Assembly: GCA_964588395.1 (NCBI GenBank)
Contig: CAZPPF010000001.1
Coordinates: forward strand, 6,656-70,329
DNA: 63,674 nt
Reading direction: 5' to 3'
From: an uncultured Candidatus Saccharibacteria bacterium
GTDB lineage: Bacteria; Patescibacteriota; Saccharimonadia; Saccharimonadales; CAZPPF01
Shown here: one piece after another, positions 1 to 63,674 of the stretch
Numbering within the stretch: position 1 is the stretch's first letter
Layout of the letters: every line of letters starts with the position of its first letter
Made by a program: the position numbers and the translations under genes
Notes under the pieces: model-generated
Told to the model about the DNA's origin: nothing
The model's input: the letters and a program-made list of their open reading frames with translations, nothing else
Databases searched by the model: none

Positions 1-1
1 G

Positions 2-370
2 GCCGGCGTGGCTTACGTCTATTTCACCTACGGCATGCATTTTTGCTTCAACGTGGTTACTGGGCAGCCAGGTGAGGGCAGTGCGGTGCTAATTCGGGCA
101 CTTGAACCGATGGAGGGGTTGGAGATAATGCGGACGAATCGCGGCGGGCGGGACGATGTGGGCGATGGTCCGGCTAAACTATGCCAGGCTCTTTTAATAG
201 ACCGCCAGCTCAACGGACATGATCTGTCCCGTCCGCCGCTGCAGCTTAAGTTGCAACCTGCATTGGACTCTTCAGATATTGTTCAAACCACTCGGATTGG
301 CATTAGTCGAGAGCAACATCAACCCTGGCGGTTTTATATCAAAAATAGTCCGTTTATATCCAAAAAGTAA
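2..370 (+). CDS. DNA-3-methyladenine glycosylase (AAG/MPG family), C-terminal part; 5' end lies outside the window
   Basis: The reading frame is open to the window edge. The translation YFTYGMHFCFNVV..GSAVLIRALEP..GPAKLCQAL..RIGIS..PWRF matches the conserved core of the AAG/Mpg glycosylase family. Confidence 0.8.
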   Translation, partial: AGVAYVYFTYGMHFCFNVVTGQPGEGSAVLIRALEPMEGLEIMRTNRGGRDDVGDGPAKLCQALLIDRQLNGHDLSRPPLQLKLQPALDSSDIVQTTRIGISREQHQPWRFYIKNSPFISKK

Positions 371-397
371 TTGAAAAGCGAGCCAATGAAGCTTATG

Positions 398-871
398 CTA
401 AAGACTGGAAGTGTGAGGCTTCCCTCGACCCTGGCTTATCGCTGGGGTCATTTTTATTTGGCAGTCGCTGCAGTAGCCGCGGATTTCCAGCTGGTGGCCA
501 GTCGCTTCAAAATTGTTCTCATCAGCAAGCTTCATCAACTCTTTTTCGAGTGTAGCATCTTCGTTGAGTGGGATAACCTTGCCACAGTTCAAGCAGGTCA
601 GATGATGATGATGGTTAACAAATGCATCACTTAGCTCTAACTTGTACTTCCAGCCAATCTGCAGACGATGAACTATTCCTAACCCTTCAAATAATTGTAT
701 CGTACGGTATACACTGGCGCGGTCGGCCACGGCGCCAACTTTGTCTATAAGCTCAGCCATAGTCAGGGCATCGTGTAGCGCCAAGATCTCAAAAACCGTG
801 CGACGAACCACCGTAAGACTGGAATGACGTTTCTTTAAAACAGTTTTGAGCTGAGAAATATCAGGTGTCAT
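398..871 (-). CDS. Fur-family metalloregulator (probable Zur)
   Basis: It has a winged-helix N-terminus (VYRTIQLFEGLGIVHRL), an HHHH..C..C metal site and a C-terminal CSDC. I chose the start at MTPDISQ (ATG 869-871) rather than the ORF-track start at 907. It is divergent from a ZIP transporter gene. Confidence 0.85.
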   Translation of the reverse strand: MTPDISQLKTVLKKRHSSLTVVRRTVFEILALHDALTMAELIDKVGAVADRASVYRTIQLFEGLGIVHRLQIGWKYKLELSDAFVNHHHHLTCLNCGKVIPLNEDATLEKELMKLADENNFEATGHQLEIRGYCSDCQIKMTPAISQGRGKPHTSSL

Positions 872-872
872 A

Positions 873-909
873 TCGCAATCATAGCAAAAATTGCGACAAA
901 TTTGCAATT
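873..909. promoter_or_regulatory. Candidate Fur/Zur operator: three ATTGC/GCAAT half-sites in the divergent fur-ZIP intergenic region
   Basis: TCGCAAT (873-879) and ATTGCGA (890-896) are exact reverse complements. AATTGC (889-894) and GCAATT (904-909) form a second dyad. The site is AT-rich and directly abuts the fur start codon. Confidence 0.45.
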
Positions 910-953
910 ATTATTAGTTAAATTTATGCTGGTTCGGTAATAAGGAACCAAAA

Positions 954-1739
954 ATGCATCCCTCTGTATGGCTTGTTTTGGCAGTCTCATTGGCTGGCGA
1001 CATAGCAGTTTTTATCTCCAGTACGTTACTACTGAGCTACAAAACAACGGTAAATTGGCTCGCCAAATACGCCACACCATTTGCGGCTGGAGCATTGCTA
1101 GCGGCCGCTTTTCTAGATTTTTTACATGATGGCGTTGAACAATACGAGCCGCTCACTGTATTAACAGCCGCACTGGTTGGAGTGATCTTCTTCTTTTTGC
1201 TAGAAGGCTGGCTGCACTGGTTTCATCACCACAGTGTTGAGCCATTTGAGAAGCACGGTACCCACAAAGAATCGGCTGAACCGGTTACAGTGCTTGTGAC
1301 AGCCGGCAACTGGCTCCATAACTTTATCGATGGTGCGGCAATTGCTGCCGCCTTCCTGGTCAGTCCAAGCACAGGAGTCATTACAACCTTTGCGGTTGCG
1401 ATGCACGAAATCCCCAGGGAAATGGCCGACTCTGGTTATTTGCTCAAACGCGGCATGAAAAAAAACGGAGTGATAATGGTTCACGGCGTGGCAATTATTG
1501 TCACGGCCATCGGCACACTTTTGTTTTATCTAACCGCAAGAACCAACACGGTGCTACTGGCTTGGTTACTTGGCTCCACGGCTGGCTTCTTTATCTATGT
1601 GGCCGCCAGCGATATTATTCCCAGTATCCAGGCGTCCAGGGAAAAACCAAAGCTATTTGACTTACAGGCTGCTCTGGTTATATTGGGTGCTGCCCTGGTT
1701 GGATCGGTGATAGTCGTTGCTCACCACTTTATCGGTTAG
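954..1739 (+). CDS. ZIP-family divalent metal (zinc) transporter, ZupT-like
   Basis: Multi-pass membrane protein with the ZIP signatures HNFIDGAAIAAAF and HEIPREMADSG and a His-rich loop (HWFHHHS). Confidence 0.85.
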   Translation: MHPSVWLVLAVSLAGDIAVFISSTLLLSYKTTVNWLAKYATPFAAGALLAAAFLDFLHDGVEQYEPLTVLTAALVGVIFFFLLEGWLHWFHHHSVEPFEKHGTHKESAEPVTVLVTAGNWLHNFIDGAAIAAAFLVSPSTGVITTFAVAMHEIPREMADSGYLLKRGMKKNGVIMVHGVAIIVTAIGTLLFYLTARTNTVLLAWLLGSTAGFFIYVAASDIIPSIQASREKPKLFDLQAALVILGAALVGSVIVVAHHFIG

Positions 1740-1751
1740 GCATAAACACGG

Positions 1752-1757
1752 TACAAT
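1752..1757 (+). promoter_or_regulatory. -10 box TACAAT placed so that the rmuC ATG is the predicted +1 (leaderless)
   Basis: TACAAT ends at 1757 and the ATG begins at 1764, a 7-nt offset. There is no room for a Shine-Dalgarno sequence. Confidence 0.45.
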
Positions 1758-1763
1758 GTAGGT

Positions 1764-2816
1764 ATGATCATTGCGGTGATATTTTTGGGGGTTTTCTGTC
1801 TGGTTCTACTCGGTGTACTGCTATTTTTCGTCATTAACAAGTCAGAAAATAAAACTGATACAGGTGCCATACTGCAGTTGTCTGAAAGTGTTTCTAAGCT
1901 TCAGAATGATATTCAGAAAGAACTGACCAGTCATTTGGGCAAAAGCCAAGAGGGATTACTCAGGCAGTTCCAGACCAGCAATAAGATTGTCGCGGATGTA
2001 AGCAAGCAACTAGAAGCACTCAAGAATACGAATCAACAGGTTATTAATGTCACTGACGAGCTCAAAACACTTCAAAATATCCTAACCAACCCAAAACAGC
2101 GTGGCAATGTTGGCGAGATCCATCTGGAAACTATTTTGCAGAATATTTTGCCCCCAGGCGTGTTCCAGATGCAATATGGCTTTAAGAACGGCGAAATAGT
2201 CGATGCGGTCATATTTGTTGATAAAAATATTGTGCCAATAGACTCGAAGTTTTCGCTAGAAAACTATAACCGCTTGCGTGAGGCAAAGGATGCGCCCTCA
2301 CGAATCCTTTTGAGCGCAGAGTTCAAAAAAGACGTAAAAAAACGAATTGACGAAACTTCTAAGTATATTCGACCGCGGGAAAATACCACTGATTTTGCTT
2401 TTATGTTTATCCCGTCTGAGGCAATTTACTATGATTTGCTTGTCAATAAAGTTGGTGACGCTGGAAGTGATTCGCGGAATCTAATTGAGTATGCCTCGCG
2501 AAAAAAAATAATTATAACCTCTCCGACTACTTTTCTTGCATATCTACAGACAGTTATGCAGGGACTAAGAGGCATGAAAATCGAAGAACAAGCTATGGAA
2601 ATCCAAAAACGGGTAGGCGAACTGAGTAAGCACATTTCAGCTCACGAAGATTCTATGCAGCGGCTTGGTAACAGCTTGGGTGCGACCGTGAACCACTACA
2701 ATAGTGCGCACAAACAACTCAAATATATCGATAAAGATGTGGTGAAGATTGCAGATACCAGCGCAGGCGTAGAACCGTTGCTGCTTGATCGCCCAAATGA
2801 CGGAGAAAATGATTAA
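1764..2816 (+). CDS. rmuC: DNA recombination protein RmuC
   Basis: N-terminal TM helix, a coiled-coil region, then the RmuC nuclease-like core (RGNVGEIHLETIL..VDAVI..IDSKF..FMFIPSEAIYYDL). Confidence 0.85.
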   Translation: MIIAVIFLGVFCLVLLGVLLFFVINKSENKTDTGAILQLSESVSKLQNDIQKELTSHLGKSQEGLLRQFQTSNKIVADVSKQLEALKNTNQQVINVTDELKTLQNILTNPKQRGNVGEIHLETILQNILPPGVFQMQYGFKNGEIVDAVIFVDKNIVPIDSKFSLENYNRLREAKDAPSRILLSAEFKKDVKKRIDETSKYIRPRENTTDFAFMFIPSEAIYYDLLVNKVGDAGSDSRNLIEYASRKKIIITSPTTFLAYLQTVMQGLRGMKIEEQAMEIQKRVGELSKHISAHEDSMQRLGNSLGATVNHYNSAHKQLKYIDKDVVKIADTSAGVEPLLLDRPNDGEND

Positions 2817-3437
2817 GTGGGTGACGAAAAAAAAGCGGACAACACTACAATACAAGAGGCAGGCAAGAAACGCCCTAAGAAAAAAATACTTGTTGTTGGC
2901 CTGGGTTTATTGGCATTTGGTTTAGTCTATTTATTTGTGAGTTACAACCGAACGCCTTCCAACGGAATAATAAATAATGATGCTATTGCTCAAACAAATA
3001 CAAAACAATCAGAACCACAAAATCGACACTACACTGGAACTGCCGTATCAATTGAGTATCCTGAAGAATACGGAGACATTCATAATAATCCACCTAGTGG
3101 ACTTGTTGTCGAACAATTTAGCCTTGTTGCAAATAAGGGTATAACAGATACGCGAAACGTTGGAATAACGGTCAAAAGAAAAGATGCAGGAGTAGTTATG
3201 CGCGAAGATGCGGCTTATAAGCTGCGTATGGCAGACCAAGCGCACTTTACTGCTTCTATGGTCACCGTGGGTGATAACACTGCTGAGCAGTTCATTAAAC
3301 ATGATGGGTCAGAGATCACGTTCTTTATTGATAGCCCAAAGTATTACGTAACAATTTCAGGCACAACTGGTACTAGCCGGCAACAATTATCTGATGATAT
3401 GAATCTAATTGTCGGTAATTTTAAATGGCTGAAGTAA
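2817..3437 (+). CDS. Hypothetical N-terminally membrane-anchored protein
   Basis: The GTG start directly follows the rmuC stop codon. It has a basic N-terminus, one TM helix (ILVVGLGLLAFGLVYLFV) and a ~150-aa extracytoplasmic domain. I recognised no motif. Confidence 0.5.
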   Translation: MGDEKKADNTTIQEAGKKRPKKKILVVGLGLLAFGLVYLFVSYNRTPSNGIINNDAIAQTNTKQSEPQNRHYTGTAVSIEYPEEYGDIHNNPPSGLVVEQFSLVANKGITDTRNVGITVKRKDAGVVMREDAAYKLRMADQAHFTASMVTVGDNTAEQFIKHDGSEITFFIDSPKYYVTISGTTGTSRQQLSDDMNLIVGNFKWLK

Positions 3438-3466
3438 AGCTCACTTTAGTATACTGGTAGATAAGC

Positions 3467-4537
3467 ATGGGGATTTTAAAATCAACACTCTTTGGACTGG
3501 GCGGCATAGCGCTACTATTTGCAGCCTCACCATCTAGCTCAACGTACCAACTTCAATCTTATGGTATTGGGTCCGGAGGCAGTTCAGACAGTAGCTCAGC
3601 TACCTATAGGTCAACTACCATTAGTGGAGAACAGGGTTCAGCCTCAACTACCAGCACAACCTACAAAGCTGGCACCGGCATAATTCCAACTCAGCAAGCA
3701 AATGTTCCAGCCGCTCCTGCCGTCACAAATCCTTCAAATTACTACAATAAATTGCACATAGTCATTAACAATGGTGGTAACCCCAGTGACGCAACCTTTG
3801 CCATTGCAATTAGTCCCGATGGGTTTAGTCCAACCACAAATTATGTAAAAAGTGACCACACAGTCGGTGCGACTCTTATTAGTACGGACTGGCAAACCTA
3901 TACGACATGGGGGGGTAGCAGTGGTTTTGATGTCATAGGGTTGCTACCAAACACCACCTACACTGTCAAAGTTAAAGCCGAACACGGAGACTTTACTGAG
4001 TCAGGCTACAGTGCAGCTGCCAGTGCAAGCACCGTTGGTGCAAGTCTGACATTTGATATTGACGTTTCGGCAACCGATACAGACACTAGTCCACCGTATA
4101 CTGTTTCGTTTAACGCCCTAACGCCCAATAATGTAATAGATAGTAATCAAAAGGTTTGGATCGATCTTGATACCAATGGACAAAATGGTGGGGCAGTATT
4201 TGTGGTTTCAGCCAATGCGGGACTCCATAGTATTGCTGCAAGTAACACTATCAATTCTGCTACAGCCAATCTTGCAAGTGTAAACGAAGGGTATGGAGCA
4301 CAGAATTCCTCGGCAACACAGTCTTCTGGTGGACCTCTGACAGCCCAATCTCCATTTACTGGCTCATCACAAAACGTTGGCATTTTGGATACGATACTTA
4401 CCCGAGTGTATGCATCGTCTGGACCAATTGTGGCTGGTCGGGGCTCGTTACTGCTAAAAGCACGAGCAACTTCTACCACACCAGCCGCAATCGACTACTC
4501 GGATGTTTTAACATTAATTGCTTCTGCTAGCTTTTAA
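3467..4537 (+). CDS. Secreted surface protein: FN3-like domain plus WxL-like C-terminal half
   Basis: Signal peptide present. FN3-like segment (PAAPAVTNPS..LPNTTYTVKVKAEHGDFTESGYS). The C-terminal half aligns with that of the next gene and ends in TPAAIDYSDVLTLIASASF-stop. Confidence 0.6.
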   Translation: MGILKSTLFGLGGIALLFAASPSSSTYQLQSYGIGSGGSSDSSSATYRSTTISGEQGSASTTSTTYKAGTGIIPTQQANVPAAPAVTNPSNYYNKLHIVINNGGNPSDATFAIAISPDGFSPTTNYVKSDHTVGATLISTDWQTYTTWGGSSGFDVIGLLPNTTYTVKVKAEHGDFTESGYSAAASASTVGASLTFDIDVSATDTDTSPPYTVSFNALTPNNVIDSNQKVWIDLDTNGQNGGAVFVVSANAGLHSIAASNTINSATANLASVNEGYGAQNSSATQSSGGPLTAQSPFTGSSQNVGILDTILTRVYASSGPIVAGRGSLLLKARATSTTPAAIDYSDVLTLIASASF

Positions 4538-4564
4538 CAGCTTGTGGATAAACACGGAAAAGGT

Positions 4565-4593
4565 TTGACACCCGCGCGAGTAAAACGTAAGCT
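4565..4593 (+). promoter_or_regulatory. Sigma70-like promoter: TTGACA, 17 nt, TAAGCT
   Basis: TTGACA at 4565-4570, a 17-nt spacer, then TAAGCT at 4588-4593. It lies 22 nt upstream of the 4615 ATG. Confidence 0.5.
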
Positions 4594-4614
4594 TTACCTA
4601 AGAACTTCAATTTT

Positions 4615-5661
4615 ATGAAAGAAAGAACACAAATTATGCAAACATTAAATAGGCCGCTGTATTTTATTGCAGCGTTTTTATTGGTGATAGCCGCAATTTT
4701 CGGAATTTTGGCATCAAGAGCTAATGCTGCAACATTAACGAACTCATACATCCGTCTGGACCGCATGAAAGCGGGGCAAACCACTTCTTTCAGACTGGTA
4801 TTTAAGACAGTTGGTGCTGGTGCTACAACGGTAGCAGTTAACTTCAATGGAGCTGACTCAACAACTTGGACAGGCTCATCTGGTGTAGTTAATGCCACTC
4901 AAACGGCTGTCGGTGCCGCTGGATGTGATGCCAGTGCAACTTCATTGCCGGGTACACTGAGCGCTTCAGGCTCGGGTTCAACGGTGACAATTACCGGTGT
5001 GACTGCTCTTTCTGCTACAACAGCCTATTGCGTTGACTTAACTTCTACGACTGCAGTAACCGATGCAAGCGCAGGTGAATACCACCCAACTATAACTGTT
5101 GGTAGCGACTCAACCACCGTAGCAGTTCGCACAATTTCTGATGACCAGGTGACGGTTAATGCAACCGTACCACCATCTTTTAACTTCGTACTGGACGCAA
5201 ACAGTGCCAACTTCACCAGCAGTTTGGACACTTCCAACGTACGTAAAACTTCTGACCGAACAGTTACTATAACAACGAATGCAATCAATGGTTGGATAGC
5301 CTGGGCAAAAGACTTGAACACAGGGCTACTTTCTTCAACGGCTTCTCATACGATTGCTTCAACCACGCCTGGAACTGCCGCCACCTTAAGTAATGGTACC
5401 GAAGGTTATGTTGTCGGCGTCGAAGTTACTACTAACGCTTCAGGCGGTGGTAACCCTTCAATACCTCTTGCATATCAAGGTACTGCTGCTAATAATGCCG
5501 GTAGTGGTCTTGACTCTACCTATCGCATGATCGCAAGCTCTGCTGGCACAGCAAATGGTGATGTAATTACCTTCCGTGGGAAAGCTGCAATTGACGGAAA
5601 CACTCCTGCCGCAACTGATTACGCGGACACCTGGACTATCATTGGCGCTGGTTCGTTCTAA
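4615..5661 (+). CDS. Secreted WxL-like surface protein (candidate major subunit)
   Basis: Signal peptide with an ANA-A cleavage motif. The protein is Thr/Ser/Ala/Gly-rich and looks beta-rich. It contains NGWIAW and ends in TPAATDYADTWTIIGAGSF-stop (W-x-[LI] motifs). It has its own promoter and a strong terminator. An alternative start is at ATG 4636. Confidence 0.6.
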   Translation: MKERTQIMQTLNRPLYFIAAFLLVIAAIFGILASRANAATLTNSYIRLDRMKAGQTTSFRLVFKTVGAGATTVAVNFNGADSTTWTGSSGVVNATQTAVGAAGCDASATSLPGTLSASGSGSTVTITGVTALSATTAYCVDLTSTTAVTDASAGEYHPTITVGSDSTTVAVRTISDDQVTVNATVPPSFNFVLDANSANFTSSLDTSNVRKTSDRTVTITTNAINGWIAWAKDLNTGLLSSTASHTIASTTPGTAATLSNGTEGYVVGVEVTTNASGGGNPSIPLAYQGTAANNAGSGLDSTYRMIASSAGTANGDVITFRGKAAIDGNTPAATDYADTWTIIGAGSF

Positions 5662-5684
5662 CCAGTTTAAAAAGTAGCGATAAA

Positions 5685-5707
5685 GCCGGCCAAATGGCCG
5701 GTTTTTT
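5685..5707 (+). terminator. Rho-independent terminator
   Basis: GCCGGCC, loop AAAT, GGCCGGT: a 7-bp GC-rich stem with one G-U pair. It is followed by TTTTTT (5702-5707) and sits 24 nt after the stop codon. Confidence 0.8.
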
Positions 5708-5758
5708 ATTGATCTTTGGAAATGATAACAATGCCCCTGTTATACTAGATGGTAATAA

Positions 5759-6835
5759 ATGGGTATTGTTAGACCACTTCGACTTTGGGGAATTATCTGT
5801 GTGCTGGCTGTCAGCATTTTATTGTATGGACGAGGCCATGCCCAATCTGACACTGGCGCCCTGAACCTGACAACCTCACCACTGCCCATCAGCTTGACGG
5901 CTAAACCGGGCGAAACAATTACGACTGAACTACGCGTCAAGAACAGTGGCACTAAAACTGAAGTACTCAAAGTCGGTCTCATGAAGTTTAGTGCGGTTGG
6001 TGAAGAAGGTAAGCCCCAACTGGATGACCGTCAACCAGGCGATGACTACTTTGACTGGGTCAGCTTCTCCGAGAACCAGTTCGTTGCCCAACCGAATGAA
6101 TGGAAAAGTATCACGATGACCGTGGCGGTACCGAAGACCGCAGCACTTGGTTACTACTATGCCGTGACGTTTTCACGCGCCAACCCCGAGACTGCGATCG
6201 ACAAAAACGCCCAAGTTCGGGGTGGCACCGCTACGCTCGTATTGCTTGATGTCCTCTCGCCTAACGCCAAGCGTCAAGCCAAGCTTACCGACTTTCATAC
6301 CACCAGAAAGATCTACGAGTTCCTGCCCGTTACTTTCGTCATTAAGTTAGCTAACACCGGCAACATTCACTTAGCACCGTCGGGCACCATTTACATTAAA
6401 CGTGGTAAACAGCAGATCGATACCATTCCGGTTAACACTACCAAAGGCAATATTCTACCAAAGAGCAGCCGTGTCTTTACGGTCCAGTGGGATGATGGCT
6501 ATCCAGTCTACAAAACGAAAGAGGCAGGTGGTACCACAGTGCTCAAGAATGGCCAACCAGTTATGACGTTGCATTGGGATAACGGCAAGCTGGGCAAATT
6601 ACGTTTCGGTAAATACACCGCTAACTTACTGATGACGTACGATGATGGCACGCGCGATGTGCCGCTGGAAGCCAGCGTTAGCTTCTGGGTAGTGCCGTGG
6701 AGACTAATTATAGGCATTATCTTAGTTCCACTAATTCCGGCATTACTTGTGTACTTCATTATGAGACGACGATTTAAGAAAAAGCTTGCCAAACATACGG
6801 CACCTCAGACAAGTCAGAAGGTAAGTAAATCGTGA
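5759..6835 (+). CDS. DUF916/DUF3324-like cell-surface protein, C-terminal TM anchor (paralogue 1)
   Basis: Signal peptide (..GRGHA-QSD), a ~290-aa beta-rich ectodomain, a single C-terminal TM helix and an Arg/Lys tail. The architecture matches CscA-type proteins of WxL loci. Confidence 0.6.
   Translation: MGIVRPLRLWGIICVLAVSILLYGRGHAQSDTGALNLTTSPLPISLTAKPGETITTELRVKNSGTKTEVLKVGLMKFSAVGEEGKPQLDDRQPGDDYFDWVSFSENQFVAQPNEWKSITMTVAVPKTAALGYYYAVTFSRANPETAIDKNAQVRGGTATLVLLDVLSPNAKRQAKLTDFHTTRKIYEFLPVTFVIKLANTGNIHLAPSGTIYIKRGKQQIDTIPVNTTKGNILPKSSRVFTVQWDDGYPVYKTKEAGGTTVLKNGQPVMTLHWDNGKLGKLRFGKYTANLLMTYDDGTRDVPLEASVSFWVVPWRLIIGIILVPLIPALLVYFIMRRRFKKKLAKHTAPQTSQKVSKS
5837..6705 (+). repeat. Copy 1 of an 869-bp perfect direct repeat (offset 1061 bp)
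   Basis: Identity with 6898-7766 begins at CATGCCCAATCTGAC and ends at GTGCCGTGGAGACT. The flanking bases differ (c5836 vs t6897; a6706 vs g7767). The encoded ectodomains are 100% identical. Confidence 0.9.
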
Positions 6836-7881
6836 AACGAACTAGCCTACTATTTATAATCATTATTCTGGCTACGGTGTTTGTAGTCCCCTTTATTCAT
6901 GCCCAATCTGACACTGGCGCCCTGAACCTGACAACCTCACCACTGCCCATCAGCTTGACGGCTAAACCGGGCGAAACAATTACGACTGAACTACGCGTCA
7001 AGAACAGTGGCACTAAAACTGAAGTACTCAAAGTCGGTCTCATGAAGTTTAGTGCGGTTGGTGAAGAAGGTAAGCCCCAACTGGATGACCGTCAACCAGG
7101 CGATGACTACTTTGACTGGGTCAGCTTCTCCGAGAACCAGTTCGTTGCCCAACCGAATGAATGGAAAAGTATCACGATGACCGTGGCGGTACCGAAGACC
7201 GCAGCACTTGGTTACTACTATGCCGTGACGTTTTCACGCGCCAACCCCGAGACTGCGATCGACAAAAACGCCCAAGTTCGGGGTGGCACCGCTACGCTCG
7301 TATTGCTTGATGTCCTCTCGCCTAACGCCAAGCGTCAAGCCAAGCTTACCGACTTTCATACCACCAGAAAGATCTACGAGTTCCTGCCCGTTACTTTCGT
7401 CATTAAGTTAGCTAACACCGGCAACATTCACTTAGCACCGTCGGGCACCATTTACATTAAACGTGGTAAACAGCAGATCGATACCATTCCGGTTAACACT
7501 ACCAAAGGCAATATTCTACCAAAGAGCAGCCGTGTCTTTACGGTCCAGTGGGATGATGGCTATCCAGTCTACAAAACGAAAGAGGCAGGTGGTACCACAG
7601 TGCTCAAGAATGGCCAACCAGTTATGACGTTGCATTGGGATAACGGCAAGCTGGGCAAATTACGTTTCGGTAAATACACCGCTAACTTACTGATGACGTA
7701 CGATGATGGCACGCGCGATGTGCCGCTGGAAGCCAGCGTTAGCTTCTGGGTAGTGCCGTGGAGACTGTTAGCAGTATTTATCGGCATTCCAGCAGTACTG
7801 CTAGCAATAATAATTTATCTTGTGGTATCTAGACGAAAATATAAGAAACAGGCCAAACGAGCCGAAACGGCAAAAAAATGA
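6832..7881 (+). CDS. DUF916/DUF3324-like cell-surface protein, C-terminal TM anchor (paralogue 2)
   Basis: The GTG start overlaps the upstream stop (GTGA). It has a different signal peptide (..VVPFIHA-QSD), an identical ectodomain, and a different TM anchor and tail. Confidence 0.6.
   Translation: MKRTSLLFIIIILATVFVVPFIHAQSDTGALNLTTSPLPISLTAKPGETITTELRVKNSGTKTEVLKVGLMKFSAVGEEGKPQLDDRQPGDDYFDWVSFSENQFVAQPNEWKSITMTVAVPKTAALGYYYAVTFSRANPETAIDKNAQVRGGTATLVLLDVLSPNAKRQAKLTDFHTTRKIYEFLPVTFVIKLANTGNIHLAPSGTIYIKRGKQQIDTIPVNTTKGNILPKSSRVFTVQWDDGYPVYKTKEAGGTTVLKNGQPVMTLHWDNGKLGKLRFGKYTANLLMTYDDGTRDVPLEASVSFWVVPWRLLAVFIGIPAVLLAIIIYLVVSRRKYKKQAKRAETAKK
6898..7766 (+). repeat. Copy 2 of the 869-bp perfect direct repeat
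   Basis: See copy 1. The antisense ORFs 6508-6792 and 7569-7787 also translate identically across their shared part, which confirms nucleotide identity. Confidence 0.9.
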
Positions 7882-9047
7882 AACAGCTTATACCCACCAT
7901 GTTTAAGAAATTGCTCTTATTACTTTATCTAGTGCCTATCCTACTTTTATCGGTGGCGCAAGGTTATGCAGCCTCTTCAAAGGGGGGAATTACAATTACA
8001 CCTCCCTTTCAAGAAGTGTTGATACTGCCAAATCAAACCAGTGTGCCAGGTAGCTTCGCAGTTGCAAATAATAGTTCACAGCCATCTACTTTTTCTCTGT
8101 CGACAGTAGACATGGGAGCACTAGACGATACGGGCGGTGTAGTATTTTCTGGTCTGTCGGCAGACTATCAGCAAAAATATGGACTTGCCCATTGGCTCAA
8201 ACTTGATACCGATAAAATTACGATTCAGCCCAAAAGTTCAGCGGTGGTTGGCTTTTCGATCCAGAACAACAGCACACTGGGTCCTGGCGGACACTATGGA
8301 GCTATTATTGTTAAGTCAACCGACCAAAACTCAAATTCAAAAAATCAAGTTAATTTAGCACCACAAGCGGCGTCGCTTTTATTTGTTAGAAAAGTGGGCG
8401 GAGAAATCTATAACCTAAAGCTTGAACCACCAACTTCCAAGACCTATTTATGGAAGCTGCCCACCAGTGCAACAGTTCGATTACGAAATGACGGGAACAT
8501 TCATGTAGTACCACGTGGTATTGTTATGCTCAAAGATCACTCCGGCCGCGAAGTCAGTAGGGGTGTAATCAACCCTGAATCATCACTGATTTTGCCCGAG
8601 CATGTAAGAGACTTTTCTGTGGTGTTTATGCCGCATAAACGTTTGCTCTTACCAGGAACGTATACTATCTCAGTTTCATATCGTTTTGAGGGTAGTGACA
8701 AGTTTGTAACTCAAACGTATAGCATCCGTTTTCTGAATTTACCACTTATTGGTCTTGGGTTGATACTTTTGATTACTCTCATTTTACTCATCAAACGCTT
8801 TGGCATTCGGCTTAAACGGCGAATTACAAAAATTTCACACATGAGAATGGTGAAAAAAATGTTTAAAAATGGCAAAGCATACGATACGGGTAGACCAACC
8901 AAGCGCATTAATCGTAACCAATCTAAACCCTTCTTCTTTTGGCCTACACGTAAACGCAAGCGGATAGCCATCCGTGACGGCGATAAGGATACTCAAAAGC
9001 TATCAAAAACTATGGATATAAAAGCGCCCAAAAAGCGCTCAAAATGA
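7878..9047 (+). CDS. DUF916/DUF3324-like cell-surface protein, divergent third paralogue with a long basic tail
   Basis: ATGA overlap with the upstream gene. Signal peptide present. GGITITPPFQEVLILPNQTS..GGHYGAIIV and RLRNDGNIHVVPRG..PGTYTISVSY resemble the DUF916 and DUF3324 halves. It has a C-terminal TM helix and an ~85-aa Lys/Arg-rich tail. Confidence 0.6.
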   Translation: MKQLIPTMFKKLLLLLYLVPILLLSVAQGYAASSKGGITITPPFQEVLILPNQTSVPGSFAVANNSSQPSTFSLSTVDMGALDDTGGVVFSGLSADYQQKYGLAHWLKLDTDKITIQPKSSAVVGFSIQNNSTLGPGGHYGAIIVKSTDQNSNSKNQVNLAPQAASLLFVRKVGGEIYNLKLEPPTSKTYLWKLPTSATVRLRNDGNIHVVPRGIVMLKDHSGREVSRGVINPESSLILPEHVRDFSVVFMPHKRLLLPGTYTISVSYRFEGSDKFVTQTYSIRFLNLPLIGLGLILLITLILLIKRFGIRLKRRITKISHMRMVKKMFKNGKAYDTGRPTKRINRNQSKPFFFWPTRKRKRIAIRDGDKDTQKLSKTMDIKAPKKRSK

Positions 9048-9086
9048 CTCATTTTACCCCTTGTTGTAACCAATTTTAGCTGTTAA

Positions 9087-9106
9087 GCTTAATGTGTACA
9101 TTAAGC
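9087..9106. promoter_or_regulatory. 20-bp dyad GCTTAATGT-GT-ACATTAAGC overlapping the annotated start of the 899-aa gene
   Basis: The 9-bp arms are exact reverse complements. It overlaps a second perfect palindrome, TTAAGCTTAA (9083-9092). Confidence 0.4.
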
Positions 9107-11793
9107 GGTTTGCGAGGATTGAAATAAAGAGGGTAACACTACGCTCGCATTTGGTGCTTTGGTTATTGCTTTTCATGGCAATAACTAGTCTCTTTCTAAT
9201 GGTTCAAAAACCGGCAAAAACTTCTGCAACGATCAATAGGCAAATCAATTTTCAGGGCAAAATTGTCCTTAGCAGTAACAGCACGAATATTACCAACGGG
9301 ACTTACAACATGGAGTTCAAGATTTACTCTGGCGGTGATGGGGTAGTGGGAGGGGGCGATGAGACACTACTTTGGACTGAAGATCGTTTGATCGGTGGAA
9401 CTGGTGGAGTAACGATTACTGACGGGGTTTTTCAGATTAATCTCGGTGCTGTAACTAGCTTACCCGGAAGCGTTGACTTCAATAACAGTACACTTTGGCT
9501 TTCGATGCAGCTCGGAAATACATCGAGCTGTACTATCACTACTACCTTCCTATCAAATTGTAGTGGTGATGGGGAAATGAGCCCGATGGTGCGTTTTACG
9601 GCTGCACCGTACGCTTTCAATTCGGATTTATTAGACGGAATCGACAGTTCATCATTTGCACAACTTTCTGGAACCAACACCTGGAGTGGTACAAATACAT
9701 ACAATAGTCAGTCCACCTTTAACACAGATGTAGATTATGTTTTTAATGGTACAGAAAATATTTCGGTAACGAGTGACCTAGCGGGAAGCGTAGATGTGCT
9801 ATCGGTCATCGCTACCCCCTCGTCCACATCTGGTACGACCCAAGGCATACTTATCCAGCAAGCCAACTCTGCTAATACAAACGGCCTCGACAATGGGATT
9901 ACTATTAATAATGCCGACTCCGATCTACCAATAACAGCTGCCCTAAAAATTCAGAACAGTGGCGGTGGTGGATATACAACGATAATTGATAACCAAGGAA
10001 CACTTATCTCAAGCGCTGAACTTAATCTTCTTGACGGTCACGCCTCTGCACTTGTGGATACAGCGTATACAGGAACACTAGGAATTACGGGAACTGGTGT
10101 TCTAGACGCCGGTTCCATCGGAACAAGTTTTGGTGCAATTGATGTCGGTAGCGACTCTATTACTACTACAGGGACCATTGGTACAGCTGGTAGCACTACA
10201 TTTACTGGAGCAGGTGGCACTTTCTCCTCAACTATTAATGCAAATGGTGGCATTTCTTTAGGCGCCAACCAGAACATTACAACCACTGCAGGAACGGGCT
10301 CTATCATACTTAATTCCACCGTTTCGAACGCTTCGGACGATGCTATTACAATTAACACCTCATACACAGGTGGGGCAACTGATGCGCTTGCATACAATGC
10401 TATAAATATCCCGGGCTTTAGTCCTACAAATGCTTCTGGTACAGACTTTGTTAATGGGTTAAACATTGGCAATTTAACCGATCCTGGTGCATCTATTACG
10501 AGCACTGCCTTCAAACTTGGAACGGGTTGGGACGTGCTGTTTGGTGGATCAACTGCTGGAACGAGTATTTTCGACTTTACTAACTTTGATGTTACGAGTG
10601 CGGGTGCTGTTTCTTCGGTTGGAGTTAATAGTGGCACCGGCCTACTTCAGGGGACGGGGGGTCTAACTGTTACCGGTACGATAAACCTAAATGCTTCGGG
10701 ATCAGGCACCACAACCATTGGAAGTAACACTGCCGGAACAATATCATTTGTAACAAGTGGTGTTACAACTACCAATAATCAGAATGACATTATCATTGGT
10801 GGTGGTTATGCGAGTTCCGATACAACTTTATCTGGCCTAACGCTAGATTCATTCAGCACCTTTACCGAAGCGGCTAGCACTTGTACCGCAACTGTGAACG
10901 GCGGAACTATCTACTACAACAGTGCTTCTAACGCTGTACGCGGTTGTATCAATGGTCAATGGGAGGATATGGTATCAACAGCCTCTCTTGGTTTACAGCT
11001 TTTTGGTGTTGTACCCGACTCTGGTCCAGACCCAGGTAACTGGATTGGAATCAATGCAACACTTGCAAACAATGGACCCTGTAAGGTTTATATGGGTGGG
11101 ACCACTGCTAGTATCCGCTGGACGGGATGTACTGCATTTTCTGGTGGGCGAAAAATAATTGTTCCTGCTCAAACTTCAGATCAAGCTATTACAACTGGTG
11201 CTGGTGTTTGGGCTCATGTATGTCTAAATACTTCGGGTGCAGTTGCTATTACACAAAGCGCAACAGAAACCACATTATGGCCAACCTTCTCCGCCAGTGC
11301 ACCAATACTCTGCTTGGCAGATATTTCTACAACAAACACAGGTGGCGGTAAAATTTCTGAAATTTATGATACACGGACCTTTACAACTACGACCAAAGAG
11401 ATCGTTAACAACGTTACGAATAACCCAAGTGTTGGGTGGGCCGTGGCTCAGACCACAACTGCCGGACAGGTAACAAGAACTGCAGCTACTGCGGGATTAG
11501 CGCTTATCCGTGGTGTATTTGTCGCAGTAACGAACTCTGGTACCACTGCCAACAGCATGAATGCAATTATTGCTACTACAGGGCCTGCCTATATGAAAGC
11601 AACCGCTGGAACCGCTGGTCTATATGTTCAGACTATTGGAACTGCTGGCTACGTAACGGCAACAACGTTACCTGCATGTACTAGCGCTGCATATTGTGTG
11701 CCGGGTTTATCTTTATCGGCTTTTAGCAGTACCTGTGCAGCAAATGCAGATTCTTGTCGAGGTTCGATTGCCGTGAACTTAAACTTACGTTAG
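9094..11793 (+). CDS. Large (899 aa) Thr/Gly/Ser-rich surface protein / putative adhesin
   Basis: N-terminal TM/signal segment. The block QINFQGKIV..NGTYNMEFKIYSGGDG..LLWTE..VTITDGVFQINLG is typical of fibre/adhesin N-terminal domains. A long low-complexity T/G/S region and a Cys-containing C-terminal domain follow. The start codon is uncertain (GTG 9094). Confidence 0.6.
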   Translation: MYIKRFARIEIKRVTLRSHLVLWLLLFMAITSLFLMVQKPAKTSATINRQINFQGKIVLSSNSTNITNGTYNMEFKIYSGGDGVVGGGDETLLWTEDRLIGGTGGVTITDGVFQINLGAVTSLPGSVDFNNSTLWLSMQLGNTSSCTITTTFLSNCSGDGEMSPMVRFTAAPYAFNSDLLDGIDSSSFAQLSGTNTWSGTNTYNSQSTFNTDVDYVFNGTENISVTSDLAGSVDVLSVIATPSSTSGTTQGILIQQANSANTNGLDNGITINNADSDLPITAALKIQNSGGGGYTTIIDNQGTLISSAELNLLDGHASALVDTAYTGTLGITGTGVLDAGSIGTSFGAIDVGSDSITTTGTIGTAGSTTFTGAGGTFSSTINANGGISLGANQNITTTAGTGSIILNSTVSNASDDAITINTSYTGGATDALAYNAINIPGFSPTNASGTDFVNGLNIGNLTDPGASITSTAFKLGTGWDVLFGGSTAGTSIFDFTNFDVTSAGAVSSVGVNSGTGLLQGTGGLTVTGTINLNASGSGTTTIGSNTAGTISFVTSGVTTTNNQNDIIIGGGYASSDTTLSGLTLDSFSTFTEAASTCTATVNGGTIYYNSASNAVRGCINGQWEDMVSTASLGLQLFGVVPDSGPDPGNWIGINATLANNGPCKVYMGGTTASIRWTGCTAFSGGRKIIVPAQTSDQAITTGAGVWAHVCLNTSGAVAITQSATETTLWPTFSASAPILCLADISTTNTGGGKISEIYDTRTFTTTTKEIVNNVTNNPSVGWAVAQTTTAGQVTRTAATAGLALIRGVFVAVTNSGTTANSMNAIIATTGPAYMKATAGTAGLYVQTIGTAGYVTATTLPACTSAAYCVPGLSLSAFSSTCAANADSCRGSIAVNLNLR

Positions 11794-12318
11794 ATGAAGT
11801 TTTCAAACGAGAAGTCGGTACTGCGTAGCCGTCGAAGGATGCGAATAACGGTAATAGGCACAATCCTAATTATGTTGCTTGGACTCGGATTGGTGTGGCA
11901 ACTATGGCTAAAACCAAAACCCATGTTGCCAGCCGATATCCGCCAGCAATTAAACTTTGTCACTTATTTACCGAAAACAGGAAACTTAGTTAAATTAGAT
12001 AAGAGTACGATTAAATATGATAAACAAAGCGCTGTTCTAAGTATGGTAGCTACCTACCAAAACAATCAAGTGACTATAACCGAACAAGCCTATCCCGATG
12101 TACTGATCTACGACCGATTAATTGGAACTCTAAAACAATATGATGAAGTTCAAACGAAAACAGGGAAAGTCGCATTGACTCGGCCTGATGCAGCTGGAGG
12201 GTCGCAAGTTGCCGTAGTCAGTGCCGACAATAAAACACTTGTGTTCGTAAAAACTTCCAAAGATCTTACAAAAGATGAATGGTTACAATTTTTTAATACA
12301 CTCGACGCTACAGATTAA
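11794..12318 (+). CDS. Hypothetical N-terminally anchored extracytoplasmic protein (last gene of the surface locus)
   Basis: The ATG immediately follows the upstream TAG. It has a basic N-terminus, one TM helix (ITVIGTILIMLLGLGLVWQLW) and a ~130-aa domain. Confidence 0.5.
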   Translation: MKFSNEKSVLRSRRRMRITVIGTILIMLLGLGLVWQLWLKPKPMLPADIRQQLNFVTYLPKTGNLVKLDKSTIKYDKQSAVLSMVATYQNNQVTITEQAYPDVLIYDRLIGTLKQYDEVQTKTGKVALTRPDAAGGSQVAVVSADNKTLVFVKTSKDLTKDEWLQFFNTLDATD

Positions 12319-12319
12319 A

Positions 12320-13645
12320 CTAACGATAACTTTCTATTAAATCTATAACAAGCGAAGCTGTCCAAGAAAAATTATGGGCGCCGGCAGGTGTGCCATCAAT
12401 GGGCGAAAAGTACTCATATAAACCATTTTTCTCAACCACAGCAGTTGTGGATTGAGCTAGCTCCGCAGCCTCTTCGTCAAAGCCATAGCGTTTCAGACCC
12501 TCTATTATCAGCCAATTGGTATTGATCCACACCGGACCCTGCCAATAGCTATGAGATTTAAACCAACTAGAATTGAGCGGAACGCTCGGGACAGGATACG
12601 GAGCACCAAAAAGTCGCTTGTCCTTAAGTAGCTCTATCAACTGCTGTGCTCGCTCTTTGGATACGCTACCACTATAGAGAGGCAGCAGTGTGGCAATACT
12701 GGGTTCCTTGATAAGTTTATGCGTAATAAAATTACGCGAATAATACTGACCAGTGTAGCCATCCCAGAGCATTTCGAGTGCATCCTCGGTTTTATTTATC
12801 TTTTTCGTCAGTTCATCAGGCAATTCGTGGTGAATAGCCTTGGCGATATGCCTTAGGCAGTGGTTGGCACGTACAAGCATAGAGTTAAAACCAAGATCTT
12901 CGATGGCAAACAAGGAGTGGCTGAGTATCTTGTCTATGTCGTAGGCTTTGCGACGTAAACGGTGCTGTACGCTGTAAAGCGCCAAAGCCTCAAAGGTTGA
13001 CAGACGTTGATCTGCAGGAACGTAGCGTGTATCGCGCCTAAGGCGGTTAACCAGATACACAAGTGGTTTTTTGGTGGCTAATCTAATCCAAAAAGGCAAC
13101 TGATGTTGTTTGAGCTCGCTCATCCAGGGCGGTGTATTGTCTAACCCCGTCTCCCAGGGGTGTACGAGCAGTACTAGGCCTTCGTCATGCGGGTCGCGTT
13201 CTTTATAGAGCCACTGATGATACGCTAATATCGCTGGAAAGACCTGCTGATACCAGGTGCGCCGCTCTGCCGGCTTTAGTTTTTCACCAATTTTTATAAC
13301 CGCTTCGGCAATAATGGGAGGCTGCGTAATTCCGCTGGTAGCTACATCATCTGGAGCAAGTGGATTGAGCCAGCTGCGCCAAATATTACGATCTTGGCGA
13401 TGTTTATCACCACCAGCAAAGATCATGTTCGGCAACATGCCGTTAGCCCATTGACCTCTAAGCAGGCTCAAGATTTCTTTTTGGGCACGATCGATATCGT
13501 AATGCCTAAGCCCAATAGAAATAAAACAACTGTCCCACAGCCATTGGTGCGTATAAAGCCCTTCGGTCGGGATTGTATAGTCACCATGTTTATTTATTTC
13601 CAGAACTGCCTTGGCTTGTTCAAGCAGATCTGCCGGTTCTTCCAT
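12320..13645 (-). CDS. (alpha/alpha)6-barrel glycoside hydrolase, GH63-like (glucosyl-/mannosylglycerate hydrolase-like)
   Basis: HQWLWDSCF near the N-terminus and SYWQGPVWINTNWLIIEGLKRYG near the C-terminus are typical of the GH63/GH37-type clan. Confidence 0.65.
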   Translation of the reverse strand: MEEPADLLEQAKAVLEINKHGDYTIPTEGLYTHQWLWDSCFISIGLRHYDIDRAQKEILSLLRGQWANGMLPNMIFAGGDKHRQDRNIWRSWLNPLAPDDVATSGITQPPIIAEAVIKIGEKLKPAERRTWYQQVFPAILAYHQWLYKERDPHDEGLVLLVHPWETGLDNTPPWMSELKQHQLPFWIRLATKKPLVYLVNRLRRDTRYVPADQRLSTFEALALYSVQHRLRRKAYDIDKILSHSLFAIEDLGFNSMLVRANHCLRHIAKAIHHELPDELTKKINKTEDALEMLWDGYTGQYYSRNFITHKLIKEPSIATLLPLYSGSVSKERAQQLIELLKDKRLFGAPYPVPSVPLNSSWFKSHSYWQGPVWINTNWLIIEGLKRYGFDEEAAELAQSTTAVVEKNGLYEYFSPIDGTPAGAHNFSWTASLVIDLIESYR

Positions 13646-13790
13646 ACTTTCAAGTATACCGTAAGCAAGATCAAGATAGGCAATGTGGTATTGCAGGGCT
13701 ATGTGGGGAGAGTGTTAATTTGAGACCGAACATGCTTGTGCTTGCTCAAGGGCTTAAGATTGCTATGCTATAGCCAGAGGAAAAGTATTT

Positions 13791-15089
13791 ATGTCACTTG
13801 AGGTTATCAAAAACGAGATTGTTATCGCTCCGGCAGCATTTGACCCACACTGTCATCCCAGGGCTTTCGACGCCCTTGTTCAGCTAGGTGGTGCAAATAA
13901 TATCGACGGTAAAGCCGGTGTGTTTGAATACACTCGGTCAATGCTCTTCTCGGGTTTTGCGGGTGGTCTGGCTATGCCTAACGAGTCCATTCGTACTGGC
14001 AGGCTCGGTGGAGGATTAGATGCGCAGGGCTATGCGAGCGAAGCCCACCCCCACCCCATTAACTCTTTGAATCGCATTTTTGAATTTGAACAGCGCTTAG
14101 GCACTGAAGCCGTTGTAGATATGGGTGCGTTGTTTGGCCTTGATCCAAACGAGCTTTATTCATATGAAGCCGCACCAATTAATCGTGAAATCATGCGCCA
14201 CCGCTTTGCCGAGGTGAAAGGCCGCGTTTTGGGGTTAAAAGTATATGTCGACAATACGGAGGGTGGTTATGCTATCCGTGTTGAAGATGCTCGTGATGCT
14301 ATTGAAGACTGGCAAATTGACCACGAAGGTGAGCCGGTGGTTGTTCACGCAGAAGATGAAAATGTGGCTACAGTCTTGCGTGAAGTTTATCGTAGGGAGG
14401 GCGGCAAAGATTGGGCCATACACATTGCCCATGTATCTTCACGTGTCGAGCTCGAAGCAATTATAGAAGCCAAACAAGCCGGCATGAACGTTACATGTGA
14501 AGTAACACCACACCATCTATTCTTAACTGAAACGGATAGGGAACTACTGGGTGGACAAGGCTGCATGAAGCCCACGCTCAAATCGAAAGAAGATGTGGAC
14601 TTTTTGTGGGCAAATATTGAGTGGATAGATATGTTTGGTTCGGATTGCGCACCGCATCGTCCTGGTGATAAAAGTGCGACACCTCCTACCTTCGGAGTAA
14701 CCAATCACCCACTTGAAATTCCGCTTCTTCTAACTGAAGCACTTAAAGAAGATGGGCGGATAAGTCTTGAAAAACTAGAGGACATGCTCTGTATCCAGCC
14801 ACGTCAACGATTTAACTTGCCAGCTGACGATGGATCCAAGAGTGTATTTAAAATTGGTCAAAAGTCTGTTCAAGAAATCGAAGCTCGAGTTGGTAATAAA
14901 TATCACGAAACACCCTTTGCAACTTATTCAGAGCTAGTGCCAGAAGATGCAGTTAGACGATTTAATGTAGGTGCATATCTGAGCCGGATGCAAATCTCCG
15001 ATTCGCATGTATGGTTTTATGATGGTGAGCACAGCAGCAACCGTAATGAATTGGTGAAGGGTTTTCATAGAATTTTACGACCAGTTTGA
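13791..15089 (+). CDS. Cyclic amidohydrolase, dihydroorotase-like (dihydropyrimidinase-type function not excluded)
   Basis: Metal-binding motifs DPHCHPR (HxH), VHAED, HIAHVSS, EVTPHHLFL and GSDCAPH. Confidence 0.7.
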   Translation: MSLEVIKNEIVIAPAAFDPHCHPRAFDALVQLGGANNIDGKAGVFEYTRSMLFSGFAGGLAMPNESIRTGRLGGGLDAQGYASEAHPHPINSLNRIFEFEQRLGTEAVVDMGALFGLDPNELYSYEAAPINREIMRHRFAEVKGRVLGLKVYVDNTEGGYAIRVEDARDAIEDWQIDHEGEPVVVHAEDENVATVLREVYRREGGKDWAIHIAHVSSRVELEAIIEAKQAGMNVTCEVTPHHLFLTETDRELLGGQGCMKPTLKSKEDVDFLWANIEWIDMFGSDCAPHRPGDKSATPPTFGVTNHPLEIPLLLTEALKEDGRISLEKLEDMLCIQPRQRFNLPADDGSKSVFKIGQKSVQEIEARVGNKYHETPFATYSELVPEDAVRRFNVGAYLSRMQISDSHVWFYDGEHSSNRNELVKGFHRILRPV

Positions 15090-15105
15090 TGGAAAGGGGA
15101 AAATA

Positions 15106-16062
15106 ATGACAAGTTTTGAACAACATCCGTTGTATCCAGGAGAGGCAGTTCCTCTTTTTATAGCCGCTGGTCCTTTGAAAGAAGCAGCCCATTTTGCACC
15201 TTTTGAGGAAATAGAAGACCCCCTCACAGTTCCTGTACTAACAAATGGAGGTTGGACACTACCCGAATGGTCTGGTAATGCCACGAGTGAAAAGCCGCAA
15301 GACTTTGTGTATTATCCAGAGCGCAAATTGGCTGGAAATTGCCGGGGGCTACCCTGCAGTGGAATCGAAGGAATGCGCAAGCTCGCAGAACCCATTAAAA
15401 ATCTTTCTGATAGAGGCATTAAAACAATCATCCAGGTCACAAACTTGCCACATGAAAAACCCAGTAATGTTATTCCATATCTTGCCGAAGAAGCTTCAGC
15501 TCAAAATCCCACCGCGATTGAAGTAAACCTAAGCTGCCCAAACGGGAAAGACGAAGATGGTAATTTTCATCCACCTACCTGTAACAACTCTGAAGTAAGT
15601 GCAGAAGTTATGAGTGCTACACGCAGTGCAGTAGGGGATGAAATCTGTTTGGGAGCCAAAGATTCTCCACACGTTATGTCTCTCGAAGATGAAGTTGATG
15701 AGCATGCTGTTGTCGATCTAATTACGGCAATCAATCCGTATATAGATTTTTTGACAGGTATTAATACCATTGGTGGCCAATCATTCCCTGAGCTCAAGTG
15801 CGGAAATGGCAAAGGTGGTGCAAGTGGACCTGCCGTTGCACCAATCGCACGACGGTGGCTTCAAATAGCTCGTGCATCAGCTGAAGATCATGTGGCTATC
15901 TTGTCCTGTGGTGGTGTAGATTCACAGAACCTATACATAGAAGCACCTTTGAGATTAGCTATGGGTGCGCTGTTGGTTGGAGGTGCACAAGAATTCTACA
16001 GAGCCGGTCAACCAGATCGTTTAGCTATTCGTTGGGCCCAGGAATATGCAGCAACCATCTAG
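15106..16062 (+). CDS. Dihydroorotate dehydrogenase-like flavoenzyme (class 1-like)
   Basis: AIEVNLSCPN, GINTIGG, GGASGPAV and LSCGGV follow the DHOD/DPD FMN-barrel pattern. Confidence 0.65.
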   Translation: MTSFEQHPLYPGEAVPLFIAAGPLKEAAHFAPFEEIEDPLTVPVLTNGGWTLPEWSGNATSEKPQDFVYYPERKLAGNCRGLPCSGIEGMRKLAEPIKNLSDRGIKTIIQVTNLPHEKPSNVIPYLAEEASAQNPTAIEVNLSCPNGKDEDGNFHPPTCNNSEVSAEVMSATRSAVGDEICLGAKDSPHVMSLEDEVDEHAVVDLITAINPYIDFLTGINTIGGQSFPELKCGNGKGGASGPAVAPIARRWLQIARASAEDHVAILSCGGVDSQNLYIEAPLRLAMGALLVGGAQEFYRAGQPDRLAIRWAQEYAATI

Positions 16063-16556
16063 CGATAGTTTGTAAAACTCAGAGGGAAATCGAAGTCTTG
16101 AGCACGGAGGGTTTGCATGACAACTTGCAGCTCATCTTTGCTTGAGCTTGTCACGCGAACTTCTTGACCTTGAATTTGGGTTTTGACCTTGGGGAACTTT
16201 TCGCGGATCAGACTCGTGATTTTTTTAGCTTTTTCTTGATCAAGGCCCTGCCTGAAGGGCACTACTTGGGTGGTTTTGAGGTTACTTTCGACCAGTTCAT
16301 TAGAAGTATCCAGTACCTTTTGACTTTGGTTGCGGGCAGCTAGTTTCTTGCGAACAATATCTAAAATAGCGTCTATCTGCCAATCGCCATTACCAGTGAT
16401 CTTGAGGCCTGTTTTGTCACTGTCCAGCCATTCCACAGCCGCTGGTGTGCCCTTGAAATCATATCGGTTCTGTAGTTCGCGCTGAACCTGGTCGAATACG
16501 TTGTTCATTTCGGCTTTATCATAGTCAGAAACGATATCAAAAGAGAAGGTTGCCAT
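16059..16556 (-). CDS. yajQ: YajQ-family nucleotide-binding protein (UPF0234)
   Basis: MATFSFDIVSDYDKAEMNNVFDQVQRELQNRYDFKG is the canonical YajQ N-terminus. I chose the start at 16556 rather than the ORF-track start at 16604. Confidence 0.85.
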   Translation of the reverse strand: MATFSFDIVSDYDKAEMNNVFDQVQRELQNRYDFKGTPAAVEWLDSDKTGLKITGNGDWQIDAILDIVRKKLAARNQSQKVLDTSNELVESNLKTTQVVPFRQGLDQEKAKKITSLIREKFPKVKTQIQGQEVRVTSSSKDELQVVMQTLRAQDFDFPLSFTNYR

Positions 16557-16592
16557 ACAATCTAGGATAACAGATGGTATAATTCTCCTGAA

Positions 16593-17630
16593 ATGGCTTA
16601 TCAAAATCAGAAGGTGGCGGAAACTGCAGAACTGCTCAAAAAACGGTTCGGTGAGCTGGAAAACAAAGCAGATATTTTGCGCGCAGTGGAGCTACGCGCT
16701 CTGTATGGCGAAATACCGACTTTACCAGAAGATCAGAGAGCAAGTTTTGGTCAGGAAATCAATCAGCTCAAAAGTGAGTTAGAAGAAATGGTGGCAGGGG
16801 AGACAGACAAGGCTGAGGAATTACCGCCCATTGATGTCACTGCTCCATTCGATACAAATACTGCTGCCGGCAAGCGGCCTAAACTTCTCACAAGTGACCA
16901 AGGCAGCAAGCACCCACTCATGACCGAACTCGAAACCATTCTGGAAATATTTGGCCGAATGGGCTTTGCCGCAGTGGAATCTCGCCAACTGGATGATGAT
17001 TATCATATGTTCGAGACCCTTAATTTTCCAGAAGGTCACCCTGCTCGAGATGACTACGACACCTTTATGACCACCGATGGTTTAATTGCTCCCGCACACA
17101 CATCAACCATGCAGAACCGCTTACTAAAAGCCAATAAGGATAAGTTAGAAAAGGGTGAGGCCATTGGTATTGTGATTCCAGGACGAGTTTTTCGTAATGA
17201 GGACCTTGATGCTCGGCATGAACATACCTTTTACCAGTTTGAAGGCATATATGTTAATAAAGGCGTTCACGCTGGTCACTTGATTGCGACCCTCAAAGCT
17301 TTTTTGAGTGAATATTTTCAGCAAGAAATTGAAGTTAAGACCCAGCCTTTTTACTTTCCTTTTACCGAACCAAGCTTTGAGTTTGCACTGAGTTGCCCAT
17401 TTTGTCAGAAAAAAGGCTGCAATGTCTGTAGTTACAGTGGCTGGATTGAGCTACTAGGTTGTGGCATGATTCACCCCAATGTGCTCAAAATGGCCGATAT
17501 AGATCCAAATGTGTACACCGGCTTTGCCTGGGGCTGTGGAGTTGATCGTTTAGTGATGATGAAATACGACATCGAAGATATACGGCATTTCGAATCCGGC
17601 AAACTGGACTTCTTGAGGCAGTTCAAATGA
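16593..17630 (+). CDS. pheS: Phenylalanine--tRNA ligase alpha subunit
   Basis: Class II aaRS motifs (HPARD, GRVFRNE, FYQFEG, GFAWGCGVDRL). A TATAAT box (16578-16583) lies 10 nt upstream of the ATG. Confidence 0.95.
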   Translation: MAYQNQKVAETAELLKKRFGELENKADILRAVELRALYGEIPTLPEDQRASFGQEINQLKSELEEMVAGETDKAEELPPIDVTAPFDTNTAAGKRPKLLTSDQGSKHPLMTELETILEIFGRMGFAAVESRQLDDDYHMFETLNFPEGHPARDDYDTFMTTDGLIAPAHTSTMQNRLLKANKDKLEKGEAIGIVIPGRVFRNEDLDARHEHTFYQFEGIYVNKGVHAGHLIATLKAFLSEYFQQEIEVKTQPFYFPFTEPSFEFALSCPFCQKKGCNVCSYSGWIELLGCGMIHPNVLKMADIDPNVYTGFAWGCGVDRLVMMKYDIEDIRHFESGKLDFLRQFK

Positions 17631-18073
17631 AATACGACTATATGCTAGCGGGAAAATGGCGCAATCATGACAGTATTCGTACATTGCTCGATGCCCTTCG
17701 AAAAGCTGGAAAAAAGGTCTATTGTTTTATAGATAATGCTTACGACAGCGATGGAATTTTGATTGATACCTCAGGCCACGGAGTTGAGGAGTTTATGGCA
17801 CGGCTTGAAACCATTCACGATTGGCAAGATAACCCGACGTTTCGTAAAATCTACGAAAATGATATGAGTGGCTTAAGAGAGGCCGAGGAGTTTATTATGG
17901 TTTTTCCTGCTGGATTGTCCTCTCATATGGAGCTTGGGGTAGCTTTTGGTATGGGCAAGAAGTGTTATGGCATAGGAAAGCCGGACAAATATGAAACTTT
18001 GTACTTAATGTTCGATGAGATATTTCCAGATGCGGAATCATTTTTAAAGGCAAAAATTGGGGTTCCAGCATGA
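17627..18073 (+). CDS. Nucleoside 2-deoxyribosyltransferase-like (NDT/Rcl-fold) protein
   Basis: YMLAGKW.. at the N-terminus and EEFIMVFPAGLSSHMELGVAFGMGKKCYGI match the NDT-family pattern (aD.vva...s.Gt..ElG.A.a.gK). It has ATGA overlaps with both pheS and pheT. Confidence 0.55.
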   Translation: MKYDYMLAGKWRNHDSIRTLLDALRKAGKKVYCFIDNAYDSDGILIDTSGHGVEEFMARLETIHDWQDNPTFRKIYENDMSGLREAEEFIMVFPAGLSSHMELGVAFGMGKKCYGIGKPDKYETLYLMFDEIFPDAESFLKAKIGVPA

Positions 18074-20592
18074 AGATTTCTCTGAATTGGACCAAGCAAA
18101 TTACCGATCTTGATTTATCGGGCATTGGCACGGATAAGCTGGTTGAGAAAATTGGCGCGCAGCTAGGAGCAGTTGATGAAGTTATTGAATGGGGCCCACG
18201 ATATGAAGGAATTGTAGTTGCAAAAGTAGTTTCGTGTGAGAAGCATCCTAATGCCGACAAACTCTCGTTCTGTTTGGTTGATGATGGCAATGTGACCAAG
18301 GACGTCAATCGTAATAGTGAAGGATTGATTGAAGTCGTTTGCGGGGCACCCAATGTGCATGCCGATATGCTGGCAGCTTGGATTCCACCAGGTGCGACCG
18401 TTCCAAGCTCACTTGGCAAAGACCCCTTTGTACTAGAAGCCCGTGAAATTCGTGGCAAGGTAAGTAATGGCATGTTAGCAAGTTTGAGTGAACTTGGTAT
18501 TAGTGAGGACCATAGTGGAATTTTGGAAATTAAGCCCGGTGATATTAGTGATGAATTAGCTAAGCCCGGTACACCTTTTAAGAAGCTCTTCAAGTTAGAC
18601 GATGTAGTTATTGACGTAGAAAACAAGATGTTTACGCATCGGCCTGATCTGTTTGGTGTTTTGGGCGATGCACGTGAGATAGCTGGCATCCAAGGACTGG
18701 CCTTCAAAAGTCCAGATTGGTACTTGAATGAGCCACAATTTCAATCAATTAACGAACTGCCACTGGAAGTTAGTATTGAAGATCATGAATTGACGCCACG
18801 CTTTACGGCGGTGGCAATGAAAGATGTCAAGGTTGGAGCAAGCCCCTTGTGGCTACAGGCTGCCTTAATACGTGTGGGGCTTAAACCCATTAACAATGTC
18901 GTTGATATAACTAACTTCGTAATGCACCTAACCGCACAGCCACTTCATGCCTATGACTACGATAAAGTTAAAGCTCGCAGTAGTGGCCCGCCAACACTAG
19001 TTGCTCGAAAAGCTAAAAAAGAAGAATCTATAGCGCTGCTCAACGGCAAAAGCATTAAAATAAGTGATCCTGCTATTGTTATTACCACCGATAAAGAAGT
19101 CGTTGGAATTGGTGGGGTTATGGGCGGAGCAGATACTGAAGTTGATGAAACTACCAAAAATATCATTCTGGAGTGTGCGAACTTCAATATGTACTCCATT
19201 CGTAAAACAGCCATGACGTACGGACTATTTACTGACGCAGTAACGCGCTTTACCAAAGGCCAGTCGGTTCTCCAAAACAACCGCGTGATTGCTTTGGCAA
19301 TGGAATATGTTCAGAAAATGACTGGTGGTAAGCAAGCCAGCGATGTAAAAGATGTACATCAAGATTTGCCTTCACTCAGCACAGTAAATGTTTCCAGCTC
19401 GTTTATTAATGAGCGATTAGGACTTAAGCTCTCACCAGAGGAAATGAAAAAGTTGCTTGAGAATGTGGAATTTAGCGTGAGTCAGGAACAAGAAAATCTC
19501 AAAGTCATCGCTCCGTTTTGGCGCACTGATATTGAAATCCCAGAAGACATTGTTGAGGAAGTTGGCCGCCTGTATGGCTACGACCATTTGCCACAGGAAT
19601 TGCCAAAGCGAACCATCACTCCAAGCCAACGAGACCCGTTACTGGATGCCAAAAGTAAGATCCGCGATGTTCTAGCTGATGGTGGTGCGAACGAAGTACT
19701 GACCTACAGTTTTGTACATAGCAACTTGCTTGAAAAGACAGGACAGAACAAAGATAACGCTTTTGAACTGAACAATGCCATCAGTCCAGACCTGCAATAT
19801 TACCGCATGAGTTTACTACCTAGCCTGCTTGATAAAGTCCATCCTAATATCAAAGCCGGCTATGGTGAATTTGCACTATTTGAAATTAACCAGGTTCACA
19901 ATAAAGACCTTATAGAAGACAAGTTGCCAATAGAGGAGTATCGAGTCGGGTTTGTTTTTGTAGCAGATGAAAAAGATGCCCAGAAATATAACGGAGCAGC
20001 CTACTACCAGGCTAAAAAATATCTAGAGAGAATACTTGATGTGTTTGGAGTACAACCAATCTATGAACAAGCTTTAGATGGACCCAAAATGGAAGTCGGC
20101 AAAGCAGCCATTGCGCCATTTGATAAAAATAGATCAGCCTATGTGCGTACACAGGATGGCAAACTGCTAGCCGAACTAGGTGAAATTAATGCATCGACGC
20201 GCCGAAACTTGAAACTGCCAAGGTATATTGCGGGTTTCGAACTAGATCTTGCGGAAGTATTAAAACAAGCCAAAGGGCAAACCTATACGCCGTTATCACG
20301 TTTTCCTAGCGTCGAACAGGATATCTCGCTCAAAGTGCCAAGTAGTGTGACATACCAAGATTTGCAACAAGTTCTCTGGGGCGCACTAGACCAAATTAAG
20401 CCGCAAGATACCTTTGCCAGCCTCAGCTCGCTCGATATTTTCCAAAGGGAAGGCGACGAAGATCATAAACAAATGGCTTTTCGGCTGACAATTGCTTCAT
20501 ACGAAAGAACGCTGCAATCCGAGGAAGTAAATAACTTACTCGATAAAGTTGCATCTATCGCAAAAGAAAAACTCACAGCCGAACGCTTGTAG
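18070..20592 (+). CDS. pheT: Phenylalanine--tRNA ligase beta subunit
   Basis: tRNA-binding OB domain (KHPNADKLSFCLVD..VVCGAPN), followed by B3/4, B5 and FDX-ACB-like regions; 840 aa. Confidence 0.95.
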   Translation: MKISLNWTKQITDLDLSGIGTDKLVEKIGAQLGAVDEVIEWGPRYEGIVVAKVVSCEKHPNADKLSFCLVDDGNVTKDVNRNSEGLIEVVCGAPNVHADMLAAWIPPGATVPSSLGKDPFVLEAREIRGKVSNGMLASLSELGISEDHSGILEIKPGDISDELAKPGTPFKKLFKLDDVVIDVENKMFTHRPDLFGVLGDAREIAGIQGLAFKSPDWYLNEPQFQSINELPLEVSIEDHELTPRFTAVAMKDVKVGASPLWLQAALIRVGLKPINNVVDITNFVMHLTAQPLHAYDYDKVKARSSGPPTLVARKAKKEESIALLNGKSIKISDPAIVITTDKEVVGIGGVMGGADTEVDETTKNIILECANFNMYSIRKTAMTYGLFTDAVTRFTKGQSVLQNNRVIALAMEYVQKMTGGKQASDVKDVHQDLPSLSTVNVSSSFINERLGLKLSPEEMKKLLENVEFSVSQEQENLKVIAPFWRTDIEIPEDIVEEVGRLYGYDHLPQELPKRTITPSQRDPLLDAKSKIRDVLADGGANEVLTYSFVHSNLLEKTGQNKDNAFELNNAISPDLQYYRMSLLPSLLDKVHPNIKAGYGEFALFEINQVHNKDLIEDKLPIEEYRVGFVFVADEKDAQKYNGAAYYQAKKYLERILDVFGVQPIYEQALDGPKMEVGKAAIAPFDKNRSAYVRTQDGKLLAELGEINASTRRNLKLPRYIAGFELDLAEVLKQAKGQTYTPLSRFPSVEQDISLKVPSSVTYQDLQQVLWGALDQIKPQDTFASLSSLDIFQREGDEDHKQMAFRLTIASYERTLQSEEVNNLLDKVASIAKEKLTAERL

Positions 20593-20626
20593 CCTACCTT
20601 ATAATGTATTGGGTAGGGAGGTGTGC

Positions 20627-21178
20627 ATGGTACGTGAGAGATATCCTGACAAACGAGAACGACGCGAAATGTTTAAGACCGCACAATCAGTGTCAGTACT
20701 GCTTCGTGAAACACGCGCGCATACTCGTCCACAAGGTCAACATGCACATAAAGGCATTGAAACCTATACACCCACACAGGCAAAACTTAGAGAAAAACAT
20801 TTTTTAGAAGTTTTAAGACACCGCGCTCCAGCATTACCACTCGTGGCTCTGGAGTTGGTTGAAGACACGGTTGAGAAACAATACAGAGATAATTTGCAAA
20901 TCATAGAGGCGCCTACAGTGGGCACGGTAGAAGAAGTGGATCTGGCTGCTGGGGCATTAACTTTTATCGCAACCGGTCTTGATCGTTTTGCCAGAACTAG
21001 CTTTGGCGGCAGAGAGCTCTATGCCTCGCCCGATGAAAATCTGCAGGTAGTTCGTGCCAGGTTCATGATATCGCGTATTGCTCTAGAAGATTCAGCCGCA
21101 TACAGGCGAGCGACGGCTCCGATTATTCAAGATCCAACGCTTTTTGACACTATTGACACGGTTGACCAACGGGAGTAA
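20627..21178 (+). CDS. Hypothetical protein (183 aa), no recognised motif
   Basis: GGGAGG lies 6-7 nt upstream of ATG 20627. The ORF-track start at 20549 would overlap pheT. The N-terminus is basic and the C-terminal half is Ala/Arg-rich. Confidence 0.5.
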   Translation: MVRERYPDKRERREMFKTAQSVSVLLRETRAHTRPQGQHAHKGIETYTPTQAKLREKHFLEVLRHRAPALPLVALELVEDTVEKQYRDNLQIIEAPTVGTVEEVDLAAGALTFIATGLDRFARTSFGGRELYASPDENLQVVRARFMISRIALEDSAAYRRATAPIIQDPTLFDTIDTVDQRE

Positions 21179-21228
21179 TATTGTTTCGCTTGGTTGAGCA
21201 CCGTGAGGTTTGACTCCCAAAGCGCACT

Positions 21229-21817
21229 TTGACAGGTGTAAATAGAGAATTTTAGACATGGACGATCATGCATGTACATTGAGAAAGTGTATAGGCTCGA
21301 TCGTCTATGTTATAGACAAAATCCTGATGCATGGTGCCCGGACGCTCGCGACGCGAGGTCAGTTCGAGAGTACAAAGGGGCGCAGCCGCCGCGAAAGTTG
21401 CGAAGCAGCGTTTCTTAGGTGCATCACGAGAGGAGAGAGTGCGAGTTCGCTCAGGTCAATTGCAACGACCTTCTGGCTTATATAGCAGTCTCCTTCTCGT
21501 TCGCTGAGCATACAATTGCTCACAGTTAGGCCCTGTAGGTTTGAAACTCTGTACGAGACGCGCAGTCTCCGCCCCAGCAGATTAGTAAAATCTACAGGGT
21601 CCCTTCGCGGGTCCCGTCGCTCCTGGTCACGAGACCTGCCCGCGTGGCTAGTCAGAGCGGCGGGACCTGCGTGTTCGTGCTGATGAGAATCAGCCACTTC
21701 CGTGGGGGAGAGGAGAGCGCGATGGTGCGGATGCTGAGGCTCAAGCCCTCCCAGCCGCCTGCCTTGGCATCCCCATCCACTCTTCTCCCCCCACGTCCAT
21801 CTATTTAAACCTGTCAA
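21229..21817. other. GC-rich, helix-rich non-coding island bounded by imperfect inverted repeats (candidate large structured RNA or MITE-like element)
   Basis: IR-L TTGACAGGTGTAAATAGA..TGGACG (21229-21264) matches the reverse complement of 21794-21817 (TTGACAGGTTTAAATAGATGGACG). Hand counts give 43/60 and 38/60 G+C at 21601-21660 and 21661-21720, against 22/60 at 21241-21300. Several long helices are listed under findings. The only long ORF is not protein-like. Confidence 0.6.
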
Positions 21818-21875
21818 TTTCTCCACTATTGCATGACACAGTTCGTGCCATGATGGAGAAACCAATTGAGCAGGC

Positions 21876-21895
21876 AAGCTTAACATGTTAAGCTT
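21876..21895. promoter_or_regulatory. Perfect 20-bp palindrome AAGCTTAACATGTTAAGCTT upstream of the ABC transporter gene
   Basis: The sequence equals its own reverse complement. It abuts TATAGT (21895-21900) and the ATG at 21904. Confidence 0.4.
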
Positions 21896-21903
21896 ATAGT
21901 GAT

Positions 21904-23682
21904 ATGAAGCATATTTGGAGAATTCTTAAATTTACTAAGGAGCTATGGCCGTACTACGTTAGCATCTCCATTTTCACCATTATTTTAGCTGGCATGAGTC
22001 AGCTGCAGCCCTTATTTACCAAGGGCGCGATTGACCAAATTACCAACCATCTAAGCGGTGGCAATGTAAACGTTAAGTTAGTAGCCACATTCGCGGTTCT
22101 GATATTTTTGACCGATCTCGGACAAACAATATTTAGCAACATTGGAGGCTATTTAGGCGATATATTGGCTGCCAAACTGCGCCAAAGCTTGAGCTCACGC
22201 TATTACGAGCATCTACTCAGCCTGCCTCAGCAATATTTCGACACAGAGCTATCAGGCAAAATTATTAACCGTCTTAGTCGTGGTATCAATCAGATTAGTG
22301 ATTTTATTCAGATGTTCTCTAACAACTTTATGCAGTTTATTTTTAGTACCGTCTTTTCGCTAATTATTGTAGCTATATATTCCTGGCAAGTGGCGCTTAT
22401 GCTGTTTTTGTTATACCCAGTTTTTATATGGATGACAGCCAAGAGTAGCGGCAAGTGGCAAGATTACCAGCATGAAATAAATGACAATCTCGACATTGCC
22501 AGCGGTCGTTTTACCGAAAGCGTGGGACAAGTAAAAGTAGTAAAAAGCTTTATTCAAGAAATCCGTGAACTGAAATTTTTTGATCGTCATATCAATAAGG
22601 CAACTGAAACCACTAAGCCACAGAGTAAATATTGGCATTGGCGCGATGTGCGGCGTCGGGTGGTGCTGAACTTCATTTTTCTAGCGGTCTTTGTGTATAT
22701 CTTTGTCGAAGCTGCTCGCGGCGTCTACACCATCGGCGAGATGGTCTTGCTTATCCAATATGCCGCGCTTATTCGCTTACCAATCTTTAGCATCAGTTTT
22801 TTGGTCGATCGGACGCAGCGAGCCATTGCCGATAGTAAAGATTACTTTGAAGCCCTCGACACCCTACCGGAAATCGCTGACAAACCTGGAGCCGTGCGGC
22901 TTGAGGTAAAACAAGGCGAAATTGTCTATCAGAATGTGAGCTTCAGTTACGACCATGAAGAGGTACTCAAGAATCTGAGTTTTCGAATTGAACCCGGCAG
23001 TAAAATTGCGCTGGTTGGGGAAAGTGGCGAGGGCAAAACGACTATCACAAACCTCCTCATGCGCTTATACGAACCAAAAGCTGGCACAATTATGATTGAC
23101 GGCATTGATGTGAATGAAGTTACTCAAACCAGCTTGCGTCAAAATATTGGTGTGGTATTCCAGGACCCAGCCCTCTTTAGTGGCACAATTTTTGAAAACA
23201 TCTCCTACGCCAATCCAAAAGCTTCCAAACAGGAAGTTGAGGAGGTAGCTAAAGCTGCCAATGCGCATGAGTTTATCAAAGGGTTTGAAAAGGGCTATCA
23301 AACTGAGATTGGTGAGCGAGGGCTCAAGCTCAGCGGTGGCCAGAAGCAACGAATTGCTATTGCCCGCGCACTGCTAAAAAACGCTCCCATTCTGGTCTTG
23401 GATGAGGCCACCAGCAGCCTTGATAGTAAGAGCGAAGTCATGGTTCAGGAAGCACTGGAGCGGCTCATGAAAGGCCGCACTACCATTATCATTGCGCACC
23501 GGTTAAGCACCATCCAACACGTTGACCAAATCATAACGCTTACGGGCGGTAAGGTTGATGAAATAGGTACTCCAGATACATTGTCCAAAACTGGCGGCAT
23601 TTATGACCAACTACTTAAACTGCAGCGTCGCCACACCGAAGCCAACGACGAAAAGCTTAAAGAATTTGAAATTGCTGCGTAG
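21904..23682 (+). CDS. ABC transporter, fused permease/ATPase (type 1 exporter, MsbA-like)
   Basis: Six-TM N-terminal domain, Walker A GESGEGKTT, signature LSGGQKQR and Walker B ILVLDEATS. Confidence 0.9.
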   Translation: MKHIWRILKFTKELWPYYVSISIFTIILAGMSQLQPLFTKGAIDQITNHLSGGNVNVKLVATFAVLIFLTDLGQTIFSNIGGYLGDILAAKLRQSLSSRYYEHLLSLPQQYFDTELSGKIINRLSRGINQISDFIQMFSNNFMQFIFSTVFSLIIVAIYSWQVALMLFLLYPVFIWMTAKSSGKWQDYQHEINDNLDIASGRFTESVGQVKVVKSFIQEIRELKFFDRHINKATETTKPQSKYWHWRDVRRRVVLNFIFLAVFVYIFVEAARGVYTIGEMVLLIQYAALIRLPIFSISFLVDRTQRAIADSKDYFEALDTLPEIADKPGAVRLEVKQGEIVYQNVSFSYDHEEVLKNLSFRIEPGSKIALVGESGEGKTTITNLLMRLYEPKAGTIMIDGIDVNEVTQTSLRQNIGVVFQDPALFSGTIFENISYANPKASKQEVEEVAKAANAHEFIKGFEKGYQTEIGERGLKLSGGQKQRIAIARALLKNAPILVLDEATSSLDSKSEVMVQEALERLMKGRTTIIIAHRLSTIQHVDQIITLTGGKVDEIGTPDTLSKTGGIYDQLLKLQRRHTEANDEKLKEFEIAA

Positions 23683-23688
23683 TATACT
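23683..23688 (+). promoter_or_regulatory. -10 box TATACT placed for a leaderless NUDIX mRNA
   Basis: The box ends at 23688 and the ATG begins at 23695, a 7-nt offset. Confidence 0.45.
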
Positions 23689-23694
23689 GGAATC

Positions 23695-24189
23695 ATGAGA
23701 AAAGCTGTTAGAACTATTGTGATTCGGGGCGACAAAATGCTTGCTATGAAACGTAACAAGTTTGGTAGTGAATACTACACATTAGTGGGCGGCAAAATTG
23801 ACCTCGGCGAAACGCCGGAGCAGGCCATAGTCCGTGAGGTCAAAGAAGAAACACAGCTAGATCTAATTAACCCTAGGCTCGTTTTTATTGAACATGCCGG
23901 AGATCCATTTGGCACCCAGTATATTTATTTGGCTGATATAGCAGCCGATGGCGAGCCGCAGCTTGATCCAGGTTCAGTAGAGAAAAGTATCGATGCCATG
24001 GGGCAAAACCGTTATGACCCGCAGTGGGTACAACTTTCCGACCTGCCCAAGCTGCCGTTTCGTTCTGAGACATTGAAACAATCACTACTCGAGGCCATTG
24101 GTTCGGGTTTCCCGGGCGAACCAAAAACTATTATTCCGACTGAGGATATACGTTATACTAGTGAAGTCAAAAAGGAAGTCAAAAGTTAA
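23695..24189 (+). CDS. NUDIX hydrolase
   Basis: Nudix box GGKIDLGETPEQAIVREVKEETQL. Confidence 0.85.
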   Translation: MRKAVRTIVIRGDKMLAMKRNKFGSEYYTLVGGKIDLGETPEQAIVREVKEETQLDLINPRLVFIEHAGDPFGTQYIYLADIAADGEPQLDPGSVEKSIDAMGQNRYDPQWVQLSDLPKLPFRSETLKQSLLEAIGSGFPGEPKTIIPTEDIRYTSEVKKEVKS

Positions 24190-24198
24190 GGAGGGCGT

Positions 24199-24756
24199 AT
24201 GGCCTGGCACCACCGAGCCGCAGCTGGCATCGGCGCATTGTTATTTCTAGTCACATCGGTTGCATTAACGGTCACAGTTTTGTGGTCGACACATCAGCAA
24301 AGCGAACAAAATAAGATTAATACTGGTTTGCAAGAAGCGCTCAAGCAGCAGCAGGCTCAGAAGCAAACACCACAGGAGGGTAAATTGCAAGGTACACAAC
24401 TTTCCGGTTTTACACCGGTTGCAAAGATCGACTCATTACAAAAAATTGATACGACTCCCGGTACGGGCGACACCGTAAAATCTGGAGATACCGTAACGGT
24501 ACATTACACGGGAGCTGTAGCTGCCACTGGTGTAATCTTTCAAAGTTCTAAAGACACAGGCCAGCCTGTTTCATTTGGGCTTGACCAAGTTATTAAAGGT
24601 TGGACAGAAGGTGTGCCTGGTATGAAAGTCGGTGGCACTCGTCGTTTAATGATTCCAGCTGCCCTAGCCTATGGGGCTAGTCCACCAAGTGGCTCTGGAA
24701 TTCCCGCAAATGCCGATTTAGTGTTCGATATCGAACTGATTAAGATTGGCAAATAG
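24199..24756 (+). CDS. FKBP-type peptidyl-prolyl cis-trans isomerase, membrane-anchored
   Basis: N-terminal TM helix followed by [45 protein letters not shown]. Confidence 0.9.
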
Positions 24757-24829
24757 TTTACGCTTAATAGTGACCCACTAGGGTCAAAATTGGGTAAAAA
24801 TAGTGTAAAAAACACTATATATAGGGGTA

Positions 24830-24858
24830 TTGACGAACCACCCCACACTATCTATACT
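24830..24858 (+). promoter_or_regulatory. Sigma70-like promoter: TTGACG, 17 nt, TATACT
   Basis: TTGACG at 24830-24835, an exact 17-nt spacer, then TATACT at 24853-24858. A ~60-nt leader with AAGGAGGG precedes ATG 24922. Confidence 0.6.
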
Positions 24859-24921
24859 GTATCTACAAGCAACAGTTAACATAAAAAACCTCACAAAAAA
24901 TCATTACATAAGGAGGGTTCG

Positions 24922-25170
24922 ATGCCGAAAAATATCACTATCTTCACGACCAACACTTGCGCTTACTGCGGCATGGTAAAGCGATGGCTTGGTGCCAAGG
25001 GCTATAGCTATGAAGAGGTCAATTTGGACGAACACCCCGAACGACAGCAAGAAGCACTTCAGGTTAGTGGACAGCTGGCTGTGCCTGTAACTGTCGTTAC
25101 TAAGCAAGACGACTCCCAGCAAGTAGTTGTCGGTTTTAACCTAGCTCAGCTCGCACCAGCAGTCAGCTAA
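24922..25170 (+). CDS. Glutaredoxin-like protein (NrdH/YruB-type)
   Basis: 82 aa with a CAYC redox motif near the N-terminus and a thioredoxin fold pattern (..VPVTVV..). Confidence 0.8.
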   Translation: MPKNITIFTTNTCAYCGMVKRWLGAKGYSYEEVNLDEHPERQQEALQVSGQLAVPVTVVTKQDDSQQVVVGFNLAQLAPAVS

Positions 25171-25178
25171 GGTTCTTG

Positions 25179-25281
25179 GTGGCACAGTGCCTTTTCTTCT
25201 CAGCACTGTCCTCGCTCCAGATGTGATTGGTATATCACATCTTGGCTGTGGAGGTGCCTCGAAGTAAACGCACTGTGCCAC
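25179..25281 (+). other. Structured intercistronic spacer: a 12-bp closing helix around two hairpins
   Basis: GTGGCACAGTGC (25179-25190) pairs with GCACTGTGCCAC (25270-25281). GATGTGAT (25220-25227) pairs with ATCACATC (25234-25241). ACAGTGC (25184-25190) can alternatively pair with GCACTGT (25203-25209). Confidence 0.5.
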
Positions 25282-25319
25282 GGAGCATCAAAAACAGATC
25301 TGATAAAATAGGGAGACAT

Positions 25320-26306
25320 ATGGCTGAGGAAACGAAAACAGACGACAAACTGTGGGATGTGATTATGATTGGGGCCGGACCAGCTAGTTTAAGTGCGGCC
25401 ATTTATACGACACGTGAAGATCTAAAGACGTTGGTGTTTGAAAAAGGTGCCATTGGTGGCTTGGCGTCCGTTACGGACTGGATTGATAATTATCCTGGCT
25501 TTCCGAAGGGCATTGCCGGGCTGGAGCTAGGTGATGCACTGTGGCAACAAGCCGAACGTTTTGGAACTGAGCTGGAGCTAGGGGAAGTTACCGAAATCAT
25601 AGACGAGGGCAAGCTCAAGCGGCTCAAAACCACTAGCGGCGACTTTGTGGCCAAGGCTGTGCTAATTGGTACGGGCAGTGATTATAAAAAGATCGGGGCG
25701 CCGGGAGAGAAAGAATACTATGCTCGTGGTGTACACTACTGTGCCACCTGTGACGGAGCCTTTTACCGCGACCGCCGGTTAGTAACTGTGGGGGGCGGTA
25801 ATTCGGCTGTTCAGGAATCTTTGTTTCTAACCAAGTTTGCCAGCCACATAGACTTATTAGTGCGCAGTAAACTAACGGCCAGTGATGTTTTGTTACACGA
25901 ACTCGAAAAGAACGACAAAATTACAGTGCATTTGGGCGTAACCACTGATGAAATTGTCGGTAAAGACAACATGGTTACTGAGGTTATCGGTACTGATAAA
26001 GCAACAGGCAAAAAAGTTGAGTTCGAAACAGACGGTGTATTTGTGTTTGTGGGCCTAAGTCCTAATACGGCGTTTCTAAAAAACAGTAAGATTGAGCTAG
26101 ACGCGATCGGCTTTGTGAAGACTAACCAGCATCTAGAGACGAGCATGTCAGGAGTGTTTGCTGCTGGTGATGTGCGCAGTGGCGCCACCATGCAGATTGC
26201 TAGTGCCAGTGGCGAAGGTGCCACAGCTGCAATGATGATTCGTCAGCACCTAGAAGGCCACATGTTGGCACCGGAGCCAGCTATGGCCGCCGTGATGACT
26301 AAATAG
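25320..26306 (+). CDS. trxB: Thioredoxin-disulfide reductase
   Basis: GAGPASLSAAIY FAD site, CATCDG redox centre, GGGNSA NADPH site and GVFAAGD. I chose the start at ATG 25320, which is preceded by GGGAG. Confidence 0.9.
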   Translation: MAEETKTDDKLWDVIMIGAGPASLSAAIYTTREDLKTLVFEKGAIGGLASVTDWIDNYPGFPKGIAGLELGDALWQQAERFGTELELGEVTEIIDEGKLKRLKTTSGDFVAKAVLIGTGSDYKKIGAPGEKEYYARGVHYCATCDGAFYRDRRLVTVGGGNSAVQESLFLTKFASHIDLLVRSKLTASDVLLHELEKNDKITVHLGVTTDEIVGKDNMVTEVIGTDKATGKKVEFETDGVFVFVGLSPNTAFLKNSKIELDAIGFVKTNQHLETSMSGVFAAGDVRSGATMQIASASGEGATAAMMIRQHLEGHMLAPEPAMAAVMTK

Positions 26307-26342
26307 GGCGGCTTCGCCTTATGGGGGGAGAGTATCTCGCCT

Positions 26343-27047
26343 CTAGATTGGTAAATAGCCTGGGAAGAAGTCGAGTACCAGATTGTTTTTGTCTACCCCG
26401 CCAGCCAACAGATCATTTTCCAGCGTTTCAATCATTGGTTCTGGGCCCGAAACGTATAAGCGTTTGTCTTGAGCGTTTTCAACCAAACTCAAGATTCGCT
26501 CAGCCGATAGATGTCCAGATTCTCCAGTCCAGCTAGATGGTGGATCACTGAGGACAATTGTTGGAGTAACCCCGTATGCTTTGAACAGATCTTCGAATAA
26601 GACATCTTCCTTAGTGTTGAAGGCTAGAATCACCTCTATCGTGCGCTTCTCTCCAGTGGCTAGCAAATACGAAACAATACTATGAAACGGTGTAATGCCA
26701 AGTCCTCCGGCTACAAACACGAGCGGAATAGACGCATCTTTAGGCAAAACAAAATCGCCCATTGCTTCTGCAAAGTCCAGCTGAGTTCTCATGGGTAGTT
26801 GCCATAGCGTCTTTTTGAACGTACTAGCGGATTTGCCAGCAAATTTAGTAGTAATACTCAAAAACTCATCAGTTGGGGAAGAAGACAACGTAAACCAGCG
26901 CTTTATACCTCGGTCGTCTGGAGTGTTATGAGGTAACTGAAATTCGGTAAACTGGCCGGCGGTGTAGTCCATTCGCCGCTCTGGCTTAAAATAAAACGTT
27001 CGCACAGAAGTGTTTTCATCCTTGATGTGGTCAAGTATAACTTTCAT
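26343..27047 (-). CDS. FAD/NAD(P)-binding oxidoreductase (ferredoxin-reductase-type)
   Basis: RWFTLSSSP (RxYS-like FAD motif) and GGLGITPF (NAD(P) motif); 234 aa. Confidence 0.75.
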   Translation of the reverse strand: MKVILDHIKDENTSVRTFYFKPERRMDYTAGQFTEFQLPHNTPDDRGIKRWFTLSSSPTDEFLSITTKFAGKSASTFKKTLWQLPMRTQLDFAEAMGDFVLPKDASIPLVFVAGGLGITPFHSIVSYLLATGEKRTIEVILAFNTKEDVLFEDLFKAYGVTPTIVLSDPPSSWTGESGHLSAERILSLVENAQDKRLYVSGPEPMIETLENDLLAGGVDKNNLVLDFFPGYLPI

Positions 27048-27745
27048 GATTTTTTGAGCTGACGTCTACGCTTGCGAGGCAGGAATTTTTGTGGATAATT
27101 GGTACAAATCATCACTCTTGGATATAGCAAATGAATAAAACGGGCAACGAATCGGTTATTGACAGTAAAGACCATAATATCCAGGTCATTACGACGGGCC
27201 ATCCAGTAAGTGAGCGGATTGAGAATCCAAAAATTAAGATCAATACCATCAGCACCGAGCGACTTAGCTAGGTAGATAACTTCAAACGGACTCGATAAAC
27301 TCCTGATATATCCTGAGATGTCTTTTCGTAATTTTTTGAGTTGCTCAATTTCACCAATGTGTGGTGAGGCAATGCGAACCTGGGAGTGCGGCATTTCGTC
27401 GATTATTTTTAGAACATGGTCAACGGCACCCTTGGCTTTGATTTCTACCACGACTGGGATGTCTTTTATAACTTCGAGGACTTCAGCTAACAAAGGAGCA
27501 GGGTCACCATTTGCGAGAGGTAACTTTTTGAGTTCTTCGTAAGTGAGTTCGGCAATTTCGTGGTTACCACCCCCAACTTTTTCCAGGTTCGAATCGTGAC
27601 ATACAACCACGTGGTTATCGGCAGTCAGGTGTACATCAAGCTCAATCATGGGCACACCCAAGCGGACAGCTTCTTTGAATGAGGCTAATGTGTTCTCAAG
27701 CTTTAGGCTTGGAACGCCCCGATGCCCAATGATTTTCATTTTCAT
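27044..27745 (-). CDS. Glycerophosphodiester phosphodiesterase
   Basis: IIGHRGVPSLKLENTLASF..IELDVHLTADNHVVVCHD is the GDPD signature. Confidence 0.9.
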   Translation of the reverse strand: MKMKIIGHRGVPSLKLENTLASFKEAVRLGVPMIELDVHLTADNHVVVCHDSNLEKVGGGNHEIAELTYEELKKLPLANGDPAPLLAEVLEVIKDIPVVVEIKAKGAVDHVLKIIDEMPHSQVRIASPHIGEIEQLKKLRKDISGYIRSLSSPFEVIYLAKSLGADGIDLNFWILNPLTYWMARRNDLDIMVFTVNNRFVARFIHLLYPRVMICTNYPQKFLPRKRRRQLKKS

Positions 27746-27796
27746 AATAATTCAACGTCTAGTGTACAATAAAACCAACATTGAAAGGAGAAAAAC

Positions 27797-28324
27797 ATGC
27801 CTGATTTTAACAAAGTTCTGACACCTGGCGATTATCAGAATGGAACCGTTAACACCGTTGTAGAAATTCCCGAAGGGTCGATCCTTAAGATTGAATGGGA
27901 TCGTGAGCGAGCGGCTTTTATGCTGGATCGTGTGGAGCCCGGTATTTTTGCTAAGCCTGTGAGCTATGGTTTTATTCCCCAGACGCTCGACGAAGATGGC
28001 GACGAGCTAGACACATTGATAGTGTGTGACGAAGCTTTGCCAACTGGTATCTGGCTGGAAGCCAAAATTTTAGGGGTTATGAAATTTGAAGATGATGGTG
28101 AAGTCGACGACAAAATTGTTGTTCGGGTTGCCGATGATCGTAATGATGGCGATTGGCTCAATACACTTGAAGATTTGGGCGAACGTTGGAAAGAACTGGT
28201 TGAGCATCACTTCACGCACTATAAGGACCTCAAGAAGCCTGGCTCAACCAAAGTTACTGGTTGGGGCGACATAGAAGAAGCAAAGAAGATTATTGAAGCA
28301 TGCATACAGCGGTACAGTAAATAA
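27797..28324 (+). CDS. ppa: Inorganic pyrophosphatase (family I)
   Basis: VVEIPEGS..K.E.D, YGFIPQTL..DGDELD and DDK motifs. AAAGGAG lies upstream. Confidence 0.9.
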   Translation: MPDFNKVLTPGDYQNGTVNTVVEIPEGSILKIEWDRERAAFMLDRVEPGIFAKPVSYGFIPQTLDEDGDELDTLIVCDEALPTGIWLEAKILGVMKFEDDGEVDDKIVVRVADDRNDGDWLNTLEDLGERWKELVEHHFTHYKDLKKPGSTKVTGWGDIEEAKKIIEACIQRYSK

Positions 28325-28363
28325 TATTGTATATTTGTTAAATTAATGTTATAATAAATAATA

Positions 28364-28672
28364 ATGAGCCATGAACTTACTTCTATTACAGAAGCAGAAT
28401 TTGATGAGTTACAGCAAAACCGTGCGCAGATGTTGACTGCTGGCACACAGGCATGTGAATTTCTTTTGAATTTTACAAGTCGTGATGATGATACAGGCGA
28501 GCTTCGCATAGTAGGCGGTGTTGATATAAACCCACAGATGGGAAGACAATACTACAGCACGTTTACTATTGTTGAATCATCTGGTTTAGACACAAAAGCA
28601 GCTCTCGGAATTTCAGAAGACGAAGTAATAACCCTACGCCAGCTTTTATTCGATAAAGCCACTTGCGATTAA
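28364..28672 (+). CDS. Hypothetical protein (102 aa)
   Basis: A TATAAT box (28350-28355) lies 9 nt upstream of the ATG. I recognised no motif. Confidence 0.4.
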   Translation: MSHELTSITEAEFDELQQNRAQMLTAGTQACEFLLNFTSRDDDTGELRIVGGVDINPQMGRQYYSTFTIVESSGLDTKAALGISEDEVITLRQLLFDKATCD

Positions 28673-28759
28673 AACTAACATTATTATTTGTTCCCAGATA
28701 TTTTTGCCTATATAATTCATCTTAAGTAATCATGCTAATGCTTGAAGGGTAGGAAGTAT

Positions 28760-29782
28760 ATGAAGACACGGGTGGCAATTAACGGGTTTGGGCGAATTGG
28801 ACGTAACGCCTTCAAGATAGCTTTTGACCGAAGTGATCTAGAAATTGTAGCTATCAATGATCTGACAGATACGAAAACACTGGCGTACCTGCTAAAACAC
28901 GACAGCAACTATGGCACGTATGAGCATAAGGTGGATTTTGATGACAAAAACATCATTGTTGATGGCCAAAAAATTCCTGTTCTTGCCGAAAAAGATCCCA
29001 CACAACTACCTTGGAAAGAGCACAAAGTTGATGTGGTTATTGAGTCTACGGGGCGGTTTACTAAAAAAGAGGACGCCGGTATGCACCTGACGGCCGGTGC
29101 AAAAAAGGTGATTATTTCGGCTCCCACTAAGAGTGCAGATATTGATACGCTGGTAATTGGTGCCAATGAAGACAAGCTCGAAGGCGCTGGGGATATTATT
29201 AGTAATGCGAGCTGTACGACCAACTCAGTTGCTGCAGTTATGGCAATTATGGATGAAGCATTTGGCGTAGAGAAAGCTATGCTGACTACTATTCACAGTT
29301 ATACGGCCAGCCAATCTCTGCAAGACGGGCCGGCTAAAGACATGCGTGAAGCGCGAGCTGCAGCCGAAAACATTGTACCTACGAGCACTGGAGCAGCTAT
29401 TGCGGTGGCTAAAACCTTACCTCAGTTTGTTGATAAATTTGATGGTATTAGTGTGCGGGTACCAAGCCCTGTGGTAAGCCTGAGTGATGTGACCATGGTT
29501 CTCAAGAAAGACGCCACAATTGATCAAATTAACGATGTGTTTAAAAAAGCGGTCAAAGAGCCGTATTTCCAGGGCATTCTTGATGTGTCAGAAGAACCAT
29601 TGGTGAGTAAAGATTATGTGGGGAACAGTCATTCGGGGATAGTTGATCTGCTGCTGACCAATGTTGTAGATGGAAATTTGGCCAAGGTTGTAACGTGGTA
29701 CGACAATGAGTGGGGCTATAGCAATCGCCTTGTAGAGCTTGTTGCCGACACGGGTAGACTTTTACATAAAGACGAAAAGTAG
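28760..29782 (+). CDS. gap: Glyceraldehyde-3-phosphate dehydrogenase
   Basis: INGFGRIGR, the SNASCTTN active site and WYDNEWGYS. Confidence 0.95.
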   Translation: MKTRVAINGFGRIGRNAFKIAFDRSDLEIVAINDLTDTKTLAYLLKHDSNYGTYEHKVDFDDKNIIVDGQKIPVLAEKDPTQLPWKEHKVDVVIESTGRFTKKEDAGMHLTAGAKKVIISAPTKSADIDTLVIGANEDKLEGAGDIISNASCTTNSVAAVMAIMDEAFGVEKAMLTTIHSYTASQSLQDGPAKDMREARAAAENIVPTSTGAAIAVAKTLPQFVDKFDGISVRVPSPVVSLSDVTMVLKKDATIDQINDVFKKAVKEPYFQGILDVSEEPLVSKDYVGNSHSGIVDLLLTNVVDGNLAKVVTWYDNEWGYSNRLVELVADTGRLLHKDEK

Positions 29783-29786
29783 GCCT

Positions 29787-30233
29787 ATGCAGATCTTTGT
29801 AGGCGCTGACCACCAGGGATTCCAACTTAAGAGCAGACTTGTGACACTGCTCAAGCGCCATGGCTATGAAGTAGCTGATGAAGGTGGTGAAAAGCTTGAC
29901 CCTGCTGACGATTTCCCAGTGTTTGCCCAGAAGGTGGCTGGAGCAGTACTAGGAAGCAACGACAATGATGCTCGGGGCATTCTAGTCTGTGGGAGTGGTC
30001 AAGGCATGTGTATGGCAGCTAATCGATTTAAAGGTATACGGGCGTGTTTGGCCTATGACCGCGAATCAGCGCGCTCATCTCGTAACGATGATGACAGCAA
30101 TGTGCTGTGTTTGCCCGCCAGTGTCCTTAAAACCGAAGAAGCGGGTGATATTGTGCAAACATGGCTTGATACACCATTCGCAGCTGCCCCACGATATGTA
30201 CGACGCATCAAAGAGTTAGACGAAATGGGCTAG
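29787..30233 (+). CDS. rpiB: Ribose-5-phosphate isomerase B
   Basis: MQIFVGADHQGFQLK..GILVCGSGQGMCMAANRFKGIRA. I chose the start at ATG 29787, just after the gap stop codon. Confidence 0.9.
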   Translation: MQIFVGADHQGFQLKSRLVTLLKRHGYEVADEGGEKLDPADDFPVFAQKVAGAVLGSNDNDARGILVCGSGQGMCMAANRFKGIRACLAYDRESARSSRNDDDSNVLCLPASVLKTEEAGDIVQTWLDTPFAAAPRYVRRIKELDEMG

Positions 30234-30235
30234 AC

Positions 30236-30892
30236 ATGCCAGTAATTTGCCCAACAGTAACTGCCTACGATCCACATCAGTACAGAGAGCAAATGGAACG
30301 CATTACACCATTTGCAAAGCGTATACATATTGACTTGATGGACGGTGATTTGGCGCCCACAAAATCACCCTCAGTTGCACAAATTTGGTTACCAGAGGGG
30401 ATTTCCGCTGATATTCACATTATGTATCGCCGTCCGGCAGAAGTTTTGACGCGCTTAATTGAGCTCCGCCCACGTATGGTCGTGTTCCACGCTGAGGCAG
30501 ATGGAATGTTTGAGGAAGTTGCCGAAAGACTAAAGACCCACAGTATCAAGGTGGGTGTTGCGCTATTGCCTGACACGGGTGTGGCTTTGCTTGAACCGGC
30601 TATACATTTGATTGATCATGTGCTGATTTTTAGTGGGGATTTGGGGCACTTTGGCGGCAAAGCGGATTTATCGTTACTTGGAAAAGTGAGTGAGCTCAAA
30701 AGTATCAAACCAGGGCTCGAAATTGGCTGGGATGGAGGGATTAACGAAGACAATGCCCTGACGCTCATTAATAATGATGTGGATGTCCTAAATGTCGGTG
30801 GATTTATTCAGCGCGCCTCTGATCCTGCCAGCGCTTATGCTACACTGGAACAAGTAGTAGAAAACAGAAATCATGAAAAAGCTAACGACTGA
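30236..30892 (+). CDS. rpe: Ribulose-phosphate 3-epimerase
   Basis: IHIDLMDG, HIMY and VVFHAE barrel motifs, in a pentose-phosphate gene context. Confidence 0.8.
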   Translation: MPVICPTVTAYDPHQYREQMERITPFAKRIHIDLMDGDLAPTKSPSVAQIWLPEGISADIHIMYRRPAEVLTRLIELRPRMVVFHAEADGMFEEVAERLKTHSIKVGVALLPDTGVALLEPAIHLIDHVLIFSGDLGHFGGKADLSLLGKVSELKSIKPGLEIGWDGGINEDNALTLINNDVDVLNVGGFIQRASDPASAYATLEQVVENRNHEKAND

Positions 30893-31727
30893 ACAGCTGG
30901 AAATCAAGGCTAATGATATTCGCGAGGATATCATTAAAATGCTCGAGCACGCTGGCAGTGGACACTCGGCGGGCCCCCTAGGACTGGCTGACATTTTTGC
31001 AGCGCTTTATTTTGACGTTCTTAAGCACGATCCAGCCAAGCCAAATTGGAATCAGCGGGACATCTTACTGCTAAGTAATGGCCATTGTGTGCCAGTTCGC
31101 TATGCGGCTATGGCCGAAGCAGGTTACTTTGATAAAAAAGAACTGATGACACTCAGACAATTCGGATCACGTTTGCAAGGCCATCCGGAACGAGAGCGAT
31201 TGCCGGGGCTTGAAAACACTAGTGGGCCCCTTGGTTCTGGCCTCAGCCAGGCCTGCGGTATGACACTAGCGATGCGCATGAACAAAGACATGCACCGCTG
31301 GGTGTATGTGGTCTTGGGTGACGGTGAACAAGATGAAGGCAATGTCTGGGAAGCCGCTATGCTAGCTAGCAAATACAAGCTCAATAACATTATTGCCATT
31401 ACTGACCGCAATAACATCCAAATTGATGGCCCTACCGAAACCGTGATGCCACTTGAGGATCTCAAGGCCAAGTGGGAGGCCTTTGGCTGGCATGTGATAG
31501 AAATTGACGGCAATAACATTGAAGCATTCATTGATGCCTGTGCCATGGGTCGGGCAGTTGTAGAAAAACCAGTTATGATCATGGCTCACACTGTACCCGG
31601 CAAAGGTGTAGATTTTATGGAATACGATTTTCACTGGCACGGGTCACCACCTAACCATGAACAGGCAGTTAAAGCCTTGCATGAATTACGTACCCTTCAG
31701 GGCAAGATTCGGAGCGAACATGAATAA
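30873..31727 (+). CDS. Transketolase, N-terminal (TPP-binding) subunit
   Basis: GSGHSAGPLGLADI, GHP.., and the GDGEQDEGNVWEA thiamine-diphosphate motif. Confidence 0.95.
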   Translation: MKKLTTEQLEIKANDIREDIIKMLEHAGSGHSAGPLGLADIFAALYFDVLKHDPAKPNWNQRDILLLSNGHCVPVRYAAMAEAGYFDKKELMTLRQFGSRLQGHPERERLPGLENTSGPLGSGLSQACGMTLAMRMNKDMHRWVYVVLGDGEQDEGNVWEAAMLASKYKLNNIIAITDRNNIQIDGPTETVMPLEDLKAKWEAFGWHVIEIDGNNIEAFIDACAMGRAVVEKPVMIMAHTVPGKGVDFMEYDFHWHGSPPNHEQAVKALHELRTLQGKIRSEHE

Positions 31728-32022
31728 TCCAGAAAAGATGATTTTTTTGTGCCTACTCATTGGACTGGCTTTAACCGTGATTAGCTATTATAAAATTACG
31801 GATAAGACCCAAGTGACTGTTCCAAACTGTATAACGTTAGAAAAAGAGGAGCACGGTTTCCCATTGTCGTATTATGAAACTGATAGCAATATTGGAATCT
31901 GTACAGTGGCAGTCACTGGTTCATCCTTTAATGGTATTGATCTTGTTCTTGATTTTGTTACTTGGAGCCTACTAGCAGCTGTGGGTGTAGCTAGTACGAA
32001 TTATGTGAGGCGCAGGAAATGA
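31720..32022 (+). CDS. Small hypothetical membrane protein wedged between the transketolase halves
   Basis: MNNPEKMIFLCLLIGLALTVISYY.. and a second TM helix at the C-terminus. ATG 31720 overlaps the tkt-N stop, and its own stop overlaps the tkt-C start (ATGA). Confidence 0.5.
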   Translation: MNNPEKMIFLCLLIGLALTVISYYKITDKTQVTVPNCITLEKEEHGFPLSYYETDSNIGICTVAVTGSSFNGIDLVLDFVTWSLLAAVGVASTNYVRRRK

Positions 32023-32996
32023 TGTTTCTAATAGATAATATTCAAGCCAAAGATATTGCCAAAGAGCCAATTCGTAAAGGTTTTGGGCGTGGTTTATTGG
32101 AAGCCGGCATACGTGACGAAAACGTGGTGGCAGCGTGCGCTGACTTGACCGACTCAACGCAAATGGGCTTGTTTCGAGATGCCTTTCCGGAGCGGTTTGT
32201 GGAAATTGGTGTGGCTGAGCAAAACTTGGTTACCGTTGGCTCTGGTCTGGCGGCGATGGGTAAAATTCCATTTGTAAGTAGTTATGCTGCGTTTAGTCCT
32301 GGTAGGAACTGGGAACAAATCCGCACTACGATCGCGCTGAATAATCGGCCGGTTAAGATTATTGGTTCTCACGCTGGTGTGTCAGTCGGGCCAGACGGGG
32401 CCACGCATCAGATGCTGGAAGATATTGCATTGATGCGCGCTTTGCCAAATATGGTAGTTGTCGCGCCTGGCGACAGCGTGGAAGCAGAAAAAGCGACCCT
32501 CGCATTAGCGACAGATAAACGCCCCAACTACATGCGCCTGGCTCGCGAAGAAACACCAGTATTTACCACCGAAAAAACACCGTTTGAACTCGGGAAAGCC
32601 TATGTCTTGGAACCGGGTAATGACATTACGATAATTGCGACAGGTACCATGACCTACCAGGCACTCGTAGCTGCCGAAATCTTGTTTAAAGATGGTATTG
32701 ATGCGGAAGTTGTCCATGCGCCCACCATCAAGCCACTTGATGCGGTCACAATCCTGACCAGTGTTCGGAAGACAGGCAAAGTTATTACAGCTGAAGAAGG
32801 TCAGATCAATGGTGGCCTGGGTGGGGCTGTAGCTGAACTGCTAAGTGAAAATCTGCCGACCATTATGAAACGGATTGGTATGAAAGATCGCTTTGGTGAG
32901 TCCGGTAAGCCCGAGGAATTACTCGAACATTTTGGTCTGACTGCCAAGCATATCGCCCTTGCTGCCCATGAACTAATGCATCACGACAAGAAATGA
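32019..32996 (+). CDS. Transketolase, C-terminal (pyrimidine-binding) subunit
   Basis: EIGVAEQNLV..GPDGATHQMLEDIALMRALPNM. Confidence 0.95.
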   Translation: MMFLIDNIQAKDIAKEPIRKGFGRGLLEAGIRDENVVAACADLTDSTQMGLFRDAFPERFVEIGVAEQNLVTVGSGLAAMGKIPFVSSYAAFSPGRNWEQIRTTIALNNRPVKIIGSHAGVSVGPDGATHQMLEDIALMRALPNMVVVAPGDSVEAEKATLALATDKRPNYMRLAREETPVFTTEKTPFELGKAYVLEPGNDITIIATGTMTYQALVAAEILFKDGIDAEVVHAPTIKPLDAVTILTSVRKTGKVITAEEGQINGGLGGAVAELLSENLPTIMKRIGMKDRFGESGKPEELLEHFGLTAKHIALAAHELMHHDKK

Positions 32997-33003
32997 GGAA
33001 TAC

Positions 33004-33915
33004 ATGCCCCTGCCGCTAAAAGAAGTCCGCGAAAATTGTCATAAAGCCCGTAAAGCTATTGAACGAGCACGAATTGAACAGTTTGCTCTAGGTGCATTTA
33101 ATCTGGATAACCAGGAAACATTAAAAGCTGTAGCCCAAGCCGCTCAAGCAAAACACGCACCACTCATGGTTGAAGTCAGTAAAGGCGAAGTAGACGCCAT
33201 TGGACTGGATAATGTCCGCGATATGGTAGATAACTACAAGGCTGATTATGGAATAGAAATGTATATCAACCTGGATCATTCACCATCTGTCGAAGACGCA
33301 ATAGCAGGGATTGAAGCGGGGTTTGAGTTTATTCATATAGATGTATCTCAAGCCAATCACGACGCGAGTGAGGAACAAATCATTGAAGCCACTAAAAAAG
33401 TAGTAGAAGCTGCCAAGGTAACTGGTGCGCTGGTAGAAAGTGAACCACATTATTTTGGTGGTGGCTCAAACGTGTTTGATAAAGCGTTTGATTATGAAGA
33501 GATTAAAAAGACGTTTAGTACGCCAGAGGGTGCGAAGCACTTTGTGGATGCAACGGGCATTGATACATATGCGGCAGCCATTGGTAATCTGCACGGCAGC
33601 TACCCAGTACCCAAGCAACTAGATATAGAACTGCTCAAAACAATTCGCGCTGCAATTGACTGTAATATTAGCCTGCATGGTGGCAGTGGAACGCCAGGAC
33701 ACTATTTTGTGGAAGCGGTAAAAGTGGGCGTGACCAAGATTAATATCAACACTGATATGCGCATTGCTTATCGAAAAACTTTGGAACAAGAATTAGCCAA
33801 TAATCCAACCGAATATGCTGTGGTCAAACTTATGGACAAAGTTATTGAAGCCGTGCAGAAAGTTGTTGAGACCAAAATAGATATGTTTAACTCAGCTGGT
33901 AAGGCTAAGCCGTGA
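33004..33915 (+). CDS. fba: Class II fructose-bisphosphate aldolase
   Basis: GAFN..LDH..HIDVS..LHGGSG..KININT metal and Schiff-independent aldolase motifs. Confidence 0.9.
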   Translation: MPLPLKEVRENCHKARKAIERARIEQFALGAFNLDNQETLKAVAQAAQAKHAPLMVEVSKGEVDAIGLDNVRDMVDNYKADYGIEMYINLDHSPSVEDAIAGIEAGFEFIHIDVSQANHDASEEQIIEATKKVVEAAKVTGALVESEPHYFGGGSNVFDKAFDYEEIKKTFSTPEGAKHFVDATGIDTYAAAIGNLHGSYPVPKQLDIELLKTIRAAIDCNISLHGGSGTPGHYFVEAVKVGVTKININTDMRIAYRKTLEQELANNPTEYAVVKLMDKVIEAVQKVVETKIDMFNSAGKAKP

Positions 33916-33976
33916 AGCTTGCAAATAAACGGTCTCTTGTGACACAATTATTTTAAACATAAGCAAAAAGGGTGGG

Positions 33977-34984
33977 ATGAGCGATCACAGTCAAATAGAT
34001 GTCCTCAGTGTTGGCGATATCGTGACCGATGCTTTTATTCGGTTAATCGACGAATATGAGCATACCTATGATAACGAGCACGGTAAGTGGCTGGCGCTAC
34101 CATTTGGAAGCAAAGTACCCTTTGACCATGCTGAAATTATTGAAGGGGTAGGAAATGCGGCGAACGCATCGGTCAGTTTTGCTCGCCTGGGTTTACGAAG
34201 CAGCTTGGTCGCAAACGTTGGTGGTGATCAATTCGGCCGAGATATGATTAATTCACTCGAAAAAAATAAAGTTGACACACGTTTTGTTCATATTAATCCG
34301 GATAAGCCTAGTCACTATCACTACGTGCTTTGGTTTAAAGAAGAACGAACTATCCTTGTAAACAGCGTTGAGTATAACTACCATTGGCCGCATGCCAGAC
34401 CCGATGAAATCCCAAAGTGGCTCTATTTTTCGTCAGTTGGTAAGTATGCAACAGAGTATCATGACAAAATCGCTGATTGGCTTGAGAAAAGACCTGAAGT
34501 CAAGCTGGCTTTTCAGCCAGGAACATTTCAGATGGGTCTCGGTACCGAAAGACTTATCCGTTTGTATAAACAAACTGAGGTGCTCATTCTCAATCGTCAA
34601 GAAGCAGCCTTAGTTAGTAGTGGAAACGAAGATGACCTCCATGATCTGTTTAATAAGCTACATCACCTAGGTCCCAAAATTGTCGTTATTACCGATGGTC
34701 CGAAGGGCGCGTACGCTAGTGATGGTGAAAATCGTTTCAAAATGCCGCCCTATCCTGACCCAGCGCCGCCGTTTGAACGGACCGGTGCGGGCGATGCCTT
34801 TGCATCGACGTTTGTGGCTGCACTTGCCAAAGGAAACACTATTGAGGGTGCGCTGCAGTGGGCACCGATAAATTCAATGAATGTCGTCCAGCACACAGGC
34901 GCGCAAGAAGGACTACTCAGCGAACATCAACTCGGAGAACTTCTTAAGCAGTCACCTGACTGGTATAAGCCAGAACGTCTCTAA
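33977..34984 (+). CDS. PfkB-family carbohydrate kinase
   Basis: The N-terminal GD.V.D motif and the C-terminal TGAGDAF anion-hole motif are present. The substrate is not inferable. Confidence 0.8.
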   Translation: MSDHSQIDVLSVGDIVTDAFIRLIDEYEHTYDNEHGKWLALPFGSKVPFDHAEIIEGVGNAANASVSFARLGLRSSLVANVGGDQFGRDMINSLEKNKVDTRFVHINPDKPSHYHYVLWFKEERTILVNSVEYNYHWPHARPDEIPKWLYFSSVGKYATEYHDKIADWLEKRPEVKLAFQPGTFQMGLGTERLIRLYKQTEVLILNRQEAALVSSGNEDDLHDLFNKLHHLGPKIVVITDGPKGAYASDGENRFKMPPYPDPAPPFERTGAGDAFASTFVAALAKGNTIEGALQWAPINSMNVVQHTGAQEGLLSEHQLGELLKQSPDWYKPERL

Positions 34985-35579
34985 ATTCATCCGGCGTATC
35001 CGAAGAGTTAGCAAAATCTGCGAGCTGCTGCTTGGCATTCCTTTCAATATCGAATCCACTCACAACAGTTAATACGGCAGCTGACATGTGAATACCATGA
35101 ACAAGCTCGGGAGCAATATCGCCAATTGGAGAAAAATCTGCCACTAGGCCGGTTGTCTGGGCCCGCATTTTATTTCGCCCAAGCGGCCGGGCGCAAGCAC
35201 CGTTTAAACCTTGGGCAATTAATTGTTCGCGGGTTTTATCGGCCTTATTGTCCCGCACAAGATTGAGCATAAGATAGGAGAAGTAGCGGCTATCCTCGGT
35301 TACCATACCGAGTGTGCCATAGAGCATGTATACAACCAGCTTGTCATAATCTCGATCTTTTCTAGCGTATTCTGGACTTGGGATATTAGACTGTCTGCCC
35401 AAAAAACCATCAACACCATCTGTGCTGAGAGCAACAGCGAGTTTTCCAGCAGGAAGCCAGCCCCGAAAATTAGGACCTCTTTCTAAAGCTTCTATGCAAA
35501 CATTTGCCACCATTTTTGGTCTCATGTCGGTCGCTTGATTAGCTAGCTTCCGGAGGTATGGTCGCTCTGCATGTTTCAT
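34944..35579 (-). CDS. Divergent, unusually hydrophilic CDP-alcohol phosphatidyltransferase-like protein
   Basis: TDGVDGFLGR-x8-YARKDRDYD fits D-x2-DG-x2-AR-x8-G-x3-D-x3-D, with A replaced by G and G replaced by Y. Further blocks align by eye with PgsA. Most expected TM segments are polar. Confidence 0.4.
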   Translation of the reverse strand: MKHAERPYLRKLANQATDMRPKMVANVCIEALERGPNFRGWLPAGKLAVALSTDGVDGFLGRQSNIPSPEYARKDRDYDKLVVYMLYGTLGMVTEDSRYFSYLMLNLVRDNKADKTREQLIAQGLNGACARPLGRNKMRAQTTGLVADFSPIGDIAPELVHGIHMSAAVLTVVSGFDIERNAKQQLADFANSSDTPDEFRDVLAYTSQVTA

Positions 35580-35682
35580 TATGTGAAATCGTACGGTATT
35601 TAGTAGTAATTAGCAATTTCAGTAAAGTACCTTTTTTACTCACCTGACTAGTGTTATGCTTATGGTAAAGGAATACACAAAA

Positions 35683-36933
35683 ATGTCACGCGTTCTATCA
35701 GAATTGTTGGAAGCAAAAGAGCCATTTTTTAGCCAGTCGATTCGTGAGCTTGAGGCGGCAAGTAGTCATCCAAATCTGGATATTCGCTTTTCGTCTGAAA
35801 TAGAACTCAGGGCGCAGCAAAAATTGCGCGAACTAGGACTAGATCCTCATAATACAAACGGCCGGGAACTGTATCAAAGCCTTCAAGATTTAGTAGCGAT
35901 TCACGATACGTTTTTAGCACGTGCTCTTGGTGTATCTGATACAACTGATGTGAATGCACTCCTGCCAAAGGTCGTACAAATCATTAAAACCCTGCCTGTT
36001 TCTCGCAGTTCGTGGGCGTTGAAACATAGCGTTACGAGGCGACTGCTAAAGACCCATGAGCCCAAGAAAACAATGAAAGAGCTGGGCTATCGCTCGATAG
36101 ATTCAATGCTCAAACGAGAGCCGGTAGTAAATGTTTTGGCCGCTGCTCGCATGTTGGAATCCACGCAATGGCAAAAACGCTTCACCAAGTCGTATGGTGA
36201 TCTAGAGCCCTCTGATTTTGAAATACGCTCAGTTGAGATTACCTTGCCAACCGGTAAGCATTGGCATGTAATCGGGGAACGGTATGCGCGAGCGAGCCAT
36301 CACAATGTTATGCAACTACGTGAACTTGGCGCGTTAATAATCCTACCGCTTCCGGGAGTACACCTTCGGGGCGCTGCTATTACCATTTTATCTGTGTTAC
36401 TTCACAATCTTAATGAACTGAGGTTGTATAGTACATTCTTCAAAATGCAGCAGGTTAAGCCTCATTTTGGCAGTATCATTGCCGAAGTTTTATTGCACGA
36501 CACCCCAAACTATGCAGAATTAGCTGGCCAGCAACTACATTGGCGTGTTTTACATCGCTATTTGGGACGTGCTTCCGGTCAAAGTTTGGCAACCATATTT
36601 GAACCACATGTACAGCTAGAAGATCTAGAATGGCGACAAGCCGAACAAGTGCTATACCGAATTGAACCGGCATTAAAGTTTTGGGAAGGACTAGACTGTG
36701 TGGGAGTACTGCGAGACGGTAAGCCCGTTTCGTTCAACCTGCTTGATAATGCTTTAAACTTTTGCAATCAGCTTGATTATGGTCAGCAGAGGGCCAGGCA
36801 CATGCAAGCAAATTTATGGGATGAGTTATATATTCGCTATCTCGAAGAAGAAACAGTAAGTCAGCAACTAGCTGAGCATTTCGAAGAAAGTTCAAGCCAA
36901 GGCCTAACTCTGGCAATAGGGGTTATATCGTGA
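35683..36933 (+). CDS. Hypothetical protein (~416 aa), no recognised motif
   Basis: Long intact ORF. ATG 35683 is preceded by AAGGAA, and the ORF-track start at 35656 is also possible. It ends in a GTGA overlap with the downstream LOG-like gene. Confidence 0.55.
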   Translation: MSRVLSELLEAKEPFFSQSIRELEAASSHPNLDIRFSSEIELRAQQKLRELGLDPHNTNGRELYQSLQDLVAIHDTFLARALGVSDTTDVNALLPKVVQIIKTLPVSRSSWALKHSVTRRLLKTHEPKKTMKELGYRSIDSMLKREPVVNVLAAARMLESTQWQKRFTKSYGDLEPSDFEIRSVEITLPTGKHWHVIGERYARASHHNVMQLRELGALIILPLPGVHLRGAAITILSVLLHNLNELRLYSTFFKMQQVKPHFGSIIAEVLLHDTPNYAELAGQQLHWRVLHRYLGRASGQSLATIFEPHVQLEDLEWRQAEQVLYRIEPALKFWEGLDCVGVLRDGKPVSFNLLDNALNFCNQLDYGQQRARHMQANLWDELYIRYLEEETVSQQLAEHFEESSSQGLTLAIGVIS

Positions 36934-37547
36934 ATTATTCAATTTGTGTCTCTGGGGCAGCTGGCGGAAAAACCGTTGAGACGTCTAAGGCGTTAGCTGA
37001 GCAAATTGGTGTGGCGATTGCTAAGAGTGGACACACCATTACAACTGGGGCCACTGTAGGCTTGCCTTATTATGCTGCCAAGGCCGCTAAGCAAGCTGAT
37101 GGTATGAGTGTCGGTTTTTCGCCGGCTGACTCATTACGTGAACACCTGTACAAGTATCGTCTGCCAATTGGCCCTTATGATTTTATTAACTTTACCGGTA
37201 TGAATTATGTTGGTCGTGATGTTTACCTTATCCAGTCAAGTGACGCAGTGATTACGGTGGGCGGTCGTATAGGTAGTCTGCACGAGTTTACAACGTCATT
37301 TGAAATGGGTAAGCCGTGTGGCATTTTGATCGGAAGCGGTGGCACTGCCGATATTATTCCAGAACTTCTGGATCAGATCAAAGAGCGACCCAAGGGAGAG
37401 ATCTTTATGGATAATGATCCCGAAAGACTTGTGAAGAAAATGGTTGCTTTTTTGGACAAGGAATTTGGAGATATCAACACCAAAGACATTTCCAACAGCT
37501 GGTTCCTTGACGACAAAATGACCACCTCAAACATATCTAAACACTAA
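36930..37547 (+). CDS. LOG / TIGR00725-family Rossmann protein (nucleotide N-glycosidase-like)
   Basis: ICVSGAAGG.. at the N-terminus and VGGRIGSLHEFTT, which matches the LOG motif PGGxGTxxE. Confidence 0.6.
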   Translation: MNYSICVSGAAGGKTVETSKALAEQIGVAIAKSGHTITTGATVGLPYYAAKAAKQADGMSVGFSPADSLREHLYKYRLPIGPYDFINFTGMNYVGRDVYLIQSSDAVITVGGRIGSLHEFTTSFEMGKPCGILIGSGGTADIIPELLDQIKERPKGEIFMDNDPERLVKKMVAFLDKEFGDINTKDISNSWFLDDKMTTSNISKH

Positions 37548-37583
37548 TTTAGATATACAGTTTCTGTTTAACGTGTGAGGTCT

Positions 37584-37592
37584 TGTTACAAT
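37584..37592 (+). promoter_or_regulatory. Extended -10 TGtTACAAT placed for a leaderless uvrB mRNA
   Basis: TACAAT ends at 37592 and the ATG begins at 37599, a 7-nt offset. Confidence 0.5.
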
Positions 37593-37598
37593 ATAAGG

Positions 37599-39563
37599 AT
37601 GGCTAGGTTTAAATTGAAGGCGGAGTATAAACCACTCGGTGATCAACCGGCGGCTATTGCTCAGTTGATTAGTGGTCTCGAAAAGGGAACTAAAGAACAG
37701 ACACTGTTAGGTGTAACTGGGTCGGGTAAGACGTTTACTATGGCGAATGTTATTCAAAATGTCCAAAAACCTACGCTCGTACTAAGCCACAACAAGACGC
37801 TTGCCGCACAACTGTATAGCGAGTTTAAGAGCTTTTTCCCTGACAATGCAGTGCACTACTTTGTTAGCTACTTTGACTACTATCAGCCGGAAGCCTATAT
37901 CCCGCGATCAGATACTTATATAGAAAAAGATTCACAGATTAATGAAGAGATAGACCGTCTTAGACACGCTGCGACTGATGCACTACTGAGCCGAAGAGAC
38001 GTAATTATTGTGGCCAGTGTGAGCTGTATTTATGGTATTGGATCAGTCGAAGACTATGATGGTTTAGCAATATCTGTCAAAAAGGGTGAGCGCCGGGTAC
38101 GCGATAAGTTCCTCAGGCAACTCACGGATATTCAGTATCAGCGAAATGATATAGATTTCCATCGTAGTACGTTTAGGGTACGAGGTGATGTGGTAGATGT
38201 TTTTCCAGCTGGCGAAGAGCTGGCATACCGCATGGAGTTTTTTGGCGATGAGATTGATAGAATTACCAAAGTCGACCCACTAACGGGGGAAATATTAACC
38301 CACCTCGATTCATTCAAGATCTTTCCTAGCTCACATTACGTAACACCACAAGAAAAACTAAAGGTAGCTCTCGGGCAAATCGAGAAAGAACTGGAAGAGC
38401 GCCTCGCTCTTTTCAAAAAGAATGGTCAACTTTTGGAAGCTCAACGCTTGGAGCAACGCACACGCTTTGATCTGGAAATGCTCGAGGAAACTGGCTTTGT
38501 GAAGGGTATTGAAAACTATAGCCGCTATCTAACCAACCGTGAACCAGGTGAGCAACCAGCTACCCTCATGGACTATTTTCCCGATGATTTTGTAATGTTT
38601 GTTGATGAGTCGCACATGACAATGCCACAAGTGCGTGGTATGTACAATGGCGATCGAGCCCGTAAGGAGGTATTGGTAGAACACGGGTTTCGCTTACCAA
38701 GTGCACTAGATAACCGTCCCCTCACATTTACTGAGTTTGAAAAACACGTGAATAAAGCTATTTATGTCAGTGCCACACCTGCCGACTACGAACTAAGTCG
38801 AAGCCCTGAGCCAGCGCAACAAGTTATTCGTCCAACTGGGCTGCTCGATCCAAAGATTGAAGTTCGTCCCATTGATGGCCAGATCGATGATCTCATTGCT
38901 GAAATAAAAGATACCGTTGCCAAAAATCAACGGGTGCTTGTAACAACGCTCACCAAACGCATGTCCGAAGACCTCACCGAATACTTGCAAGAGCTCAACA
39001 TGAAGGTCGCGTATTTGCATAGCGATGTTGAAACGCTGGAACGGACAGACATTTTACGTGATCTACGGCTAGGGACATATGATGTCTTGGTAGGGATAAA
39101 TCTGCTTAGAGAAGGGCTAGATCTACCGGAGGTGAGTCTAGTCGCAATTCTTGACGCCGATAAAGAAGGCTTCTTACGCAGCGAACAAGCTCTAATACAG
39201 ACAGTAGGGCGTGCAGCTCGCCATCAGGAAGGCCATGTTGTAATGTATGCCGACCGAGTTACAGGTAGTATGCAGCGAGCCATTGATGAGACCAATCGCC
39301 GCCGAGGCATTCAAGAAGCGTACAACACAAAACATGGCATCACCGCAACCAGTATTGCAAAAACAATTGAAAAAGGTATGCGACCTGATTTGCCTGAAGA
39401 AGCCAAGCGTGCCAAATTGGATCTAAAGAAAATTCCAAAAGATGAGTACGGGCATCTCATTAAAGACCTGAGTGCCCAAATGGAGCTTGCGGCTGCCAAT
39501 CTACAATTCGAAACAGCCGCCGAGCTACGCGACATCATAGCTGATATCAAGACGAAAATTTAA
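37599..39563 (+). CDS. uvrB: Excinuclease ABC subunit B
   Basis: [17 protein letters not shown], Walker A GVTGSGKT, helicase motifs and a C-terminal UVR domain. Confidence 0.95.
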
Positions 39564-39614
39564 ATATTTCTTCCTAGCCTTGAGCTCATCGCCGATGTTA
39601 TACTGAAGGAACAT

Positions 39615-39908
39615 ATGGCAAAACTGAGTCGCGAGGATGTATTAAAATTGGCAAAATTAGCCAAACTCTCTTTATCAGATGAGGAAGTAGACAGTTTTAC
39701 CCGGGAAATTAGCGAAATTTTGAATTATGTTGAGCAACTCCAATCTGTCGATATTGATCAGCTAGAACCGACCTATCAGGTAACAGGTCTTACTAACGTA
39801 ACGCGACCTGATGTTGTGAAGGACTATGGGATAACTGCCGAAGATTTACTAAAAAATCTTCCTGCCCGCGCGGACAATCAAATTAAAGTAAAGCGGGTGC
39901 TGCAATGA
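39615..39908 (+). CDS. gatC: Asp/Glu-tRNA amidotransferase subunit C
   Basis: 97 aa, with LAKLAKLSLSDEE..NYVEQL. Confidence 0.9.
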   Translation: MAKLSREDVLKLAKLAKLSLSDEEVDSFTREISEILNYVEQLQSVDIDQLEPTYQVTGLTNVTRPDVVKDYGITAEDLLKNLPARADNQIKVKRVLQ

Positions 39909-41329
39909 GCAGCTGGCCAGCAATAGCTGCTATTGCAAGCGATGTGCAATCAGGCAAAACCAAAGCAGCCGATCTGGTGGGCCGTGCCCTAAAAGCCATT
40001 GATGATAAGGCAGAATATAAAGCCATTATTGCTATGACAGCTGAGCGGGCAAAGCAGCGGGCCTCAGAAATAGATTCCAGGGTTGCTCAAGGTCAAAGCG
40101 CTGGTCGGTTAGCGGGTGTACCATTTATTGCCAAAGATAATTTTTTGGCTTTTGGCGCAGAAACTACTGCCGCCAGCAATATTCTCAAAGGCTTTGATGC
40201 ACCATACCAAGCCACAGCCATTGAGCGGCTTGAAGCTGAAGGAGCGATCTGTGTGGCCAAGGCAAACCTTGATGCATTTGCGCATGGTTCAAGTACCGAA
40301 AATAGTGATTTCTTTACCACACACAATCCAGTTGATATGGAACGGGTACCGGGTGGTTCGTCAGGTGGATCAGCCACTGCAGTCATGCTCGATATGGCTC
40401 CATTTGCGCTAGGGACAGACACAGGCGGATCAATACGTTTACCCGCAGCCTTTACCGGTGCAGTTGGTTATAAACCCACGTATGGGCTCGTGTCGCGGAG
40501 CGGGGTGATTGCCATGGCCAGTAGTACTGATGTGATCGGTCCAATCACTAAGACTGTTGAAGATACGGCTCTAGTACTTGATGTTATGGCTGGTAAAGAC
40601 GATCTAGACAGTACCACAATTGAGCGCGATAAAAATGCTTACACCGAACTTACGTCCCAACTAAAGGGTAAAAAAATTGGCCTGATTCGAGAGTACATGG
40701 ATGAGGGTCTGCAGGCAGGCGTAAAACATCAAATTGAAGCAGTGATTGAAAAACTACAGAAGGCTGGAGTTGAGATTGTGGAAGTCAGCTTGCCATCTTT
40801 GCCATTGGCATTGGCGGTATATTACATAGTTTGCCCAGCTGAAGTAAGTAGTAATTTGAGCCGCTACGACGGGCAGCGTTATGGCTATAGTTATGGTCAA
40901 GCCAAAGATCTAGAAGAAAGTTATGAGCAATCGCGTTCGCGAGGCTTTGGCAGCGAGGCCAAGCGACGAATTATGATCGGCACGTACGTACTTTCTAGTG
41001 GATATTATGATGCTTACTATAAAAGGGCGCAGATTGTACGCACTAAACTAGCCAATGAATTCAAGCAGGCCTTTACAGAAGTCGATTTCTTACTTGGACC
41101 AACCGCACCTACTGTAGCTTTCAAAATTGGTGAGCATGCTCATGATCCTTTGCAGATGTACTTGACTGATATTATGACAGTAGCCGTTAATTTAGTGGGA
41201 GCTCCTGCCATTAGTATTCCAGCTGGTTTAAGCCATGGTTTACCAGTGGGGTTGCAGCTAATTGCCCCCCCTCGCGAAGATCGTTCATTACTTGCGGTAG
41301 CAAAACAAACGGAGGAAATACTGGCATGA
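39905..41329 (+). CDS. gatA: Asp/Glu-tRNA amidotransferase subunit A
   Basis: Amidase signature GGSSGGSA..GTDTGGSIR. Confidence 0.95.
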   Translation: MSSWPAIAAIASDVQSGKTKAADLVGRALKAIDDKAEYKAIIAMTAERAKQRASEIDSRVAQGQSAGRLAGVPFIAKDNFLAFGAETTAASNILKGFDAPYQATAIERLEAEGAICVAKANLDAFAHGSSTENSDFFTTHNPVDMERVPGGSSGGSATAVMLDMAPFALGTDTGGSIRLPAAFTGAVGYKPTYGLVSRSGVIAMASSTDVIGPITKTVEDTALVLDVMAGKDDLDSTTIERDKNAYTELTSQLKGKKIGLIREYMDEGLQAGVKHQIEAVIEKLQKAGVEIVEVSLPSLPLALAVYYIVCPAEVSSNLSRYDGQRYGYSYGQAKDLEESYEQSRSRGFGSEAKRRIMIGTYVLSSGYYDAYYKRAQIVRTKLANEFKQAFTEVDFLLGPTAPTVAFKIGEHAHDPLQMYLTDIMTVAVNLVGAPAISIPAGLSHGLPVGLQLIAPPREDRSLLAVAKQTEEILA

Positions 41330-41748
41330 ATACAAAACAGGCAATTTATATCGGTGTGGCAGTATTTGTTGTTCTAATAGTCTTGATTTTAGTCATGCGA
41401 GCACGACGACGTAAGATCAAGCCAGCCAAATTTAAAGAGCAGTGGCAAGATCTCCAAAAATTTTTGGCTAGCAAAGAAACCTGGCCACTAGCCATTATTA
41501 CAGCCGACAAATTACTCGATGAAGCACTCAAGAAAAAACACGTGAAGGGCAAAAGTATGGGCGAACGAATGGTTTCGGCCCAAAAATTGTTTACCGACAA
41601 TGATGGCGTGTGGTATGCCCACAACTTGGCAAAAAAACTACTGGATGAGACCGCTATACGTCTGAAGCAAACCGATGTTAAGAGATCGTTAATGGGTACG
41701 AGACAAGCCCTACGCGACCTTGGAGCCCTTCGTGACCAAGAACAATGA
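41326..41748 (+). CDS. Hypothetical N-terminally anchored protein wedged between gatA and gatB
   Basis: ATGA overlap with gatA. One TM helix (IYIGVAVFVVLIVLILV), then a basic helical domain. It overlaps the gatB start. Confidence 0.5.
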   Translation: MNTKQAIYIGVAVFVVLIVLILVMRARRRKIKPAKFKEQWQDLQKFLASKETWPLAIITADKLLDEALKKKHVKGKSMGERMVSAQKLFTDNDGVWYAHNLAKKLLDETAIRLKQTDVKRSLMGTRQALRDLGALRDQEQ

Positions 41749-43198
41749 TTACTTGCCAACAATCGGCATTGAATGCCATGTTCAGCTTAGCACTCATACC
41801 AAGCTCTTTGCAGCTGTAGGTAATGATGCCCGTGAGGCTAAACCCAACACGCTGATTTCTCACATTTGTTTAGGTATGCCGGGTGCCTTGCCAGTTCTAA
41901 ATGAAAAAGCAGTGGAGTATGCCTCTCGCATGGCTTTTGCTTTTAACACTCGGCCTCAGCACTACAGCATATTTGAAAGAAAACACTATTTTTACCCTGA
42001 CTTACCTAAGGGCTATCAAATTACCCAGTTGAGTCAGCCAATAGTTGTTGGTGGTACGGTTGAGATTGAAGTAGGTGGTGAAAAGCGCTCGGTGCGTCTT
42101 GATCGAGTTCAAATGGAAGAAGATGCTGGTAAAAATACTCACCCCACTGGCAAAGAATATAGTCTCGTTGACCTCAATCGTGCTGGCACGCCACTACTGG
42201 AGATTGTGTCTGAGCCAGATATGCATACTGCCGAAGAAGCAAAAGCTTATGTACGAGAGCTCTATCTGCTGGCTAAATTTGCCGGTATATCTGATGCCGA
42301 TCTTTATCATGGCAATATGCGTTTTGATGTAAATGTATCGGTGAGTAAGGACCCAGCAAAATTAGGAACACGAAGTGAAACCAAAAATCTGAACTCATTT
42401 AAGAGTGTAGAAAAAGCAGTGGAGTATGAGGTTAAACGACAAACCGAATTGTTAGAAAAAGGTCAGGCTATAGTCCAAGAAACTCGTGGATGGGATGACG
42501 CTAAACAAAAAACAATTAGTCAAAGAGGTAAGGAAGAAGCACACGACTACCGTTACATGCCTGAGCCAGATGTTCCACCCATAGTTTTAAGCAAAGAATA
42601 TATTGATCGGATTCAAGCTGAAATGCCGGTATTGCCACCAGAATGGCGCCAGCGACTCGCTTCGCTTGGCCTGGATGCATCCTACATAGATACATTGCTG
42701 GAGGCCGAAGTCGATGATGAGCAAACGAGCTATCTTGGTTTGATAGAACAAAATCTTCACGATAAAGACTTCGGAAAGTCACTGTCGAACTGGTTTGTAA
42801 ATATTGAAATACCTCTTAGGCGTGATGCAAAAGTAAGCCACGAGCTAAAAGATGCCTCTCGGATTCAGATGTATGAGGCACTATACCAACTTATTAAAGT
42901 TGGGAGTCTAAGTGCCACTAATGCCAAAGCACTTCTAATAAATTTGCTTGAAGCCGGGGTGGTGCCCGAAAACTTGGAGAAATACGCTGAAGAACAGGGA
43001 CTGATTCAAGTTTCGAACGAAGAAGAAATCATCAAAATCGTTAAGCAAGTAATTAAAGAAAACCCACAAGCTGCCGAAGACGTAAAAAATGGTGAAATAA
43101 AAGCTATTGGCTTTTTGGTTGGCCAGGTGATGCGCAATTCAGAAGGCAAAGCCAACCCGGCCTTAGCGCAAGAACTAATCAAGAAACATTTAGCATAA
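41720..43198 (+). CDS. gatB: Asp/Glu-tRNA amidotransferase subunit B
   Basis: PTIGIECHVQL, YFYPDLPKGYQITQ and a C-terminal GatB/YqeY domain. The start is uncertain (TTG 41720 or GTG 41732). Confidence 0.95.
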   Translation: MEPFVTKNNDYLPTIGIECHVQLSTHTKLFAAVGNDAREAKPNTLISHICLGMPGALPVLNEKAVEYASRMAFAFNTRPQHYSIFERKHYFYPDLPKGYQITQLSQPIVVGGTVEIEVGGEKRSVRLDRVQMEEDAGKNTHPTGKEYSLVDLNRAGTPLLEIVSEPDMHTAEEAKAYVRELYLLAKFAGISDADLYHGNMRFDVNVSVSKDPAKLGTRSETKNLNSFKSVEKAVEYEVKRQTELLEKGQAIVQETRGWDDAKQKTISQRGKEEAHDYRYMPEPDVPPIVLSKEYIDRIQAEMPVLPPEWRQRLASLGLDASYIDTLLEAEVDDEQTSYLGLIEQNLHDKDFGKSLSNWFVNIEIPLRRDAKVSHELKDASRIQMYEALYQLIKVGSLSATNAKALLINLLEAGVVPENLEKYAEEQGLIQVSNEEEIIKIVKQVIKENPQAAEDVKNGEIKAIGFLVGQVMRNSEGKANPALAQELIKKHLA

Positions 43199-43217
43199 GC
43201 GGTGCTACAATAACACC

Positions 43218-44099
43218 ATGAACCCAAAACCGGTTAGAAAAGCCATTATTGCCGCAGCCGGTTATGGTACTCGCTTTTTGCCCCAAACCAAGGCTATGCC
43301 CAAAGAGATGCTGCCGATCATTGATAAGCCGGTAATTCAGCTTGTGGTTGAAGAAGTTGTCGGGGCAGGTGTAACTGATGTAATTATTGTCACTGGGCCT
43401 ACCAAAAGAGCTATCGAAGATCATTTTGACCGCGCACTTGAACTCGAGGAAGAACTGCGCGAAAAAGGCAAACATGCCGTAGCCGATACGCTGCAGCAAA
43501 TTGCAGAGCAGGCTAATTTTATTTACCTTCGGCAAAAAGGGCTACCCAAAGGCAATGCTCGGCCAGTACTTAACGCTGCTCACCTTATTGGTGATGAACC
43601 ATTTTTTGTTTTTTTTGGGGATGACTTCTTTACCGGCGAAATTCCACGTGCCCAGCAACTCCTGGACACCTATAATCAAACCGGTAGTTCAGTCATATCG
43701 CTGATAGAAATAGACAAAAAAGATGCTGATAAATACGGCGTTGTGGGAGTAAAAGAAAAGTTAGATGACAAAGTAGTAAAAATTTCTCAAATTGTAGAAA
43801 AACCGGGTGCCGAAGCGGCTCCGAGTAGTTTCGCTTCGATAGGTGGTTATCTTTTGACTCCTGACATTTTGCCGCTAATTGCCCAAGAACAAATCGGTTC
43901 CAATGGTGAGTTGAACCTGTCAGAAACAATCGGTCGTTTGGCTGAGCAAACAGATGTCTATGGCCGCTTTATTGAGGGAGAATACCATGATACCGGTAAC
44001 CCTGAACTGTACTTACAAGCCGTTATAGACGTGGCGCTTAAAGATGAAAAGCTTGGCCCAGAACTCAAAGAATATCTCAAAAGCAAGCTTGAGCAATAG
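43218..44099 (+). CDS. galU: UTP--glucose-1-phosphate uridylyltransferase
   Basis: AIIAAAGYGTRFLPQTKAMPKEMLPIIDKPVIQ. Confidence 0.9.
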   Translation: MNPKPVRKAIIAAAGYGTRFLPQTKAMPKEMLPIIDKPVIQLVVEEVVGAGVTDVIIVTGPTKRAIEDHFDRALELEEELREKGKHAVADTLQQIAEQANFIYLRQKGLPKGNARPVLNAAHLIGDEPFFVFFGDDFFTGEIPRAQQLLDTYNQTGSSVISLIEIDKKDADKYGVVGVKEKLDDKVVKISQIVEKPGAEAAPSSFASIGGYLLTPDILPLIAQEQIGSNGELNLSETIGRLAEQTDVYGRFIEGEYHDTGNPELYLQAVIDVALKDEKLGPELKEYLKSKLEQ

Positions 44100-44120
44100 A
44101 AGAATCTTATATATTTCTTC

Positions 44121-44170
44121 GAGGCGTCTCCGCAGCGCAAGCGAGGACCTAGCCGAGGAGGAATATATAA
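44121..44170 (+). repeat. 50-bp GC-rich hairpin-containing element, copy A
   Basis: 46 of 50 positions are identical to the reverse complement of 50436-50485. It contains the hairpin GTCTCCGC-AGCGCAA-GCGAGGAC and ends in TATATAA. Confidence 0.8.
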
Positions 44171-44232
44171 TGTTCTCTCCTCATGAGTCTCTTGCGGTTT
44201 TGTAGTATACTGAGGATGTAAGGGGAGTGTGT

Positions 44233-44511
44233 ATGACAACTAGCTATGACGTACTTGTCGTTATTTTATCAATAACTTTAGCGATCTTTTTAATACTTGG
44301 AATAGTAGTACTCACATATGTACTCAAGATTGTTAAAAGCGTAAAGCGAGTTGTAGAAAAGGCTGAGCAGGTTGCTGATAACGTTGAAGCAATGTCGGCA
44401 GTTCTTGAACGTACGGCCACCGGTCCGGGATCAGTTCTCAAAACGGTTGCAGGGATTATTAACAATGCTATGCGACATAAATCGCACAAGGAGGAGGACA
44501 GCGATGGATAA
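44233..44511 (+). CDS. Small membrane protein, DUF948-like
   Basis: N-terminal TM helix followed by a helical KSVKRVVEKAEQVADNVEA segment. AAGGGGAG lies upstream. Confidence 0.5.
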   Translation: MTTSYDVLVVILSITLAIFLILGIVVLTYVLKIVKSVKRVVEKAEQVADNVEAMSAVLERTATGPGSVLKTVAGIINNAMRHKSHKEEDSDG

Positions 44512-44929
44512 GGGTGCAAAACGCTTTGCAATTGGCGCGGCTGTAGCTGCAGGCATAGGCTATGTAGCTGGTGTACTAACAGCTCCTAAAAGTGGAAAAG
44601 ATACGCGAAAGGATATCCAAAATGCTGTTTCTAAAGCCAGAGCTGAGGCCGAAAAACAGCTTAAAAACCTCAACAGTGAGCTTACTGATTTGCTCGCACA
44701 AGCCAAAACTCAAGGAGCTAAACTAACAGGCGCAGCCAAAACTCAGCTTGCCAGTGCTGTAACAACTGCTCAGAAAGCTAAAGATAAGGTACGTAATTTG
44801 TTATCTGCAGTTCATGAAGGTGATGCCGAAGATGACGATTTACAAAAGGCTATAAAAGAAGCAACTAGTGCGGTAGAACATCTTAAGACATACCTCAAAA
44901 AAGATGAGCCCGACCAAAAAGAAAGCTAA
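44504..44929 (+). CDS. YtxH-domain protein
   Basis: FAIGAAVAAGIGYVAGVLTAPKSGKDTRKDI is the YtxH signature, followed by coiled-coil. It overlaps the upstream gene (ATGGATAA). Confidence 0.7.
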   Translation: MDKGAKRFAIGAAVAAGIGYVAGVLTAPKSGKDTRKDIQNAVSKARAEAEKQLKNLNSELTDLLAQAKTQGAKLTGAAKTQLASAVTTAQKAKDKVRNLLSAVHEGDAEDDDLQKAIKEATSAVEHLKTYLKKDEPDQKES

Positions 44930-45176
44930 CAAGCAAAAGGACTACGAGCAAATTGGTCGTATGGTCGCTAATATCTATGAGTCTGGTTACCTTGACAAGG
45001 CCCAGACGTATAAGATGAGCTTTATCAAGGGTTTACTCGGCGGACTCGGAGGTGTGATTGGCGCCACAATTATCGTTGCGCTACTACTCTGGGCCATGTC
45101 GCTCTTTAAGGAAGTGCCCCTGATTGGGCCAGTAGTTGATAACGTACGACACACTATACAAACCAAAGACCATTAA
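44904..45176 (+). CDS. Small hypothetical membrane protein
   Basis: 90 aa with one Gly-rich TM helix (GLLGGLGGVIGATIIVALLLWAM). Confidence 0.45.
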   Translation: MSPTKKKANKQKDYEQIGRMVANIYESGYLDKAQTYKMSFIKGLLGGLGGVIGATIIVALLLWAMSLFKEVPLIGPVVDNVRHTIQTKDH

Positions 45177-45251
45177 TTGTTGTAATAATCGTACAAAACT
45201 ATAACGTAGAACCGATTTTTACTACAATAGATAGACAACGAGGGCCAGCCC

Positions 45252-48200
45252 ATGCCAGAGAAAAAAACACTTGTACCAAGTGATTATGTGCATCTGCATA
45301 ATCACACACAATATAGCTTGCTCGACGGACTAACAAAAATTCCGCCCCTGATAGATAGTGTCAAGAAAATGGGCATGGAGTCAGTAGCCATTACCGACCA
45401 TGGCACACTATCAGGTGCCATTGAATTTTATAAAACGGCAGAAAGCGAAGGAGTGAAGCCTATTATTGGTATGGAAACCTATGTTGCACCAAGAGGCTAT
45501 ACCGATAGAGATCCAACCAAAGACAAAACTCCATTTCACCTGACTCTGCTGGCTATGAATAACACTGGGTATCAGAACCTCATGCGTTTGAGCACTATCG
45601 CGAATCTCGAGGGATTTTATTATCGACCAAGAGTCGACCATGAACTGCTCGAAAAATATAATGAAGGCATTATTGTTCTTTCGGGTTGTATTGGAGGAGA
45701 GATTGGTGATGCTTTGCGGCAAGACCAATATGAACTAGCAATAAAAATCGCCTCTTGGTATAAAAAAATATTCGGTGATCGATATTATTTGGAGATACAA
45801 GATCATGGCCATCCTAAACACCCTTTACCATGGCAAGAGCAGGTAGCTGTAAACGAACAGATTTTTAGTTTAGGACATGAACTTAATATTCCTTGCGTAG
45901 TAACTTGTGACGCTCATTATCTGAAACATGAAGACCAAGAGGCACACGAGATTTTATTATGTGTGCAAACAGGGTCTTTCCTTACCGATGAAAAACGTAT
46001 GAGTCTGAAGGATTTCGAGTTGCATGTGACTGATCCAAAAGAAATTATAAAACGTTGGGGGAAAGATAAACCTGAAGTAATCAAAAATACTCGTGCTATT
46101 GCTGATCGATGTAAGGTTGAGATTGGGCTCGGAAATATTTTAAAGTCGAGTTTTCCAGTTCCAACAAAAGAAACGGAGAAAAACTATCTTGAGCGTCTTG
46201 TATATCAAGGGCTTGCATATAGATATGCAGATGTAGGCGAAGCAAAGAGCGTCTCCTTAACTGTTGCTGCAGCAAAAAAACTACTATCAAAAGAAGTTCT
46301 GGGACGAGCAGAGTATGAATTGGATGTTATAGAGCGAATGGGTTTCGGAGGCTACTTTTTGATTGTTCACGACTTTATAAAATGGGGCAAGGACCGTGGG
46401 GTTATTTTTGGGCCAGGGCGCGGAAGTGGTGCTGCTTCGATAGTTGCATACGGACTTAAAATTACAGAAATAGAACCCCTCACCTATGGCCTACTCTTTG
46501 AAAGGTTTTTAAACCCAGATCGTATATCGATGCCTGATTTTGACATTGATATCCAAGACTCACGCCGGGATGAAGTTATTCAATATTGTGTTGATAAATA
46601 TGGCAAAGAAAGAGTTGCTAATATCGTGACCTTTGGTCGTATGGCCGCCCGAAATGCTGTCCGTGATGTTGCTAGAGTTCTGCAGGTGCCCTATGCTGAT
46701 GCTGATCGCTTGGCCAAGATGATCCCCCCACCTGTTCAAGGTAGACATATACCCCTTGAGAAATCCATCAAAGAAAATTCTGAACTAAAACACGAATATC
46801 GTAATAACGACACAGCTAAACGTGTGTTTGATCTAGCGACGCAATTGGAAGGAACTATTCGGTCGCACGGGGTACATGCTGCTGGTGTAGTCATCGCACC
46901 GGACGACATAGTTAAGTTTACACCGCTCGAAATGGCTCAAAAAGGTGTGATTGCTACGCAATACTCGATGGGACCAATTGAAGATCTCGGACTACTTAAA
47001 ATTGACTTCTTGGGATTATCCAACCTAACAGTTATTAAAAATGCATTGAGAATCGTAAAAAAAGTTTACGATAAGGATATTGATATAGATAGTGTCCCTC
47101 TTGATGATAAGCAAACTTTTGAGCTCTTACAGCGTGGCGATACAACTGGTGTTTTCCAACTCGAATCGTCTGGCATGAAACGATACTTAAAGGAGCTTAT
47201 GCCAACACAGTTCGATGACATAATTGCCATGGTGTCACTTTATCGTCCTGGTCCTATCCAAGAGATCCCACGTTTTATTGAAGGCAAGCATAATGCAGCA
47301 TCGATCAGCTATTTACACGATTCACTGGAGCCGATTTTACAAGAAACCTATGGGGTAATGGTCTACCAGGAGCAAATTATTAAACTTCTTCAACTGGTCG
47401 CTGGATATTCGCCTGGCGAAGCTGATCTCGTTAGAAAAGCTATTGGTAAGAAAAAGCGTGAAATTATGAGAGCTGAAGAACCAAAGTTCATAAATGGCTG
47501 TATTCGTCAGGGCCTAACTGAAAAGCAAGCTAACCAACTTTGGGACCAAATCCAGCCGTTTGCTGACTACTCGTTTAATAAAGCGCACGCTACTTGTTAT
47601 GCTCAGATTGCTTACCAGACAGCCTATCTAAAAGCGCACTATCCCGAAGCCTTTATGGCGGCGCTTATGACGAGTGATTTTGACAATATTGATCGTTTGG
47701 CAATTGAAATTAACGAGTGTAAGCACATGGGCATAGAAGTCTTGCCACCAGATGTTAATGAGTCATTTGTAGAGTTTGCGGTTGTGCCAGGGAACCACCA
47801 AATTCGTTTTGGACTTGCAGCAATTAAAAACGTTGGTACCGGGGCGGTCGAGGAAATCCTGCGAGCTCGAGAAGAAGGACAGTTTGCTAGCCTCGAAGAT
47901 TTTCTCACGAAAGTGAATATTCGAGTCGTTAATCGAAAAGCAATCGAAAGTCTTATAAAATCTGGTGCATTTGATCAGTTTGTAGACCGCAGTCAGCTTC
48001 TGCATAATATTGATGTCGTAATGGCATATGCCCAGCGTATTCAAAAAGAGCGTAATGATGGTCAAACGGACTTGTTTGGCAATTCGCTCGATGATTCTCA
48101 GGCATTGGCACCTCGATTGGTTCTAGATACCGATGTAGTTGCATACACATTACGAGAACAGCTACAGTGGGAGCGTGATCTTCTTGGTATTTACTTATCA

Positions 48201-48866
48201 CAGCACCCTTTACAGACTTACGAGACGTATCTCAAACATAAAACAACCAGTATAGATGCAATCACGACAAAACTGGCTGGTCGAACTGTGACAGTTGGTG
48301 GGGCTATTAGTGAAGTACGAGAGATAACGACCAAAAATGGTCAAAAAATGGCTTTCGTGAAGCTAGCTGACATGAATTCGGAGATTGAACTGCTGCTGTT
48401 TCCAAAATCTTATGATTCAACAAGTGGTATATGGGAGCGTGACCGGATTGTTCTGGTGAAAGGACAAGTCTCAACTCGTGGTCGAGACGGTACTGATGGT
48501 AATGAACCAAAAATAATGGTAGCTGAGGCCAAGGAAGTTACTCCTGATGAAATCGGCAATGTGCAAAATGAAGAAAACGCATTGCCCGCAAGCGTTACCT
48601 CACAAACAATATTTGCGAGTTTGCCAAACGCAACAGAATTAAACCAACGACTGTATATTCGCTTGCAAAGCAGCGAAGATCAAAATATATTAATGTCGCT
48701 TAAACAGACCATTGATCAGCACCAGGGTGATACTGAAGTTGTATTGGTGCTTGGTTCAAATGAACAGAAACAGGCGATTAAATTGCCGCTTGGCATTAAC
48801 AGGAGCGATGAAGTGCTATCTCAACTTGAGACATTAGTCGGGAAAACAAACGTTAAGTTGCACTAA
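45252..48866 (+). CDS. dnaE: DNA polymerase III alpha subunit
   Basis: PHP domain (HLHNHTQYSLLDG), polymerase core (GPGRGSGAASIV, PDFDIDI), HhH and OB domains; 1204 aa. Confidence 0.97.
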   Translation: MPEKKTLVPSDYVHLHNHTQYSLLDGLTKIPPLIDSVKKMGMESVAITDHGTLSGAIEFYKTAESEGVKPIIGMETYVAPRGYTDRDPTKDKTPFHLTLLAMNNTGYQNLMRLSTIANLEGFYYRPRVDHELLEKYNEGIIVLSGCIGGEIGDALRQDQYELAIKIASWYKKIFGDRYYLEIQDHGHPKHPLPWQEQVAVNEQIFSLGHELNIPCVVTCDAHYLKHEDQEAHEILLCVQTGSFLTDEKRMSLKDFELHVTDPKEIIKRWGKDKPEVIKNTRAIADRCKVEIGLGNILKSSFPVPTKETEKNYLERLVYQGLAYRYADVGEAKSVSLTVAAAKKLLSKEVLGRAEYELDVIERMGFGGYFLIVHDFIKWGKDRGVIFGPGRGSGAASIVAYGLKITEIEPLTYGLLFERFLNPDRISMPDFDIDIQDSRRDEVIQYCVDKYGKERVANIVTFGRMAARNAVRDVARVLQVPYADADRLAKMIPPPVQGRHIPLEKSIKENSELKHEYRNNDTAKRVFDLATQLEGTIRSHGVHAAGVVIAPDDIVKFTPLEMAQKGVIATQYSMGPIEDLGLLKIDFLGLSNLTVIKNALRIVKKVYDKDIDIDSVPLDDKQTFELLQRGDTTGVFQLESSGMKRYLKELMPTQFDDIIAMVSLYRPGPIQEIPRFIEGKHNAASISYLHDSLEPILQETYGVMVYQEQIIKLLQLVAGYSPGEADLVRKAIGKKKREIMRAEEPKFINGCIRQGLTEKQANQLWDQIQPFADYSFNKAHATCYAQIAYQTAYLKAHYPEAFMAALMTSDFDNIDRLAIEINECKHMGIEVLPPDVNESFVEFAVVPGNHQIRFGLAAIKNVGTGAVEEILRAREEGQFASLEDFLTKVNIRVVNRKAIESLIKSGAFDQFVDRSQLLHNIDVVMAYAQRIQKERNDGQTDLFGNSLDDSQALAPRLVLDTDVVAYTLREQLQWERDLLGIYLSQHPLQTYETYLKHKTTSIDAITTKLAGRTVTVGGAISEVREITTKNGQKMAFVKLADMNSEIELLLFPKSYDSTSGIWERDRIVLVKGQVSTRGRDGTDGNEPKIMVAEAKEVTPDEIGNVQNEENALPASVTSQTIFASLPNATELNQRLYIRLQSSEDQNILMSLKQTIDQHQGDTEVVLVLGSNEQKQAIKLPLGINRSDEVLSQLETLVGKTNVKLH

Positions 48867-49891
48867 CGAATAACTCCAGCAGACTGCGAGACAACCAAAC
48901 ACAGACCCACGAGGCTCACAATAGTAAGATCGAATACCATATGGTGCAACACATAGCGTTCACTGTGTACGATCCAACGGCGGATACCAATTGCATGACG
49001 GATTGCAAATACACTGACACCCACAAGTGCAACTATTGATGCAAATGATGACATCCAGGGCAGTTCACCTCGGCTGAGCACACCAAATCTCGAAACATTT
49101 TTTGCCGCCGGCTCATTTTGTTTGGTTGGTGTATTTTCCGTTGTAACTGGTTGAGTAGCTGCGGGTTTTTCTTCACTGGCTGTGGGTGTAGATTCTGCGA
49201 CTGGGGTAGGAGCAGGTGCAGCGACTGGTGCAGTTTGTTCTGCTGCTTTGGTCTGAGGTTGTGAAACCGGGGTGCTTGGTGCTGCTACTGGGGCAGGAGC
49301 TGCTGCAACCGGAGCGGCATATTCAGCTACCACAACCGTTTGGGGACCACTGTTATTAAAGTCAGGACTGTTGGCAAAGCCAAAACCTACGTCCTTGAAA
49401 GCACTGTCAAGTAAGTTTGCTTTATGCGCCGGACTATTCATCCAACCGATTATCGTATCATCACTCGTAGCAAAACCGTAAGCTAAGTTTTCTCCCGCTT
49501 TAGTGTAGCTATAGCCGGCATTTGAAATAAAAACCCAAGGTGGATTACCTTCAGGGGTATTATGTGACCAATAATTTCGGGTGACCATGTCGTTGGCTTT
49601 TGTTTGAGCGGCAGAATTAAGCTTGCTGTTTAAGTTGAGAGAAGCCACACCGTTGGCATTTCGTTGTTGATTGGTGGCTGACAATAATCCAGAAATACTC
49701 ATTTCAGTTGAGTAGGCCAAAACACCACGGCGAGCATGTGGCTGCCACGAGGCGCTGAACACCAATCCAATCAAGACCACCATAACAAATGGCAAATAAG
49801 GCCAATATATTTTGACGAAGTCTTTGGTGTGTTTTTGGTGTTTGCCGTGTCGTTTTTGTGTGTGTCTGGACGGCTGGTTTCGCGCGACCAT
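48863..49891 (-). CDS. CAP/SCP (PR-1-like) domain membrane protein with a Pro/Ala-rich linker
   Basis: N-terminal TM helix. CAP motifs NYWSHNTP, GENLAYG and GWMNSPAHKANLL. A PA-rich linker and C-terminal TM helices follow. Confidence 0.75.
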   Translation of the reverse strand: MVARNQPSRHTQKRHGKHQKHTKDFVKIYWPYLPFVMVVLIGLVFSASWQPHARRGVLAYSTEMSISGLLSATNQQRNANGVASLNLNSKLNSAAQTKANDMVTRNYWSHNTPEGNPPWVFISNAGYSYTKAGENLAYGFATSDDTIIGWMNSPAHKANLLDSAFKDVGFGFANSPDFNNSGPQTVVVAEYAAPVAAAPAPVAAPSTPVSQPQTKAAEQTAPVAAPAPTPVAESTPTASEEKPAATQPVTTENTPTKQNEPAAKNVSRFGVLSRGELPWMSSFASIVALVGVSVFAIRHAIGIRRWIVHSERYVLHHMVFDLTIVSLVGLCLVVSQSAGVIR

Positions 49892-49913
49892 AATGGTTAT
49901 ACTTTACATGTTT

Positions 49914-50408
49914 TTAGCGGAACTGGCAATAACTTAGGAAAATAGCTGCTGCCACAGCAACATTGAATGATTCTTTATAGCCAGACATTGGAATTTCGAC
50001 AATTTGATCGCAGAAGTCTAACACTTCGCTTTCAATTCCTTCGACTTCGCGACCAATGATTATTGCCAACTTTTCTGGTGACACGAACTTTGTCATGGGC
50101 AAAGACGTGGGTGCTTGCTCAAGTGCAACAACTTTATGCTTATCCATGCGAAGCTTTGTAATGACATCTTTGATACTGGCGTCGTGATGCCAGGAAACCG
50201 TAGTTTCTGCCCCAAGTGCAGTTTTATGAATTTGGGCATCAATTTTTCGAGATATATGTGGCAAACGCGTGTCATTTTGATCATGCGGATATGGAGTGTA
50301 ACCTGTCAAAAACACCTCGTTTACACCAAGTCCATCAGCCGTGCGTAGCAAAGAGCCCACATTGTGGGCACTCCGTATGTTATGAACAATTAAAACCATC
50401 GATTTCAT
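49914..50408 (-). CDS. SpoU/TrmH-family RNA 2'-O-methyltransferase
   Basis: HNIRSAHNVGSLLRTADGLGV, IIGREVEGI and IPMSGYKESFNVAVAAAI. Confidence 0.85.
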   Translation of the reverse strand: MKSMVLIVHNIRSAHNVGSLLRTADGLGVNEVFLTGYTPYPHDQNDTRLPHISRKIDAQIHKTALGAETTVSWHHDASIKDVITKLRMDKHKVVALEQAPTSLPMTKFVSPEKLAIIIGREVEGIESEVLDFCDQIVEIPMSGYKESFNVAVAAAIFLSYCQFR

Positions 50409-50435
50409 GCTTTCTCAGTTTATCACCTTAGTGTT

Positions 50436-50485
50436 TTATACATTCCTCCTCCGCTAGGTCCTCGCTATCGCTGCGGAGACGCCTC
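50436..50485 (-). repeat. 50-bp GC-rich hairpin-containing element, copy B (inverted relative to copy A)
   Basis: The reverse complement reads GAGGCGTCTCCGCAGCGATAGCGAGGACCTAGCGGAGGAGGAATGTATAA. It lies 27 nt 5' of the TrmH-like start codon. Confidence 0.8.
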
Positions 50486-50547
50486 AGACGAACGTTTAAA
50501 ACCCTAAACACATAAAACCTTACTAGCCTAAATTGCTTATGATTCTA

Positions 50548-50553
50548 TATACT
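50548..50553 (+). promoter_or_regulatory. -10 box TATACT placed for a leaderless pilB mRNA
   Basis: The box ends at 50553 and the ATG begins at 50560, a 7-nt offset. Confidence 0.45.
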
Positions 50554-50559
50554 AGAGTT

Positions 50560-52161
50560 ATGAGTCAAGATGCTCGGTTGGACGAGGAGCAAGCTACTGC
50601 CAGACGTGCCCGTATTCTGAACATGAACTACGTCGATACGTCGCAAATGGCATCAAAACCTTTGTATAAGGAAGTGATGTCATTTGAAGAAATGACACGA
50701 CTAAGAGTTGTACCCTTGCAGGCAGATGACCATAACATCAATTTTGGAATTACAACCACTACATCTCAACAGACGATGACTAACATTCGCCAGCAGTATC
50801 AAGACCAGCGAATTAGCTATAATCTTATTTCAGACGCAGGTTTTCGCGAGTATATGCGCTTGTATAATCCACCGCGCCAAGTGGTGTATCAAGATATTGA
50901 ACTCACAACAGCCGGCACACAAGAATTAATTGAGCAAGTTTCTACTACTTTGGCACAAGTACGTGCTGACGATATGCTGGCGTACTTGGTTCAGCAAGCT
51001 CACAAACTGGCTGCATCGGATATTCATCTAGAAAACCAAAAGGATATGATTAGAATTCGTTTTCGAATTGATGGTGTGTTGCATGCGGTGGCTCATTTAG
51101 CTCCTGACAAGTACCGGATTCTTATTTCAGCTATCGCCAGTGCTGCCAACGTCTCAACTGCTGCTAATGATGCTCAGCAAGGTCACATTGCCCAGCATGT
51201 GCGTATGGCCGACAATGAAGAAGTAGACATAAACCTACGTGTAGAAACTGTACCTGCCATCAACGGCATAGACGTCGTAATGCGTTTATTTAATATGCGA
51301 CAAGATATGTATACACTTGATCGACTTGGACTATCTGCTAAGGAACGCGCGATTGTGGATGATATTATCAAAAAACCGACCGGGCTTGTTTTGGCGGTAG
51401 GGCCAACTGGATCGGGTAAGACCACGACATTGTATTCCATTCTGAACTCTTTAAATAGTGAAGAGCGCAAAATCATTACTATTGAAGATCCAGTGGAATA
51501 CCAGTTTGAAGGCATCACCCAAATATCAGTCACAAGCCAAAATAGCCAAGAAACCAATTTTGCCGAGAAATTACGTGCGGTTCTGCGACTTGATCCAGAT
51601 ATTGTGATGGTTGGAGAGATCCGTGATGGAGACACGGCCAAGACCTCATTGCAGGCTGCATTAACAGGGCATTTAGTGTTATCAACATTTCACGCCGGGT
51701 CGGCAGCAGCTGCGCTGGCTCGCTTGATTGACGTTATTAGTGAAAACCCACTATTTCTGTCTGCCATTCGGCTCATTATGGCCCAGCGTTTAGTTAGACG
51801 GTTAGAGGATACGACCAAACAAGTTTATCAACCCGATGAAGCAACCCGAGCAACGCTAAGGACCATTATTGATTCATTACCACCTGGCGTCGATAAGCCA
51901 GATATTAATACGATTCAGTTGTATAAGCCTGGCAAGTCAGCCGAGAATCCTTATGGCTACAAGGGACAGGTAGCCCTTCGTGAACAATTCTTAATGACCG
52001 ATAACATCCGACATTTATTACAAACAGATATACGGCTTTCGGCCCAAGATATTGAGAAAGCTGCTGTGCAGGGTGGTATGACGACAATGCTTCAAGATGG
52101 CATTCTCAAGGCCATCGCTGGTGAAACAACACTCGAAGAAATTTTCCGCGTCTTAGGCTAA
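50560..52161 (+). CDS. pilB: Type IV pilus / type II secretion assembly ATPase (PilB/GspE family)
   Basis: T2SSE N-domain, Walker A GPTGSGKTTT, Asp box, Walker B DPDIVMVGEIRD and His box. Confidence 0.9.
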   Translation: MSQDARLDEEQATARRARILNMNYVDTSQMASKPLYKEVMSFEEMTRLRVVPLQADDHNINFGITTTTSQQTMTNIRQQYQDQRISYNLISDAGFREYMRLYNPPRQVVYQDIELTTAGTQELIEQVSTTLAQVRADDMLAYLVQQAHKLAASDIHLENQKDMIRIRFRIDGVLHAVAHLAPDKYRILISAIASAANVSTAANDAQQGHIAQHVRMADNEEVDINLRVETVPAINGIDVVMRLFNMRQDMYTLDRLGLSAKERAIVDDIIKKPTGLVLAVGPTGSGKTTTLYSILNSLNSEERKIITIEDPVEYQFEGITQISVTSQNSQETNFAEKLRAVLRLDPDIVMVGEIRDGDTAKTSLQAALTGHLVLSTFHAGSAAAALARLIDVISENPLFLSAIRLIMAQRLVRRLEDTTKQVYQPDEATRATLRTIIDSLPPGVDKPDINTIQLYKPGKSAENPYGYKGQVALREQFLMTDNIRHLLQTDIRLSAQDIEKAAVQGGMTTMLQDGILKAIAGETTLEEIFRVLG

Positions 52162-53291
52162 GTAATAACTTTAGCAATAGAGGGGACAAGGCGAGGGTCT
52201 AGGACACTGGGGATAATCTCATCAGCCGTTGGGTTCTCTACCAATCCTGCAATAACCTCTGCGGCTGCGACTTTGTGTTGATCGGTAATTTTATGAACGC
52301 GGTTATCTAGAGCTCCGCGGAATATGCCGGGGAAGGCGAGGGCATTGTTGACCTGATTAGGAAAATCACTACGGCCAGTGGCAATCACGGCTACTCCAGC
52401 TTTTTTTGCTTCACTGGGCATTATTTCTGGTACAGGATTTGCCATGGCAAATATTACTGGATCCTTGGCCATGGTCTTGATCATTTCAGGTGTAAGTAAG
52501 CCGGGTTGTGAAACACCAATGAATATATCGGCACCCTGAATAACGTCTTCGAGTGAGCCATCAATACTAGATAAATTCGTATATTCGAGCAATTTTTTCT
52601 TTTCGTCATTAATGTCTTTACGATTTGGGCTCACAATTCCTTTACTATCTACGACAAACATTCTTGGCTTAGCGTAGAGATGTAGCAGTTTAATGACTGC
52701 AGTGCCGGCAGCTCCGGCCCCAACAACGACAATCTTGGCGTCCTCAAGCTTTTTGCCAACTACCTTCATGGCATTGATAAGCCCAGCCAAAACTACCACA
52801 GCTGTACCGTGTTGATCATCGTGCATCACTGGAATATCAAGCACGGCTTTAATTCTTTCTTCAACCGCAAAGCATAATGGTGCGGCAAAATCCTCTAAGT
52901 TTATACCACCGAAGCTCGGTGCAATCGCGGTAACGGCAGCTACAATTTCATCAGCAGTATGTACATCAAGCACAATCGGTACAGCATCAATATTTGCGAA
53001 GTGTTTGAACAGCATAGCTTTACCCTCCATGACAGGCAAAGCCCCATATGGACCAATATTACCGAGTCCTAGTACCGCCGAACCGTCGCTAATCACAGCC
53101 ACGCTGTTATTGAGCCAGGTATAGTCGCGGGCTTCATCGGGATGCTCTGCAACGTAACTTGAAACCGCAGCCACTCCCGGTGTGTAGTAGGTGCTCAACT
53201 TGTCTTTGGTATCAAGCTTATCTTTAAGCTTTACCTCCAATTTACCCTTTAACTCTTTGTGCTTTTTCAGAGCCTCTTCACCATAGTTCAT
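52158..53291 (-). CDS. NAD(P)-dependent malic enzyme
   Basis: TPGVA, VISDGSAVLGLGNIG, VVVGAGAAG and the C-terminal ALAFPGIFRGALD. Confidence 0.9.
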   Translation of the reverse strand: MNYGEEALKKHKELKGKLEVKLKDKLDTKDKLSTYYTPGVAAVSSYVAEHPDEARDYTWLNNSVAVISDGSAVLGLGNIGPYGALPVMEGKAMLFKHFANIDAVPIVLDVHTADEIVAAVTAIAPSFGGINLEDFAAPLCFAVEERIKAVLDIPVMHDDQHGTAVVVLAGLINAMKVVGKKLEDAKIVVVGAGAAGTAVIKLLHLYAKPRMFVVDSKGIVSPNRKDINDEKKKLLEYTNLSSIDGSLEDVIQGADIFIGVSQPGLLTPEMIKTMAKDPVIFAMANPVPEIMPSEAKKAGVAVIATGRSDFPNQVNNALAFPGIFRGALDNRVHKITDQHKVAAAEVIAGLVENPTADEIIPSVLDPRLVPSIAKVIT

Positions 53292-53392
53292 GACTTTATT
53301 GTACGTTATTTCCTGGCATCAGACAGTTTTATTCATACAACAGGGGGTGAACACTTGTTTTGAGGCCAAAAATAGTGTAGAATCATTTGGTT

Positions 53393-53932
53393 ATGCCATC
53401 TGTTATAGAGCAAATTGAGGCGAAGTATCAAAAGAAGCAAGTCGTTGATGTGCGGCCTGGTGATACTGTTCGCGTGCACCAAAAGATTCGTGAAGGCAAC
53501 AAAGAGCGCGTTCAGATTTTTGAAGGTTTAGTTATTCGCGTTAGCCGCAAAAATAGCCATACTTCATCCATTACCGTTCGTCGCATTGCTAGCGGCGTGG
53601 GCGTAGAAAAGATGTACATGTTGCACTCGCCACTCGTTTTGAAAGTTGAAGTTACCAAGCGTAGTAAAGTCCGCCGCAATTACCTAACCTACATGCGCCA
53701 GCGCACCGGTAAATCTGCTCGACTTACGGGTGTTGATTTTGATAAAGAAGCTGTTAACACTGTTCACGATGCTGAAGCTGAAGCTGAGGAAGAGAAGCTA
53801 AAAGAAGAAGTAGCTAAGCAAGCTGAAGCTGACGCTGAAAAGAAGGCTGAAGAAGACGCTAAACTTGAAGCTAAGGCCGAAGCAGCAATTGCTGCACACG
53901 AAGAAACTCCTGAAGAAAAACCTGCTGAATAG
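53393..53932 (+). CDS. rplS: 50S ribosomal protein L19 with a ~65-aa Ala/Glu/Lys-rich C-terminal extension
   Basis: The L19 core is present (RPGDTVRVHQKIREGNKERVQIFEGLVI..RRIASGVGVEKMY..SP). The tail is AEAEAEEEKLKEE..PAE. A TAGAAT box lies 10 nt upstream of the ATG. Confidence 0.9.
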   Translation: MPSVIEQIEAKYQKKQVVDVRPGDTVRVHQKIREGNKERVQIFEGLVIRVSRKNSHTSSITVRRIASGVGVEKMYMLHSPLVLKVEVTKRSKVRRNYLTYMRQRTGKSARLTGVDFDKEAVNTVHDAEAEAEEEKLKEEVAKQAEADAEKKAEEDAKLEAKAEAAIAAHEETPEEKPAE

Positions 53933-53954
53933 TTAATCTGTTATTATTGTAATC

Positions 53955-54521
53955 ATGAAAGTCGTCATTGGCATTGACGAAGTGGGACGAGGTTCTTGGG
54001 CCGGACCCTTATTAGTGGTGGCGGCTTATGCTCAAAAAACTCTGCCAACAGGCCTGGATGACTCAAAAGTTTTATCTGCCACAAAGCGACAGAGCCTACT
54101 ACCAGAAATTGAGGCAACCTGTGTTGTTGGTGAAGGCTGGGTGCAATCGGAAGAAATTGACGAATTAGGACTCACTAAAGCTATGCAACTTGGTGTCGCG
54201 CGGGCTCTGCTTGGACTTGGTGCAGAGAGTAACGCAGAAATTATCATGGATGGGCATATCAACTATTGTCCGGAAGAGTTCACTAATGTTTTGCCCATAG
54301 TCAATGCCGACAAAACCCATCCAATAGTGAGTGCCGCTAGTATCTATGCCAAAGTAAAACGTGACGAACACATGAAGCGTCTGGCTCTTATCTACCCAGA
54401 ATATGCCTTTGATAAACATGTTGGTTATGGCACAGAACTCCACAGGATAATGCTCAAAAATTATGGGCCCAGCCGAATCCACCGTCGTTCCTATAAACCG
54501 GTGCAAGCCTATTTGGTATGA
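53955..54521 (+). CDS. rnhB: Ribonuclease HII
   Basis: GIDEVGRGSWAGPL, DSK and SAASIYAKVKRD. Confidence 0.9.
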   Translation: MKVVIGIDEVGRGSWAGPLLVVAAYAQKTLPTGLDDSKVLSATKRQSLLPEIEATCVVGEGWVQSEEIDELGLTKAMQLGVARALLGLGAESNAEIIMDGHINYCPEEFTNVLPIVNADKTHPIVSAASIYAKVKRDEHMKRLALIYPEYAFDKHVGYGTELHRIMLKNYGPSRIHRRSYKPVQAYLV

Positions 54522-54862
54522 CGAACTTTGCAAACGGACGTGAAGCGGAAGCAGCAGCCGCACGTTATTTGGAGGAACATGGCTATAAAGTGGTAGAGCA
54601 GAATTGGCGCACCCGCTGGTGTGAAATTGATATTGTGGCGCAAAAAGCCAACACGGTTTACTTAGTTGAAGTTAAGTACCGACGTACAACGTTTCAGGGA
54701 ACAGGATTAGATTACATTACACCCACGAAGTTACGACAGATGAGCTTTGCTGCAGAATTTTGGGTGCAATCTCACCGCTGGCCTGGTGATTATGGTTTGG
54801 CTGCCATTGAAGTGAGCGGCCCAAACTACGAAGTTACAAATTTTTTGCCTGAGCTTTCGTGA
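54518..54862 (+). CDS. YraN-family (UPF0102) endonuclease-like protein
   Basis: GREAEAAAARYLEEHGYKVVEQNWR..EIDIVA..VEVKYR. Confidence 0.85.
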   Translation: MTNFANGREAEAAAARYLEEHGYKVVEQNWRTRWCEIDIVAQKANTVYLVEVKYRRTTFQGTGLDYITPTKLRQMSFAAEFWVQSHRWPGDYGLAAIEVSGPNYEVTNFLPELS

Positions 54863-57425
54863 ACTCAGCTAGCCACTGTTTAATAGCTTCTTCATCACGT
54901 ATGCGCCAGGCCACGCGGGCCTCAATATCAGCCAGACCAATCCGGATGTTGCGCTCCAAAGTTTTATCTTTGAGTAAGGGCTTGAATAATGCCTGATATT
55001 TTTCTTGCCATTCGGGAGTGCTGACAATACTGGCCGCATAGGTAGGAAGATAGTCAAAAGATTTGCTGTCTTGCAACGTCTTGGCGAGCCATTTCCATTC
55101 CGTTACCATGAATTCCCACATGACACTTCGAACATGATGGTTGCGTAAGAACAGAGCTAACCAACGCATAAGATCTTGAGGCCGAACAAAGCCTTTGGGT
55201 CCGAGCGCCTCATGAATGACTCGTTGAGCTACTTTAGGATTTTTGGTACTGGCCAGAGCACCGGTAATATCGTGTTGAATTTCGGCACTGGCAGTTTGGT
55301 AAGCAACGATGAGCTGATCAATAACTTTGCTTTGGCCATGTCTGACTGCAGCGGCAAGTATAGTATTGCGAATCTCGGCAGGAATGTCGTCAAACTTTTT
55401 GTTTGATTGGTATAGCTCAAGGGCCTGCTCAATAGCTTTTTTGTCTTCGCTTGCAATCATCAAAGCGATCATCGTGTGGCGAAGTTGTTCGGTATTAGGT
55501 TCATCATCTGGAGCATTGTCCCAACCAAGTTTTTTATACCAGTGTTGAGCAAGATTTGCGCGAAGAATCTTGAGGTTTTCTTCACTTGTTTTATGGCCTT
55601 CGGTTAATTGAGAGGCACCTGATAGTACTCTGAGCAATAAGCCCCAGACGGCATCGCGTGGTTCATAATCCATTTTCTGGATCATGTCGAGCGATTCTGT
55701 CAGCGAGCTATCGCCGTGTCGCGCCAACATATACATGTCGTTTAGCAAGTTAATACGTGCTTCAGTTGCAATACTGGCTTTCTCCAGGCACTTAGCAATG
55801 TAATCTCGATGCTTTGGTTCGCTGTAGTGTGTTAAATATTGGCCACTGGCGAGTTGATTGATAAGTACGTACTGATCCGAACCGAGTTTTATCTCTTGTG
55901 TTTTGGTCGAAAAAATCTCTGGCTTTGTGGTCTGATCGGCCAGCAGTGGCACGGGCCACAGCGTGTTGTCCGCTGGTCCATCGAGCAAGAAACGTTCTTG
56001 TGTAAGCGTTAAATCTGAAGCTTTTTGTGTAACATGCACCACCGGCATACCGGATTGCGTAAGCCACGGTGTCATAAACGCACCAATATCTTTCCCGCTG
56101 GCTTGGCTGAGGGCTTTCCACAAGTCATCGCGAGTCGCGTTACTATAGGCATGCTCAGTAAAGTAGGCTTTGAGACCAGCTAAAAATGTTTCTTCACCAA
56201 TGTATTCGCGGAGCATTTTGAGCAAACGTGCACCTTTGGCATAGACAATCGCTGGATCAAATAGGGTAGGAATAAGATCCGGATCAGTTACCTCCACCGC
56301 AACTGACTGGATGTCTCTGTAGCTATCGCGCGAGGTAATGAGTGCAATGTCTGATTGCGCGTAGAGCTCCCATTGTTGCCAGTCTGGGTGCAGTACAGCC
56401 GGAGCAACATGCTCCATCAGCCCGGCAAAACTCTCATTAAGCCACAGATCGTCCCACCACTTCATTGTTACGAGATTGCCAAACCATTGGTGAGAGAGTT
56501 CATGTGATATTACAAGGCTAATAAATTGCTCGCTGGAAATTGATCGGTTTTTTGGATCCACCAAAAGAGCCATTTCCCTGTAGGTAACCAATCCCCAATT
56601 CTCCATAGCAGCAGAATCAAAGTCCGGTAAAGCCATTTGATCTAGTTTCTTAAGCGGATAGGGCACGCCAAAATAATCTGCAAAGAAGTCGAGTACAGCC
56701 GCCGCTTCTTTAGCAGAGTACTCAAGATGGCTCTTCGGTTGGGCTACACTTGACCAACTGCGTACTTCAATGCCACTTTTGGTTTTCGTGTCGTATGAAT
56801 GCAATTCACCACTGACAAAGGCTAGTAAATAGGTCGACATACGAGGAGTTGTTTCAAAAGTGTGAGTAACAAACGTATCGCTTAATGTTTTTTGTTCTTT
56901 TTGGGGCGTATTGGAGAGTACGGTATGGTGCTTGGGTGCAACTACGCTTAAATCAAATGTTGCCTTGGCTTCTGGCTCATCAATGCAGGGAAATGCTTCA
57001 CGGGCATGATGGCTTTCAAACTGCGTGGCCATTATGACCTTTTCGTTCCCTTCGTCAGTAAAGCGAGAAGCATACATTCCGCTCATCGAAGGGGTGATCT
57101 TGCCTTCAAATTCGAGGCTGATGGTGTACATGCCTGCGTACAGTTGCTCATCAGTATGAAGGCGAACTTCATACATTGAGTTCTGGTTATTGATACGACT
57201 AACAATGATTTCTTGATCACTCTTTTTATCATGTCTTGTAACTGTGGTTTTAGTAACTTTGAGACCTTTTTGGTGCAGCGTAATACGCTGACTTGGACGT
57301 CCAGTTTTTTTGCCGTGAATGGTTACGCGGCCAGTAAAATTCAAACTTTCTGCATCTGGGTGCAGCAACAATTCATAATGATCTGGCTGAAATTGCTCAT
57401 ACAACCGTTTGGCTTTACTCTTCAT
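54834..57425 (-). CDS. pepN: Aminopeptidase N (M1 family)
   Basis: GAMEN-like AAMENWG and HELSHQWFGNLVTMKWWDDLWLNESFA (HExxH-x18-E). Confidence 0.93.
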   Translation of the reverse strand: MKSKAKRLYEQFQPDHYELLLHPDAESLNFTGRVTIHGKKTGRPSQRITLHQKGLKVTKTTVTRHDKKSDQEIIVSRINNQNSMYEVRLHTDEQLYAGMYTISLEFEGKITPSMSGMYASRFTDEGNEKVIMATQFESHHAREAFPCIDEPEAKATFDLSVVAPKHHTVLSNTPQKEQKTLSDTFVTHTFETTPRMSTYLLAFVSGELHSYDTKTKSGIEVRSWSSVAQPKSHLEYSAKEAAAVLDFFADYFGVPYPLKKLDQMALPDFDSAAMENWGLVTYREMALLVDPKNRSISSEQFISLVISHELSHQWFGNLVTMKWWDDLWLNESFAGLMEHVAPAVLHPDWQQWELYAQSDIALITSRDSYRDIQSVAVEVTDPDLIPTLFDPAIVYAKGARLLKMLREYIGEETFLAGLKAYFTEHAYSNATRDDLWKALSQASGKDIGAFMTPWLTQSGMPVVHVTQKASDLTLTQERFLLDGPADNTLWPVPLLADQTTKPEIFSTKTQEIKLGSDQYVLINQLASGQYLTHYSEPKHRDYIAKCLEKASIATEARINLLNDMYMLARHGDSSLTESLDMIQKMDYEPRDAVWGLLLRVLSGASQLTEGHKTSEENLKILRANLAQHWYKKLGWDNAPDDEPNTEQLRHTMIALMIASEDKKAIEQALELYQSNKKFDDIPAEIRNTILAAAVRHGQSKVIDQLIVAYQTASAEIQHDITGALASTKNPKVAQRVIHEALGPKGFVRPQDLMRWLALFLRNHHVRSVMWEFMVTEWKWLAKTLQDSKSFDYLPTYAASIVSTPEWQEKYQALFKPLLKDKTLERNIRIGLADIEARVAWRIRDEEAIKQWLAEFTKAQAKNL

Positions 57426-57454
57426 CGTGATTATTTTAGCACGCAGGTTGTAAG

Positions 57455-58117
57455 TTATTGCTCAGCCAACTGGTGAGCTGTATTGAATGCGAGTTGTATC
57501 TCCGCTCGCAGTACTTCCAGGCCCTCTTGTTTTGCGCGTCGTAATTCACGGGCTTCATCGGCCTCAATTACATCACCGAAAACTACATGAACCCCGTGGT
57601 AGTTAAGAGGCTTTGTACCTGCAATGCCCATTGGAACAACCGGCCTTTCTGCTGTAGACGCTATCATAAGCGCTCCACCAAACAGTTGACCAATTTCTAA
57701 CCCTTCTTGCCGCGTACCCTCACCAAATACCACAACATTTTCTCCGTCCTTAGCTGAATGCACAAAGGGCCTCATTTCATTCATTCTGGCATTTTCTTGT
57801 TGGCGGGTAATAGGAAAACCACCAACGGCGTCTATCCATTTTCCAAGAAGGGCAAACTTCCATAGTTCTCGTTTTGCCATAAAACGAGCTGGCTCATGCT
57901 TGGTTTTATAAATAGCTACTCCGGCGGCTGGTATATCTAATAGTGAACGGTGAGACGGTACGTATACTGCTGGTTCGTCAGGAACATTCTCGGTGCCATG
58001 TACGTGGACGCCGCCTGTTGTGGCTCTCAATAAGTACTGACTTATCTTATAAATATTCGGATGAGGAATATGTTCAAACCCAACCGATGTGTTGGCTGTT
58101 TCTTCAAGCTCTGACAT
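57455..58117 (-). CDS. plsC: 1-acyl-sn-glycerol-3-phosphate acyltransferase
   Basis: The HRSLLD (HX4D) and FGEGTR motifs. Confidence 0.85.
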   Translation of the reverse strand: MSELEETANTSVGFEHIPHPNIYKISQYLLRATTGGVHVHGTENVPDEPAVYVPSHRSLLDIPAAGVAIYKTKHEPARFMAKRELWKFALLGKWIDAVGGFPITRQQENARMNEMRPFVHSAKDGENVVVFGEGTRQEGLEIGQLFGGALMIASTAERPVVPMGIAGTKPLNYHGVHVVFGDVIEADEARELRRAKQEGLEVLRAEIQLAFNTAHQLAEQ

Positions 58118-58153
58118 AACAAAGTAATACCAGCTTCCTATACTTTAGGCAAG

Positions 58154-58181
58154 TTGTATCTACTGGAAATGTCTGTATAAT
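58154..58181 (+). promoter_or_regulatory. Candidate promoter: TTGTAT, 16 nt, TATAAT
   Basis: TTGTAT at 58154-58159 and TATAAT at 58176-58181, preceded by TG. It lies in the divergent plsC/nusA region. Confidence 0.45.
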
Positions 58182-58192
58182 TAATACCGACG

Positions 58193-58217
58193 TCCGGCCA
58201 AATAGGTCGGATTTTTT
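58193..58217 (+). terminator. Intrinsic-terminator-like hairpin plus T6 within the nusA leader (attenuator or tiny sRNA)
   Basis: TCCGGCC, loop AAATA, GGTCGGA: a 7-bp stem with one G-U pair. TTTTTT follows at 58212-58217. It lies ~12 nt downstream of the TATAAT and 28 nt upstream of the nusA ATG. Confidence 0.5.
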
Positions 58218-58245
58218 CATTCAAAGATTAAGCAAAGGAGAAATT

Positions 58246-59406
58246 ATGGAACTTGATATGAAAGGTTTGGCCGTAGCTGTACGAGCTATTGCTGAAGAAA
58301 AAAACTTACCAGAAGAAACGGTTCAAGAAATTGTAGAGCAAGCATTGGCAGCCGCGTATCGTCGTGACTATGGTGATCGTGAACAAGAAGTTCGAGTAAC
58401 TATGAATTTGAATAACGGTAATGTGGATGCGTACGTAACCAAAGAGATTGTTGATACTGTGGAAGATCCTAATTACGAAATTAGTGTTGGCGATGCTCAG
58501 GTCATTCGTAAGAATGCCAAAGCCGGCGAGACAGTAGAGATTCACGAAAAGGTTGAAGATTTTGGCCGTGTGGCAGCACAAACTGCCAAGCAAGTAATTT
58601 TGCAGCGTCTCCGTGAGGCAGAACGCGAAATTATCATGAGCGAGTACGAAGATAAGATTGGTACCGTCATAAACGGTATTGTGGCTCGTGTCGAAGGCAA
58701 TATTGTGCGCGTGGATCTTGGTAAAGCCCAAGGAATTATGCCAAAGAGCGAGCAGATTCAGAATGAACGCTACTATCCCGGTCAACGCCTCAAGGTTTTC
58801 TTGAAGGATGTAGAACGTGGATTCCGTGGCCCTCAGTTAGTCGTGAGCCGTGGCAATAAGGAGTTTATCGAGTGGTTATTTAAGGCCGAAGTTCCTGAAA
58901 TGGAAAATGGCGCTGTAGAAATTAAGGGTATTGCCCGCGAGGCAGGTGTACGTAGCAAAATTGCGGTAAACAGCACTGTCCCTGGCGTAGATCCGGTAGG
59001 TACCTTTGTCGGTGGTCATGGGACAAGAGTTAATGCCGTCGTTAGTGAAATTGGCGAACAAGAAAAAATAGATATCGTGGTTTGGGCCGATGACACCAAG
59101 ACTTACATTACGCAGGCTCTGAGCCCAACACAGGTAACCAAAGTTACTATAGATGAAAACGCCAAGAAAGCGACAGTTGTAGTACCCGAAGACCAACTAA
59201 GTATTGCCATTGGCAAAAGTGGCCAAAATGTTCGCTTGGCTAGCAAACTAACTGGTTATGACATAGACATTGTGTCTGAAACCGAGAAGCCAGCTGAACC
59301 AGAAACAAAACCAGAAGTAAAGGCAGCACCAAAGCTCAAGAAAAAAGAGCAACTGGAAAGCTCCTTACTAGAGGCAATTGAAGAACACGGTACAGAAGAA
59401 AAATAG
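58246..59406 (+). CDS. nusA: Transcription termination/antitermination factor NusA
   Basis: N-terminal domain, S1 domain ([21 protein letters not shown]) and two KH domains (GVRSKIAV.., [16 protein letters not shown]). Confidence 0.95.
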
Positions 59407-59424
59407 ACGAACCTAACAAGAGAC

Positions 59425-59451
59425 TTGGCACTCTTGACGTGAGAGTGCCAA
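59425..59451. promoter_or_regulatory. CIRCE-like inverted repeat (HrcA operator) overlapping a candidate clpC promoter
   Basis: TTGGCACTC-N9-GAGTGCCAA compared with the CIRCE consensus TTAGCACTC-N9-GAGTGCTAA. The two substitutions are symmetric. TTGACG (59434-59439) and TATCAT (59456-59461) overlap it. Confidence 0.65.
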
Positions 59452-59498
59452 GTGCTATCATAGTAGTGTGATACATATCTCACAGACAGCAAAGAAAG

Positions 59499-61994
59499 GT
59501 GGGTTACACTAAAGCTATGATGCCTCAATCGCCAGATTTTCAAGACTTTGTTAATCATCTAACTGATAATGCACAGGCCAGTTTACGGCATGCTGATGCT
59601 ATTGCTCGTGGTTTTGGAAGTGCCTATATCGGCACCGAGCACTTGTTACTGGGTGTTTTGGCTCAAGACACCAGCATGGGCGCAAAAATCCTGGAAGGCC
59701 AAGGTGTTACGCTTGATCGAGCACGCTTAGCTTTGAACTTGACACCAAAGACATTGGTTATAAATATGGGTGCCAAGGGTTTGAGCGAAACAGCTAAGCT
59801 AACACTCAAGATGGCTTATGATGTGGCACAAGACTTTAATCAAGAATTTTGTGGCACCGAGCATATTCTCTACAGTATTTTGACGCAAAAGAATGCCCGA
59901 GCAACAGAGCTTCTAAAGAATATGAACATTGAAATCGATAGCCTTATTAATGAACTCGAACAGTTCTTGAACCGACAACAGTATGAAGATAGCAGTGGTA
60001 ACAACGCCACATCCAGGCGCACAAAAAAGCAGCGTAAAACCGCAATTGATTTCTTTGGAACTGACCTAACCGCTGAAGCACGTGCTGGTAAATTAGACCC
60101 AGTGGTTGGCCGTGAGCCTCAAATTCGCCGCGTTATTACTATTCTTAATCGGCGCACCAAAAACAATCCTGTACTGATTGGTGAGCCAGGTGTTGGCAAA
60201 ACAGCTATTGTAGAGGGTCTAGCCCAGCGGATTATTGCCGAAGATGTTCCAGACGGTTTGCTCGACAAACGAATAGTTATGCTTGACCTGGCAGGTATGA
60301 TTGCTGGTACCAAGTACCGTGGTGAGTTTGAAGAGCGGCTCAAGAAAGTTATGGGTGAGCTCGAGAATGACAACAAGACAATTGTATTTATTGATGAGCT
60401 GCACCTCATTGTCGGTGCAGGTGCTGCTGAGGGTGCCATGGATGCCGGCAATATTTTGAAGCCCGCCTTAGCACGGGGTAAGATCCGAGTAATCGGTGCC
60501 ACGACGACGGTAGAATATACCAAGCACATTGAGAAAGATGCCGCTCTAGAACGCCGTTTCCAACCTATTCAAGTACCTGAAACCACTGTCCCAGAAACCT
60601 TGGCTATTTTGAAGGGTCTGCGCAAGCACTATGAAGCATTTCACGGTGTAAAGGTAAGTGATGATGTTTTGGACGACACGGTGACCCTTGCTAAGCGCTA
60701 TGTAAACGATCGGTTTATGCCCGACAAAGCCATTGATTTGCTTGATGAAACTGCCGCTCATCTGCGAGTAGATAAAGGCAAAACGCCTCCTGAAGTTCGT
60801 AAACTGCAAAAGGAACTCAAGCTAGTTAACACGCGAAAAGATGAGGCCAGCGATGCCGAGGATTACGCAAAAGCCGCTCAGTATAAGCAGCGTGCTTCCC
60901 AGATACATGAAGAACTCAAAAAATTGGAAGCGTCTGGCAAGACTATGAACAAACTGGTTATGACGAGTGAAGATGTGGCTGATGTAGTGGCGCGGATGAC
61001 CGGTGTGCCGGTAACAAAAGTCATTCGTTCTGAAGCCAAATACTTGCGTAATTTAGAGAAAACAATTGGAAAGTATGTCATAGGCCAAGAAGAAGCTGTG
61101 ACTGCGGTATCCAAAGCAATTCGTCGTAACCGTATGGGTATAAGTAGTGGAAGCCGCCCAATCGGCTCGTTTATTTTCCTTGGTCCAACAGGTGTAGGCA
61201 AGACAGAGCTCGCCAGAGTATTGGCTCGTGAATTCTTTGGCAGTGCTGATGCGCTTGTCAAAATAGATATGAGTGAGTTTGGTGAGCATCACACAGTTGC
61301 TCGCTTAGTTGGTGCACCAGCTGGTTACGTAGGTTATGACGACGGTGGTCAATTGACCGACAAAATCCGTCGCCAGCCATATAGCTTGGTATTGTTTGAT
61401 GAAATTGAAAAAGCTCACCCAGAAGTCTTCAACATGCTTTTGCAAATCCTAGAAGATGGAGTTCTGACAGATGCTAAGGGTCGCAAGATTGACTTTACAA
61501 ACACAATTGTCATTATGACCAGCAACATCGGTGCGCAGAAACTGCAAAAAGAAGCCAGCCTTGGTTTCCACGCCACTAACAGTAGTGATATGAAAGACCT
61601 CGATGCCTTGCATGCCAGCAATAAGAGCAAGGTACAAGATGAGTTGAAAAAGATGATGCGCCCGGAACTTTTAAACCGTATTGATAAAATCATTGTCTTT
61701 AGGGCACTTACCCAAAAGGATGCTCTTAAGATTTTAGACTTGCAGATTGATGAGCTCAGAGGACGGCTAGTTAAACACGGCCTGGGTCTGGAAGTTACGA
61801 CTGCCGCCAAGCAACATCTGCTTGAAGAAGGCTATGATTCGCATAATGGAGTTCGACCACTTCGGCGTCTGCTGCAAGACACCATCGAGGACCATATTGC
61901 ACTAGCTATGCTCGATAGCGAATATGCCAAGGGTGATATTGTGAAGGTAGCAACCAGAGATGCAGGCCTCACGTACAGTTCTGTACGTGAGTAA
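59499..61994 (+). CDS. clpC: ATP-dependent Clp protease ATP-binding subunit ClpC
   Basis: Two Clp_N repeats, two AAA+ modules ([18 protein letters not shown]) and a UVR-like linker. The start is uncertain (GTG 59499 or ATG 59517/59520). Confidence 0.93.
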
Positions 61995-61999
61995 TCACT

Positions 62000-62008
62000 T
62001 GCTATAAT
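62000..62008 (+). promoter_or_regulatory. Extended -10 TGcTATAAT placed for a leaderless mRNA
   Basis: TATAAT ends at 62008 and the ATG begins at 62015, a 7-nt offset. Confidence 0.5.
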
Positions 62009-62014
62009 TTTAGT

Positions 62015-62995
62015 ATGTCAACCCAGCGTAAAAGCATCATTGGTCTTGTCATTTTATGGGCGTTGCTTGGCTGCCTATTCGTTGGTTGGTTGAAACGCCA
62101 GGATCTCTATGACTCGCTGCGGCTTCGAAACTACACGCCACCCGCCAATATAGTCCAGCTGGCCACTGACACCACCATGAATGCATCTGCACGGCACGAT
62201 TTCTATGTAAACCATCCGGCTCTAGAGAGTAGCTCGGTTTTTTCAAACAACTGTAGTAGTGAAGGAGGTGAGCAAACTATTGTACTTGGCTGCTACGTTC
62301 CGCCGCAGCGAGGCATTCATCTGTTTGACGTAACAGATGCGCGTTTGGCGGGAATTGAGCAAGTTACGGCTGCCCACGAGATGCTCCATGCGGCCTATGA
62401 TCGCTTAAGCCCGAGCGACAAGAAACAAGTCAACCAGTGGATTGCGGAGGCATATGCTGGGGTAACTGATCAGCGTATTCGTGAAACCATCGATGCTTAT
62501 CAAAAAGCAGGGGCTGATACCACCGACGAGTTGCATTCAATTCTGGGAACAGAAGTACGCAATTTACCACCTACGCTTGAAAATTATTATAAACGCTACT
62601 TTGATAACCGGTCCAAAATAGTTGATTACTCTGATCAATATGAGTCAGTCTTTACGAGTCGCAAGGCACAGGTTGATGCATTTGACACACAACTGGCTGG
62701 GCTTAAGAAGCAAATTGACCAAAATCAGGCGGACTTGACCCAGCAAAATAAAGATTTGAGCGATTCGCGAGCTCAGCTAGACCAGTTGTTGGCAGCTAAA
62801 AAGTATGCCGAATACAATGCTGGGGTATCAAACTACAACGCAAAAGTTCAGGCCTATAACTCCCTTGTAGCAACGACAAAGTCTCTAGTTTCGCAGTACA
62901 ACGACATTTTGGACCAGCGCAATGCCATTGCATTGGAGCAAAAGCAACTATTCCAATCTATCGATAGCCACTCGGTCCCACAGACGGTGCAATAA
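62015..62995 (+). CDS. Membrane-anchored hypothetical protein with an HExxH motif and a C-terminal coiled-coil
   Basis: N-terminal TM helix, TAAHEMLHAAYD, and a Gln/Asp/Lys-rich heptad-like C-terminal ~130 aa. Confidence 0.5.
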   Translation: MSTQRKSIIGLVILWALLGCLFVGWLKRQDLYDSLRLRNYTPPANIVQLATDTTMNASARHDFYVNHPALESSSVFSNNCSSEGGEQTIVLGCYVPPQRGIHLFDVTDARLAGIEQVTAAHEMLHAAYDRLSPSDKKQVNQWIAEAYAGVTDQRIRETIDAYQKAGADTTDELHSILGTEVRNLPPTLENYYKRYFDNRSKIVDYSDQYESVFTSRKAQVDAFDTQLAGLKKQIDQNQADLTQQNKDLSDSRAQLDQLLAAKKYAEYNAGVSNYNAKVQAYNSLVATTKSLVSQYNDILDQRNAIALEQKQLFQSIDSHSVPQTVQ

Positions 62996-63070
62996 TAAAA
63001 ATACCCGATGGAGATGGAGGAGCGCAAGGAAGGCGCATCAACTCAACATCCCCACCGGGCTTACGTACGT

Positions 63071-63511
63071 CTAGACCGGAGAGGCGCAGGTAGTCAATGG
63101 ATTGTCGCTCCCGACTTCGTTCGGCTTGACCGACGGAGACGCAGTGATATCTCCACTACCACGGACAAGCGTGTACTTGCTTCCCAGCTTATGGAGCTCG
63201 TAGTCCCATGTGCAGCCTTTGTAGGGCAGCACCACGTGCTTTGTTCCATAGTTATCGGTGTAAACCGATTTTGCGGGATAACCGTCATGCTTCAGCTGTC
63301 TGGTAATAGCTGCATTTTGTGAGGCTGCGACTGCATCCTGATGGTTGTCATAAATGAGGTATGAACCAAGCGCGATCAGACCGCATACAATGGTTACCAA
63401 TAGAGCCCCGCCAGCCTCGTCCATTCCTGCTGCAAATGCACAGAAGGAGATAACGGCAACAATGGCGAAGAGAATTCCTATGATTGCAATAACGACCATC
63501 ATATTTATCAC
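63071..63511 (-). CDS. Hypothetical membrane protein
   Basis: Two N-terminal TM helices followed by a ~90-aa domain. I preferred it over the overlapping plus-strand ORF 63008-63322, which is Arg-rich and not protein-like. The start may be ATG 63502. Confidence 0.45.
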   Translation of the reverse strand: MINMMVVIAIIGILFAIVAVISFCAFAAGMDEAGGALLVTIVCGLIALGSYLIYDNHQDAVAASQNAAITRQLKHDGYPAKSVYTDNYGTKHVVLPYKGCTWDYELHKLGSKYTLVRGSGDITASPSVKPNEVGSDNPLTTCASPV

Positions 63512-63620
63512 TTCCCTGTGGAGATGTACGGGTACGCTTTAACACTGGAGTGTAAAAGATGCTTTATTCTAAAATAAATACGCCAATTAATCAATAAACT
63601 GCTGATGATATAATCGATGT

Positions 63621-63674
63621 TATGGCAAAGAAGGTGAGTCCGAGGTTTGTATGTAGTAATTGTGGAGCGGTCAG
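63621..63674 (+). CDS. radA: DNA repair protein RadA, N-terminal fragment (continues beyond the window)
   Basis: MAKKVSPRFVCSNCGAV.. is the typical RadA/Sms zinc-finger N-terminus. A TATAAT box (63608-63613) lies 8 nt upstream. Confidence 0.7.

Follow-up and report, generated by a model that had tools for sequence, protein, structure and literature searches.

Related surface systems

Two described systems come closest to this locus: the WxL (Csc) clusters and the "Pam" pilus system of CPR bacteria. In WxL clusters the subunit genes lie ahead of those for the membrane-anchored WxLIP proteins (CscA; DUF916-DUF3324-TM), and a giant surface protein follows; WxL proteins come in "small" and "large" forms, and CscD is a small LPXTG protein. 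A hairpin loop of WxLIP has been predicted to insert into WxL (PMC10599100). The Pam system is a recent addition (bioRxiv 10.64898/2026.03.03.709456): PamA and PamB consist of an N-terminal β-sandwich, a linker and a C-terminal domain, the donated linker being the most conserved segment; PamC and PamD are described as two-domain, PapD/FimC-like proteins carrying a TM helix at the C-terminus; and a large fiber-like protein adjoins in pam neighborhoods.

The locus analyzed here spans about 9.5 kb of a Saccharibacteria-type bacterium, within a window (the whole stretch of DNA analyzed) of 63,674 nucleotides. The original prediction took it for a Csc/WxL-like complex, which fits its anchored proteins (P3-P5), relatives of CscA/WxLIP, but not P1 and P2, which are not detectable as WxL proteins, or P7, which is not CscD-like. 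Judged from its genes, it is probably a divergent, usher-less pilus operon of the CPR Pam type, working by donor-strand exchange; the predicted product is most likely a thin surface filament of the CPR "Pam" kind. Comparison with that system was made via NCBIfam models and the preprint descriptions of Pam proteins.

Organization of the locus

Seven co-directional genes, P1 to P7, lie on the + strand, with P0 upstream. The list of open reading frames agrees with the original prediction on all seven and on their tight junctions: GTGA at 6832-6835, ATGA at 7878-7881, and abutting stop and start codons at 11793/11794. P0 (2817..3437, + strand; 206 aa), outside the region originally delimited, is conserved and belongs to the cluster. 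It is N-anchored, with a single N-terminal TM-like segment (residues 22-44); 29 related loci have a homologue immediately ahead of P1, and scans of Pfam, NCBIfam and PHROGs gave no family match. A search for the same arrangement in relatives had been proposed with the original prediction: of 81 related loci from different Saccharimonadia species, most show the order P0-P1-P2-(P3/P4 x1-2)-P5-P6. Inspection of the C-termini and a motif scan agree with the earlier remark that no LPXTG motif or sortase is visible: the cluster proteins lack an LPXTG C-terminal signal, and the window lacks the TLxTC sortase motif.

Secreted proteins P1 and P2

P2 (4615-5661, + strand) is a secreted, two-domain protein of 348 aa, Thr/Ala-rich and acidic. 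With its β-sandwich N-terminal domain, conserved linker, C-terminal domain and a hairpin after the gene, it looks like a candidate major pilin. The AF2 model (pLDDT 89.2) has a signal helix, a β-sandwich N-terminal domain (residues 42-174) and a β-rich C-terminal domain (189-346), the same plan as PamA and PamB. The linker between them (residues 175-192; 5137..5190, + strand), a candidate donor strand, is nearly devoid of regular secondary structure in the monomer model and, as in the Pam proteins, is the best-conserved segment (mean top-residue frequency 0.69 vs 0.53 in the N-terminal domain), with conservation in an alternating pattern (D177, Q178, V181, A183, V185, F189). Homologues across Saccharimonadia are 55-86% identical, and a relative is present in 138 GTDB species genomes. 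P2 differs from PamB in having one Cys pair rather than three. A whole-chain Foldseek search found nothing beyond generic two-Ig adhesins (TM about 0.2); the pilin CfaB ranked 50th. Queried against PDB sequences, neither P1 and P2 nor the profiles of their families matched a pilin-like chain.

A terminator-like hairpin (5682..5705, + strand) begins 21 nt after the P2 stop codon: a 10-bp stem with six G-C pairs, followed by a T-run (-15.4 kcal/mol). In 17 of 72 related loci the equivalent spot also holds a hairpin with a T-run, of differing stem sequence; a possible role is that of an intra-operon attenuator.

P1 (3467-4537, + strand; 356 aa) is also secreted and acidic. Its N-terminal module resembles PamT, its middle is FN3-like and its C-terminal domain is of the Pam-pilin type; it is a candidate tip or adaptor subunit. 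Residues 16-78 (3512..3700, + strand), comprising the end of the signal peptide and a module common to PamT, match the NCBIfam model NF058579 ("CPR-type pilus protein PamT"; E=2.1e-8), aligning to positions 21-83 of its 241; the score, 33.9 bits, is below the cut-off of 240, and no window protein reaches an NCBIfam Pam cut-off. The same model is matched by 27 of 45 P1-family members (best E=1.5e-10), and conserved residues of the module include Y27, L29, G37, S44, Y47, G54 and Y66. The original prediction called one of the two N-terminal halves FN3-like; for the middle of P1 this is borne out by a weak Pfam fn3 match (E=0.022) and by fn3 in 15 of 25 divergent homologues.

The C-terminal halves of the two proteins had been reported to align, and do so both individually (BLASTP E=7e-9) and as families (hhalign Prob 99.7%, E=6e-26). 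The domain comprises residues 204-356 of P1 (4076..4534, + strand), ending in TPAAIDYSDVLTLIASASF, and 193-348 of P2 (5191..5658, + strand), ending in TPAATDYADTWTIIGAGSF; the end motif, TPAA-x-DY-x-D-x-x-T-...-F, is kept in both families, with its D and Y at 96-100%. The NGWIAW and TWTI motifs noted earlier are both present in P2: G226, W227 and W230 never vary within the family, but only 64% retain W340 of TWTI. Against C-terminal domains that match CPR_Pam_pilin_C, the P1 domain family gives hhalign Prob 99.8% (E=5e-30) and that of P2 97.4% (E=9e-12). One connecting protein, P0473, is homologous to P1 over its full length (E=4.5e-33, 38% identity); it covers all 148 positions of the NCBIfam CPR_Pam_pilin_C model (E=3.2e-9) and matches PamT as well (E=4e-11). 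Three other homologues match Pam_pilin_C. By sequence comparison, the shared domain thus appears to be a member of the superfamily that the NCBIfam model "Pam pilus system pilin subunit" recognizes. The link is transitive, because that model has no direct match in P1 or P2 or in the 51 P2-family and 45 P1-family members scanned, and the connecting matches are themselves below its cut-off (37 bits vs 55).

Membrane-anchored proteins P3, P4 and P5

P3 (5759-6835; 358 aa), P4 (6832-7881; 349 aa) and P5 (7878-9047; 389 aa), all on the + strand, have the topology expected from the original prediction. Each starts with a hydrophobic signal segment and continues into a β-rich ectodomain; a single TM segment lies toward the C-terminus, followed by a Lys/Arg tail. 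P3 has a two-domain ectodomain of WxLIP/PapD-like type, a TM-like segment at residues 305-337 and a pI of 9.9; P4 is its tandem paralogue, identical in ectodomain and different in signal peptide and TM/tail; P5, likewise WxLIP/PapD-like, has a long basic cytoplasmic tail and is a candidate chaperone. The P3/P4 and P5 families are related (hhalign Prob 99.95%, E=1.8e-37).

The proposal that the anchored proteins are CscA-like is upheld, and from these comparisons P3, P4 and P5 really are homologues of WxLIP/CscA (DUF916-DUF3324-TM). The P5 family aligns with three genuine WxLIPs over 227 columns (hhalign Prob 97.4%, E=1e-11) and the P3/P4 family with WxLIP (Prob 90.7%, E=1.2e-6); Pfam PF06030 matches P5 (E=0.0025) and 26 of 53 members of its family (best E=2.8e-7); and the P5 profile has EfmWxLIP1 as its sole match among PDB sequences. 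In the P5 AF2 model (pLDDT 82.8), two β-sandwich domains precede a TM helix (288-331), as described for PamC and PamD. For this model Foldseek ranks 9i25_C first ("WxLIP ... bound to long WxL", E=8e-11), ahead of CfaA, FimC, PapD, Caf1M and CsuC; FimC and PapD are pilus chaperones. A conserved loop (residues 78-106; 8109..8195, + strand), disordered in the model (pLDDT 50-59 at residues 81-100, above 90 in the flanks), aligns to the matching WxLIP loop region and is a candidate complementing strand; D78, L82, G86, G87, Y101, L103 and W106 are (near-)invariant. New here is this sequence-level link between WxLIP and the chaperone-like proteins, which hints that WxLIP and Pam-type systems share an origin.

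The ectodomain-coding part of P3 contains an 869-nt block (5837..6705, + strand) that is 100% identical to a second copy in P4 (6898..7766, + strand), while the flanks are only 23-37% identical. This is a gene-conversion tract. Similar blocks of about 870-900 nt, 98.7-100% identical, are found in loci L001, L011, L021, L026 and L031: recurrent gene conversion, also new here, holds two tandem chaperone-like ectodomains identical in proteins that have different signal peptides and membrane anchors.

Distal proteins P6 and P7

P6 (9094-11793, + strand) is an acidic, fiber-like protein of 899 aa with an N-terminal anchor, Thr/Gly/Ser-rich as noted originally (15.7% Thr, 12.7% Gly, 10.6% Ser), and is placed like the large fiber-like protein of pam neighborhoods. 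Residues from about 30 to 210 are conserved in 42 related loci; beyond this domain both sequence and length (381-1764 aa) vary. Searches of Pfam, PHROGs and PDB sequences gave no match for P6 itself; its orthologue in L001 carries CBM_4_9. P6 is a candidate adhesin.

P7 (11794-12318, + strand; 174 aa) is N-anchored, as predicted, and has a recognizable homologue in only five related loci. The parallel with the small anchored CscD, implied by the original prediction, is rejected, as P7 is anchored at its N-terminus and has no LPXTG C-terminal sorting signal.

Possible functions of the locus

One alternative is the WxL/Csc-type complex of the original prediction: P1 and P2 would then be WxL-like proteins of great divergence, kept at the envelope through non-covalent contacts with P3-P5 without polymerizing, and acting in adhesion or polysaccharide handling. 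The WxLIP homology of all three anchored proteins and the top structural match, to a WxLIP bound to WxL, speak for it, and the gene order, with subunits ahead of the WxLIP-type genes and a giant surface protein after them, is that of real WxL clusters; P1-like units also occur C-terminally in far larger proteins, mirroring "small" and "large" WxL proteins, and P3-P5 are very basic, as is L. plantarum CscA (PMC10599100). A greedy hhalign alignment of the P2 C-terminal domain to WxL also runs collinearly, bringing both the GW motif and the Y-x-T-T strand at the C-terminus into register. Against genuine WxL domains (7, then 16), however, hhalign is non-significant (P=0.09-0.45), and Pfam WxL matches no window protein, none of 51 P2-family members and none of 25 divergent P1 homologues. 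Conservation of the dual W-x-L signature does not extend to its second W, an LPXTG CscD-like protein and a sortase are absent, and the shared C-terminal domain is significantly connected to the Pam pilin model, leaving this explanation unlikely.

An envelope scaffold or S-layer-like coat, in which abundant P2 would form a two-dimensional layer tethered by the anchored Ig-domain proteins, with P6 as a surface fiber, seems less probable again. High conservation of P2 and the hairpin after its gene are compatible with high expression, P1 and P2 are acidic and their anchored partners basic, and the high-confidence P2 monomer model has β-domains that look complete; but Pfam, NCBIfam and PDB sequence searches show no likeness to known S-layer families, conservation peaks in the inter-domain linker, a better fit to strand exchange than to lattice contacts, and the PamT and Pam_pilin_C links plus PapD-like partners point to a filament system. 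That the genes are unrelated secreted and membrane proteins, adjacent by chance, is hardly credible: P0, P2, P6 and P7 have no direct match to curated Pam or WxL-cluster models, and every member falls short of the curated family thresholds, yet gene order is kept between species, coding junctions overlap, P1 and P2 have a domain in common, and P3, P4 and P5 form one family. The Pam-type pilus itself sits less easily with the lack of ATP synthase genes in the window, and the M. amalyticus order, PamC..B-R-D-E-A-T (inferred from accession numbering), differs from that found here.

For a Pam-type pilus, polymerization, strand exchange and the roles of P1, P3/P4, P5, P6, P0 and P7 are what we infer from the observed homologies, domain architecture, conservation pattern and synteny. 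P1 and P2 would be exported by Sec, and their shared C-terminal Ig-like domain held by the membrane-anchored, PapD-like P3, P4 and P5, whose conserved flexible loop would complete the subunit fold. The P2 inter-domain linker would then displace the chaperone strand in the preceding subunit, so that P2 polymerizes into a thin filament. P1, with its PamT-like N-terminus, FN3 insert and shared C-terminal domain, would serve as tip or adaptor; P6, with a conserved base and variable distal part, may be a host-binding fiber; and the hairpin may keep P2 in excess of the downstream products. A chaperone/donor-strand system of this kind, operating without an usher, would suit a cell that has no outer membrane.

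Organization and Distribution of the Locus

The seven open reading frames that the original prediction grouped as a Csc/WxL-like cell-surface complex are all present on the + strand where it placed them: the secreted P1 (3467-4537) and P2 (4615-5661); the membrane-anchored P3 (5759-6835), P4 (6832-7881) and P5 (7878-9047); the giant P6 (9094-11793); and P7 (11794-12318). Its GTGA and ATGA overlaps and the abutting stop and start at 11793/11794 are borne out by the ORF coordinates. An additional co-oriented gene, P0 (2817-3437), lies upstream of the stretch it delimited and encodes a 206-aa N-anchored protein; a P0 homologue adjoins P1 in 29 related loci, and this conservation and shared orientation make P0 a probable member of the operon. 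The protein features described earlier also hold. In P3, P4 and P5 a hydrophobic N-terminal signal segment is combined with a C-terminal transmembrane (TM) segment and a Lys/Arg tail; P7 is N-anchored, and so is P6, which is rich in Thr, Gly and Ser. A C-terminal LPXTG signal was found in none of the eight proteins, and a TLxTC sortase motif is absent from all window ORFs. The secreted proteins are acidic (pI 4.6 for P1, 5.1 for P2) and the anchored P3-P5 very basic (about 10). Relatives of known function were not detected for P0 or P7, which are also mutually dissimilar, and PHROGs gave no informative match for any cluster member.

A scan with the P2 alignment, covering one genome per GTDB species, found relatives in 138 species genomes. 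Eighty loci kept from these, and one from a 1.07-Mb contig, were compared after assigning ORFs by phmmer; Candidatus Mycosynbacter amalyticus, the species of the CPR pilus system Pam, is absent from the 80 metagenome-assembled loci returned by the scan. Most compared loci have the genes in the order P0-P1-P2-(P3/P4, one or two copies)-P5-P6, and the cluster is a conserved operon rather than a chance adjacency; P7 is recognizable in just five. All named homologues belong to Saccharimonadales/Saccharibacteria, except that P1 and P5 also have homologues in further CPR groups, Moranbacteria and Andersenbacteria among them. Several operon-bearing GTDB records (L004, L025, L029, L041, L043, L049, L063, L067 and L075) carry the MAG titles of Burkholderiaceae, Pseudomonadales, Limnocylindria or Nevskiaceae; such titles on records of a Saccharimonadia operon are probably binning or labelling errors.

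The remaining window genes are housekeeping genes, including those for aminoacyl-tRNA synthetase subunits, GatA, GatB, DnaE, UvrB, NusA, ClpC and pentose-phosphate enzymes, and the window has no tRNA genes and no Rfam family matches at gathering thresholds. On visual inspection of its translation, an ORF at 50533-52161 (542 aa, with a Walker-A-like GPTGSGKT motif) appears to encode a GspE/PilB-type secretion ATPase; type IV pilus machinery, a separate filament system, is therefore apparently encoded on the same contig.

The Secreted Proteins P1 and P2

As first noticed from the sequence, the C-terminal halves of P1 and P2 are alike, both by BLASTP (E=7e-9) and by hhalign of the two families (Prob 99.7%, E=6e-26, 153 columns), and both proteins end in the motif TPAA-x-DY-x-D-x-x-T-...-F, whose D and Y are kept at 96-100% in 67 P1 and 89 P2 orthologues. 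Their assignment as WxL-type proteins did not withstand either Pfam or hhalign testing. The Pfam WxL model matched none of the window proteins, the 51 P2 homologues or the 25 divergent P1 homologues, and the P1 and P2 C-terminal domain families gave non-significant alignments (P=0.09-0.45) to 7, then 16 genuine WxL domains, which, like the genuine WxLIP references used below, were taken from annotated clusters on Enterococcus, Listeria, Lactococcus, Bacillus and other plasmids. In the P2 family the first GW motif is invariant and the C-terminal W is conserved in only 64%; a greedy hhalign alignment of the P2 C-terminal domain to WxL, to be taken as a lead and not a test, is collinear and brings the Y-x-T-T strand at the end of the domain into register along with the GW motif. 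PDB sequence searches with P1, P2, P6 and two family profiles returned noise only, mostly antibody light chains and FN3, with the Pam structures 25PZ and 25QA not among the matches; a WxL-like query sequence did not retrieve the WxL chain of 9i25 from the PDB.

The closer match is to the Pam pilus system. P1 residues 16-78 match NF058579, the NCBIfam model for "CPR-type pilus protein PamT" (E=2.1e-8, 33.9 bits; equivalog cut-off 240 bits), and the same N-terminal part of PamT is matched by 27 of 45 P1 homologues; given the FN3-like insert in P1, it shares a module with PamT but is not its equivalog. Among 25 divergent full-length homologues scanned after an exhaustive phmmer search with P1, 12 match PamT and four match NF058581 (CPR_Pam_pilin_C), the NCBIfam model for the Pam pilin C-terminal domain. 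One of these, P0473, shares 38% identity with P1 along almost its entire length (E=4.5e-33) and matches positions 6-148 of the 148 in NF058581 (E=3.2e-9, 37 bits; cut-off 55); the three others match more weakly. P1 and P2 themselves have no direct match to this model, but their C-terminal domain families align by hhalign to the four NF058581-matching domains (P1, Prob 99.8%, E=5e-30; P2, Prob 97.4%, E=9e-12). Because of these alignments, placement of the P1/P2 C-terminal domain in the Pam pilin C-domain superfamily, though not in the family itself, appears supported, by a transitive link with scores below curated cut-offs.

The AlphaFold2 (AF2) model of P2 (pLDDT 89.2, pTM 0.57) has a β-sandwich N-terminal domain (residues 42-174) and a β-rich C-terminal domain (189-346), joined by a segment (175-188) largely without regular secondary structure. 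This linker is the most conserved region of the protein, with a mean top-residue frequency among 89 orthologues of 0.69; the C-terminal domain reaches 0.63 and the N-terminal domain 0.53. Conserved residues alternate along it (D177, Q178, V181, A183, V185, F189), the pattern expected of a strand with one face buried, making it a candidate donor strand; the same conservation is described for the donated linker in the preprint on Pam pili (bioRxiv 10.64898/2026.03.03.709456). Foldseek with the whole-chain P2 model found generic two-Ig adhesins only (TM about 0.2).

Beginning 21 nt past the P2 stop codon is a strong terminator-like hairpin (5682-5705), with a 10-bp stem followed by a T-run. A hairpin and T-run directly after P2, the candidate major-subunit gene, are also present in 17 of 72 related loci, with differing stem sequences, and would fit an excess production of P2 of the kind usual for major pilins. 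P3 is preceded by a promoter-like site (5717-5746).

The Membrane-Anchored Proteins P3, P4 and P5

The analogy originally drawn between the anchored proteins and CscA (WxLIP, the DUF916-DUF3324-TM protein) proved right at the level of homology, by hhalign, by the occurrence of PF06030 in the family and by the Foldseek match to 9i25_C. The window P5 reaches E=0.0025 (18.3 bits; gathering score 27.3) against Pfam WxLIP_PGBD (PF06030, equivalent to DUF916), a model matched by 26 of 53 P5 homologues with a best E of 2.8e-7; DUF3324 gave no Pfam match. Searched against the PDB sequence set, the P5-family profile had EfmWxLIP1 (9i25, 9i1y) as its sole match. By hhalign, the P5 family aligns to three genuine WxLIPs over 227 columns covering both domains (Prob 97.4%, E=1e-11), the P3/P4 family to genuine WxLIPs (Prob 90.7%, E=1.2e-6), and the P3/P4 and P5 families to each other (Prob 99.95%, E=1.8e-37). 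P3, P4 and P5 are thus homologues of WxLIP.

The AlphaFold2 model of P5 (pLDDT 82.8) consists of two β-sandwich domains and a TM helix (288-331). Its best PDB match by Foldseek is 9i25_C, "WxLIP from Enterococcus faecium locus A bound to long WxL" (E=8e-11), followed by CfaA, FimC, PapD, Caf1M and CsuC (E=1e-10 to 1e-9); as modelled, the fold of P5 is also the pilus-chaperone fold. The Pfam PapD_N and PapD_C models are not among the matches of P3-P5 or of the 53 P5-family members, and on the model the likeness to the PapD family of chaperone-usher systems is at fold level only. One P5 loop (78-106) is modelled at low confidence yet has invariant residues, and aligns to a loop region of WxLIP, a protein predicted to complete the WxL β-sandwich with a strand of its own (PMC10599100). 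From its position, the P5 loop may be the counterpart of the WxLIP hairpin loop that is predicted to insert into WxL.

P5 residues 314-389 form an unusually long (~75 aa) Lys/Arg-rich cytoplasmic tail, modelled at low confidence, and the lengths of P5 homologues in related loci vary widely (~300-470 aa). A metagenomic protein of 1131 aa, P0364, combines a P5-like WxLIP-type ectodomain, a TM segment, ~450 further aa and a complete C-terminal P1 unit; it could be either a real fusion or a gene-calling artefact. Other large proteins (P0365, P0389, P0397, P0406 and P0407) likewise end in a P1 unit, a parallel to the "large WxL" architecture.

Identical Tracts in P3 and P4

P3 and P4 are tandem paralogues sharing an 869-nt block (5837-6705 and 6898-7766) at 100% identity, which is confined to ectodomain-coding DNA; the parts coding for signal peptides and for TM segments and tails are unrelated (23-37% nucleotide identity). 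Tandem P3/P4 pairs are present in 16 related loci. In five of these (L001, at 11057-13217, L011, L021, L026 and L031) the ectodomain DNA is 98.7-100% identical over about 870-900 nt, the pair in L002 is a mosaic in which an exact tract of 363 nt sits within DNA of 80% identity, and the other ten pairs are 63-75% identical. The genomes with near-identical pairs are of different species, with P2 identity around 60%. In both the window and L001, the identical tract runs from near the signal-peptide cleavage site to the start of the TM segment.

An assembly artefact was rejected as the source of such identity: five further, independently assembled loci repeat the pattern, one of them on a contig of 1.07 Mb, and the tract bounds coincide with domains in the window and L001. 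We read the identity of the ectodomains as recurrent gene conversion, with conversions reaching the signal peptide or anchor probably selected against. Recurrent, domain-bounded gene conversion between tandem chaperone-like genes would be an unusual evolutionary signature.

The Giant Protein P6

Residues ~30-210 of P6 form a domain conserved in all 42 loci with a P6 homologue, and the remainder varies in sequence and in length (381-1764 aa). The window P6 has no family match and no PDB sequence match; its L001 orthologue carries CBM_4_9. A conserved base with a variable distal part would fit a host-binding fibre.

Relationship to Known Surface-Assembly Systems

The nearest described system is that of M. 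amalyticus, for which two filaments have been solved and from which the NCBIfam PamT model derives. [quoted passage not shown] Our comparison draws on the NCBIfam models and the descriptions in this preprint. Both systems are found in Saccharimonadia and lack an usher, an outer membrane and a sortase; in both, the subunits are exported by Sec and have a conserved linker between an N-terminal β-sandwich and a C-terminal Ig-like domain; P3-P5 resemble PamC and PamD, the latter by description, in having a PapD/FimC-like two-domain fold followed by a C-terminal TM helix; a fibre-like giant protein is beside each cluster (P6 here, likened by description); and the PamT and Pam_pilin_C models match P1 or its close homologues. 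The differences are also considerable. The window scores are far below the curated cut-offs, so that its proteins are not Pam equivalogs. There are two subunit genes here as against four in M. amalyticus, and three anchored proteins, two of them with identical ectodomains; the 241-position PamT model has no counterpart of the FN3-like insert of P1; P2 has a single Cys pair and PamB three; the gene order is unlike that inferred for M. amalyticus, whose pam genes adjoin ATP synthase genes, none of which were recognized among the large ORFs of the 63.7-kb window; and the M. amalyticus filaments have been solved, whereas that of the window system is a predicted one. Scores under the cut-offs, different content and order, an FN3 insert and the absence of an ATP-synthase neighbourhood set the locus apart from the M. 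amalyticus operon, of which it is not an equivalog.

The other possibility is the one originally proposed, a WxL/Csc cluster of the kind found in Lactobacillales, Listeria and Bacillus, which comprises the WxL proteins CscB and CscC, WxLIP (CscA) and the LPXTG protein CscD. In its favor are the homology of the anchored proteins to WxLIP, with its signal peptide, two Ig-like domains, C-terminal TM helix and basic tail, and a layout in which subunit genes precede WxLIP-type genes, a very large surface protein often being present in WxL clusters as well. A genuine WxL cluster on Enterococcus gilvus pCR1A (L084, 5010-11851) encodes a small WxL protein, a WxLIP, a 115-aa protein and a 1530-aa WxL protein, an order resembling the subunit, anchored protein and giant protein of the window. 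Completion of WxL by a WxLIP strand, as predicted (PMC10599100), would follow the same principle as donor-strand complementation by chaperones. Against it, the secreted partners P1 and P2 are not recognizable WxL domains, and the window, as searched, is without CscD, for which no counterpart emerged (all eight proteins lack a C-terminal LPXTG signal, and P7 is N-anchored), and without sortase. The host here is in Patescibacteria rather than Bacillota, and there are several WxLIP-type genes in each cluster. WxL proteins are, moreover, regarded as peptidoglycan-bound rather than as polymerizing subunits. Lacking WxL domains and CscD, the locus is by definition not a WxL cluster; it does share the WxLIP family with such clusters, so that the CscA-type part of the original interpretation stands and its WxL-domain subunits and CscD do not. 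Classical chaperone-usher pili (Pap, Fim, CFA/I, Caf1, Csu) have chaperones matched by the P5 model (Foldseek, 1e-10 to 1e-9) and use donor-strand complementation followed by exchange, the mechanism proposed here, but the window organism has no outer membrane and the locus no usher-like ORF, its chaperone-like proteins are membrane-anchored, its subunits have two domains, and the candidate donor strand is between these domains rather than N-terminal. The best-supported interpretation of the locus is a divergent Pam-type operon encoding an usher-less, chaperone-assisted, donor-strand pilus system.

Implications

No link between WxL clusters and chaperone-usher or Pam systems was found in the literature searched. 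The WxLIP homology of P3-P5 leads to a testable idea, that the WxL and Pam systems are related. In its fullest form, which we consider tentative and on balance rather unlikely to hold jointly in all its parts, CPR Pam pili and Firmicutes WxL/Csc clusters would be two branches of one ancient single-membrane surface-assembly system, usher-less and working by donor strand. Under the same joint and doubtful reading, WxLIP/CscA would not be an adaptor to peptidoglycan and host but a PapD-like chaperone, or a platform for assembly, anchored in the membrane; WxL domains would correspond to Pam pilin C-domains as acceptors, making strand-exchange assembly of WxL proteins possible; and several Saccharimonadia lineages would actively keep two chaperone-like ectodomains identical by gene conversion while their anchors and signal peptides differ, in which case the anchors would be functionally distinct.

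Saccharibacteria live attached to host bacteria. Their thin, non-type-IV filaments received a molecular identity only in 2026, in one species (bioRxiv 10.64898/2026.03.03.709456). The present locus points to an operon of broadly this kind, simpler and far more widely distributed, throughout Saccharimonadia: relatives of P2 were found in 138 GTDB species genomes, and P1 has homologues in other CPR classes as well. The parts of this operon, as defined here, are open to testing. In Enterococcus, Listeria and lactobacilli, WxL clusters act as factors of colonization and virulence, and how they are assembled is not yet settled. The homology to WxLIP/CscA bridges two literatures that, within the literature searched, do not cite each other, and the pilus-chaperone reading of WxLIP is directly testable.

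Follow-up and report, generated by a model that had tools for sequence, protein, structure and literature searches.

What is the GC-rich, helix-dense island of about 0.59 kb that lies between two genes in an uncultured Candidatus Saccharibacteria bacterium, at positions 21229-21817 of the 63,674-nt stretch of DNA analysed here (referred to as the window)? A preliminary description, made from the letters alone, had proposed either a large structured plus-strand ncRNA that could not be assigned to a known class or a MITE-like insertion with terminal inverted repeats, possibly acquired from a high-GC host. We report that the region 21153-21861 is best read, with a probability of roughly 0.6, as a single-copy, chromosomally inherited RNA element of an undescribed family, in which a frame resembling an rRNA-operon leader surrounds a folded cargo.

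Composition, folding and extent of the island

The GC content is 0.56-0.68 over 21300-21800 and 0.35-0.48 (about 0.43) in the flanks, confirming the GC-rich core. For 21229-21817 the plus-strand minimum free energy (MFE) is -284.2 kcal/mol compared with -201.4 +/- 8.0 for dinucleotide shuffles, none of which (0/100) reached it; this corresponds to z = -10.4, while the minus strand has z = -7.4. The plus-strand fold is approximately 37-38 kcal/mol below that of the minus strand, a difference to which composition contributes nothing, and it has 24 G.U pairs against 15. The wobble bias that had hinted at plus-strand transcription was therefore real. All internal helices listed in the preliminary description were also recovered, in the MFE fold or in the repeat scan: 21531-42/21588-99, GAGAC-GCGCA-GTCTC, TGAGCA/TGCTCA, GCTGAT-GAGA-ATCAGC, the 88-nt hairpin (21704-15/21780-91) and the GAGGAGA/TCTCCTT pairing.

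The inverted repeat that bounds the island (21229-21246/21800-21817) is 18 nt long and 94% complementary. Its motif occurs twice in the window (chance expectation about 0.14) and both copies are the element's own arms. This 18-nt repeat is genuine, but the TGGACG/CGTCCA extension proposed for it is absent from the other members of the family, and TGGACG is part of the first internal hairpin in the plus-strand fold. The limits 21229-21817 were too narrow, since the promoter begins at 21153, a leader stem occupies 21187-21224 and a 3' hairpin extends to 21861 (Table 1). The gap between genes had in turn been drawn too large: an orphan ORF (20627-21178), with one homologue at 49% identity, intrudes into it. 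This ORF is probably a real gene, so the non-coding stretch is 21179-21903. No ORF in the window element combines a Shine-Dalgarno sequence with a protein-like composition. The long minus-strand ORF, judged earlier not to be protein-like, encodes 175 aa with no Pfam or NCBIfam match, and a search of 5.8 billion proteins yielded no relative; when it was used as a route to relatives of the cargo only the self-match was found.

Table 1 Predicted features of the element in the window
Feature	Position	Strand	Description and basis
Sigma-70-type promoter	21153..21181	+	-35 TTGACA (21153-58), 17-nt spacer, -10 TAATAT (21176-81); promoter scan
5' leader stem-loop P0	21187..21224	+	Folds, covariance model, covariation count
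Conserved 8-nt linker	21223..21230	+	CGCACUUU in the window; family alignments
P1, 5' strand	21231..21246	+	GACAGGUGUAAAUAGA; left inverted repeat of the preliminary description; folds, covariation
P2, first long cargo hairpin	21255..21311	+	Fold; UAGACA...UGUCUA-type base common to other members
Rest of cargo	21326..21795	+	MFE folds; units in the next seven lines
Two-hairpin domain	21326-21425	+	Fold
Purine/pyrimidine helix	21426-21500	+	Fold
Small hairpin	21505-21522	+	Fold
Hairpin	21529-21601	+	Fold
Long hairpin	21606-21671	+	Fold
GCUGAU-GAGA-AUCAGC hairpin	21677-21697	+	Fold
Terminal hairpin, ~95 nt	21701-21795	+	Fold
P1, 3' strand	21800..21815	+	UCUAUUUAAACCUGUC; right inverted repeat of the preliminary description; folds, covariation
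3' hairpin	21818..21861	+	2 nt 3' of P1; repeat pair and fold
Perfect 20-nt palindrome	21876..21895	.	AAGCTTAACATGTTAAGCTT; ends 8 nt upstream of the start codon (21904) of the ABC-transporter gene

Distribution and gene neighbourhood of the family

The family comprises 14 members, all single-copy, in a subset of Saccharimonadales genomes. Using a leader HMM together with a covariance model (R1) we found 12 loci, each with exactly one copy, in the ~915 kb searched; L061 and L062 joined the family after this 12-locus search. The element is located downstream of pheT in 12/12 members with the upstream flank on their contig, and usually directly after it. An orphan ORF lies in between in the window and in L061, an unrelated ORF in L062, and about 2.4 kb separate the two in L011; the L055 contig is too short to show the context. 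Wherever this can be resolved, the element is followed after 20-220 nt by a gene on the same strand. This gene encodes an ABC transporter in 7/9 cases, a NUDIX protein in L022 and a secreted protein in L014. Where the element is lacking, pheT is followed by the ABC gene within 13-186 nt. On a PheT tree the element-bearing members fall into clades. Presence is patchy and there are close relatives that have no part of the element, showing that it is dispensable.

Scans with a leader plus P1 pattern gave 13 matches in metagenomes, of which only L055 was real, the rest having no P1, promoter or gene context; the same pattern gave no match in the viral scan. A defence-system context was considered and rejected, since the PADLOC matches were only to generic ATPase and NUDIX domains.

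A conserved frame of promoter, leader stem, linker and closing helix

A promoter of the form TTGAC(A/C)-17-TAnnAT, ending 6-8 nt 5' of the leader stem, is present in 12/12 members examined, and also in L061 and L062. In the window the orphan ORF upstream has its stop codon within the -10 box. A TTGACA within P1 was considered as a second promoter and rejected, since no consistent -10 sequence was seen by eye 16-18 nt downstream across the members.

The leader stem P0 consists of an outer stem (CGCUUGG/CCAAAGCG), a UU bulge, an inner stem (GAG/CUC) and a variable loop, and model R1 scores 40-59 bits in 12 members. P0 cells were paired in 79% compared with 44-53% in slid controls; the covariation score was 0.324, no slid control exceeded 0.14 and 1/500 shuffles was as high; two of its pairs are often G.U. 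Following P0 is the linker, a boxA-like sequence with the family consensus UGCACUUU, the first two bases of which are also able to close P0. Position 4 of the linker is A in every member, and positions 3 and 6 differ between members.

The two arms of the inverted repeat pair as P1, with 96% of cells paired compared with 22-50% in slid controls and 0/500 shuffles as high. Of 13 pairs, seven are changed on both sides with pairing kept; moreover, L022 has an inserted pair that is compensated and in L062 the distal part is switched. What had been described as terminal inverted repeats is thus the long-range closing helix of a frame that is conserved throughout the family. P1 pairs perfectly by Watson-Crick rules over 12-16 bp, which include a conserved GACAG/CTGTC core; typical RNase III substrates are longer than this.

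Immediately beyond P1, an equivalent 40-45-nt hairpin begins 0-2 nt 3' of the helix in 7/8 members, as compared by per-sequence folds; that of L011 begins ~8 nt later, and L022 also has such a hairpin. The loops of these hairpins differ between members. There is no U-tract 3' of the hairpin, which is therefore not a classical intrinsic terminator, and a scan of the window found no terminator-like site at this hairpin. The palindrome further downstream is conserved at 19/20 positions in L062 and is possibly within the same transcript as the element.

Inverted repeat at the DNA level or helix at the RNA level

Since P1 lacks any G.U pair, it is by itself equally compatible with an inverted repeat that acts as DNA. 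Perfectly matched arms of 12-16 bp around a GACAG/CTGTC core would likewise be kept by recombinase or transposase recognition, and together with the GC-rich interior and the patchy presence among close relatives they recall either a promoter switch that works by inversion (an inverton) or a MITE, a non-autonomous transposon, possibly derived from a high-GC organism. Other data argue against such an origin to the extent that we regard it as the least probable of the readings considered here. The element is single-copy at each locus and lies downstream of pheT wherever the upstream flank is known; neither the window (63.7 kb) nor the ~915 kb of related DNA searched contained a further copy, with or without a target-site duplication, and the flanks of no member show a target-site duplication (those of the window are ...GCGCACTT and TTCTCCAC...). 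The most conserved part, that is promoter, leader stem and linker, is outside the repeats and always accompanies them. For an inverton, both orientations of the interior would be expected to occur. The orientation was identical in 10/10 members that could be judged (six by the position of P2 beside the 5' arm of the repeat and four by a plus-strand ORF), and a second assembly of the window's organism has the same orientation. No recombinase or transposase domain was detected in the neighbours scanned (mostly within ~20 kb), which were housekeeping or unannotated genes. The plus-strand fold bias and the G.U pairs in the other helices are, moreover, unexpected for DNA palindromes.

The MITE-like alternative in the preliminary description is consequently not favoured. 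Like MITEs and Correia-type repeats the element is a short non-coding unit with pairing inverted repeats and patchy presence, but it differs from them in being single-copy, in its constant neighbourhood where flanks are known, in the lack of target-site duplications, in being tied to an external promoter and leader, and in being inherited within clades. The suggested acquisition from a high-GC host fares no better, given the clades on the PheT tree and the fact that no similar plasmid or phage record was found.

The cargo is hypervariable in sequence and constantly folded

Between the strands of P1 the window carries 553 nt of GC-rich, non-coding cargo with about eight to nine long hairpin units (Table 1); across the family the cargo is variable in length (about 330-910 nt) and highly folded. 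Cargo cores could not be aligned between subgroups, and translations of the window and L061 cores showed no similarity in any frame. Direct repeats with regular spacing, as in CRISPR or TIGR arrays, were absent; only two trivial 2-copy repeats (9 and 12 nt) were seen.

The fold z-scores of the members range from -4.5 to -18 (L062: -11.7 on the plus and -6.7 on the minus strand). The plus strand is the more stable in 9/10 members, or 8/10 after correction for composition, and is richer in G.U pairs in 8/10. The comparison between the window and L062, its nearest relative, is informative: identity is 91% over promoter, leader and P1 5' strand and 69-74% over pheT, ABC and NUDIX DNA, and falls to 46% in the cargo, where size, fold strength and helix order are nevertheless kept. 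An independent fold of L062 gave the same cargo units in the same order, and for L061 the same holds for the 5' half; these two, one of them partial, are the only sequenced relatives with the window's exact cargo type.

Individual cargo helices show compensatory changes. In P2, 21 pairs can be compared between the window and L061, of which four are changed on both sides, five on one side via G.U and none is broken; P2 covaries in the L008 clade as well, where 33/87 cargo pairs are compensated. RNAalifold applied to a sequence-only alignment gave 39/85 cargo pairs changed on both sides, including a 12-pair hairpin with 7-8 such changes and no broken pair. An unbiased test at the level of pairs gave weak signals: 53% of the window MFE pairs are canonical in L062 (38-50% when slid) and 67% in L061 (30-46% when slid). 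A Needleman-Wunsch comparison of sequence plus structure did not discriminate, with 59 pairs for L062, at most 34 for shuffled L062 and 37-69 for unrelated members.

Some cargos include genes, and the frame is consequently not limited to non-coding cargo. Two members carry tRNA-like genes, and L014, L016, L055 and L022 have a gene for a small CxxC (CxxCxGxG) protein with a strong Shine-Dalgarno sequence. This ORF is located ~65 nt 5' of the P1 3' strand and a local hairpin sequesters part of its Shine-Dalgarno sequence; the proteins are DnaJ-CR/anti-TRAP-like, with sub-threshold scores only. In type I toxin mRNAs, long-range 5'-3' closure is combined with sequestration of the Shine-Dalgarno sequence. 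By analogy, the family might descend from a structured mRNA cassette for a CxxCxGxG zinc-ribbon protein, of which the window copy, having lost its ORF, would be a decayed, non-functional form. We consider this improbable. At least two clades retain an ORF-less form that shows compensatory changes and a conserved architecture, no trace of this ORF is seen in the window, and the maintenance of full size and fold strength at 46% identity argues for continued selection. As regards hok and AapA1, the element resembles these mRNAs in being very stable and closed 5' to 3', but the window copy has no ORF, and the small proteins of other members are Cys-rich, zinc-ribbon-like and soluble-looking rather than hydrophobic like the toxins.

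Comparison with known RNA families

With Rfam 15 there was no match in the whole window at gathering score, and over 20900-22100 only miRNA-precursor noise (E about 1); in other members only two tRNAs were detected (seven loci at gathering score, five loci at E <= 1). ARAGORN predicted neither tRNA nor tmRNA in the window. The Rfam comparison suggested in the preliminary description thus identified no known family, the models compared including those for RNase P, tmRNA, SRP, 6S, group I/II introns and riboswitches. Degenerate rRNA, RNase P RNA, tmRNA or an intron were rejected as sources of the cargo, which gives no Rfam signal for them and is not conserved between lineages. A riboswitch or other sensing leader was likewise not supported, as there is no conserved aptamer-like core and the downstream gene is usually, though not always, an ABC transporter.

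The large RNAs ROOL, GOLLD, OLE, raiA and HEARO are similar to the element in size (0.5-0.9 kb), in forming a GC-rich multi-helix intergenic island within a more AT-rich genome, in their narrow phylogenetic range and in that some members have tRNA-like genes. Their covariance models did not match the element at gathering score or at E <= 1-10, and they differ in having a core that is conserved, loops and junctions included, whereas the element has a hypervariable core of long near-perfect hairpins and only its frame is conserved. Literature searches returned no structured RNA reported for Saccharibacteria or Patescibacteria beyond the universal ones. Taken together with the 12/12 correctly oriented promoters, the plus-strand fold advantage and the covarying shared helices, the lack of an Rfam match upholds the earlier proposal of a large structured plus-strand ncRNA that cannot be assigned to a known class.

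Likeness to rRNA-operon leaders

In rrn operons a boxB hairpin is followed by boxA and then by the leader-trailer helix (PMC10250234). The references were the rrn boxA of E. coli and that of Aquifex, the NusB-NusE footprint of 8 nt (PMC3177189) and the boxA consensus GYTCTTTAANA (PMC5725501), with which GCACTTTGACA agrees at 9/11 positions. Compared with these references, which are not Saccharibacterial, the linker UGCACUUUGACA is identical to the E. coli (UGCUCUUUAACA) or the Aquifex (GGCUCCUUGGCA) boxA at positions 2-12 except position 4. P1 starts at nucleotide 9, directly past the 8 nt that correspond to the footprint. Every characterised boxA has, to our knowledge, U at position 4, and the linker has A. 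The motif did not recur at other non-coding sites in ~790 kb, and neither the window nor the fetched loci include an rRNA gene.

Beyond the motif, the order of parts is the same: a strong promoter is followed by a hairpin (P0, in the position of boxB), a short single-stranded motif and the 5' strand of a long-range helix. The linker has a hairpin upstream and a covarying long-range helix downstream, in the rrn order. As in rRNA leaders this helix pairs hundreds of nt downstream and encloses structured untranslated RNA, the P1 strand is G/U-rich (GGUGU) like boxC, and tRNA-like genes are enclosed in two members, a further parallel to rRNA operons. There are also clear differences. The element encloses no rRNA (no SSU or LSU match even at E <= 10), and some members enclose a translated small ORF; the helix begins immediately after the motif and not 18-19 nt after it, and P1 has 12-16 bp and no wobble pairs compared with 25-40 bp in the rRNA leader helix.

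Discussion

Our preferred reading is an RNA element whose own sigma-70-type promoter would drive plus-strand transcription, with a predicted start at ~21187, and whose frame may act like the leader of an rRNA operon, hairpin and linker resembling boxB-boxA. By analogy, Nus factors bound at the linker could shield the long untranslated transcript from premature termination and keep the P1 5' strand close to the polymerase until its 3' partner has emerged. P1 would then close like a leader-trailer helix and loop out the cargo, possibly marking it for processing. As no terminator follows the 3' hairpin, transcription probably reads through into the ABC-transporter, NUDIX or FKBP genes.

Such read-through suggests another explanation, in which the element serves these downstream genes solely as an extended, structured 5' untranslated region that regulates them in cis or insulates their promoter as a cassette. 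The frame would then be the functional part, and the cargo a tolerated, self-folding expansion that P1 loops out and that has no stand-alone RNA function. The missing terminator and the close same-strand gene, mostly an ABC transporter, fit with this; as the ABC gene directly follows pheT in element-less genomes, the element adds a promoter before it. The contrast between 91% identity in the frame and 46% in the cargo, and the interchange of non-coding RNA, tRNA-like genes and small ORFs between lineages, are likewise what a mere leader would allow. Junk would, on the other hand, be expected to drift towards an AT-rich, unstructured state, yet every cargo keeps its fold strength and plus-strand bias, and cargo helices preserve pairing through changes on both sides. 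The downstream gene is also not the same in L022 and L014, and a sensing leader should have a conserved core, of which none was found. On balance we hold a leader-only role to be unlikely, while giving it considerably more weight than the DNA-level and decayed-mRNA explanations.

Within the preferred reading of an RNA element, a more specific and quite tentative proposal is that the frame constitutes a stable-RNA cassette that follows rRNA-operon logic and serves large structured RNAs that diversify quickly and are specific to a lineage, in some lineages tRNA-like RNAs or small zinc-ribbon proteins. The extreme conservation of the frame, next to the nearly saturated divergence of a GC-rich cargo that is always hyper-folded, would in that case reflect diversifying selection.

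The genomes of Saccharibacteria, as of other Patescibacteria, are tiny and densely packed with genes. Against this background, and with no such RNA returned by the literature searches, an element of 0.5-1 kb with a frame conserved above the neighbouring essential genes is notable. Large bacterial RNAs usually have conserved cores, and the combination of a constant frame with a hypervariable, always hyper-folded cargo departs from that picture. If the leader is truly of the boxA type, Nus-factor antitermination and leader-trailer folding would operate outside rRNA in a deeply divergent phylum. Should the proposal of a diversifying cassette hold, modular non-coding RNAs of bacteria would gain a new class, and one possibility is that this RNA takes part in the interaction with the high-GC actinobacterial host or with phages. 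Finally, the element is a potential natural cassette for stable-RNA expression in organisms for which genetic tools are just emerging.

Identification of a structured RNA element

We report that the GC-rich segment between pheT and the ABC-transporter gene is a real, plus-strand structured RNA of modular design, in which a conserved frame encloses a cargo. Of the alternatives raised in the preliminary description the structured RNA stood and the MITE-like insertion or foreign DNA did not; MITE, inverton and foreign junk were each rejected.

The GC content is 0.56-0.68 over 21300-21800 compared to 0.35-0.48 in the flanks, the 18-nt bounding inverted repeat has no motif copies elsewhere in the window, and the internal helices noted earlier were all recovered in the minimum-free-energy (MFE) fold or the repeat scan. 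The plus-strand MFE is -284 kcal/mol vs -201 ± 8 for dinucleotide shuffles (z = -10.4), and that of the minus strand only -246 kcal/mol (z = -7.4). The 175-aa minus-strand ORF, already considered not protein-like, has neither family matches nor relatives among 5.8 billion proteins. Rfam 15 at gathering score and ARAGORN (tRNA/tmRNA) gave no matches in the whole 63.7-kb window, and a permissive Rfam scan of 20900-22100 returned miRNA-precursor noise only; with no family matched the island is, as had been anticipated, unassignable to a known class. Scanning 12 related loci against Rfam gave nothing beyond two tRNAs.

Features of the element and its surroundings (window-relative coordinates; L numbers denote related loci)
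Feature	Location	Strand	Details
Promoter	all members	+	TTGAC(A/C)-17-TAnnAT, ending 6-8 nt before the RNA
P0, 5' stem-loop	all members	+	UU bulge
Linker	all members	+	8 nt, consensus UGCACUUU
Bounding inverted repeat (P1)	window 21229-21246 / 21800-21817		18 nt
Cargo	inside P1		~330-910 nt across members
3' hairpin	0-2 nt after P1 in 7/8 members folded		40-45 nt
CxxCxGxG-rich ORFs	L014 12251-12391; L016 13113-13262; L055 ~640-763; L022 12790-12972		43-61 aa
tRNA-like gene	L003 7770-7842		well-formed tRNA, 69 bits, anticodon UAA, short variable arm
tRNA-like gene	L002 3262-3336		58 bits; ARAGORN: tRNA-???, anticodon 'tc'
Palindrome	window 21876-21895		AAGCTTAACATGTTAAGCTT, perfect, 20 nt
Pyrimidine tract	L008 ~13062-13085		GGUUCCUCCUUUUU
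Orphan gene	window 20627-21178		183 aa
Collagen-like ORF	L011 ~12620-13100		Gly-X-Y repeats
N run	L004 1998-2097		100 N
Five consecutive ORFs	window 3467-9047		~350 aa each
Tandem duplicate ORFs	window 5759-6835 and 6832-7881		89% identical

The conserved frame

In P0, 79% of the cells are paired vs 44-53% with the partners slid, and its covariation score of 0.32 (≤0.14 when slid) was reached by 1 of 500 shuffles; two pairs are frequently G.U. P1, formed by the inverted repeats of the preliminary description, has a fixed base (GACAG/CUGUC) and a distal part that is member-specific yet always paired. Here the paired cells amount to 96% vs 22-50% with partners slid, both sides have changed at 7 of 13 pairs, and none of 500 shuffles reached the covariation score. 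The P1 of L022 carries an inserted, compensated pair, and that of L062 has GAGC/GCUC in place of UAAAUAGA/UCUAUUUA. The 3' hairpin lacks a U-tract. Further downstream, 8 nt separate the end of the palindrome from the start codon of the ABC-transporter gene. Of its 20 positions 19 are retained in L062 despite a diverged spacer around it, and it may serve as an operator or fold as an RNA hairpin.

P1 lacks G.U pairs and so, taken alone, does not discriminate between an RNA helix and matched repeats in the DNA. In 9 of 10 members the plus strand gives a more stable fold than the complementary strand (8 after composition correction, with a gap of 16-37 kcal/mol in six of these eight), and G.U pairs are more numerous on it in 8 of the 10, in keeping with the earlier hint of plus-strand transcription; L062 behaves likewise. 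G.U pairs recur in P0 and the cargo helices, the interior orientation is constant in all 10 members open to judgement, and the best-conserved part lies outside the inverted repeats. We detected no target-site duplications, tandem array or plasmid/phage similarity at the element, no recombinase or transposase among the neighbouring genes scanned, and, in ~915 kb searched first with an HMM of the leader and then with covariance model R1, a single copy in each of 12 loci, which speaks against the suggested MITE-like insertion. Strand bias, G.U pairs, constant orientation, conservation outside the repeats and the lack of mobility marks together favour a plus-strand RNA.

Distribution and neighbourhood

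PheT, encoded just upstream, retrieved 45 loci, nearly all annotated as Saccharibacteria/Saccharimonadales; for a few the annotation goes no further than Patescibacteria group or unclassified bacterium. The gene order pheT ... ABC transporter, NUDIX, FKBP is common among them, with a pheT-ABC spacer of 13 nt to >5 kb. Two further members with window-type cargo were reached via neighbouring proteins, L061 (partial) and L062 (complete; L063 is identical across the element region). The element is previously undescribed and confined to a subset of Saccharimonadales. Its position is downstream of pheT in every member with the upstream flank on the contig, and it is absent from seven other close relatives (L009 and six more). 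On the PheT tree, members form two clades (L008, L046, L011 and L013; the window, L004, L002 and L003) and three singletons. Judged from these sequences, the clades together with the absences fit old vertical inheritance with losses, and recent mobility does not fit.

L004 is the closest relative of the window by PheT (74% identity). Its P1 breaks off after 11 nt, where the N run starts, and sequence resumes within the NUDIX gene, so its cargo and any ABC gene are unreadable. The orphan gene between pheT and the window element, the stop codon of which falls within the -10 box, has a single homologue (L061, 49% identity) among 5.8 billion proteins and no family matches; its slot holds an unrelated 139-aa ORF in L062 and is empty in L004. 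The collagen-like ORF of L011 also lies between pheT and the element. The five consecutive window ORFs lack Pfam matches and have mostly signal-peptide-like N-termini.

The cargo

The main rival explanation is that the element is merely a structured leader and the cargo a tolerated expansion. Cargo alignment between subgroups was not possible; the cargos of the L008 clade share a conserved multi-helix fold, in which 33 of 87 pairs are compensated. A small CxxCxGxG ORF, with sub-threshold DnaJ-CR and anti-TRAP matches, occurs in the cargo of four members. The Shine-Dalgarno sequence preceding it is very strong, and in L055 it is perfectly complementary to the 16S 3' end over 12 nt. In two others the P1-enclosed cargo includes unusual tRNA-like genes: that of L003 differs from bacterial tRNA-Leu by its short variable arm, and that of L002 has, by eye, an 8-nt anticodon loop.

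The window cargo is non-coding. DNA identity between the window and L062 is 91% for promoter, leader and P1 5' strand, 74% for the ABC gene, 70% for NUDIX, 69% for pheT and 46% for the cargo. Despite this divergence the two cargos are alike in size and in fold strength (z = -11.9 and -11.7), and their nine structural units follow one another in the same order. None of the 21 pairs of P2, the first cargo hairpin, is broken and four have changed on both sides; a 12-pair hairpin has both-side changes at 7-8 pairs, none broken, and other helices are likewise supported. Because an unbiased global pair test was weakly positive for L062 (53% vs 38-50% in controls) and moderately so for L061 (67% vs 30-46%), we claim conserved architecture rather than a proven base-pair model.

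In L008, and at equivalent sites in L046, L013 and L011, the pyrimidine tract follows a short hairpin ~25 nt upstream of the P1 3' strand and resembles the 16S rRNA 3' end; the window has CUCUUCUCCCCCC at that place. The resemblance may be fortuitous, or the tract may mimic an anti-Shine-Dalgarno sequence.

A possible rRNA-leader-like mechanism

In leaders of rRNA operons boxB is followed by boxA and then by a leader-trailer helix that includes boxC (PMC10250234). The element likewise has a hairpin, a conserved single-stranded 8-mer and a long-range helix round a long untranslated structured RNA. The linker plus P1 start, UGCACUUUGACA, agrees with the rrn boxA of E. coli or Aquifex, the two sequences used for comparison, at positions 2-12 except 4, and matches the consensus GYTCTTTAANA (PMC5725501) at 9 of 11 positions. 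NusB-NusE read 8 nucleotides of boxA (PMC3177189), and P1 starts exactly after the equivalent stretch. Against the analogy, linker position 4 is, unlike in boxA, always A, and among family members positions 3 and 6 are not constant. By this analogy the hairpin and linker would act as a boxB-boxA-type unit and P1 as the leader-trailer helix, a mechanism to which we assign a probability of roughly one in three. No terminator was found downstream of the 3' hairpin, and read-through from the element into the ABC operon is therefore likely.
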